In this document: positions 1 through 33,148 of the stretch, piece after piece
How the letters are laid out: each line of letters starts with the position of its first letter
Numbering within the stretch: position 1 is the first letter of the stretch
Source: a virus
Lineage: Duplodnaviria > Caudoviricetes
Virus record (IMG/VR): IMGVR_UViG_3300025138_000180
Location: 1 to 33,148 of that record
DNA: 33,148 nucleotides
Reading direction: 5' to 3' (one strand)
The notes under the pieces: model-generated
Seen by the model: the letters and a program-made list of their open reading frames with translations, nothing else
The model's database searches: none
What the model was told of the DNA's origin: nothing
Program-made: the position numbers and the translations under genes

Positions 1-546
1 AATAATGTTGTTATAACAGGAACTAACTTTGTATCTATTCCAACTGTTGATGCAATCTCAACAACAGGCGCTATTATAGTAGCTAATACTGTTGCTTTCA
101 CTAGTGCTACATCTATTACAGCTAACTTTACTTTACCAACAGACGGAACTTATTATATTCGTATAGAAAATAATGATGGTAATGCAGTAAGATCTTCTGC
201 TGCTTTACTTACCGTATCAGATGATCCTGTTTGGTCTACAGGGTCTGGTTCTCTTGGAACTATTGCAGGAAACTTTTCAGGTGCTGTAGCTACGGTTGCT
301 GCTACTGGAGACACTGTTACTTTTTCAGAAACAACAAATGTTTTAACAAATGGATCGCAAGCAAACTGCTCGCTAAACTCAAATACAGGTGCTATAACTA
401 CAAGTGATTTTGGTGGATCGTCTACGACTCCAACAACGTATAACTTTACTCTTCGTGCTACCGATGCACAAGGGCAAACAGCGGACCGTGCTTTTTCACT
501 AACATCAAGTTTTGCAATAACTACTTCAGGAAGGTTTGATCAATAA
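1..546 (+). CDS. 5'-truncated virion protein with IPT/TIG- and Ig-like beta-sandwich domains
   Basis: Frame 1 is open from base 1 to TAA at 544-546 (NNVVITGTNF...GTYYIRIENNDG...YNFTLRATDAQGQTADRAFSL); the stop overlaps the next ATG (TAATG). Not in the ORF track. Confidence 0.8.
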   Translation, partial: NNVVITGTNFVSIPTVDAISTTGAIIVANTVAFTSATSITANFTLPTDGTYYIRIENNDGNAVRSSAALLTVSDDPVWSTGSGSLGTIAGNFSGAVATVAATGDTVTFSETTNVLTNGSQANCSLNSNTGAITTSDFGGSSTTPTTYNFTLRATDAQGQTADRAFSLTSSFAITTSGRFDQ

Positions 547-1955
547 TGCCAACATATTGTTATAGACAAATAGGAACAGGAGATAAAAGAATAGGAACTT
601 TTAGCTTTTGGGTAAAACGAGGTAATACTAAAGTCGTTAGTGGTGGGCAACAATGGTTTTGGAATAACTATGGCCCAGGTTCATTTAGTGGTAGCACTGA
701 TTGGTTAGGTATGAGATTTACAAATGATAGTGAACTTGAAATTGTTACATGGGATGGTAATAATGGATTTATTAAAACAAATGCAAAATTTCGTGATTCT
801 TCTGCTTGGTATCACATTGTTGCTAGAATAGACACTACTCAATCAACCAACACAGATAGAATTAGATTATATGTAAATGGAGAACAAATTACTAGCGTAG
901 CTGGAGGAGCAACTTATCCTAGTCAAAATCACGATTATAATTGTTTAGGATCATCAGGTGCTTATCAATTAGTAGGAGCTAGAGCAACAGGTACAACAGC
1001 CAGTCCTACATATGGTGAAGGTTTTGATGGGTACATAACTCAAGCAATATATTGTCAAGGTCAATCTTTAGCTCCAACAAGTTTTGGGTCAACAAATGCA
1101 AATGGTATTTGGGTACCTAATAGTCAGCCTTCTGTTACATATGGATCTCAAGGATTTAAATTAGACTTTTCAAAAACAGGAACTACCGCTAATGCAAGTG
1201 GTTTTGGTGCGGACAGTTCTGGTAATGGTAATCACATGACTTCAGCAGGATTAGGTACAAATCCTAGTACAGCAGATACTTGTCAAAATAATTTTGTTAC
1301 TTGGAATCCTATAGCTAACAGCAGTTTCACCTCATTAAGTAAAGGTAATTTAGTAGCTACAGGAAATACAGCAAGTAATAATGGTAATTCTGATGCAACG
1401 CAAGCACCCCTAGGTGGTAAATGGTATTGGGAAGGAAAGTTTGTTACTGCTGCTTCTTCATCTTCTGGTAATTATCCAAACATAGGAGTGTACCCAGTTA
1501 ATTTAAGTAGACAACCAAAAGACGGAGGAGGCAATGCTGAATCAGGATTTTTTACTGGTGGATGTTCATATAAACCAGACGGTTCTAGATATAAAAATAA
1601 CAGTACTAGTAGTTATGGAGGAGCGTGGAGTACAAACGATATTATTGGCGTTGCTTTAGATATGGAAAATTTTGCTGTTTACTTTTCTAAAAATGGAACA
1701 TTTCAAGATTCAGGAAATCCAGCAAGTGGAGCTTCTAAAACTGGAGCCGCACAAACTTGGACTGCCGCAGAAGGTGCTTATGTACCAGCAGTTTCTTCTT
1801 ATAATAATTCAGTTATACAATTTAATTTTGGTAATTCACCTTTTACAATAGCTTCAGGTAATGCAGACCCAAATGGATATGGAAGCTTTGAATACGCACC
1901 ACCATCAGGGTATTATGCGTTATGTACTAAGAACCTAGCATTGTACGGAGGATAA
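546..1955 (+). CDS. Tail/receptor-binding protein with LamG/ConA-like and SPRY-like domains
   Basis: TFSFWVKR, WYHIVARIDTTQ, RLYVNG (LamG-like); GKWYWE, DIIGVALDM..VYFSKNG (SPRY-like). Confidence 0.8.
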   Translation: MPTYCYRQIGTGDKRIGTFSFWVKRGNTKVVSGGQQWFWNNYGPGSFSGSTDWLGMRFTNDSELEIVTWDGNNGFIKTNAKFRDSSAWYHIVARIDTTQSTNTDRIRLYVNGEQITSVAGGATYPSQNHDYNCLGSSGAYQLVGARATGTTASPTYGEGFDGYITQAIYCQGQSLAPTSFGSTNANGIWVPNSQPSVTYGSQGFKLDFSKTGTTANASGFGADSSGNGNHMTSAGLGTNPSTADTCQNNFVTWNPIANSSFTSLSKGNLVATGNTASNNGNSDATQAPLGGKWYWEGKFVTAASSSSGNYPNIGVYPVNLSRQPKDGGGNAESGFFTGGCSYKPDGSRYKNNSTSSYGGAWSTNDIIGVALDMENFAVYFSKNGTFQDSGNPASGASKTGAAQTWTAAEGAYVPAVSSYNNSVIQFNFGNSPFTIASGNADPNGYGSFEYAPPSGYYALCTKNLALYGG

Positions 1956-1956
1956 C

Positions 1957-3030
1957 ATGGCAGTATATACAACAATTAACGACCCATCAGCACATTTTCA
2001 AACAACCATATATACAGGGAATGCAACGAGTTCAACAAACATAAATAACACTGGTAATTCTAATCTACAACCAGATTTTGTTTGGATAAAAAATAGAACT
2101 GGAGGTAATGATTGGCACGATTTAACAGACACTACAAGAGGTGCAACAAAAAGTTTATTTTCAAATAATACAAATGCTCAAGGCACTGCTGCACAATCTT
2201 TACAAGCATTTTTGTCAAATGGAATTACTATCGGTAGTGATGCACAAGTTAATAGAAACAATGTACCATATGCATCTTGGCAATGGAAAGCAAACGGCGG
2301 AACTACTGTTACTAACACCGATGGAGCGACAAATGGATATAATACGACTGTTCAAGCAAATCAAACTGCTGGTTTTAGTATAGTAAAATTTAATGCACCT
2401 TTTGATCAAGGTAATGGAAGATACAATCTTGGTCACGGTTTAGGAGTAAAACCTGAATGTATTATAACAAAATGTTCTAGTGCTTCAGCTGACTGGTATA
2501 TTTATCACAAAGATATGGGTGGTAGTAATATATATTTACGATTAAATTTAGCAGATGCTACTTCCACTGCAGGTGCTAGATATACTTTTTATGAACCTGC
2601 TTTTACCAGTACAATTTTTAATATGGACTGGAATAACATTCTTTTACAGAACCAAGATTTTATATGTTACTGTTTTGCAGGTGTACAAGGCTACAGCAAG
2701 TTTGGTAAATATATAGGTAATGGTAGTACAGATGGAACATTTACTTATACAGGATTCAAGCCAGCTTTTATTATAGTTAAAAGAATTAATGATTCTCAAG
2801 ATTGGGTTTTGTGGGATCATAAAAGAGATGGATATAACCAAACTGATAAAAGCCTTACACCAAATGAACCTAGTGCAGAAGAAACTAGAAGTATTGATAT
2901 TTTATCAAATGGTTTTAAACAAAGACAAAATAATACTGCAACTAATGCTGATGGTTCAACATACGTATATCTGGCTTTCGCTTCAAATCCTTTTACGACC
3001 TCGGACGGCGTTCCCACAACAGCGAGATAG
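1957..3030 (+). CDS. Tail-fibre-like virion protein (marine phage family with PDFVWIKNR / HGLG.KP repeats)
   Basis: 357 aa with three related units (YTGN...PDFVWIK, HGLGVKPECIITK, TGFKPAFIIVK); GGAGG RBS upstream. Confidence 0.7.
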   Translation: MAVYTTINDPSAHFQTTIYTGNATSSTNINNTGNSNLQPDFVWIKNRTGGNDWHDLTDTTRGATKSLFSNNTNAQGTAAQSLQAFLSNGITIGSDAQVNRNNVPYASWQWKANGGTTVTNTDGATNGYNTTVQANQTAGFSIVKFNAPFDQGNGRYNLGHGLGVKPECIITKCSSASADWYIYHKDMGGSNIYLRLNLADATSTAGARYTFYEPAFTSTIFNMDWNNILLQNQDFICYCFAGVQGYSKFGKYIGNGSTDGTFTYTGFKPAFIIVKRINDSQDWVLWDHKRDGYNQTDKSLTPNEPSAEETRSIDILSNGFKQRQNNTATNADGSTYVYLAFASNPFTTSDGVPTTAR

Positions 3031-3033
3031 CGT

Positions 3034-3897
3034 ATGACGTTAGGGATCCTAGCATTTGCGGAAGGTCCGATATCGTCCCTTGGTAAACAAGATGCGGTAG
3101 CGGTTGTTACAGGACAAGACATTGGTAGTCTTACAACTGGAACAGTTGTTGCTTCATGGAATCAAACTATAGCCGTTAGTGGTAATCCCCTTAACATAGT
3201 ACAAGGAACTGAATCTGTAATTGCAGATACCATTGTTTCAGTATCTGGTGAAAATATAAATTCTACCGTTGCTAATGTAACTCTTAATATTATATCTAAT
3301 CCTATTGTTCAAGTATCAGGACAAGACATTGGTTCAATTTCACTTGGACCTTATGGGGTTACAGCAGGTGGTCAAGTTTCTATTGATGCTTCTTCCGAAC
3401 CAGACTTAGATATATTTATAAATGATGTATCTGTTACAGCTGATGCCAATGTATCTGTTACTGGTCAAAGTATTGGTGGTCTTACTACAGGAACATCTAC
3501 TGTTGACGCAGTAACCCTGGCCCCTGTCACAACTAACATTGTTCAAACATTTATATCTGATGTTACAGTAGAAGCTACTGGGGAAATTGAAGTTACCGGT
3601 CAAAGTATTGGCACTTTAACAACAGGAAATGTTTCTGTAGTAGCTAACTCAACAGCTTTACCAACCGGTAATATTATATCAAGTGCTTTAGCTAGTGTTA
3701 CTTTAATACAAGACTCTACTCCAGTTGTTACAGGATTACCAACTGCGATAGCTTTATCTAATTCTACTGCTGTTTTTGCATGGGCAGAAGTAGATGACTC
3801 AGAAACATCTACTTGGAATGAAGTAAATGATTCAGAAACTTCAACATGGACAGAGGTAGATGATTCTGATACAATAACCTGGCAGGACGCAGCATAG
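3034..3897 (+). CDS. Val/Thr/Ser-rich repetitive virion structural protein
   Basis: Recurring V(T/S)GQxIGxLTTG units and an acidic Trp-repeat C-terminus; lies in the tail module. Confidence 0.65.
   Translation: MTLGILAFAEGPISSLGKQDAVAVVTGQDIGSLTTGTVVASWNQTIAVSGNPLNIVQGTESVIADTIVSVSGENINSTVANVTLNIISNPIVQVSGQDIGSISLGPYGVTAGGQVSIDASSEPDLDIFINDVSVTADANVSVTGQSIGGLTTGTSTVDAVTLAPVTTNIVQTFISDVTVEATGEIEVTGQSIGTLTTGNVSVVANSTALPTGNIISSALASVTLIQDSTPVVTGLPTAIALSNSTAVFAWAEVDDSETSTWNEVNDSETSTWTEVDDSDTITWQDAA
3781..3882 (+). repeat. Three tandem 33-bp coding repeats (WxEVDDSETST)
   Basis: TGG codons at 3781, 3814, 3847 and 3880; WAEVDDSETST/WNEVNDSETST/WTEVDDSDTIT. Confidence 0.9.
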
Positions 3898-3904
3898 GAA
3901 AATT

Positions 3905-4621
3905 ATGGCATCAACTTATTCGGCATTATTAAATTTAGAACTTATAGGTTCAGGAGAGCAATCTAATGCTTGGGGTAATACTACTAATAACAATTTACAA
4001 TATGGATTAGAATTTTCTATTGCAGGAGTTTACACAAAGAATTTATCATCTGCTTCTAGTCCTTATGTATTAACATCGGCTCAAAGTATTAGTGCTACAC
4101 AAGCTGACAATGAATCAAGACAAGCAGCTATTATATTTACAGGACACACTTCAAATTTTATTATTCAATTTTTAGCTACTCAAAAAACTTATTTTTTAAG
4201 AAACAACAATTCTTCTTTTACTATTACTGCTAGATTAGGATCATCAGGTAATACTTATGTTATTCAACCTAGCACTAGTGTATTCTTAGCAACTGATGGA
4301 ACTAACTGGTTTGTTCTTCAAACATCAGGAACAGACTGGGTAACAAAAACAGGAAACTATACATCATTTCCTGGGGATAAAATTTTTGTTAATACTTCAT
4401 CTCAAGTAATTACAATTACTTTACCAGCTTCTCCAATATCAGGAGATGAAATTCGTATTATAGATTTAGCTAGTACTTTTGATACAAACAATTTAACTGT
4501 TGCAAGAAATGGTAATAAAATAAATGGACAAACAACAGATTTAACCGTAGCTACTGAAGATGCTGCATTTTCTTTAGTATATGCAGGAGCTACATATGGT
4601 TGGAAATTAACGGAGAAATAA
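3905..4621 (+). CDS. Tail/baseplate-associated structural protein
   Basis: MASTYS..L.LELI..GEQ..WG..TN.N N-terminus typical of tail-fibre anchors; C-terminal TITLPASP..GDEI.IID...F..NNLTVARNG..I.G resembles a T4 gp9/gp10-like domain. Confidence 0.7.
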   Translation: MASTYSALLNLELIGSGEQSNAWGNTTNNNLQYGLEFSIAGVYTKNLSSASSPYVLTSAQSISATQADNESRQAAIIFTGHTSNFIIQFLATQKTYFLRNNNSSFTITARLGSSGNTYVIQPSTSVFLATDGTNWFVLQTSGTDWVTKTGNYTSFPGDKIFVNTSSQVITITLPASPISGDEIRIIDLASTFDTNNLTVARNGNKINGQTTDLTVATEDAAFSLVYAGATYGWKLTEK

Positions 4622-4622
4622 T

Positions 4623-4874
4623 ATGCCTACTTATGAATCTATTAAATATAAATTTTCTGGAACTGGTATTGTTGGTGTTCTTCAAGAAGCAAGCAATCTT
4701 AGTGATGTTGCTGCGGCAGGGACATCAAGAACAAATTTAGGCGTTGCCATTGGTAGTGACGTACAAAGTTTTGTTTCTGCAACAGCAGGTACAAATGTTA
4801 ATGGAAACAGAACCGTAAGTGCATCTGGCCCAAGTGGTGGATCTGATGGAGATATTTGGTACAAATATACATAA
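4623..4874 (+). CDS. Short tail-fibre adaptor-like protein
   Basis: 83 aa with NLSDV...RTNLG and PSGGSDGDIWYKY motifs common in tail fibres. Confidence 0.65.
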   Translation: MPTYESIKYKFSGTGIVGVLQEASNLSDVAAAGTSRTNLGVAIGSDVQSFVSATAGTNVNGNRTVSASGPSGGSDGDIWYKYT

Positions 4875-4880
4875 TTTCTT

Positions 4881-5819
4881 ATGCCAATTTATGTTAAAGA
4901 TGGTGGTACTTTTCGTGAGATAAGCTCTAGTGCTGGCTCACAACTTTATGTGAGAGATGCTACTTCATTTACAAACAAAACAATTGTTAATACTTATATA
5001 AAAGACGGTGGTGTATGGAGAACAGTCTTTACTTTATTTGATACACCTACAAGTTTTACAGAAGCAGGTTCAGGTACAACAAATTTTGCTGTTCCTGCCA
5101 ATGCTAACGCTATTCACATACAGCAAGCAGTTGGTGGTGGAGGAGGATCTATGAATGGTCTTGGTTATGATAAAGGTCCTGACGGTGAACAAGGAGGACG
5201 TGGCGGAGGATCAGGAGGTTATATTTCTGATAAAGTATTTACAGTTACAGGAGGAGAAACTCTTACAGCAATTGTAGGAACAGGAGGAGCTAATGGTGCA
5301 AATTCTGGTTTTAATTACACCGGTGCAGCCAACCCAGGAACAGTAACAAGTTTAAGTGGATCAAGTACTAATGCAATATTTTCTTTAGCAGGAGGTGGAG
5401 GATCCTCATTTTCAGGAGGAGGTGTTCAAGGACCTACAGCTATTCAAACTTCTGGATCAGCAGGAACTGCTACAATAGGAACTTCATTATCTACAGGTAC
5501 TACAGTAGATGGTGATAACATTACAAGTTTTAATACCGGCCGTGCAGGAAGTTTTAACTCTGGAGGTAATGGTGCGGAAGGATTACCTTCAGGCGGACCT
5601 AGTAAACAGCCTTTATGTAATGGGGATAACTGTAATATTGCAGGCGCTGCGGGAGGTAACTCTTATAACGGAAATGTAGCTGGTGGAGCTGGTGGAGGCA
5701 GTGGTAGCACGGGAGGTGTAGGAAATTTTGGTTCTGGTGCTGGCGGTGGAGGAAAAGAAGCTGCTGGTAATACTGGTGGTGCTGGTGAAATGTTTTATAG
5801 ATTTTTGAGGATTGCATAA
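4881..5819 (+). CDS. Glycine-rich tail-fibre/tip protein
   Basis: N-terminal YVKDGG.. / YIKDGGVWR motifs; GGGGGS...GGGSGGY...VTGGETLT..VG.GG glycine-rich domain. Confidence 0.7.
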   Translation: MPIYVKDGGTFREISSSAGSQLYVRDATSFTNKTIVNTYIKDGGVWRTVFTLFDTPTSFTEAGSGTTNFAVPANANAIHIQQAVGGGGGSMNGLGYDKGPDGEQGGRGGGSGGYISDKVFTVTGGETLTAIVGTGGANGANSGFNYTGAANPGTVTSLSGSSTNAIFSLAGGGGSSFSGGGVQGPTAIQTSGSAGTATIGTSLSTGTTVDGDNITSFNTGRAGSFNSGGNGAEGLPSGGPSKQPLCNGDNCNIAGAAGGNSYNGNVAGGAGGGSGSTGGVGNFGSGAGGGGKEAAGNTGGAGEMFYRFLRIA

Positions 5820-7654
5820 TGCCACTTACAAAAATAGAATTTGCTCCAGGAATAGATAAACAAAACACTGAATATGGTGCAGAAGGTCGTTGGACTGATT
5901 CAGATTTAGTACGTTTTAGATATGGATTACCAGAAAAGATTGGTGGTTGGGTTAAATTAATTCAACAAACTTTAATAGGAGTTGTAAGAGACATGCATGC
6001 GTGGTCTGATCTTAATGGAGTAAGATACATGGCCCTTGGCACAGATAGAAAATTGTATGTTTATTCAGAAGGTGCAGCATATGATGTTACTCCTATTAGA
6101 AGAACAAGTGGAAGTTTAACTAACCCTTTTACAACTACTAGTGGTAGTGCAACTATTACTGTTACAGATAGTAGTCATGGAGGTTTATCAGGAGATTTTG
6201 TAAAATTTAGTGGAGCTACTGCTATAGCAGGTTTAGATATGAACAAAGAGTTTGAAATATCAACTTACATTAATGCTAATAGTTATACAATAACCTATAC
6301 AGGATCTACAGCAAATGCGTCTGCTACTGGTGGAGGTTCAAATGTTATAGCAAAATATGACATAAGTATTGGTTTATCAGAATCAGCTTATGGTTATGGA
6401 TGGGGAACAGGAGCTTGGAATACAGGAACATGGAACACACCTCGTTCAACATCTACTGTTAAAATTGATGGCAGACAATGGTCTTTTGATAATTTTGGTG
6501 AAGATTTGTTAGCTACAGTTAGTGAAGGCGGAACATTTAGATGGAACACTTCTGTTGGGTTTGGTACTCCAGCTGCTATAGTTACACAGGCTCCAACAAA
6601 CTCTAGATTTAATTTAGTATCCCCTGTTGATAGACATGTATTATTATTTGGTACTGAAACAATTATTGGAACTTCTTCTAGTGCAGATCCTTTATTCTTA
6701 CGTTTTTCTTCTCAAGAAGATTTTCAAACATGGGTTCCAACCGCAACAAACACAGCAGGATCATTTAGAATTCAAGATGGTTCTAAAATTATGGCAGCAG
6801 CAAGATCTAGGGGAGCAATATTAGTATGGACAGATACATCTTTACATGCACTACAATTTGTAGGACCACCTTTTACATTTTCATTAAATCAAGTAGGAGC
6901 CAACTGCGGAGCAGTATCAAATCATTGTGTTAAAGATGTTAATGGTATTACTTATTGGATGTCTCAAAATTCTTTCTATATGTTTGATGGTGCAGTTAAA
7001 AAATTACCTTGTAGTGTTCAAGATTATGTATTTGGGGATTTTAATATTACCACTCAACCAGAAACATTTTGCGGTCTTAATTCAGAAAAAAATGAAATAA
7101 CATGGTTTTATTGTAGTCTTAATGCTCAACAAATAGATAGGTATGTTACTCTTAATTATTTAGAAGGTTCTTGGTCTATAGGAAGTATGGCAAGAACAGC
7201 ATGGGTTGATTATGGAGTATATGAAAATCCTTATGCCACAGAATATTTTACTACAGCTACGGCTACAACTCCTAGTGTATTAGGATTAACTCCAGGAGCT
7301 TCTACATTTTATATACAAGAATCTGGATTTGATGCAGATGGCCAAGCAATGACAGCTTTTGTTACGTCAGGTGATTTTGATATACAAGATGGTCAACAGC
7401 TTTTACATATTGGTAGAGGTATACCTGATTTTCAAAACTTAGCAGGTTCGGTAGACGTATCTTTAACATTTAAAACTTATCCTTCTTCAAGTACATCTAT
7501 TGTTAAAACATCCACTGTATCGACAACTACAACTAAATTTGATATAAGAGGTCGAGGCAGACAAGGACAATTAAAAATAGAAAGTGATGCTATTGGAGAT
7601 AATTGGAGATTTGGAACTTTACGTCTTGATGTTCAACCAGATGGAGGTAGATAA
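5819..7654 (+). CDS. Tail stabilisation / nozzle-like protein (P22 gp10 / tubular protein B-like)
   Basis: 611 aa beta-rich; PGI.K..T.Y..EG.W.D...VRFR.G.PEKIGGW start and RGRQ...W..G..R.D..PDG.R end; precedes the ejection-protein genes. Confidence 0.7.
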   Translation: MPLTKIEFAPGIDKQNTEYGAEGRWTDSDLVRFRYGLPEKIGGWVKLIQQTLIGVVRDMHAWSDLNGVRYMALGTDRKLYVYSEGAAYDVTPIRRTSGSLTNPFTTTSGSATITVTDSSHGGLSGDFVKFSGATAIAGLDMNKEFEISTYINANSYTITYTGSTANASATGGGSNVIAKYDISIGLSESAYGYGWGTGAWNTGTWNTPRSTSTVKIDGRQWSFDNFGEDLLATVSEGGTFRWNTSVGFGTPAAIVTQAPTNSRFNLVSPVDRHVLLFGTETIIGTSSSADPLFLRFSSQEDFQTWVPTATNTAGSFRIQDGSKIMAAARSRGAILVWTDTSLHALQFVGPPFTFSLNQVGANCGAVSNHCVKDVNGITYWMSQNSFYMFDGAVKKLPCSVQDYVFGDFNITTQPETFCGLNSEKNEITWFYCSLNAQQIDRYVTLNYLEGSWSIGSMARTAWVDYGVYENPYATEYFTTATATTPSVLGLTPGASTFYIQESGFDADGQAMTAFVTSGDFDIQDGQQLLHIGRGIPDFQNLAGSVDVSLTFKTYPSSSTSIVKTSTVSTTTTKFDIRGRGRQGQLKIESDAIGDNWRFGTLRLDVQPDGGR

Positions 7655-7809
7655 TGAAAAAAGAATTAACACAAAGACAAAAAGATACTTTAAAAAAACA
7701 TAGCAAACATCATAGTACAAAGCATATGAATATGATGAAAAAAGCAATGAAAAACGGTAAAACTTTTAGTGAGTCACATAAAATAGCTCAGAAGAAAGTA
7801 GGAACTTAA
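7654..7809 (+). CDS. 51-aa Lys/His/Met-rich basic protein
   Basis: Hand-translated MKKELTQRQKDTLKKHSKHHSTKHMNMMKKAMKNGKTFSESHKIAQKKVGT; GGAGG RBS and TAATG overlaps at both ends. Below the ORF-track cutoff. Confidence 0.8.
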   Translation: MKKELTQRQKDTLKKHSKHHSTKHMNMMKKAMKNGKTFSESHKIAQKKVGT

Positions 7810-7976
7810 TGGCTAAAATATCTACAACAAGATTACCTAATGCAACTATAGAATATGATAGAACTCAGTTTGATGTTCTTATTAGATTACTAGAACAAAT
7901 GATAAATCAATTAAACTTTGGTTATCAAGAAGATTTAAAAGATACTTCTACAGCAAGGAGCTGGTTCATTGGCTGA
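7809..7976 (+). CDS. 55-aa hypothetical (probable virion) protein
   Basis: Hand-translated MAKISTTRLPNATIEYDRTQFDVLIRLLEQMINQLNFGYQEDLKDTSTARSWFIG; TAATG-coupled to the upstream gene. Confidence 0.75.
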   Translation: MAKISTTRLPNATIEYDRTQFDVLIRLLEQMINQLNFGYQEDLKDTSTARSWFIG

Positions 7977-8319
7977 TAAATTTTTAAGTTTTTCTAAAAC
8001 AGGTTCAGGCAGTTTACAATCTGTTTATACAGTTCCTGAAGGAAATGAAGGAGCAGTGCCTCCTGTTTTTCCTACTACAGCTTTAGTAAAAAGTATAAGA
8101 ATTTCTAATCCTACAGGAGGAGCGGTTACTACAACAGTACTTATGGTTGATAATAGTAATACTAATTTATCTATAAATTTATATAAAGATTCTCTTGCAG
8201 CAGAAGCTGCTCAAGAAGTATTATCTCAACCTATTGTATTAGAAAAACTTGATAAGATAAATATTACAGGAAACGGTGTAACTATTTTAGTAAGTTTAAT
8301 GGAGATTGCATTGTCATGA
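7969..8319 (+). CDS. Hypothetical beta-rich virion protein
   Basis: TTG start with AAGGAG RBS; VYTVP...TALVKSI.ISN...LE..D.I pattern. Confidence 0.7.
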   Translation: MADKFLSFSKTGSGSLQSVYTVPEGNEGAVPPVFPTTALVKSIRISNPTGGAVTTTVLMVDNSNTNLSINLYKDSLAAEAAQEVLSQPIVLEKLDKINITGNGVTILVSLMEIALS

Positions 8320-8573
8320 CATTTAAAAAAGTACAAGAATCTAAACAAATTGGTGTTCAAATTGTTAATGGTAAAGAAATACCTATATTACAACCTGAAG
8401 TTTTTATAGAAGTTAAAAACAAATTAACTGGTAAAGAATATAAATCACCTGAAGAAGCTAAAAAAGATGTAGCTGACCCTACTACAAATACTCAAGAAAA
8501 TCATATAGAACAAAACGTAGAAATTAAAGTTCAACAGTTGCCAGATTTTAGAGGCGAAGTAAAGTACGATTAA
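8316..8573 (+). CDS. Hypothetical protein
   Basis: 85 aa, ATGA overlap with upstream gene, GGAG RBS. Confidence 0.7.
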   Translation: MTFKKVQESKQIGVQIVNGKEIPILQPEVFIEVKNKLTGKEYKSPEEAKKDVADPTTNTQENHIEQNVEIKVQQLPDFRGEVKYD

Positions 8574-8758
8574 GCACCGCACATTTCGCATTCTTCTGGT
8601 TCATTAGACATTATTGTTTGTTCTGACTTTTCATTATGACATTTACAGCCTGTTAAATGTTTTTTAAATTCTCTTTCCACGCTAATAAGTCTGCTGTGGT
8701 AGTTGGCTAGTTTGTCTGCTAAAAATGCTATTGATGCAGATGCTTCTTCTTGTGTCAT
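8570..8758 (-). CDS. Small protein with CKCH and C-terminal ECEMCGA
   Basis: 62 aa, AAGGAG RBS and its own sigma70-like promoter. Confidence 0.75.
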   Translation of the reverse strand: MTQEEASASIAFLADKLANYHSRLISVEREFKKHLTGCKCHNEKSEQTIMSNEPEECEMCGA

Positions 8759-8793
8759 AATATCTCCTTATTTAAATTTTTGGGGTAAGAACC

Positions 8794-8822
8794 ACATTAC
8801 TTTTTTGAAATATTATTTGCAA
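8794..8822 (-). promoter_or_regulatory. Sigma70-like promoter for the 8758 gene
   Basis: Minus strand TTGCAA-17 nt-TAATGT; the -35 overlaps the 9-bp inverted repeat CAAGAAAAC-N10-GTTTTCTTG (8820-8847). Confidence 0.55.
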
Positions 8823-8850
8823 GAAAACTTTTAAAATTGTTTTCTTGACA

Positions 8851-8958
8851 TTATTTCTTTTTTAACAAATCGTGAATTTGTTGTCCTTGTACCCCTACCA
8901 TAAAGGCAATAAATATAACTACTAATAAAATTATTATAAGTAATACTAACTCTACCAT
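8851..8958 (-). CDS. Possible 35-aa single-pass membrane peptide
   Basis: MVELVLLIIILLVVIFIAFMVGVQGQQIHDLLKKK fills the gap between two minus-strand genes; no clear RBS. Confidence 0.45.
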   Translation of the reverse strand: MVELVLLIIILLVVIFIAFMVGVQGQQIHDLLKKK

Positions 8959-8970
8959 GATATTTTTTTA

Positions 8971-9270
8971 TTAATGATAGTTTCCTTTTCCATAACTAAC
9001 CTCCAAGTATTCTATTTTTGTTACCCAACCTTTAGGTATAGCAATAGCTCCACCTCCATGATTGTCATCTTTGTCTGTACACCATGAACGCATAATGACA
9101 ACTTTTTCTATGTTATCTACTACCATCCAACCTACTTCTTGACACACAGCTAAAGGAGCTTCTTGTATTTCTTTAATAGACAACCATCCTGTCTCCTGAT
9201 CCCTGGCATCAAGCCAAGTTATTCGAACCATTGGACATTTGGTAATATCGAACTTTTCTGTACTAGACAT
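8971..9270 (-). CDS. Conserved phage hypothetical protein (WxDA...GW...IP..W pattern)
   Basis: 99 aa; VRITWLDA...GWL...VGW...IAIPKGWVTKI. Confidence 0.75.
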   Translation of the reverse strand: MSSTEKFDITKCPMVRITWLDARDQETGWLSIKEIQEAPLAVCQEVGWMVVDNIEKVVIMRSWCTDKDDNHGGGAIAIPKGWVTKIEYLEVSYGKGNYH

Positions 9271-9278
9271 TATTGCTC

Positions 9279-9307
9279 TTGTGTTATACCAATATTTTGA
9301 CTATAAT
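9279..9307 (+). promoter_or_regulatory. Sigma70-like promoter for the ejection-protein operon
   Basis: TTGTGT (9279-9284), 17 nt, TATAAT (9302-9307). Confidence 0.55.
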
Positions 9308-9385
9308 TGTATGATTAAATAGGCATAATGCACAAGTCTAGCCTCCTTGCTCAAAACAGTACAATTCATAATTGCAATAGGAGAT

Positions 9386-10927
9386 ATGTTTAAGAATCTA
9401 GTTAAAAAGATCAAAGGAGTCGCAAAAAAAGTAGCACCATACGCTGGTGTTGTTGCGGGTATGTTTGGGGCTACTCCCCTTATGGCAGCAGGCATAGGAG
9501 CTCTTGGTGGAGGATTAGGTACAGGAAGTGTGAAAGGCGCCGTTCTAGGCGGTCTTGGCGGTTTCGGTTCAGGAACCATGTATGGTGGTCAAAACCGATT
9601 ATTTAATACAGGACTTACTAACAAAATGTTTGGCATTGAAAATGCTGGTACAGGTGGTTTCTTTAACCCAATGAACAAAGGTCTTGGTGATTTGTTAATG
9701 GCTAGATCTCCTGATCAATTAACAGGTTCTATAATTCCAGGAGGAACAGATGGAATACCTGTTGATCGTTTTATTCCAGGAGAAACTCTTAAAGGCGAAA
9801 CAGCTATGTCAAGATTTAAAGATGCTTTAACAATGGAAAACAATCCATTAACAGGTAAAGCATTAGCACCAGGTAGCATGTATCGTTATTTGCCGGCAGC
9901 TCTTGGAGGTACAGCACTTGCTTATGGACTCGGAGCATTTGATGAAGAACCAATTCCTGAAGATGAAATTCCAAAAGAATATAAATACGATCCGGATAAC
10001 GATCCCCTTAAAAATATAAACAAAAGATTTCAAGATTACTATCAAGGTATAACACAAATACCATCGTCATCTATTTATGGATACTTACAATCAATAGGTG
10101 CATTAAAAGAAGGTGGCATTCCTCGTGGTTATTCAGCTGGTGGATCAATGGCACAAAAAATGGATGTACCCGGACAGTTTTTATTAAACGATCCATCTAA
10201 AACACCACTATCTGTTTTAGAAGCAGCAGATGGTATGGGAATACAAGATCTTGAACAATATGTTGATACAGGCGAAGGTGAAGGCATGGATCAAGGAGTA
10301 GGTGCTGCTAAAGAAGTATTAATGATGGGTGCAGCAGAAGCAATGAAAGAATTAGGAACAGGTAATTCAAGTGATCAATTAGATTTAACAAAAGGTCAAG
10401 AACAAGCAGTTAAAGACGGAGCTACTAAAGTAGATATGACAGATAATCAAGAAGCATTTTATAGTAGTCCTTCTGATGAAGGTAAAACATTTGGTAACGG
10501 AGAATTCTATTATGATGATCCTAAACTAATTGAGTTTATACAACGAAAAGCAGATAGTAATGGCACTACATATCAAGAAGAATTATTTAAATATGTACAA
10601 GAAGTAGAAGAATTTTATAAAAACAAAAAAGCTAACGGTGGTTTAGCAGCATTTGACCAAGGTGGAAAAATCATGGGCCCTGGCACCGGCCGGGAAGATG
10701 TTATACCAGGAAAAATAGTTGATCAAAACACAGGACAAACAAGTGATATGTTGGTAAGTAATAATGAACATATTATACCAGAGTATGCATTGTATGCTAT
10801 GGGTGGAGGAGACACGAAAAAAGGACATGATATGATGGATGCTTTAAGAAAACAAACTAAACCTATGGCACAAGATATGGGTTACAATTTTAAAGGTGCA
10901 GAAGATGGGAGCGTAATGTATGGCTGA
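9386..10927 (+). CDS. Putative internal virion / DNA ejection protein
   Basis: Start moved from 9347 to ATG 9386 (AGGAG RBS at 9379-9383); basic amphipathic then Gly/Ala-rich hydrophobic N-terminus; C-terminal GPGTGREDVIP...MLVSNNEHII motif. Confidence 0.7.
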   Translation: MFKNLVKKIKGVAKKVAPYAGVVAGMFGATPLMAAGIGALGGGLGTGSVKGAVLGGLGGFGSGTMYGGQNRLFNTGLTNKMFGIENAGTGGFFNPMNKGLGDLLMARSPDQLTGSIIPGGTDGIPVDRFIPGETLKGETAMSRFKDALTMENNPLTGKALAPGSMYRYLPAALGGTALAYGLGAFDEEPIPEDEIPKEYKYDPDNDPLKNINKRFQDYYQGITQIPSSSIYGYLQSIGALKEGGIPRGYSAGGSMAQKMDVPGQFLLNDPSKTPLSVLEAADGMGIQDLEQYVDTGEGEGMDQGVGAAKEVLMMGAAEAMKELGTGNSSDQLDLTKGQEQAVKDGATKVDMTDNQEAFYSSPSDEGKTFGNGEFYYDDPKLIEFIQRKADSNGTTYQEELFKYVQEVEEFYKNKKANGGLAAFDQGGKIMGPGTGREDVIPGKIVDQNTGQTSDMLVSNNEHIIPEYALYAMGGGDTKKGHDMMDALRKQTKPMAQDMGYNFKGAEDGSVMYG

Positions 10928-11858
10928 AACACAAATTATTCAAAATTTACCTCCTGAGTATATACAAGAAGGTTACACAAACCTTATTGAAAACGTACAA
11001 GATTATGTAGGAGGAGCACAGCCCCTTCCTGATTTTGAGTTAGCAGGGTTATCTCCAGCACAACAACAAGCATACAAAATGGCGTATGCTAATATGGGTT
11101 ATAGTTATGATCCATCAACAGGGTTTACAAAAACAGGCGATGCTCTCGGATCATCGGAAATGGCACAAGGTTTAGGTGCTTTAGATAAATACGGAGCGCA
11201 AGCCGGCGATTTATATAGTCAATCAGCAGCAGCTACTTTTGATCCAGGTTCTTATCAGAATTACATGAATCCTTACATGGATAACATTACTGATAAAATA
11301 AATGAACAATCACAATTAGCACAAAACCAAGCAGCAGGACAACAAGCTATGGGTGGTGTCTTTGGTGGCTCAAGAGGACAGATACAATCAGGAATGATTG
11401 ATGAAGCAAGAATGGGTACTATTCGTGATGCTTACACAGATCAATTTAATAATGCAATGGGACAAGCATACGGTGCTTTTACAAATCAACAACAAAGAGG
11501 CATGGCAGGAGCTCAAGGTCTTGGTGCATTAGGTATGGGATTAAATCAAGGATATCAAAACCAAGCTCAAATGGCACAAGGTATGGGACAACAACAATTC
11601 TCTACAATGATGGGTTTAGGACAGCAACAACAATCAGGAGCTCAAGCAGAACTAGATCGTCAAAGAGCAAATGTTTTACAAGCACAAAATCAACCTATGC
11701 AGTTGTATGGTTTTATGTCAGATATATTAGGTGGTTCACCATCTACAATGGGATACCAATATCAACAATCTTACGGACAACCTGGAAGTCCTTTCTCACA
11801 AATGTTAGGAACTGGTGCTTCGTTGCTCGGAGGTTTAGGTACGTTAGGTAAACTCTAA
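10920..11858 (+). CDS. Gln/Gly/Met-rich DNA transfer (ejection/pilot) protein
   Basis: YMNPY...GVFGGSR motif, Q-rich helices, hydrophobic Gly-rich C-terminus. Confidence 0.7.
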   Translation: MAETQIIQNLPPEYIQEGYTNLIENVQDYVGGAQPLPDFELAGLSPAQQQAYKMAYANMGYSYDPSTGFTKTGDALGSSEMAQGLGALDKYGAQAGDLYSQSAAATFDPGSYQNYMNPYMDNITDKINEQSQLAQNQAAGQQAMGGVFGGSRGQIQSGMIDEARMGTIRDAYTDQFNNAMGQAYGAFTNQQQRGMAGAQGLGALGMGLNQGYQNQAQMAQGMGQQQFSTMMGLGQQQQSGAQAELDRQRANVLQAQNQPMQLYGFMSDILGGSPSTMGYQYQQSYGQPGSPFSQMLGTGASLLGGLGTLGKL

Positions 11859-14110
11859 TGGTAAATAATTTTTTTATTAATCCTAATTCTTCTTTATCGC
11901 AGGAAGAAAAAGATTTTAGAATAAATCAAAGAATTGTTCCTGAGGTTGCTAGACCTAATCAACAAACTTTTTTACCTGATGTAGGTGCAAGAATTGCTGA
12001 AGGATTTAAAAATTTTAATATTCAGGACTTTCAACAAAATAATGTTAATCAAATGGCTAGTCCCAACATGCCACAATTACCTAATTCGTCACAACTTAAC
12101 ACTATGAGCACACAAGCTTTATTAGATTTAAAAGGTAAGATAGAATTTCAAAAGAAAAATGCAATTTCTAATCAGTTTGCTACAGCTTATGACATTACTT
12201 TAACAAATATTAATACAGCTTTATCTGCTAAAACAAATCAAAACACTGTAAGTCAAAACCAAAATCTTAAAGATGAAGTAGTATCTGATCCTAATGATAA
12301 TATAGTTTTAGCAGCTACTAATGAAAATATACAAAGTAAAAACAGCGCTAATCCTGATTTAAATAAAAATTCAAGTACAGTAACAGCGGAAACCGGAGCT
12401 AATACAGGTAGTATAGATAATAAAAATGCAGCTGACGGAGTTATCGATCAATCATACAGTAGTGAAAATTTATATGAAACAGATGATGAAACAGTAGGAA
12501 TAATTACCACTACAATGAATGCCGGGTCTACTAATTCTAATGGTGAAACTGATCATCAAAAATCAGATAGATTAGCTTTAGAAATGCAAATTCAAACTCA
12601 ATTATCTAAAGCATCGGCAGATAATGCTGCAAACATTGTCACTGAGGAAAGACAACGTAACGAGGGAGAAGATCCTGAATTAGTTAAGAACAAACATTTA
12701 GAGAGAATAAGAGGTGAGCTTGAAAGCATTATGCCGGAGATGGAAGTTCCCAAAGAATTAATGATGTTAAAGTTTGGAACTGAATTGTTAAAAGCAAGAT
12801 CGGATAGAAGAGGAAAGTTGCCTAGATTTCTTGATGAATTAGGTCAAGCTCTTACACCAGTTACAGATACCATGATGGCTCTTAGTTTGGAAAAACAAAA
12901 ACAGGCTCGTGAGATTGGTGGTTTAGCTTATGAAATTTATAGAGATGAAAAAAAAGAAGCAAGAGAATTATTTAATCCTAATCCTGCAGCTTACGCAGAT
13001 GTATTAACAATAGGATATGACTCAAAAGGCACAGTAAATGGTCAAGTAGAATTTTATAAATCAATTCTTAGTCCCGGAGAAGCTGAAATGTATATGGGTA
13101 TGGTATATCCTGGAGAAATTAATGGTAAAAAAGTTCCTGATAACATGGTAGGCAAACCAATTTTTAGATTGTCTGATAAGTTAGCGGGAGATACAGCAGC
13201 AGGGCAAACATTTTTTGATGGACCTTTAGGTGGTGATGATGGTGCTAAAAAAGAATCATTAAACATGTTAAGTTTTATTATGCAAGGAGCAAACACCGCA
13301 TCGGAAGTATTAAGTATTGGTGATAAACATCATCAAAATGGAGAAAACATTTTTGGTATGAGTTATGAAGTTAGAAACTTTGGTAAAATGTCTAAAGATT
13401 TAATGACAGAAGGTTCTCAATTATTTCAAAAAATGGTGGGTATTGATCCTAATTATGCAACAGCTATTTCAGAAGCACCAAGTCAAGCACAAAAAGAATT
13501 GATTGCTTTAAACACTGCGTATGGTCTTAACTTAGATTATGCACAAATAGTTAATGAAGCCAATACAAATTACAAAGCACTACAAGCAGTTAATAAACAA
13601 AACTTAGATGAAGGTTATATTAGTGAAGAACAATATTTAAATGGACAAGAAGAAGTAAATCAAATGTATAGTGATGTAGGTATGTTTAGTTCATCTGATA
13701 TATCTATACTACCAATTTTACAAACCAACATGACGTTTTCTTACGCTCGTTATATTCAAGGATCTAACAGACTATTGAAAGACGTTATTAGGTCTGCTGG
13801 TAAAATAGTTAAGCTAGATGGATTTTTTAATACAGATCGTAAAGTTATGAACAGATACAATACGTTGTTAGATTTTTTTGTTAATGAATACAACCAAGAA
13901 CTATTAAAAGTATTTTCTACTAATCAAATAGAAGAAAATGGATATGCTTTATCAAGAGACGGAAGTGCTGTTAATGGAGGATATAATTTAGCGGGAACAA
14001 TTAATACTAATAATAACTATTCTGGTGCAGGATCAGCAATTAACGGACTAGACTTATCTAATGAATTAGATGGATTTTTACCTCCAGGAATAATAGAGGA
14101 TATACTATAA
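11858..14110 (+). CDS. Large putative internal virion/ejection protein
   Basis: 750 aa, helical with N/Q-rich N-terminus, TAATG-coupled; function inferred from position only. Confidence 0.6.
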   Translation: MVNNFFINPNSSLSQEEKDFRINQRIVPEVARPNQQTFLPDVGARIAEGFKNFNIQDFQQNNVNQMASPNMPQLPNSSQLNTMSTQALLDLKGKIEFQKKNAISNQFATAYDITLTNINTALSAKTNQNTVSQNQNLKDEVVSDPNDNIVLAATNENIQSKNSANPDLNKNSSTVTAETGANTGSIDNKNAADGVIDQSYSSENLYETDDETVGIITTTMNAGSTNSNGETDHQKSDRLALEMQIQTQLSKASADNAANIVTEERQRNEGEDPELVKNKHLERIRGELESIMPEMEVPKELMMLKFGTELLKARSDRRGKLPRFLDELGQALTPVTDTMMALSLEKQKQAREIGGLAYEIYRDEKKEARELFNPNPAAYADVLTIGYDSKGTVNGQVEFYKSILSPGEAEMYMGMVYPGEINGKKVPDNMVGKPIFRLSDKLAGDTAAGQTFFDGPLGGDDGAKKESLNMLSFIMQGANTASEVLSIGDKHHQNGENIFGMSYEVRNFGKMSKDLMTEGSQLFQKMVGIDPNYATAISEAPSQAQKELIALNTAYGLNLDYAQIVNEANTNYKALQAVNKQNLDEGYISEEQYLNGQEEVNQMYSDVGMFSSSDISILPILQTNMTFSYARYIQGSNRLLKDVIRSAGKIVKLDGFFNTDRKVMNRYNTLLDFFVNEYNQELLKVFSTNQIEENGYALSRDGSAVNGGYNLAGTINTNNNYSGAGSAINGLDLSNELDGFLPPGIIEDIL

Positions 14111-16872
14111 TGTTTACGTTAGAAGAATTATTTAATTTAAGACAGTCTGGTGAACAGGCACAGAATCAAGGATTAACATATAATTCCAACGAAGATCCTA
14201 ATCCATTTGTGTATACTGAAAGAGAACCTATGATATTTGAAATGGAAGAAGTCGTGGAAACTTTTGCCGATGGTGATCAACCAACATTCCTGCCCCCTGG
14301 ATCAAGTTTACCAACCAATATGTTTGGAGAAACACAAGCAGCAGAAAAAGAATCACCAAAGAAAAATTTTACTAGGTACGATCCTAAAAGACATAAAATA
14401 AAATTACCTGAAGTAAGAGAAGGTATTGCTTCTATAACATCTAAAGGAATGAAATCAGGTTTAAAACAAACTGATATAATGCGTAAAATAAATTTGTTTG
14501 TAGGAGCTGCAGGATATACAGAAAATGAAATAAATCCTAAAGCAGTTACCGATAACGTTATTAGAACTAATAGTTACAATCCAGAAAGACCTAATCCTTT
14601 TCCATGGACTAAACTTGGTATGAGTTTTGCTGGTTCGGTTGGCGGTACAATAGGTGGAGCTAGACTTGGAGCTATGGCAGGATCAATCGCAGGACCTGCA
14701 GGAACAATTGCAGGTGGTATACTTGGAGGAACTGTAGGTTATCTTTCAGGACTACTTGGATATGAAGGATTGTTAAATAATCTAAATGATAAAGGAATGT
14801 TATATACGCCTACTTATAATGAGATAGGTGAGTTTATGGGAATGAAGCAAGGTATTGATAGACCTGATGTAGCTGAGACCATGGACTATTTAAAAGAAGA
14901 AGCAAAAAGAGATTTAATATGGGGTACAGCTTTTGGTATGTTTCGTCCTGGCGTTGCTTTACTAAAAGGATTTGGGCGTAATGTTCTTGGAGGTGTAGGT
15001 AAGAACGAATTAAAAAGAGCCGAAGAAATACAAAGCTTAACAGGTATTACTCCTGGTACAACAGACATAAGTAGATATGGATTTGTTAGAGCTATGCCTG
15101 GAGCTATTACAAAACTACCTTTCTTAGGTGCAGGGTTTAAAAAAGGTTTCGATGAAAAACGTAGAACATTTATAAAAGAAGCAGATAAGTTATTTAATTT
15201 TGGTCCTTCTATAAATGCAGCTGAACTTGGACATGATTTATCTAAAGTTAGACAAGCAGTAACAAGTGATATTATACAAAATATTTCTTCTAAATATAAA
15301 ACGTATTTTGACGCAATAGGTAATGCTCCTGTATTTGATTGGTCTAATGCTAGAAACCTAGCAGGGGAAGCTTATGGTCGTTACAGTAAATTATTAGATG
15401 AAAGTCAAAAAATGGCATCACCTGCATATAAAAAATTAGAAGTACTAGCTAATAAAGGTCCAGGTAAAATGAGTGGAGAAGAGTGGTTGTACCATCGTCA
15501 GACATTAAACGAAATATTATTTGGTCCTGTACAAAAAGAAAATTATGGCCGAATGATGGATGATTTATATGCTGTAAGTAGAGAACTAGAAACATCTTTT
15601 GGTAAAATGACTAAGTTAAATCCAGGTGTATACAATCAAGCATTTGAAAGTTTGAAAGAAGCCGACAAAGCTTTTTCTGATATGACTGTATTATTTGGTT
15701 CTACAGCTATGAAAAAATTAGGGATGGATGAAAAGTTTGCTTACAATGCATTAGCTAAACTTCCTGGTTCTATTGAATCAGATCAATTATTTTCAAGAGT
15801 ATTTAATGATTGGCAAAGTCCTGAAGCGGTACAAAAACTATATGACTTTATAGGTCCTGAAGTTTTTGCTAAAGGTATGAAAGGTAAACTATTAGATGCC
15901 TTTGAATCATCATTTACTCAATCTAAAGGATCACCAGGCTTTCAAGATGTTAGTGTAGATTACTTTAAATCATTTGATGATTTAAGTTTTAACGCTGAAG
16001 TATTTAAAAAACGATTAGGTATTACCGGTGCAGGTAAAAAAATGACGGGAGGTGCTCCGTTTGCTGCTTTTGATAAAGGAATGGCTTTAGCAAGAGAAGG
16101 TGCTGATAATCTTCCTGATGCAAGAAAACTAGTAGCTTTTGCTGATGCTGCAGAAATATTCTTTAATGCAAAAAACATGAACATATCACAGTTCTTAACT
16201 CGTAAGACAACACTAGGTGGGTTTAGAGGATTTATTAATTCTATTGTTCCTACCCTTGCTGTATCAGGCGGGGCAGCTTCGGTTGGTGGGGCTATTCCTA
16301 GTATGGGAACACTTGCAGGTATTATTATGGCAAGAAAATTAGGTTATGTTATGTCCTCTCCCGTTACAATAGATTTATGGGGAAAAGCAATGAAAGGATC
16401 AGCAGGTTCTGCTAAACAAGGACGTTTATTTGCAGAAGGATTGCAGGCTTTACTACAACAATATCCAGATCTACCAAGTGAATTAGAAAATGAATTTAAT
16501 AATATACAAAACAGAGCTAATGATAATCCAACTATTATGGAACTGTATGAAAAAGATAGTAAAAAAATTACTGACTTATCCGCTGAAGATTTTATTGAAA
16601 ATTTAAAAGGTAAGTATGGAGATAGTAATACATTTATTGCTCCAGGTATGAGAACTGATAGCATACCTACTACTCCTGAAATTAAACCACAGGTAGATCC
16701 TAATGCTGTACCACAAATTAATCCTGGCACAATAAACACAACTCCGGTACAACCTAGTAATACAGGAGGATTAAATGTAATGAATAAAGTAAATCAAAAT
16801 TCTAGATTGGCTTTAGCAGGTAACGATCCGTTGATGCAAGGTATAGCTATGAATAACAGAAGGGCAATCTAA
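14110..16872 (+). CDS. Large putative ejection protein with glycine-zipper membrane segment
   Basis: 920 aa; GSVGGTIGGARLGAMAGSIAGPAGTIAGGILGGTVG glycine zipper and a second hydrophobic segment near aa 710-740. Confidence 0.65.
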   Translation: MFTLEELFNLRQSGEQAQNQGLTYNSNEDPNPFVYTEREPMIFEMEEVVETFADGDQPTFLPPGSSLPTNMFGETQAAEKESPKKNFTRYDPKRHKIKLPEVREGIASITSKGMKSGLKQTDIMRKINLFVGAAGYTENEINPKAVTDNVIRTNSYNPERPNPFPWTKLGMSFAGSVGGTIGGARLGAMAGSIAGPAGTIAGGILGGTVGYLSGLLGYEGLLNNLNDKGMLYTPTYNEIGEFMGMKQGIDRPDVAETMDYLKEEAKRDLIWGTAFGMFRPGVALLKGFGRNVLGGVGKNELKRAEEIQSLTGITPGTTDISRYGFVRAMPGAITKLPFLGAGFKKGFDEKRRTFIKEADKLFNFGPSINAAELGHDLSKVRQAVTSDIIQNISSKYKTYFDAIGNAPVFDWSNARNLAGEAYGRYSKLLDESQKMASPAYKKLEVLANKGPGKMSGEEWLYHRQTLNEILFGPVQKENYGRMMDDLYAVSRELETSFGKMTKLNPGVYNQAFESLKEADKAFSDMTVLFGSTAMKKLGMDEKFAYNALAKLPGSIESDQLFSRVFNDWQSPEAVQKLYDFIGPEVFAKGMKGKLLDAFESSFTQSKGSPGFQDVSVDYFKSFDDLSFNAEVFKKRLGITGAGKKMTGGAPFAAFDKGMALAREGADNLPDARKLVAFADAAEIFFNAKNMNISQFLTRKTTLGGFRGFINSIVPTLAVSGGAASVGGAIPSMGTLAGIIMARKLGYVMSSPVTIDLWGKAMKGSAGSAKQGRLFAEGLQALLQQYPDLPSELENEFNNIQNRANDNPTIMELYEKDSKKITDLSAEDFIENLKGKYGDSNTFIAPGMRTDSIPTTPEIKPQVDPNAVPQINPGTINTTPVQPSNTGGLNVMNKVNQNSRLALAGNDPLMQGIAMNNRRAI

Positions 16873-17966
16873 TGGGTTTCTTTAGTGATTTATTTGGAGG
16901 TAAGAAAACAGCTAGTCCTAGTAGTTCTAATGACAATAACTATAATAGTTATTTAGAAGCATCAGGTACTGGTAATCAAATTGCTAATGATCAAATTAAT
17001 AATTTAATTAATAATAATCAAAATTTAAAAAATCAACCAGGCACAGTTAATGTAAACCCAAAGTTTAACGATTTTATAAAAAGAAACACAGTTAATGGTG
17101 TACCTAACTCTGCAGCTCAAGCAATTATAAATCAATATGATGATGGAACAAATGCTTATCAACAACAGATGCAAGGTATTATTAACAGTAATCCTTCTGC
17201 AGCTGCGGCCTATGCTAAAAGATTTCCTGTAACTAATTTTTTAAAAACCATGGGTCCTAACATTGCAGGAGGAGGATTGTTTCCTGGCGGTGGATTAATT
17301 ATGAATGCTTTAGGTAAAGCTAAAGATGCAGGAGTTAACTTTTTAAATGCAGTACCAACAGGAGCTGCAACAGGAGTTATTGATCAAGGGTTTGAATTTA
17401 TTAAAGATAACTTTATGACATCCGGTTCGATAACAGAAAAACCAGAAGAAGTAGATGAGTTTAGAAATTACTTAAACAATTTAAAAGGATTAAACGCTTC
17501 TGCAGGTTCAGGAATAAGTCCTTTATTAGATACTCCAGCTAGTGCCACTAATCCAATTAACAGAGATGGTCAAATACAAAGAGACTCTACTCAAATAACT
17601 GTAGAGGACGTTGCGCAACAAGGATTAGATGGTTTCTTTGGAGGACAAAGTCAAACAGACAGTTTTGAAGATTTTGATAGAAGAATTCCTCCTAAAAAAA
17701 CAACACAAGATTATATAGATGAGTTTAATGAACAATTTAGTCTTAATGATAAACTAGAAATATTTGGAAAAAATCCATATGAAAGACAAATGATTTTAGA
17801 TCAAGTATCAGGATATTCAGGAATACCTGATAGGATGAATTACAAAATGGGAATAGATCCTGATAATAATAAAATGTACAATCAATTAGCAGGAGAAAAT
17901 AGAGACATGTCTCTTGAAGATTTTATGATAGACAATCCTGGCGGAGGAGTATTTAACTTAAGATGA
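16872..17966 (+). CDS. Hypothetical Asn-rich protein (possible virion protein)
   Basis: 364 aa; amphipathic MGFFSDLFGG start; TAATG-coupled. Confidence 0.6.
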   Translation: MGFFSDLFGGKKTASPSSSNDNNYNSYLEASGTGNQIANDQINNLINNNQNLKNQPGTVNVNPKFNDFIKRNTVNGVPNSAAQAIINQYDDGTNAYQQQMQGIINSNPSAAAAYAKRFPVTNFLKTMGPNIAGGGLFPGGGLIMNALGKAKDAGVNFLNAVPTGAATGVIDQGFEFIKDNFMTSGSITEKPEEVDEFRNYLNNLKGLNASAGSGISPLLDTPASATNPINRDGQIQRDSTQITVEDVAQQGLDGFFGGQSQTDSFEDFDRRIPPKKTTQDYIDEFNEQFSLNDKLEIFGKNPYERQMILDQVSGYSGIPDRMNYKMGIDPDNNKMYNQLAGENRDMSLEDFMIDNPGGGVFNLR

Positions 17967-18181
17967 ACTTCACCTTTAAAGATAGTGTTTGGGTCGTAGG
18001 AGTTTTTGTTGCTTTAGGTGCTACTTGGGGTATGACAAGTCAAAGAGTTACGGCTATGGAAACAGATTTAGATCGTATGGAGACGGCAATACAAATTTTT
18101 ACTAAAATAGAAACACGAATTGCTGTAATTGAAAACGAAGTTATTAATATCAATAAAAAACTTGAAAAGATGTCTAAATAA
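17963..18181 (+). CDS. Small membrane-anchored coiled-coil protein (possibly lysis-related)
   Basis: N-terminal hydrophobic helix VWVVGVFVALGATWG then heptad repeats; GGAGGAG RBS. Confidence 0.6.
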   Translation: MNFTFKDSVWVVGVFVALGATWGMTSQRVTAMETDLDRMETAIQIFTKIETRIAVIENEVININKKLEKMSK

Positions 18182-18204
18182 AAAAATTTTTATCCCGTAA
18201 ACAC

Positions 18205-18270
18205 CCCTACAATGCAAAGTTTAAGGGTGGGTAGGGTGATTGTACCAGAAAACTATGTTTTTGTTCTGGT
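18205..18270. terminator. Paired hairpins between convergent operons
   Basis: CCCTAC/GTAGGG (18205-18236) and ACCAGAA/TTCTGGT (18244-18270); not a canonical U-tailed terminator. Confidence 0.3.
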
Positions 18271-18284
18271 GTATAAAAAAACAA

Positions 18285-18494
18285 CTATAGCGTGCATTTA
18301 AGGTAAAACAGCTCTGTAATAGGTTTGGTTTTTCTAAATTCATTGTACAACCATGTACAATACTTATCACTCATGTCTCCACCTAAAAAATCATCAACAC
18401 GACAGTCACGCATAAACGTTTGGTAAGGTGAAAAATAAATAAATGCACCTACACATATTAAAATTGTAATACAAAATAAAATTATTTTTATCAA
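18285..18494 (-). CDS. Small membrane-anchored hypothetical protein
   Basis: 69 aa, hydrophobic N-terminus, FSPYQT..RDC...C motif. Confidence 0.65.
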   Translation of the reverse strand: MIKIILFCITILICVGAFIYFSPYQTFMRDCRVDDFLGGDMSDKYCTWLYNEFRKTKPITELFYLKCTL

Positions 18495-18694
18495 ATATCT
18501 TTTTTAAAATCTTGAATGCATTCAATTGAAAATCTAAAGTATTTATTCATCTCAAACTTTTTCCAACTAGATACAATTTCTTCACATTGTTCTTTAGGCA
18601 TTGGTTCATTCATTACCATTTGATTACCTGTGTACACCCAAGTGTCTCCGTTGTATCCCCACAAACTTACTACTAATAAAAAAACTTTTGTCAT
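18491..18694 (-). CDS. Hypothetical protein
   Basis: 67 aa with 4-bp overlaps to both neighbours. Confidence 0.65.
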   Translation of the reverse strand: MTKVFLLVVSLWGYNGDTWVYTGNQMVMNEPMPKEQCEEIVSSWKKFEMNKYFRFSIECIQDFKKDI

Positions 18695-19350
18695 CTCAAT
18701 CCTAATTTGCTCCTAAAGATATTTATCTTATCGAAATGCTTTGGTGTGATTTCGTAGATATCATTATCTTTGCAAAAGCGTATCGCACTTTTAAAATGAT
18801 TCCAAGCTTTTATTAATTCTTGGCCTTCTAACTCAAATTTTTGTAAGTGTAGATTTTGTGAACACATTAATACAATACCTTTTTTTATCTTAGGTCTATT
18901 AGGGAATGTGCTATTATGTGCTAGCACATAAGCTGCCAACTGACACATATACTTCCAACACCATTCTTTTCTTTTAGGTTTGTTTGATTGTTTAAAATCT
19001 ATAACAACAGGTTGATGATAATAAATACCAGCTAAATCTAGTCTACCATGATAGTGATCTCCAAATTTTAATTTAGATTCCATATGCCAACAATCTTCTA
19101 ACTTATGTTTGATTGCATGGTCATAGACTTGCTGTGCCATTTTTCTACCTAAGATACCTTCTTCTGTTAGATCAACACAATCTTTGTCATCACCAATCCA
19201 ATGCTCAAGAAACTTATGCATAGCCGTACCTACAGTAGAAGAACGTTTACTTATTCTTTCTGCTTCTTCATGACCAACTCTTTCTCTCCAGTTTTGTAAA
19301 GCTTCAGGATTATCTAATACTTGTAAAATTTTAGATATAGATACACTCAC
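18691..19350 (-). CDS. PD-(D/E)XK exonuclease (RecB/Cas4-like phage type)
   Basis: L..WR..VG..EA, GTAMH..LE, E..L....YHGRLD, IDFKQS.K.K, QL.AY motifs; GTG start overlapping the polA stop. Confidence 0.85.
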   Translation of the reverse strand: MSVSISKILQVLDNPEALQNWRERVGHEEAERISKRSSTVGTAMHKFLEHWIGDDKDCVDLTEEGILGRKMAQQVYDHAIKHKLEDCWHMESKLKFGDHYHGRLDLAGIYYHQPVVIDFKQSNKPKRKEWCWKYMCQLAAYVLAHNSTFPNRPKIKKGIVLMCSQNLHLQKFELEGQELIKAWNHFKSAIRFCKDNDIYEITPKHFDKINIFRSKLGLR

Positions 19351-21227
19351 ATTGAGTCTCCCCAGTTCTTTCCTAACTCGGCATCTACTTTACTAGGTAC
19401 TTTAAGCTGACATGCATTCTCCATAATATCTACAATTTTCTTAGCTGTTTGATGATCACGAACAGATACAGCAATCTCATCATGTATCTGTATCATTGGG
19501 GTTATTCCCTCTGCATGAAGATCTATCATTGCTTGTTTGGTTTGATCCGCAGCAGATCCTTGTATTATTCTATTAAAAGCAGTGTAAGTAAAAGCTCTTC
19601 GTATAGCCGGACCGTACTCATCTTGAGCCTGTTGCTTTGGAAGAGGTTGATTAAATTGTATAACATCTCCTGGTTCTCTTTTTTTAAATGGTGTGTCAGG
19701 TTCCCATAAATTAAAACGACATTTTCTTTTCATAATTGTTCTAACAAAACCTTTGTTCTCCCCACGTCTACTTGCTTGTTGAGTTGCCATACTTTTAAGT
19801 TGTCTTATAAAAGGAACACTACTGTGATATTCTTTAAACAAGTCTTTAGCTTCTTCTTCATTAAGACCAAGCTCCGTAGCTAACTTTCCCTGGCCCATGC
19901 CATAAGATAAACCAAGATTAATTGTCTTAGCTTTTTTACGATCTATGTTTGCCATCTCAGCAACTTTTTGATGAAAGTCTGTAGTAGGATCATTTATATA
20001 AGCATTAGCAACTTCTTTTGCTCCAGGAAGATCATGTAATACTGCGTGATGAACAATGATCCGTGGCTCCTGTTGTGAATAGTCAAAAGCTCCCCACTGT
20101 TCTCCTTCTTCAGGAATAAATAAACTTCTTATTGCAGGTCCAATTATAGGATGTCTTGCAGGTATTTGTTGTAAGTTAGGATTAGACATACTTAATCTAC
20201 CTGATACGGTTCCTCCTTTATCTCCACGCAACTGATGTATCTCTGCATGTATCCTACCTTCATGTGAATGTTTTAACAAAGTATCAATAAAAGTAGTACT
20301 GGCTTTGTTTATCTCTCTAGCCTCTACAACCATACGAGCTAAATCTGAAGGATGATTAGATAAAAAACCTTTATCAAATTTAGGTTGTTTACTCTTAGCA
20401 GTTCTATTGTAACTTATACCAACCGCATCAAAAGCTTTCGCAACACTTGCCGCAGCCCAAATGTCAACTGCAACACCCGTATCTTGTAGTATTTTATCAA
20501 GTATCTTCTTCTCTGTATTCTTAAAATTTTTCTTAATACTTTCTGCTCTGTCAAGATCTACCCTCACTCCCTTTGATTTCATTTCAAATAAAACAGGAAA
20601 CAATTTAGTTTCTAACTCAAACACCTGTTGAAGTTCATCTTCTTTTATTTGTAATTTAAATATGTTCCATAATTTTAAAGTAAGCTCTGCATCTTTTTCT
20701 GCGTAAGGACCTACTATCATAGCAGGTAATTTATGCATTTCACCTTTGGCATCAGTTCCCCACTGAGCTGCAGCTTCATATAAACCTGATTCATATTTTT
20801 TTTCTTTTAAATAATCTTTTGATAATTCATTTAATGAGTATCTAAATCTATTCTCATCAATCAAAGGAGCCGCTATCATTGTGTCAACAATAGTTCCTTT
20901 AACTTCTAGTCCCCACTGACGCATCCAACCAACATCATACATAGCGTTATGAAAAACTTTTATGTTATCTTTATCTAAAATCTTTTTAAAATTTCTTTTA
21001 AATATTCTTTCATCAATGTTAGGACCTTTTTCATGACCTACAGGAAAATATCCTTTCCAACCATTAGCTGCAATTGCAACACCAATAACTTTACCATTGT
21101 TTGTAGCCCAACCAGGACCTTTTGTTTTTATATCTGGGTCATGTGTTTCTAAATCAATAGCAACTACATCTGCTTCATATACTAATTCTGGTATCTCACT
21201 AGGAGGTACCCATTCTATTTCAGCCAT
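19347..21227 (-). CDS. polA: Family A DNA polymerase (3'-5' exonuclease + polymerase, no 5'-3' exonuclease)
   Basis: ExoI IDLET, ExoII HNAMYD, ExoIII YAEKDA; GRLS..NPNLQQIP; motif A DYSQQEPR, motif B RKKAKTINLGLSYGMG, IQGSAAD, motif C IHDE. Confidence 0.95.
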   Translation of the reverse strand: MAEIEWVPPSEIPELVYEADVVAIDLETHDPDIKTKGPGWATNNGKVIGVAIAANGWKGYFPVGHEKGPNIDERIFKRNFKKILDKDNIKVFHNAMYDVGWMRQWGLEVKGTIVDTMIAAPLIDENRFRYSLNELSKDYLKEKKYESGLYEAAAQWGTDAKGEMHKLPAMIVGPYAEKDAELTLKLWNIFKLQIKEDELQQVFELETKLFPVLFEMKSKGVRVDLDRAESIKKNFKNTEKKILDKILQDTGVAVDIWAAASVAKAFDAVGISYNRTAKSKQPKFDKGFLSNHPSDLARMVVEAREINKASTTFIDTLLKHSHEGRIHAEIHQLRGDKGGTVSGRLSMSNPNLQQIPARHPIIGPAIRSLFIPEEGEQWGAFDYSQQEPRIIVHHAVLHDLPGAKEVANAYINDPTTDFHQKVAEMANIDRKKAKTINLGLSYGMGQGKLATELGLNEEEAKDLFKEYHSSVPFIRQLKSMATQQASRRGENKGFVRTIMKRKCRFNLWEPDTPFKKREPGDVIQFNQPLPKQQAQDEYGPAIRRAFTYTAFNRIIQGSAADQTKQAMIDLHAEGITPMIQIHDEIAVSVRDHQTAKKIVDIMENACQLKVPSKVDAELGKNWGDSM

Positions 21228-21238
21228 ATTTCTCCTTG

Positions 21239-21433
21239 TTATTTAATGTAACCGGCTTTAGTTCCTTTTTGATTACTGGTAATTAAAACATTTTGGTATT
21301 CTACTCCTCTTCTCATTTGTAATTTTATTATTGGTAAACCTTTAACCATTACTGTTGATACTTGATTTATCTCAAAACCAACTAAATCTTTGCATTTATC
21401 TACACTGTCTTTTAAAGCTTGTTCTCTAGTCAT
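21239..21433 (-). CDS. Hypothetical protein
   Basis: 64 aa, AGGAG RBS. Confidence 0.65.
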   Translation of the reverse strand: MTREQALKDSVDKCKDLVGFEINQVSTVMVKGLPIIKLQMRRGVEYQNVLITSNQKGTKAGYIK

Positions 21434-21442
21434 CTTTCTCTC

Positions 21443-22318
21443 CTATACTCCACACATACCTTCACATTCATCAGCCATATCTCCAAATAGACTTGGTTGA
21501 TCAGAACCCTTATCTAAATTTACTTGATCTAAAGGTATTCTTTGTGAATGTATATACAGTTCTTTAGCTCTTGATAAACCTAATGCAGGTCCTGCGTTCC
21601 TAACTTTCTTATCAAAGTCAACACACTGTTTCCATTCTTTAGGTCTTTCATCTCTCATCTCTTTCCAAAATTTATTATCATGGTAAGGACAATAAACACA
21701 TGCACTCTTTGAAGGTTTTGGATATTGTCTTTCCTCCATCCATTTAAAACAATCCATTCTTGTTACTTTTTTATTAACAAGAGGGTAGTGAAAACGATAA
21801 GAAGCTTTCTCAAATGTTTTCATTCTAAATATTTCATCATAAGAGATACCTAAGTATTGATTAACTACCATACCTTTAGGCCATCTCTGTCCTTTTTTAA
21901 GACCATACTCTCGTCTTATTCCTTGTTCTATCTGTTCTATTTTATATGTGGATGTACATCTTCGGTTGGCTAAACCTTTCTTGCCATCTAATCCTACTAA
22001 GAAAAAAGGTATTGATGCTCCTCTTTTATAGACACCGTTATCTATATAATTTTCTACATCTTCCTGAAGATTGCCCCATGTCACCCGGATCACTGGAAAA
22101 GTTAATTGTTTCTCTAAGTAATCTAACCATGCATATGTACCGTCACCTTCGTTTTGTGTGTCTGCAAAAATAGCAAAATCTATTTTACCAGAACCTCCTG
22201 GCACAACTTCGTATTCCCCTCTACTAAATGCAAGAGCCATCATTGATGATTGTACACCTGCTCCTAAACTTATAATGTTTAAGTCTCCTGGATATTTTTT
22301 ACTTCTTTCAGTCGGCAT
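21443..22318 (-). CDS. PAPS-reductase-like PP-loop (adenine nucleotide alpha-hydrolase) protein, Cys-rich
   Basis: ISLGAGVQSS, AIFADTQNE, RRCTSTYKI, LGISYDE..R, YPL, KSACVYCPYH, C-terminal ECEGMCGV. Confidence 0.8.
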   Translation of the reverse strand: MPTERSKKYPGDLNIISLGAGVQSSMMALAFSRGEYEVVPGGSGKIDFAIFADTQNEGDGTYAWLDYLEKQLTFPVIRVTWGNLQEDVENYIDNGVYKRGASIPFFLVGLDGKKGLANRRCTSTYKIEQIEQGIRREYGLKKGQRWPKGMVVNQYLGISYDEIFRMKTFEKASYRFHYPLVNKKVTRMDCFKWMEERQYPKPSKSACVYCPYHDNKFWKEMRDERPKEWKQCVDFDKKVRNAGPALGLSRAKELYIHSQRIPLDQVNLDKGSDQPSLFGDMADECEGMCGV

Positions 22319-23954
22319 GTTCTATCCTATTTAATCCAAAGTTTTGTCTTAAAAACATTTCTGAATATTCGTAATCGTTAGATGAGCGAACCAAGAATAA
22401 ATTTCTTTTAGTTCTAGTAATTCCTGTATAAAAAACTCTTCTCTCATCGTCTCCATTTTTTAATAAACTCGTATGTGATTTACGAGATAATTCAGATAAT
22501 AACACAACATTGTCAGCTTCGCCACCCTTCGATCCATGAATTGTAAGTATTTTTATTTTAGGTATAGCATTTATATCTTGACCTCTTCTCTCACATTTAC
22601 GAATATATAAGATAATATCTTCATTTATTAACGTTAATACATCATTCCAAGCTAAATCTTTAGGAACTCGTAACCCATGATTATTAACTAAATCATTGTA
22701 ACTAACAACAATGTCATCTTCCAAAGCTTTGTCCCAGGTTTTAAATCCTCTTTTGATAGGACCATCTCCTGGTATGTATTTGTACATATTCTTTGCCCCG
22801 CCTAAAGATATAGTATCTCCATTAACTAACTTGTTCCAACAGTTTATAGCGTAACAAACTTTCTCTGATATAGATTTATTTTTATTAAACCTATTGTAAA
22901 TTATTCCTTCTCGTTTAAAATATTCTTCAACTTTTTGTAGTACATATTTAGTTCGTGCTAAAACATAGTACTCACCATCTTTATTAAACGGAACATATTC
23001 TATAGAAGAGTAATGTGATACATCACCTGTCTTTGATGTTGGTGACCATTCTTTTTTTACTCTAACTTTAATTTTATTTGCTACTGATTCTGCTACATCA
23101 TACACTCGTTTTGGTATTCTAAATGATTGATTTAAAACCTTTTTGTTACCAGGTGTACGCATTAACATTTCTGGTATTGCACCTGCCCATTTAAATATTG
23201 CTTGATCATCATCACCGGCTATGTAAATATGTTTTGTGCTTTTCGCTAAAAGAATTACAGCGTACCACTGAAGCATACTTAAATCTTGAGCCTCATCTAT
23301 TATGATGACTGGTAATGAGGGAACAACACCCTCATTTACTAATTCTAATAACATGTCATTAAAATCATAAAGCTCATGTTCTTGTTTGTACTTTATGTAT
23401 GTTTCAAATATTCTTTCTAATTCTTCAAAACCACCTTCTACATGGCCTTGAGATCTTCTCCATTGTGTATCTATGTTTACCATATTATTTCTTGCTAACT
23501 CTATGATACGCATAAAAGGATTTTTCTGCATACTTTGTCCGTTATCTTCTATCTGATTGTTTGCATTTAAAAATTCTTTTATCTGTAACGTCTTGCCAAG
23601 AACCTTGTAGTCCCTATCTTTCATAACACTTTTGGTCGTTAAATTTAATTGTTTAAAAGCCATGCTGTGTAAAGTTCTAAACCACTCAAAGTCTTTTTCT
23701 TCATATTCAAATTTGCTTGTAGCTCTGTCAATTGCTTCGTTAGCTGCTTTCTTAGTGTAAGCGAAGTAACCTATTTCTTCCGGCCGGTAACCTTCGTCTA
23801 AATGTTTTTCTACAATGCTTAGTAAAGTGTGAGTCTTACCTGTACCTGGTGGTCCAAAGATAGTTGTTGTTTTATTTTCAAAGTACGAACGTGTTTCTTC
23901 CTTGCTAATCTTTTGTATATCTAACGGAAATTTTTTAGAAAGGTGCTGCATCAT
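22308..23954 (-). CDS. UvrD/Rep-like superfamily 1 DNA helicase
   Basis: GPPGTGKT, YTKKAANE, RTLHS, IDEAQD, AGDDDQAIF.W.GA, L.QSFR, TIHGSKGGEAD, FYTGITR. Confidence 0.92.
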   Translation of the reverse strand: MMQHLSKKFPLDIQKISKEETRSYFENKTTTIFGPPGTGKTHTLLSIVEKHLDEGYRPEEIGYFAYTKKAANEAIDRATSKFEYEEKDFEWFRTLHSMAFKQLNLTTKSVMKDRDYKVLGKTLQIKEFLNANNQIEDNGQSMQKNPFMRIIELARNNMVNIDTQWRRSQGHVEGGFEELERIFETYIKYKQEHELYDFNDMLLELVNEGVVPSLPVIIIDEAQDLSMLQWYAVILLAKSTKHIYIAGDDDQAIFKWAGAIPEMLMRTPGNKKVLNQSFRIPKRVYDVAESVANKIKVRVKKEWSPTSKTGDVSHYSSIEYVPFNKDGEYYVLARTKYVLQKVEEYFKREGIIYNRFNKNKSISEKVCYAINCWNKLVNGDTISLGGAKNMYKYIPGDGPIKRGFKTWDKALEDDIVVSYNDLVNNHGLRVPKDLAWNDVLTLINEDIILYIRKCERRGQDINAIPKIKILTIHGSKGGEADNVVLLSELSRKSHTSLLKNGDDERRVFYTGITRTKRNLFLVRSSNDYEYSEMFLRQNFGLNRIEHAD

Positions 23955-25437
23955 TTATCTCTGGTCTTTTTAAAGATTTCTCTTCTCTTTGTATTTGAGG
24001 AACGAACCATAGTCTCTCTGTCTTACCTAATATTTTTCTTGATGTAGAACCACCTTCCATGTCTCGTAGTCTTTGTACGATCTGCATGGTTTTCATTTCT
24101 GTAAATCTTTTTTTACTGAGATAAGATTCTAGATGTACCATTTTAAAATAAGTCTTACCTTCTTCTGTAAAACATTTCCCGGTTATAACTTCATCCATCT
24201 CGAGCCCTGCCCCCTGCTCAAAAATAAAAGTACTAAAGTGTTCATCAAACTTACCAAAGGTTGTTGTATCAAAATGTTCTTTAGCAGGTATTATCTCTGC
24301 ATTTTCTAATAATGTTCTGACCTTTACAGTCCAGTCATTAGCTTTCATAGCCATAGGTAGTATGGTTAGATAATCCATACACGCTCTTCTAAATTTTTGT
24401 TGATCAAATAATTGTTCTGTGTTCAATGACATTCTCTTACCATCTACATTTAAGAACCACATAGACTCGTCAGATTCCAACTTAGTAAGATCAGAAATAA
24501 TAACATCATAGTTATCTCCGATTCCAAATTTTCTTGCTTTGCAAAGAGGTGCATTACATACTGCACACATTGGTTGATCTTTGCATTTGTATTGATAATC
24601 AGTTTTCTCATGTTGCTTTATTGTTTTCTCCACTTGTGAAAAACCAAGAGGCCTATCCATATGTTTAGAATTAAATTCATTTACTTTATCTTTCCATGCA
24701 TCCGGATATGCTTTCTTTGCGTACACAGCATATTGATACAAAGCATTATCTCTGCCACCTTCTGGTATACCCATGTTCATTAATGTTTCTAAGCATGGTG
24801 GTCCTTCCTCTAATTTCTTTTGGTTGCTACGAACAACTTTAATCTTAGATAAATTCTTTGGATCGACAGCTTTTTTATCCACGATTGAATAGAAATTATC
24901 CAATGTGCAACTAAGACCTGTATCAGTAAAAGCGTAACGAAAACTGTCGTCGCCAGCGAAATAAGGCAGATTAAGAAAGTTTCCCGTATCACCTCTATCG
25001 GCACGGATCTCAATTTGTTTTGGAAAAACTTCACAATCAGCATAGCCTAGCTCACCTGCTAACTCGACAAGTTTGTTACGAAGCTTCTTAGCTTCAACAA
25101 AGTCTGTAAGAAATAAGAATAGATGTGCTCCACCACTTTTAGATCTGCAACATACAAGTGGTATTTTAAATTCATTTAGCTTGTCAATAATTTGTTTATG
25201 ATCCAAAGTGTAAGAATCAATATCAATACAACCCCACCTGCACTTTGAGTCATCACGAATAGGAATAATTCCCAAGCTTGCTTTGCCAGAAAGATGATCT
25301 TCCCAAAGCTGGTCTGTAACGGGAGCTTTAATGATGTAAGCTTTCCCTTTTTTCTTGCCGTTCTCGTCCTGATCTTCTTCCTTGAATGTACCATAAGCCC
25401 GGTGCAATCCTTCAAATATATTTTTAAATCGTTCCAT
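23935..25437 (-). CDS. Archaeo-eukaryotic-type primase with PriCT-like/Cys-rich C-terminal region
   Basis: HL.G..SLGI.P, WGCIDID, RSKSGGAHL, EVFPKQ, GNFLNLPY, PPCL, EGGRDNAL; AGGAG RBS. Confidence 0.8.
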   Translation of the reverse strand: MERFKNIFEGLHRAYGTFKEEDQDENGKKKGKAYIIKAPVTDQLWEDHLSGKASLGIIPIRDDSKCRWGCIDIDSYTLDHKQIIDKLNEFKIPLVCCRSKSGGAHLFLFLTDFVEAKKLRNKLVELAGELGYADCEVFPKQIEIRADRGDTGNFLNLPYFAGDDSFRYAFTDTGLSCTLDNFYSIVDKKAVDPKNLSKIKVVRSNQKKLEEGPPCLETLMNMGIPEGGRDNALYQYAVYAKKAYPDAWKDKVNEFNSKHMDRPLGFSQVEKTIKQHEKTDYQYKCKDQPMCAVCNAPLCKARKFGIGDNYDVIISDLTKLESDESMWFLNVDGKRMSLNTEQLFDQQKFRRACMDYLTILPMAMKANDWTVKVRTLLENAEIIPAKEHFDTTTFGKFDEHFSTFIFEQGAGLEMDEVITGKCFTEEGKTYFKMVHLESYLSKKRFTEMKTMQIVQRLRDMEGGSTSRKILGKTERLWFVPQIQREEKSLKRPEINDAAPF

Positions 25438-25456
25438 GTTTCTCCTTTTAATTTTA

Positions 25457-25582
25457 GTGGGGCAAGTGACAAAACTTGCCCCGCATTAGTTTGATAGGAA
25501 GAGCTGTTTCTGGGAGGAAAACCCACCGGAACTCTTACTACCTTACGAAGTCTAATGTATCTCCGATTAACCCTTCCGGCAG
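25457..25582 (-). ncRNA. Candidate structured cis-regulatory RNA upstream of the primase gene
   Basis: Nested stems on the minus strand: CAUUAG/CUAAUG, GGUAG/CUAUC, AAGAGUU/AGCUCUU, UGGG/CCCA, plus the 9-bp hairpin GGGGCAAGT/ACTTGCCCC (25459-25482). Confidence 0.5.
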
Positions 25583-25586
25583 GTGA

Positions 25587-26378
25587 CTAAAAATGTTCCT
25601 TTCCAGAACTTGCTTCCAGTTTTTTAGGTTCATCACCCTCTGGTGAAGCAAGCACATCTCCTTGACGGAAAGCTAAAGCAAAACTTTCACCCGTCGTAAA
25701 GATTTCTTTTGTAGGAACAAAACCTTCTTTTGCTACAGTCCACCCATAGTATTTTTTACCATTGGTCTCTTCTTGCAGTGTACTTAATTTATACACAATT
25801 GCATAAGAGGGAGGTGTTATGGTTTTACCACCACCTTCCATTGTAGCAGTCATCATCATGTAATTCCATTGACGAGACTTTTTTAACTGAGACGATTTCA
25901 TCGTCAGTATGCCACGAGACTCTACATTGTCTTTATCATCTAAGACTAAAACAATGTGATTGGCTGTCTCTTCTACATAATTACCATTATCTAAATAGTA
26001 ACGATTATCAGTAGGAGATTTTTTTGCTAAGCTCATAACATTTGAGGTAGCAGGATGTATGTTTACAGGAGCTTTGTTACCTGAACCCTCTGGAGCCCAT
26101 TCAACATATGTTCGAATGTACTCACAAGGCACTACTCTTATACCAGTAGGTCCATCGTAAACGCTTTGTGATGCAGAATTAAATATATGTCCTGCTTTTG
26201 CTTCAGGAAGTGAAGCATTATCACACTCCGGGGACATTTTTTGTAGTAGTTTGATACGAGGTATCATAACATCTTTGGTACTGACGTTAGATAAACCGTC
26301 TCCTTGTTTGGCTTCTGCTAACGAAAACACTTCTGCAAGTGCATTGTTAGGTTTTTTTGCAGTTGACGTTTGATTCAT
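25587..26378 (-). CDS. Putative single-stranded DNA-binding protein
   Basis: D..IPRIKLLQ.MSP, YVEW, MKSSQLKKSRQWN pattern; acidic tail ending in Phe; upstream of the primase. Confidence 0.6.
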   Translation of the reverse strand: MNQTSTAKKPNNALAEVFSLAEAKQGDGLSNVSTKDVMIPRIKLLQKMSPECDNASLPEAKAGHIFNSASQSVYDGPTGIRVVPCEYIRTYVEWAPEGSGNKAPVNIHPATSNVMSLAKKSPTDNRYYLDNGNYVEETANHIVLVLDDKDNVESRGILTMKSSQLKKSRQWNYMMMTATMEGGGKTITPPSYAIVYKLSTLQEETNGKKYYGWTVAKEGFVPTKEIFTTGESFALAFRQGDVLASPEGDEPKKLEASSGKEHF

Positions 26379-26390
26379 AAGTTACTCCTT

Positions 26391-26954
26391 TTATGTTTTT
26401 ATTGTTACGTCGTTGGTTCGAAAGACACCAAAAGTTTCTTCGGGAAAAGACTCACCTTTTTCCGCAGCTTTTTGTAATGACTCTCTTACCCAGGCATCTA
26501 GAGTATTCCATTGAATACCCTCTTTCTCTGAAGGTTCTAATCCTTCCTTACGAAACATGTCTTTGACTTGTTGCGCTTGGTTGTCTTGTCCTCTTCCGAA
26601 ACTAAATGAGACTTCATTTTTAATCAAGTCCCCTGCACCCTGGTCCCTGATAAATGTATATGCATTATCAATGTTCTCAGGTGTAATATGTGCACGAATT
26701 TTTTCTTTCCATGTCACTGTAGATCCATCCATTAATTTAAATGAATATAAATTTTTATCTTTTAGTGCATTAGCTATTCTATTTTGTAATTCTTGTAAGG
26801 ATTCTTTTTTAGCTTTTAATTCTAAATCAGTTTTCTTTACATCTTGTTTCATTTCAACAAGTTGCTTACATAGCTGACCCATTTCACTCAGGTCTGCATC
26901 ATTAACTTTATTTAAATTATCTTTCTCATTGATTAAATCAAATATTTCGTTCAT
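26391..26954 (-). CDS. Conserved phage replication-module protein (N-terminal coiled coil)
   Basis: 187 aa; G.GDLIKNEV..SFGRG.D and TL.AWVRE motifs; AGGAG RBS. Confidence 0.7.
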   Translation of the reverse strand: MNEIFDLINEKDNLNKVNDADLSEMGQLCKQLVEMKQDVKKTDLELKAKKESLQELQNRIANALKDKNLYSFKLMDGSTVTWKEKIRAHITPENIDNAYTFIRDQGAGDLIKNEVSFSFGRGQDNQAQQVKDMFRKEGLEPSEKEGIQWNTLDAWVRESLQKAAEKGESFPEETFGVFRTNDVTIKT

Positions 26955-26963
26955 CGTTTCTCC

Positions 26964-27272
26964 TTATATTAAGATATTAAATTCTATCGGGAAGTACTTA
27001 CTTAACTGTCTGTCCCACTTCAGAACTTTATATCGTCCGTTATTGTATCGGCTGGCAATTGCACAACACGCTCCTATTATACTAGGGTCACCTACCAATA
27101 GCAAGAAATCATCATTACAAAAATTTTTTAAAATTTTATTAGCTGCAAAAACAACAGGTCCTGGTGATAATGCAATTTGTTCATGATAAGGCACTACACC
27201 TTTTAACTCTCCATATTTTTTAGCAGAACTATAATCTCTACGAGGAACTTTCTGTATAATAAAAACCGTCAT
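26964..27272 (-). CDS. Conserved phage hypothetical protein
   Basis: 102 aa; A.KYGEL, D.LLLVGDP, LKWDR...Y; first gene of the replication operon. Confidence 0.75.
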   Translation of the reverse strand: MTVFIIQKVPRRDYSSAKKYGELKGVVPYHEQIALSPGPVVFAANKILKNFCNDDFLLLVGDPSIIGACCAIASRYNNGRYKVLKWDRQLSKYFPIEFNILI

Positions 27273-27374
27273 TATTTCTTTCCGTCTCTCCTTCTAAAGT
27301 CGGAGGGAGTTTTTAGGCTCCCTCGCATTCCTTTATTTGCCTATTGTAAAAAGGAGAAACTTTTTACACCTTAT

Positions 27375-27410
27375 TTTATATTTGATTCTGATACGAAATT
27401 CAAATAAATA
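27375..27410. promoter_or_regulatory. Overlapping divergent sigma70-like promoters
   Basis: Minus: TTGAAT (27403-27398)-17-TATAAA (27380-27375). Plus: TTGATT (27382-27387)-17-TAAATA (27405-27410). Confidence 0.55.
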
Positions 27411-27424
27411 AGAATGTAGAAATA

Positions 27425-28885
27425 ATGGATTTAAATTATAAATTTAAAACTAAGCCTTTCGAACATCAATTGAAAGCGCTTGGATGCTCCTGGAACAAGG
27501 AAAGCTTTGCTTATTTTATGGAGATGGGCACCGGTAAATCTAAGGTGCTGATTGATAACATTGCCATGTTATATGACAATGGATCTATAAACGGGGCACT
27601 GATTGTTGCTCCTAAAGGCGTCTATACAAACTGGAAGAATGAACAAATACAAAGACATATGCCAGATCATGTCATGTATAAAATTGTGGTGTGGAATCCT
27701 AATCCAACAAAGAAAGAAAAGGAAGAACTAAATTTCTTGTTTGAAGAAAAAGATTGCTTGACAATATTTCTGATGAACATCGAAGCTTTCAGTACAAAGA
27801 AAGGCCAAGACATTGCTACAAAGTTTTTACTTGGTCATCGATCTTTATTCGCTATCGATGAGTCCACAACTATTAAGACACCAACAGCTGCTAGAACAAA
27901 GTCTGTTGTTAAATTAAGTAAGATGGCACAGTACCGTAGAATTCTTACAGGATCTCCTGTTACTAAAAGTCCCCTCGATCTTTATTCACAAGCTGAGTTT
28001 CTCGATCCGGCGTTCCTCGACCAACCATCGTTCTGGACGTTTAAGTCCCGTTACTGTGTAATGGTAAAAAGACGTATCAGTGGCTCACACCAATTTAATA
28101 TGATTGTTAGTTATAAAAATTTAGATGAGCTGACAAAATTAATTGATACATTTTCCTACCGGGTACTCAAAGATGAATGTCTTGATCTCCCGGATAAAAT
28201 TTACATGACACGAGAGGTTGAGCTGAGTGCAAAACAAATAGATGCTTATCATCAACTAAAAGAATACGCTGTTGCTGAACTTAAAGAAGGTTCGATGACG
28301 ACGTTTTCTGCATTGACACAGCTGATGAGACTTCATCAAGTTACCTGTGGATTTATGACTACCGATGACGGTAGGCTCGTTGATTTACATGATGCGAAAG
28401 GTAAGATACCTAGACTGGAAACGTTATTAGATATTTTAGATGAGGTAGATGGTAAAGTAATTATCTGGGCTAACTACAGACATAACATAAAACATTTAAC
28501 TACTGCTCTTCGTAAAAAGTACGGACCGCAAAGTACCGAGAGTTTTTATGGAGACACCAAGCAGCAAGATAGAGAGGATATTTTATCACGCTTCATGGCC
28601 CCCGACTCCGAGCTCCAGTATCTTGTAGCTAATCCTAGAACAGGTGGTTATGGTTTGAACTTAACTGTATCACATACTATTATTTATTATTCTAACAGTT
28701 ATGATTTAGAAGTTAGAATGCAGTCTGAAGATCGTATACATAGGATTGGTCAGACATCAAAAGCAACATACATAGATCTTGTTGCAAGAAAAACTATTGA
28801 TGAGAACATCATAAAAGCCCTGAAAACCAAGATAAATCTAGCATCAACAATTTTAGGTGAAGATTTAAAAGAATGGTTGCAATAA
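27425..28885 (+). CDS. SNF2-family (SF2) helicase/ATPase
   Basis: P.EHQ, MEMGTGKS, IDEST.IK, ILTGSP, GGYGLNL, QSEDRIHRIGQ. Confidence 0.92.
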   Translation: MDLNYKFKTKPFEHQLKALGCSWNKESFAYFMEMGTGKSKVLIDNIAMLYDNGSINGALIVAPKGVYTNWKNEQIQRHMPDHVMYKIVVWNPNPTKKEKEELNFLFEEKDCLTIFLMNIEAFSTKKGQDIATKFLLGHRSLFAIDESTTIKTPTAARTKSVVKLSKMAQYRRILTGSPVTKSPLDLYSQAEFLDPAFLDQPSFWTFKSRYCVMVKRRISGSHQFNMIVSYKNLDELTKLIDTFSYRVLKDECLDLPDKIYMTREVELSAKQIDAYHQLKEYAVAELKEGSMTTFSALTQLMRLHQVTCGFMTTDDGRLVDLHDAKGKIPRLETLLDILDEVDGKVIIWANYRHNIKHLTTALRKKYGPQSTESFYGDTKQQDREDILSRFMAPDSELQYLVANPRTGGYGLNLTVSHTIIYYSNSYDLEVRMQSEDRIHRIGQTSKATYIDLVARKTIDENIIKALKTKINLASTILGEDLKEWLQ

Positions 28886-28905
28886 GTTATAAGATATTAT
28901 ATAAG
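28877..28905 (+). promoter_or_regulatory. Sigma70-like promoter upstream of the structured RNA and small-ORF cluster
   Basis: TTGCAA (28877-28882), 17 nt, TATAAG (28900-28905). Confidence 0.65.
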
Positions 28906-28915
28906 GTATTTAAAT

Positions 28916-29096
28916 GAGGATGGTGCAACATTCTCGGAGTATGGCTGAACAACTGTAACAAGGTAGTAAGGCACGGTTCTCGCAAGGTATGGTCGCATGA
29001 CTGAGGGTGTGAGAGTTGGTACTGAAGTACTAGTTAAGCTAGAACAGTTTGACTTGTCGGGAAAAGGTTGGGGGTAGTCAAAGAACCCCCCTACTC
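28916..29096 (+). ncRNA. Candidate ~180-nt multi-stem pseudoknotted ncRNA (manA/GOLLD-3'-like by recollection)
   Basis: Non-coding and GC-richer than its flanks; GAGGATG/CATTCTC, closing GAGTA/TACTC, TCTCGCA/TGTGAGA, GTAC-TGAA-GTAC, and GGGGGT/ACCCCC whose loop AGTCAAA is complementary to TTTGACT. Confidence 0.7.
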
Positions 29097-29116
29097 ACAA
29101 AGAAAGAAAGGTTTGT

Positions 29117-29260
29117 ATGGAACGCACAGAAATAAAAGTTGGTAAGATAACTATTATCATAACAGATAAAGATGCTCTTATGGTGGAATTAAATGGTTAC
29201 ACTTATTTCATTGATGATAGCACCGATGAAAATTTAATGAATAGATATAAGGATAAGTAA
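29117..29260 (+). CDS. 47-aa hypothetical protein
   Basis: MERTEIKVGKITIIITDKDALMVELNGYTYFIDDSTDENLMNRYKDK; GAAAGG RBS; TAATG-coupled to the next ORF. Confidence 0.65.
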   Translation: MERTEIKVGKITIIITDKDALMVELNGYTYFIDDSTDENLMNRYKDK

Positions 29261-29391
29261 TGTTGTATATTGGTTACTTGTTAGTTTTAATGACATTACT
29301 TTTGTATGGTAAACCTTACATGGCTAGTGTTGTAATTTTATTTATAACCTGGCAAATTGTTTCGAGTGGTTGGTATCAATGGCTCGTATAA
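29260..29391 (+). CDS. 43-aa hydrophobic membrane peptide
   Basis: MLYIGYLLVLMTLLLYGKPYMASVVILFITWQIVSSGWYQWLV; hand-translated. Confidence 0.55.
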   Translation: MLYIGYLLVLMTLLLYGKPYMASVVILFITWQIVSSGWYQWLV

Positions 29392-29573
29392 AAACTCCTG
29401 CAAAAAGTAAAAGTTATTATTCAGGAAGATTAAAAGAAAGAATTTATGCTGCTTATTTCGAAGCAGGTAAACGTGCAAAAAGAGATTGCACAAGTTGGAA
29501 AGAAGTTTCTGATCGTATGCATTGGGAACGATTACATAAAATAATGAGAAAGAGGTATGATTATGTCGGATGA
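29379..29573 (+). CDS. Basic hypothetical protein
   Basis: In-frame ATG at 29379 preferred over TTG at 29370. Confidence 0.6.
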   Translation: MARIKTPAKSKSYYSGRLKERIYAAYFEAGKRAKRDCTSWKEVSDRMHWERLHKIMRKRYDYVG

Positions 29574-29856
29574 TGTAAAAACTGATATATTAGAAGAAGC
29601 TAACGAGGCCGTAGCGTCTCGTGAATTTACTCATGGTGAGTGCGTAAGCAATAATAACAACATAGCTGATTTATGGAGTGCATATTTAAACATGCCTATT
29701 ACTGCTGATGAAGTAGCAATAATGATGGTGTTGTTAAAGATTGGTAGAACTAAATCAAGAAAAGCAGTGAAAGATCATTTTGTTGATATGGCAGGTTATG
29801 CTGCAATTGCAGGTGATATAGTATTAGGAGGTAAGAATGATAAAGAAGATATTTAA
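29557..29856 (+). CDS. DUF6378-like phage protein
   Basis: IL.EA...V..R...HG....N...IA.LWSAYL...I....VA.MM.LLKI.R......D..VD.AGYAA. Confidence 0.8.
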   Translation: MIMSDDVKTDILEEANEAVASREFTHGECVSNNNNIADLWSAYLNMPITADEVAIMMVLLKIGRTKSRKAVKDHFVDMAGYAAIAGDIVLGGKNDKEDI

Positions 29857-29986
29857 TTATTTTAGAAAAAAAGAACCAACTTTAATTTGGTTACAAATTT
29901 ACAATTCACAACATTACGGTGTAATTGGTTGGTTGGCAACTGATCGCAAAACATATGTTAAAGGAGAAGATACATGGAGAAGGTAA
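29837..29986 (+). CDS. 49-aa hypothetical protein
   Basis: MIKKIFNYFRKKEPTLIWLQIYNSQHYGVIGWLATDRKTYVKGEDTWRR; strong AGGAGG RBS. Confidence 0.65.
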   Translation: MIKKIFNYFRKKEPTLIWLQIYNSQHYGVIGWLATDRKTYVKGEDTWRR

Positions 29987-30159
29987 TGAAATCACGATAT
30001 GCCACGATAGCAATTAAACCTAAGGTGCATGATAACATTAAAAAATTAGCAAAACATAGTTATCAGACAGTAGGTGGATATATTGAACAATTAGTAGAAA
30101 AAGAGATAAAAAAATTGGAGGGTAAAAATGGCAATAATATGTCACGAGTGCAAGGGTAA
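29974..30159 (+). CDS. Ribbon-helix-helix-like DNA-binding protein
   Basis: YATIAI strand followed by two amphipathic helices; alternative start at 29986. Confidence 0.65.
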   Translation: MEKVMKSRYATIAIKPKVHDNIKKLAKHSYQTVGGYIEQLVEKEIKKLEGKNGNNMSRVQG

Positions 30160-30355
30160 TGGGTATCATAAGCTTAGATTCGAGGCGGAACAATCCATTG
30201 AGCAGTGTAAGGTTTGTAACTCACAAGGGGAACTCAAGGAAGATAAGTATTATCGCCAAACGTGGACAGAGGGCGTTGAAGATTCCTTGTCGATCTATTA
30301 CGGACCATTGCTTGATCCGGAATGTTTCCAAAACTACAAAATTTATCCAGAGTAA
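30128..30355 (+). CDS. Small DnaJ-type zinc-finger protein
   Basis: CHECKGNG...CKVCNSQG; GGAGG RBS. Confidence 0.75.
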   Translation: MAIICHECKGNGYHKLRFEAEQSIEQCKVCNSQGELKEDKYYRQTWTEGVEDSLSIYYGPLLDPECFQNYKIYPE

Positions 30356-30394
30356 ACCTATTGTAGATATTAAAAAAGGGGAGGAGCCACCATT

Positions 30395-30571
30395 TTGACT
30401 ATATATTATAACACTATTAAGAAAGATAAAGTGATTACATATGTCTACAGTGATGTTGATGATGTGTGGTTCGTGAACAAAATAACAAAAAGGAGAGATT
30501 TATGGACGTGGAAAACATGTGGAGCGATGAAGATAATGCGAGACTTATTGAATTGGATCAAAAAGGTGTAA
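30395..30571 (+). CDS. Possible 58-aa hypothetical protein
   Basis: TTG start 8 nt after GAGGAG; MTIYYNTIKKDKVITYVYSDVDDVWFVNK...; overlaps the next gene by 70 nt. Confidence 0.45.
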   Translation: MTIYYNTIKKDKVITYVYSDVDDVWFVNKITKRRDLWTWKTCGAMKIMRDLLNWIKKV

Positions 30572-30822
30572 GGGTAAGAGATATTGCCATACGAATGAAC
30601 AAAAGTAAGAATTCGGTTGCGGGTAGATTACATAGGATAAGGATTAAAAATGGTCATACACCAAAATTTAAACACAGGCAGATAAAGAGATATATGCCTG
30701 CATCAGAGAAGATTGGTCAACGTAGATGTAATTTATGTTATCAAAAATTTGATATATCTTCTGTGTTACAGAGATTCTGCGAACCTTGTAAAAGAACTGA
30801 TAATTACAAGTTTGGAGGGTAA
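30502..30822 (+). CDS. GcrA-like helix-turn-helix regulator with C-terminal CxxC..CxxC
   Basis: WSDEDNARLIEL..KG....IA..M..SKNSVAGRLHRI resembles the GcrA N-terminal domain; start moved to ATG 30502 (AGGAG RBS). Confidence 0.7.
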   Translation: MDVENMWSDEDNARLIELDQKGVRVRDIAIRMNKSKNSVAGRLHRIRIKNGHTPKFKHRQIKRYMPASEKIGQRRCNLCYQKFDISSVLQRFCEPCKRTDNYKFGG

Positions 30823-30824
30823 TC

Positions 30825-30853
30825 TTGCGACAAATGTAAATTTGTTGTATAAT
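30825..30853 (+). promoter_or_regulatory. Sigma70-like promoter with a dyad in the spacer
   Basis: TTGCGA-17 nt-TATAAT; ACAAAT-GTAA-ATTTGT inverted repeat at 30830-30845. Confidence 0.7.
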
Positions 30854-30903
30854 AACTTCCTGGATAAGTAGGTGAAGTCCGAAATTCCAGGAAGGATAAT
30901 GAA

Positions 30904-31107
30904 GTGTATACAACAACAGATGTCCAAAAGAAATTATTAGATCGACTAATCAAAGGCTTGCGCCCTACAAACAAGAGCGCCAGGGCGCTTGCTTTACTTG
31001 CAAAGTACAATATTTTTGATAAAAACGTTATTAAACATAAATTAAAACAATTGGAGGGAGACAATGTCCTCTTATTCACTGCCAAACAGTCCAATCAAGG
31101 AAGTTAA
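30904..31107 (+). CDS. Basic hypothetical protein
   Basis: 67 aa, GTG start after AGGAAGGA, downstream of the promoter. Confidence 0.55.
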   Translation: MYTTTDVQKKLLDRLIKGLRPTNKSARALALLAKYNIFDKNVIKHKLKQLEGDNVLLFTAKQSNQGS

Positions 31108-31276
31108 ACATTGTCACAAATGTGGCAGAGTAACATTGCATTTTCTCAACCCCAAAAATGATGTCATTGTAAAGTCAGAAGTGTGGCAGGAACTGGTTCG
31201 TAAAGGATTTAATGCTATGAGACGTCATATGTATATTCCTAAAGAATTGTTAATGTTAGATCCTAAATTTTTTTAG
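31064..31276 (+). CDS. Hypothetical protein with CHKC motif
   Basis: 70 aa, GGAGG RBS; LPNSP...V..C..C...DPKFF. Confidence 0.7.
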   Translation: MSSYSLPNSPIKEVKHCHKCGRVTLHFLNPKNDVIVKSEVWQELVRKGFNAMRRHMYIPKELLMLDPKFF

Positions 31277-31330
31277 TATAGAATGCATAGAAATATATTT
31301 ACAAATTATTTTAGAAAAAATGTTGAAAAT

Positions 31331-31420
31331 GGTGTAACCGGTGTAACCGCTTCTGTAACCCTTATCCAGCTTAAGAAATGGGTTACACTATGGTGTAACC
31401 AAGGTGTAACTGGTGTAACC
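31331..31420. repeat. Iteron-like GGTGTAAC(C) cluster (six direct, one inverted)
   Basis: Copies start at 31331, 31340, 31354 (TGTAACC), 31392, 31403 and 31412; inverted GGTTACAC at 31381; AT-rich flanks. Confidence 0.85.
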
Positions 31421-31494
31421 TATAAAGCCAGCGTAAAAGAATTTTTTGAGACATTATATATGTTTTCTGTTAAAAACATCCTATACATTGTAAA

Positions 31495-31980
31495 ATGAGT
31501 CAATTAACTGAAATTAAAATAACTTCGAAACAAAGAAAGTTTGCAGAGCTTTTAGTCAGATATGATGGAGATAAAAGTGCAACTGAATGTGCTATATTAT
31601 CCGGTTATCCAAAAAAGACAGCTAGAATATATGCTAGTAGATTGCAATCAGCTAAAGAGTTTCCAAAAGTTGCTAATTATATATCCTTATTAAGAGAAGA
31701 AATTCACAAAAAGTATATGTCTAATATGACAAGACATATGAAGAGATTAGATGAGTTAAGTAAAAATGCAGAGTCAGAAAAAAATTACTCGGCAGCTGTT
31801 AATGCAGAAGTTTCACGAGGAAGAGCTGCTGGATTATACATAGATCGTAAAGAGATATTGACTGGGTCAATTGATAAGATGAGTAAGGTCGAGGTAGCAG
31901 ATAGGCTCAAAGATCTAAGGAATAGATTTCCGGAAGTAATTGTAGACGTACCTCATGAAGAGATTGAATCCCAAGACTAA
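31495..31980 (+). CDS. terS: Terminase small subunit
   Basis: T.KQRKFA......ATECAI.SGY..KTA...ASRL HTH; C-terminal AV.AE..RG.AAGLY.DRKE. Confidence 0.8.
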   Translation: MSQLTEIKITSKQRKFAELLVRYDGDKSATECAILSGYPKKTARIYASRLQSAKEFPKVANYISLLREEIHKKYMSNMTRHMKRLDELSKNAESEKNYSAAVNAEVSRGRAAGLYIDRKEILTGSIDKMSKVEVADRLKDLRNRFPEVIVDVPHEEIESQD

Positions 31981-32395
31981 CATTTTTTTTGTTTGTGGTG
32001 ATGCTAGAGAAGATGGTTATATATTTGATGGTTACATAACAGTAAGATTAAAAAGAGATGGATATTTTAAAGAGAACTGGAGAGAGCCAAATAGTTTTAA
32101 AAAGAATTTAGCTAAAAAGAAATTATACAAAAAGAATCTGTATGACAAAGTATCTAATTATTTAAACAATTATAAATTAAGTAAAGGTTGTCAAAAATGT
32201 GGCTACAAGGAGAGTCCTTATGCTTTAGAATTTCATCATCGTGATAGAAATAGTAAGTGTAATAATGTGTCAAATATTAGAAAAAGCAGTTGGGTACAGC
32301 TCGATAACATAGTCAAAGAGGTAAAAAAGTGTGATATTTTGTGTTCAAATTGCCATAAAATATTAACAAAAAAGGAAGTTAGTAGTGCGTCCTGA
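31955..32395 (+). CDS. HNH endonuclease
   Basis: CQKCG...ALEFHHRD...EVKKCDILCSNCH. Confidence 0.85.
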   Translation: MKRLNPKTNIFFVCGDAREDGYIFDGYITVRLKRDGYFKENWREPNSFKKNLAKKKLYKKNLYDKVSNYLNNYKLSKGCQKCGYKESPYALEFHHRDRNSKCNNVSNIRKSSWVQLDNIVKEVKKCDILCSNCHKILTKKEVSSAS

Positions 32396-32810
32396 AAAGA
32401 AATTTTGGCAAGAAATTAAAAATAAGACTCCCAATGTTAACTGGACTAGAATAGAGTCATGGGCATCACCTGGTGTACCTGATTTATTTGGAGTTTTCAA
32501 AGATTTAAGCACTAATCAAGGCATACAATTTTGGATCGAATTAAAATGTAATAAGTTACAAAAAGTTATCATATCGCCAAAACAAATTGCATGGCATTAT
32601 GCTCATACAAAGCATGGAGGTGTCAGTTTTATATTTGTAAAGATTAGCAACCCAGGTGCCAGGAAGGCATCATATGCTGTATTCCCAGGACATATGTCTA
32701 GGGAACTACACACCTTGGGTTTGGAACTGTTGAACCAGGGTTCAGGTACCATGTTGCCTGATGCATGGACCGAGAAGGATCTTCAAAATACACTGACTTT
32801 CACGCCTTAG
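32385..32810 (+). CDS. VRR-NUC / Holliday-junction-resolvase-like PD-(D/E)XK nuclease
   Basis: RIE.....GVPDL...FWIELK...S..QIAWH......GG.SFI.V; GTG start. Confidence 0.8.
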   Translation: MRPEKKFWQEIKNKTPNVNWTRIESWASPGVPDLFGVFKDLSTNQGIQFWIELKCNKLQKVIISPKQIAWHYAHTKHGGVSFIFVKISNPGARKASYAVFPGHMSRELHTLGLELLNQGSGTMLPDAWTEKDLQNTLTFTP

Positions 32811-32823
32811 TTATTTTCTATTC

Positions 32824-33025
32824 CTTATACTAAGTTACCGGCCGGCCGGACCGTGTTTTCGCCTCTGTCAAGTGTTAAATACTCTAGGGTTTCTGCGGTT
32901 TTTTTATGAAGCATGAATCCTGATGCCCGCAGCTGCAGCCAGGAGCTGCTGGGGAATGGTTGAAATACACTAGGTCTTACGCCCTTTTCTATATCTATCT
33001 CTTATACCAATTGACGGCCGGCCGG
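32824..33025. repeat. GC-rich non-coding region with duplicated motifs
   Basis: CTTATAC-N7/8-CGGCCGGCCGG at 32824-32849 and 33001-33025; AAATAC(T/A)CTAGG twice (about 32877 and 32963); CAGCTG-like motifs. Confidence 0.65.
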
Positions 33026-33062
33026 GGCAGCTGAGTTGTTCATACCATGCGGGAACTTATCC

Positions 33063-33112
33063 AAAAGATTTAAATCTTTTTGCTTTACATTATAATAAGT
33101 TATAACTATATA
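33063..33112 (+). promoter_or_regulatory. Sigma70-like promoter preceded by a perfect 18-bp palindrome
   Basis: AAAAGATTTAAATCTTTT (33063-33080), then TTTACA (33084-33089)-17 nt-TATATA (33107-33112). Confidence 0.6.
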
Positions 33113-33148
33113 TGTAGTGGGGGTACCGAATCCGTTTAGAAGTTTTGC

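What the first reader, a model, noticed from the sequence alone, without database searches (positions are those of the whole stretch)
28877..29100. Promoter-driven ~180-nt pseudoknotted non-coding RNA at the head of the small-ORF cluster
Seen: after a good promoter, a 230-nt gap folds into a 5' hairpin (28916-28935), a closing stem GAGTA/TACTC (28937-28941 with 29092-29096), CTGT/ACAG, GGCA/TGTC, a long arm TCTCGCA/TGTGAGA enclosing GGTC-GCAT-GACT, two small hairpins (29019-29041), and a 3' hairpin GGGGGT/ACCCCC whose loop AGTCAAA (29076-29082) pairs perfectly with TTTGACT (29048-29054). Multiple G-U pairs favour the plus strand. By recollection the GGCTGAA..GTAAGGCA..3' pseudoknot layout resembles the manA motif or GOLLD 3' domain, phage-associated RNAs of unknown function. 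Inference: a compact, possibly new member of that class in a small alphaproteobacterial phage, with no tRNA neighbours. This is the best candidate for an undescribed system here.
Basis: partly seen in the sequence, partly recalled or inferred. Interest (0 to 1): 0.85.

Follow-up and report, generated by a model that had tools for sequence, protein, structure and literature searches.

The report
Single-arm manA-type RNA of marine phages
The flagged gap holds a real, conserved, roughly 185-base folded non-coding RNA: a slimmed-down variant of the known manA RNA (whose other forms build RNA-only cages in the test tube), which marine phages related to SAR11 phages carry as an optional insert right behind a predicted early promoter and which is predicted to pair with copies of itself.

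Summary
The RNA is real; the drawn fold is half right. 28916-29101 (+) matches Rfam manA full length, below the family threshold (32.7 vs 55.2 bits, E 5e-7). In 86 close relatives 98% of cells pair and 22 of 51 pairs change on both sides. CUGU/ACAG and both small hairpins fail. Unlike typical manA, the three-hairpin junction is one arm, so the L5-L7 contact used by both described manA pentamers is absent. Instead the arm's tetraloop covaries with its own internal loop (102 of 102), probably between molecules, and loop 1 stays palindromic. The RNA is an optional cassette at the predicted start site: 6 of 17 sister loci keep promoter and next gene without it, and some copies lead no gene, which argues against a riboswitch. 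A sister form lies in cultured Pelagibacter phage HTVC008M. Expression, assembly and function are untested. The scan has reported other manA variants on other DNA before. Verdict: new variant of a known kind.

The parts
28877..28905 (+). Predicted host sigma-70-type early promoter: -35 TTGCAA (28877-82, overlapping the helicase stop), 17-nt spacer, -10 TATAAG (28900-05). Belongs to the operon; kept in sister phages that lack the RNA.
   Evidence: Sequence; fixed-distance -35 in 59 of 77 upstream regions; retained without RNA in L128, L130-L134. Not shown by experiment.
28912..29098 (+). Single-arm manA-type non-coding RNA, about 185 nt; predicted start about 28912
   Evidence: Rfam manA 28916-29101, 32.7 bits, E 5.4e-7; covariation; boundaries set by precise presence/absence
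28916..28935 (+). P1 hairpin; loop L1 28923-28 (GUGCAA) with self-complementary UGCA core, predicted two-fold kissing loop
   Evidence: 6 of 7 pairs with double changes; loop centre GC in 112 and CG in 22 of 135 RNAs, never GG or CC
28937..29096 (+). P2 closing helix 28937-41 with 29092-96
   Evidence: Kept in 86 of 86; different complementary sequences in the sister clade
28942..28972 (+). manA core: UGGCUGAACAA, P3 (28944-45/28971-72; 28953-55/28964-66), loop L3 28956-63, UAAG
   Evidence: Aligns to the Rfam consensus; P3b covaries across clades. 28937-59 was the search seed, so its invariance in clade A is by construction
28958..29057 (+).
   Evidence: 5 of 5 pairs in all 7 haplotypes among 122 distinct RNAs, 0 of 24 cross-clade combinations reach 5; an eighth compensated form in L362-L367
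28974..29018 (+). Single P4/P6 arm in place of the three-hairpin junction of typical manA; P6 28991-94/28999-29002 capped by tetraloop L6 28995-98
   Evidence: GUGGU..ACCA (L5-L7) in 0 of 102 single-arm RNAs against 98 of 111 in the TGACTGAA set
28989..28998 (+). Loop-receptor contact: 28990 with 28997 and 28989 with 28998, on the same 4-bp hairpin; inferred to form between molecules
   Evidence: Watson-Crick in 102 of 102 and 101 of 102 parsed arms (U-A 79, C-G 15, G-C 8; shuffle mean 64, max 75); second pair changes to G-C in 7 sister-clade RNAs
29021..29068 (+). P8 with an AGUA (29026-29) / GAA (29061-63) internal loop, read from recall as a bulged-G (loop E) motif, flanked by a covarying pair 29030/29060
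   Evidence: C-G 68, G-C 18 of 86; flanking 3-bp helix covaries in the sister clade. Motif name recalled, not tested
29049..29081 (+).
   Evidence: Invariant in clade A; compensated in the sister clade, L274 and L362-L367
29070..29091 (+). P9 hairpin (5 bp) with loop L9 29075-86
27425..28885 (+). Upstream neighbour: SNF2-type helicase gene (context, not part of the RNA)
29117..29260 (+). First small ORF after the RNA (47 aa, no family); its ribosome-binding site lies outside the fold; interchangeable among relatives

Best explanation
It is a conserved, non-coding RNA of the manA fold, carried as an optional cassette, that is likely transcribed from a host-polymerase early promoter, is predicted to join copies of itself into a closed multimer, and likely acts as a free RNA particle rather than as a switch for the next gene. 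Shown by comparison: the secondary structure, two long-range pairings onto one strand of P8 (from L3 and L9), the tetraloop/internal-loop pairing in the arm, loss of the L5-L7 hairpins, precise gain or loss at the predicted start site, and copies that lead no gene. Inferred: transcription starts at about 28912 so that P1 caps the 5' end; P2 clamps the 3' end, so the RNA outlasts the mRNA it heads and is left as a discrete piece of about 185 nt; L6 of one molecule pairs with the P6 internal loop of the next (the position of the L6-P6' contact seen by cryo-EM in a Photobacterium manA), L3 and L9 grip P8 within or between molecules, giving a ring; palindromic L1 loops join rings two by two. Guess: the stable particle binds or decoys a host factor early in infection and gives a conditional advantage. 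My odds by step: real structured RNA 0.98, manA homologue 0.93, self-assembly 0.7, action in trans 0.55, decoy role 0.25.
For: Rfam match over all 192 model positions for the window and for 8 of 8 clade members tested (36-44 bits). 98.3% of 4378 cells paired, 22 of 51 pairs with double changes, 0 of 500 shuffles reach it, slid controls 38-45%. Long-range pairings compensated across clades, with the arm contact changing separately in both clades on a tree. Cryo-EM of five manA RNAs shows 8-, 10- and 60-mers built by L5-L7', L8-L9', L3-L8' and L6-P6' contacts (bioRxiv 10.64898/2026.07.01.735769). GACG loops, the commonest L1 of typical manA, are known 2-bp self-kissing loops (PMC7357161). Against a cis switch: 19 different downstream gene families in 81 clade loci; at least three genomic sites among 62 loci; 6 of 17 helicase loci lack exactly the RNA but keep promoter, ribosome-binding site and gene; a new promoter separates it from the next gene in 3 of 118 loci, and no same-strand gene follows in 4 of 5 metagenome copies and in phage 023Pt_psg01.
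Against: No transcript was examined. 115 of 118 clade loci and 73 of 74 sister-clade loci have a same-strand start within 120 nt and no terminator was found after the RNA, exactly what a 5' leader looks like. The score is under Rfam's threshold. The L5-L7' contact common to both described pentamers is missing, so assembly may differ or fail. That the arm contact is intermolecular rests on geometry and analogy, not on a model. The L1 words also contain GCAA and UUCG, common stable-loop words, which could explain them without kissing. A free-register control for the L9 pairing is weak (231 of 696 cross-clade combinations reach 4 pairs). The structure was derived from the alignments on which it was counted. 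Nothing here points to a target.
Confidence: 0.5

Rival explanations
1. It is a cis-acting leader: a compact, nuclease-resistant fold at the very 5' end of an early mRNA that lengthens the life or raises the translation of whatever genes follow; any self-assembly is incidental.
For: Sits between predicted start site and ribosome-binding site, usually about 20 nt before a start codon, with no terminator; sits before the gp32 single-strand-binding gene in 28 of 63 sister-clade loci; a general stabiliser would not care which gene follows.
Against: Copies that lead no gene keep the full fold; a 5' hairpin alone would do this job, so the conserved surface loops and the arm contact are unexplained.
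Confidence: 0.27
2. It is a selfish or nearly neutral mobile RNA cassette that spreads between phage early promoters by recombination or by copying of its transcript, kept folded for its own persistence.
For: Exact gain or loss at the predicted start site; several genomic sites; one sister-clade form occurs both in a T4-like myovirus and in an HTVC023P-type phage.
Against: One copy per record in the two long records searched that hold it; no reverse transcriptase, integrase or target duplication seen in the window; strong compensatory evolution implies selection on the fold.
Confidence: 0.08
3. It is a metabolite-sensing riboswitch, as proposed for manA in 2010.
For: Complex conserved core in a 5' position; Weinberg et al. 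rated manA a probable riboswitch candidate and Rfam types it Cis-reg.
Against: No common theme among 19 downstream families; no terminator or sequestered ribosome-binding site; gene-less copies.
Confidence: 0.06
4. It is a packaging RNA like the phi29 prohead RNA, forming a five-fold ring on the capsid portal.
For: manA builds pentamers; small-terminase gene lies near many copies.
Against: Dispensable in close sister phages, one 92% complete; absent from HTVC023P and HTVC027P; shared by unrelated podo- and myoviruses; early-type promoter.
Confidence: 0.04

Closest known systems
manA RNA motif (Rfam RF01745; Weinberg et al. 2010, PMC2864571)
   Same: P1, closing P2, UGRCUGAAYAA and UAARG core around P3, P8, P9 with GGGUA, L8-L9 pairing, length, marine phage setting, usual 5' position. 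The L3-to-P8 pairing is also present in typical copies (96 of 111). About six of the 36 rows I read of the founding alignment are single-arm by eye, and at least two carry the same tetraloop module.
   Different: Scores 32.7 bits against a threshold of 55.2. One arm instead of hairpins P5-P7, so no L5-L7 pair. The L9 and L3 partners abut on one strand and a local helix competes for it; P8 carries an AGUA/GAA internal loop. Found in phages related to SAR11 phages, not cyanophages or Photobacterium. Behaves as an optional cassette.
manA cages solved by cryo-EM (manA_A0F1 60-mer; manA_pho34_A767, pho_A28C, 67AA decamers; 6FAB octamer/decamer; bioRxiv 10.64898/2026.07.01.735769)
   Same: Has the partners for L3-L8 and an L6-to-P6 contact (as in pho34) and for L8-L9 (as in A0F1). 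Helix numbering matched by me from the Rfam consensus.
   Different: Lacks L5-L7, which both described pentamers use; L6 is not a GNRA loop but base-pairs with its receptor; an L1 contact is not named in the main text.
GOLLD, ROOL, OLE, raiA (large ornate RNAs)
   Same: Phage-associated or bacterial ornate RNAs; GOLLD and ROOL form cages.
   Different: No Rfam match at E up to 10; much shorter; no tRNA neighbours.
MoMuLV GACG kissing loop and HIV-1 DIS palindrome (PMC7357161)
   Same: Self-complementary hairpin loops that dimerise; analogy for L1.
   Different: No homology; kissing of L1 is untested.

Membership tests
manA RNA (RF01745) | Covariance-model score at or above the gathering threshold (55.2 bits) | tested here: not met
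   Window 32.7; 8 of 8 clade members 36.3-44.0; 4 of 7 sister-clade members 24-35, 3 without a match at E 0.1
manA RNA (RF01745) | Full-length match with conserved UGRCUGAAYAA, UAARG and GGGUA..AUCC segments and helices P1, P2, P3, P9 | tested here: met
   Model positions 1-192, E 5.4e-7; helices kept in relatives
manA RNA (RF01745) | L8-L9 pseudoknot/kissing pair | tested here: met
   4-5 bp; invariant in clade A, compensated in other clades; free-register control weak
manA RNA (RF01745) | L3 pairing with P8 | tested here: met
   5 of 5 in 7 of 7 haplotypes; 0 of 24 cross-clade
manA RNA (RF01745) | Three-hairpin junction P5-P7 with complementary L5 and L7 | tested here: not met
   0 of 102 single-arm RNAs against 98 of 111 typical ones; also missing from some founding rows
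manA RNA (RF01745) | Placement 5' of genes for sugar, nucleotide or photosynthetic metabolism (cis-regulatory reading) | tested here: not met
   5' placement usual but downstream genes are mostly unrelated small ORFs or gp32; gene-less copies exist
manA RNA (RF01745) | Self-assembly into closed oligomers | not testable with these tools
   Needs SEC, mass photometry or cryo-EM
GOLLD / ROOL / raiA | Match to the family model | tested here: not met
   No match at gathering score or at E up to 10
Riboswitch | Expression platform (terminator or sequestered ribosome-binding site) and functionally related downstream genes | tested here: not met
Riboswitch | Specific ligand binding | not testable with these tools
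   Needs in-line probing

The most novel reading that the evidence does not exclude
Phages of SAR11-type bacteria carry a minimal cage-forming RNA that has dropped the contact used by all described manA pentamers and assembles by another set (base-paired L6-P6', L3 and L9 on one strand, palindromic L1-L1'), and these RNA-only particles form inside infected cells and do a job there; the copy in cultured phage HTVC008M makes this directly testable.
Probability: 0.25. Interest if true: 0.85.

Novelty: new variant of a known kind. Interest (0 to 1): 0.52.

Why it matters
manA has been a functional orphan since 2010 and was just shown to build RNA-only cages in vitro, with no evidence on what happens in cells. 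This variant adds three things. It gives natural with-and-without pairs of otherwise matching phage loci and gene-less copies, which favour a free RNA over the catalogued 'cis-regulatory' label. It predicts from covariation a different set of assembly contacts, with exact base pairs to break and rescue. And it places a copy in a phage-host pair that is in culture (HTVC008M on Pelagibacter HTCC1062), where it is hidden under a hypothetical ORF and under Rfam's threshold. The family itself is known, so the surprise is moderate.

Tried and rejected
Rfam at gathering score over the whole window: no match. blastn of the RNA against 50,697 GenBank phages: only short chance pieces. Single-sequence folding: not significant. 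Pattern with UGAAUAA: 3 loci, of which one true manA (L120, 59.3 bits) and two coding chance hits. Model R1 was built on a mis-registered structure string and was discarded unused; R2 replaced it. The plain alignment of both clades is off by one column in P8, so cross-clade pairs were counted by anchored parsing; one search had a parsing error and was replaced, which left out 20 of 139 clade-A-range entries (11 cut short or with an N, 9 without the RNA or not of the clade) and 10 of 85 sister-range loci. One search left 22 loci unparsed; 7 distinct RNAs among them were parsed. Cellular genomes: 8 pattern hits among 185,579 species genomes, only 1 of 8 matches the model and it lies on a phage-like contig; 1 of 116 genomes in that record's family, all incomplete. 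HTVC023P, HTVC027P and DSL-LC04 have no copy. Expression was not examined, so transcript size and level stay open. Rejected readings: tRNA/tmRNA, hidden ORF, GOLLD/ROOL fragment, CRISPR repeat (E 8.1). Literature searches listed no paper on a manA-type RNA in pelagiphages; the main text of PMC9599517 has no occurrence of manA, Rfam or noncoding; the largest supplements of PMC10690425 (files 1, 2, 4) could not be searched, so that catalogue may already hold this RNA. A search for support of the recalled T-less -10 element of alphaproteobacterial promoters found nothing useful; I do not lean on it.

Full report
Setting. The window is a 33,148-base virus record, 54% complete, 35% G+C, with family A DNA polymerase, primase, two helicases, structural genes and a cluster of small ORFs ending in a small terminase gene. 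The best named matches for the polymerase and the SNF2 helicase are HTVC023P-type pelagiphages and phage DSL-LC04 at 46-54% identity, so kinship is distant and the host is inferred. A copy of the same RNA clade lies on a phage-like contig in a record titled uncultured Alphaproteobacteria, whose family members are 0.9-1.6 Mb genomes in the rows shown. The flagged gap lies between the helicase stop (28885) and a 47-aa ORF (29117).

The observation. Alone the sequence folds no better than shuffles (z -1.29). An exact 23-base seed found 120 stored stretches in IMG/VR (118 loci); 86 distinct full-length RNAs including the window were aligned. On the structure I settled on, 98.3% of 4378 cells pair, 22 of 51 pairs change on both sides (shuffles 13.7 +- 1.3, 0 of 500 reach it) and slid controls pair 38-45%. 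The structure came from these same sequences and the seed region is invariant by construction, so the wider clades matter more. A pattern that forced a different loop 9 gave 85 loci, 75 of which parse as a sister clade; one more such pattern in metagenomes gave 6 loci, 5 of them a third form.

What held and what did not. P1, P2, the arm, GGUC/GACU and P9 hold. CUGU/ACAG (11 of 86 rows), the hairpin at 29031-41 (39 of 86) and the hairpin at 29019-30 fail; in the last, the 18 rows that break it keep a C-G to G-C swap between 29030 and 29060 instead. That pair flanks an AGUA/GAA internal loop, which I recall as the bulged-G or loop E motif; the flanking helix covaries in the sister clade. A free-register control for it is weak (231 of 696 wrong combinations reach 4 pairs), and a local helix with 29033-37 competes for the same strand.

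Two contacts that look intermolecular. Mutual information picked out 28990 with 28997: an internal-loop base and a base of the tetraloop that caps the same 4-bp hairpin. They are Watson-Crick in 102 of 102 parsed arms (U-A 79, C-G 15, G-C 8; shuffles mean 64, max 75), and the neighbours 28989/28998 in 101 of 102 (22 loci unparsed), with a switch to G-C in 7 sister RNAs. On a tree of 135 RNAs the C-G and G-C forms each arise in both clades (the trait columns were in the tree and the RNAs look mosaic, so counts are rough). With no linker between the two helices this is hard to build within one molecule; that is inference. Second, the loop 1 centre is GC in 112 and CG in 22 of 135 RNAs and never GG or CC, so it stays self-complementary; typical manA has mostly GACG-type loops there, a known 2-bp self-kissing loop (PMC7357161, passages). 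The caveat is that GCAA and UUCG are also common stable-loop words.

Family. Rfam gives manA over all 192 positions at 32.7 bits, E 5.4e-7, under the 55.2 threshold; 8 of 8 clade members score 36-44 and 4 of 7 sister members 24-35. Typical manA pulled by pattern (120 loci of an estimated 1100) has complementary L5 and L7 in 98 of 111 distinct RNAs, L3-P8 in 96 and L8-L9 in 92; single-arm RNAs have L5-L7 in 0 of 102. So core and both long-range pairings are shared, the three-hairpin junction is not. I file it as a manA-type variant, not as a member by Rfam's test. It is not unseen: in the 36 rows I read of the 2010 alignment about six are single-arm by eye and at least two carry the same tetraloop module (PMC2864571 supplement 5, parts 119-120). 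The cryo-EM preprint (10.64898/2026.07.01.735769; whole main text read; supplement closed) reports 8-, 10- and 60-mers from a shared pentamer held by L5-L7' plus L8-L9', or by L6-P6', L5-L7' and L3-L8'. By my numbering this RNA has partners for L6-P6, L3-L8 and L8-L9 but not L5-L7.

Genomic behaviour. A -35-like hexamer lies 30-38 nt before the RNA's first base in 59 of 77 distinct upstream regions (controls 0-12) and near-consensus promoters precede the sister clade, though the window's own site fails the consensus scan. Of 17 loci found through the helicase, 11 carry the RNA and 6 do not; those 6, two lineages, keep the same promoter, ribosome-binding site and gene family with exactly the RNA missing, and none of 4 such contigs searched whole has it elsewhere (92%, 76%, 36%, 23% complete). 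Among 62 loci with long flanks it follows the helicase in 12, the polymerase block in 27, lies back to back with the small terminase gene in 15 and is unplaced in 8. The next gene falls into 19 families in 81 loci (loci not de-duplicated by contig). Most copies do head a gene (115 of 118; 73 of 74), but 3 are cut off from it by a new promoter, and 4 of 5 metagenome copies and the copy in 023Pt_psg01 (MW574966, 10190-10398, minus strand, facing an annotated gene) have no same-strand gene after them. HTVC008M holds a sister-clade copy at 5028-5232, under hypothetical ORF AGE60342 and before gp32; HTVC023P, HTVC027P and DSL-LC04 have none. No cellular chromosome copy was found.

How it most likely works. 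Host polymerase likely starts at about 28912; P1 caps the 5' end and P2 clamps the 3' end, so the folded RNA would outlast the mRNA it heads; L6-P6', L3 and L9 contacts would link copies into a ring and L1 would join rings. Optional presence, free choice of neighbour and gene-less copies favour action in trans; a decoy or scaffold for a host factor is my guess and has no direct support. The main rival, a stabilising 5' leader, fits the usual placement and is not excluded. Riboswitch, packaging RNA and selfish cassette are less likely for the reasons listed. Expression was not examined.

Novelty. Searches listed no paper on such an RNA in pelagiphages; PMC9599517 (passages) does not mention manA or non-coding RNA; the large supplements of PMC10690425 could not be searched. 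Other papers seen: PMC2864571 main text, PMC9964418, PMC7779021, 10.1101/2020.02.04.933952, PMC12197685, PMC12379486 (passages) and PMC11066056 (abstract and outline; not used). This scan has 37 earlier findings that hold the manA search words, 8 of them shown, all other manA-related forms on other DNA; none came up for this genome or for the single-arm pelagiphage wording. Verdict: a new variant of a known kind, interest 0.52.

Noticed in passing
L344:3966-4136 (KC465899 4993-5163): Annotated hypothetical protein AGE60342 of HTVC008M overlaps the sister-clade RNA and is probably a spurious ORF call.
   Followed up: partly
L009, L046, L052, L087, about 70-250 nt after the RNA: A second promoter follows the RNA and drives a conserved two-hairpin leader (GGGCGGUG ... 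CACCGCC) that ends at the next gene's ribosome-binding site; no Rfam match other than manA in L009, L046, L052. Not in the window.
   Followed up: partly
L009 and L087, between the RNA and the next promoter: An extra element closed by a GGGUAGU/ACUACCC stem with a different interior in each locus; possibly another small RNA.
   Followed up: no
L034, L067, L088, directly after the RNA: A long hairpin is inserted between the RNA and the next gene's start.
   Followed up: no
window 30825-30891: A second near-consensus early promoter (TTGCGA-17-TATAAT) followed at once by a 9-bp hairpin before ORF 30904; the same promoter-leader-gene layout with a much smaller leader.
   Followed up: no
window 27288-27324: Overlapping G+C-rich hairpins in the gap between the divergent genes at 27272 and 27425.
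   Followed up: no
window 30466-30822: GcrA-like small regulator (Pfam E 4e-5, just under cutoff), a trait of alphaproteobacterial phages.
   Followed up: no
window 32811-33148: Gene-free end of the record with two GGCCGGCCGG palindromic runs and CAGCTG palindromes in an otherwise A+T-rich genome; possibly a packaging or replication signal.
   Followed up: no
L120:1473-1653; L305:276-453; L199:1483-1652: Other short manA forms: L120 (59.3 bits, two hairpins, no P7) and L305 (59.5) pass the Rfam threshold, L199 scores 50.1; they bridge typical and single-arm types.
   Followed up: partly
L232, L238, L274: Further single-arm clades with the UGACUGAA core; they match my model at 51-73 bits.
   Followed up: partly
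L362-L367, after the RNA: The RNA runs into G/T-rich repetitive DNA that looks like the reverse strand of a low-complexity gene.
   Followed up: no
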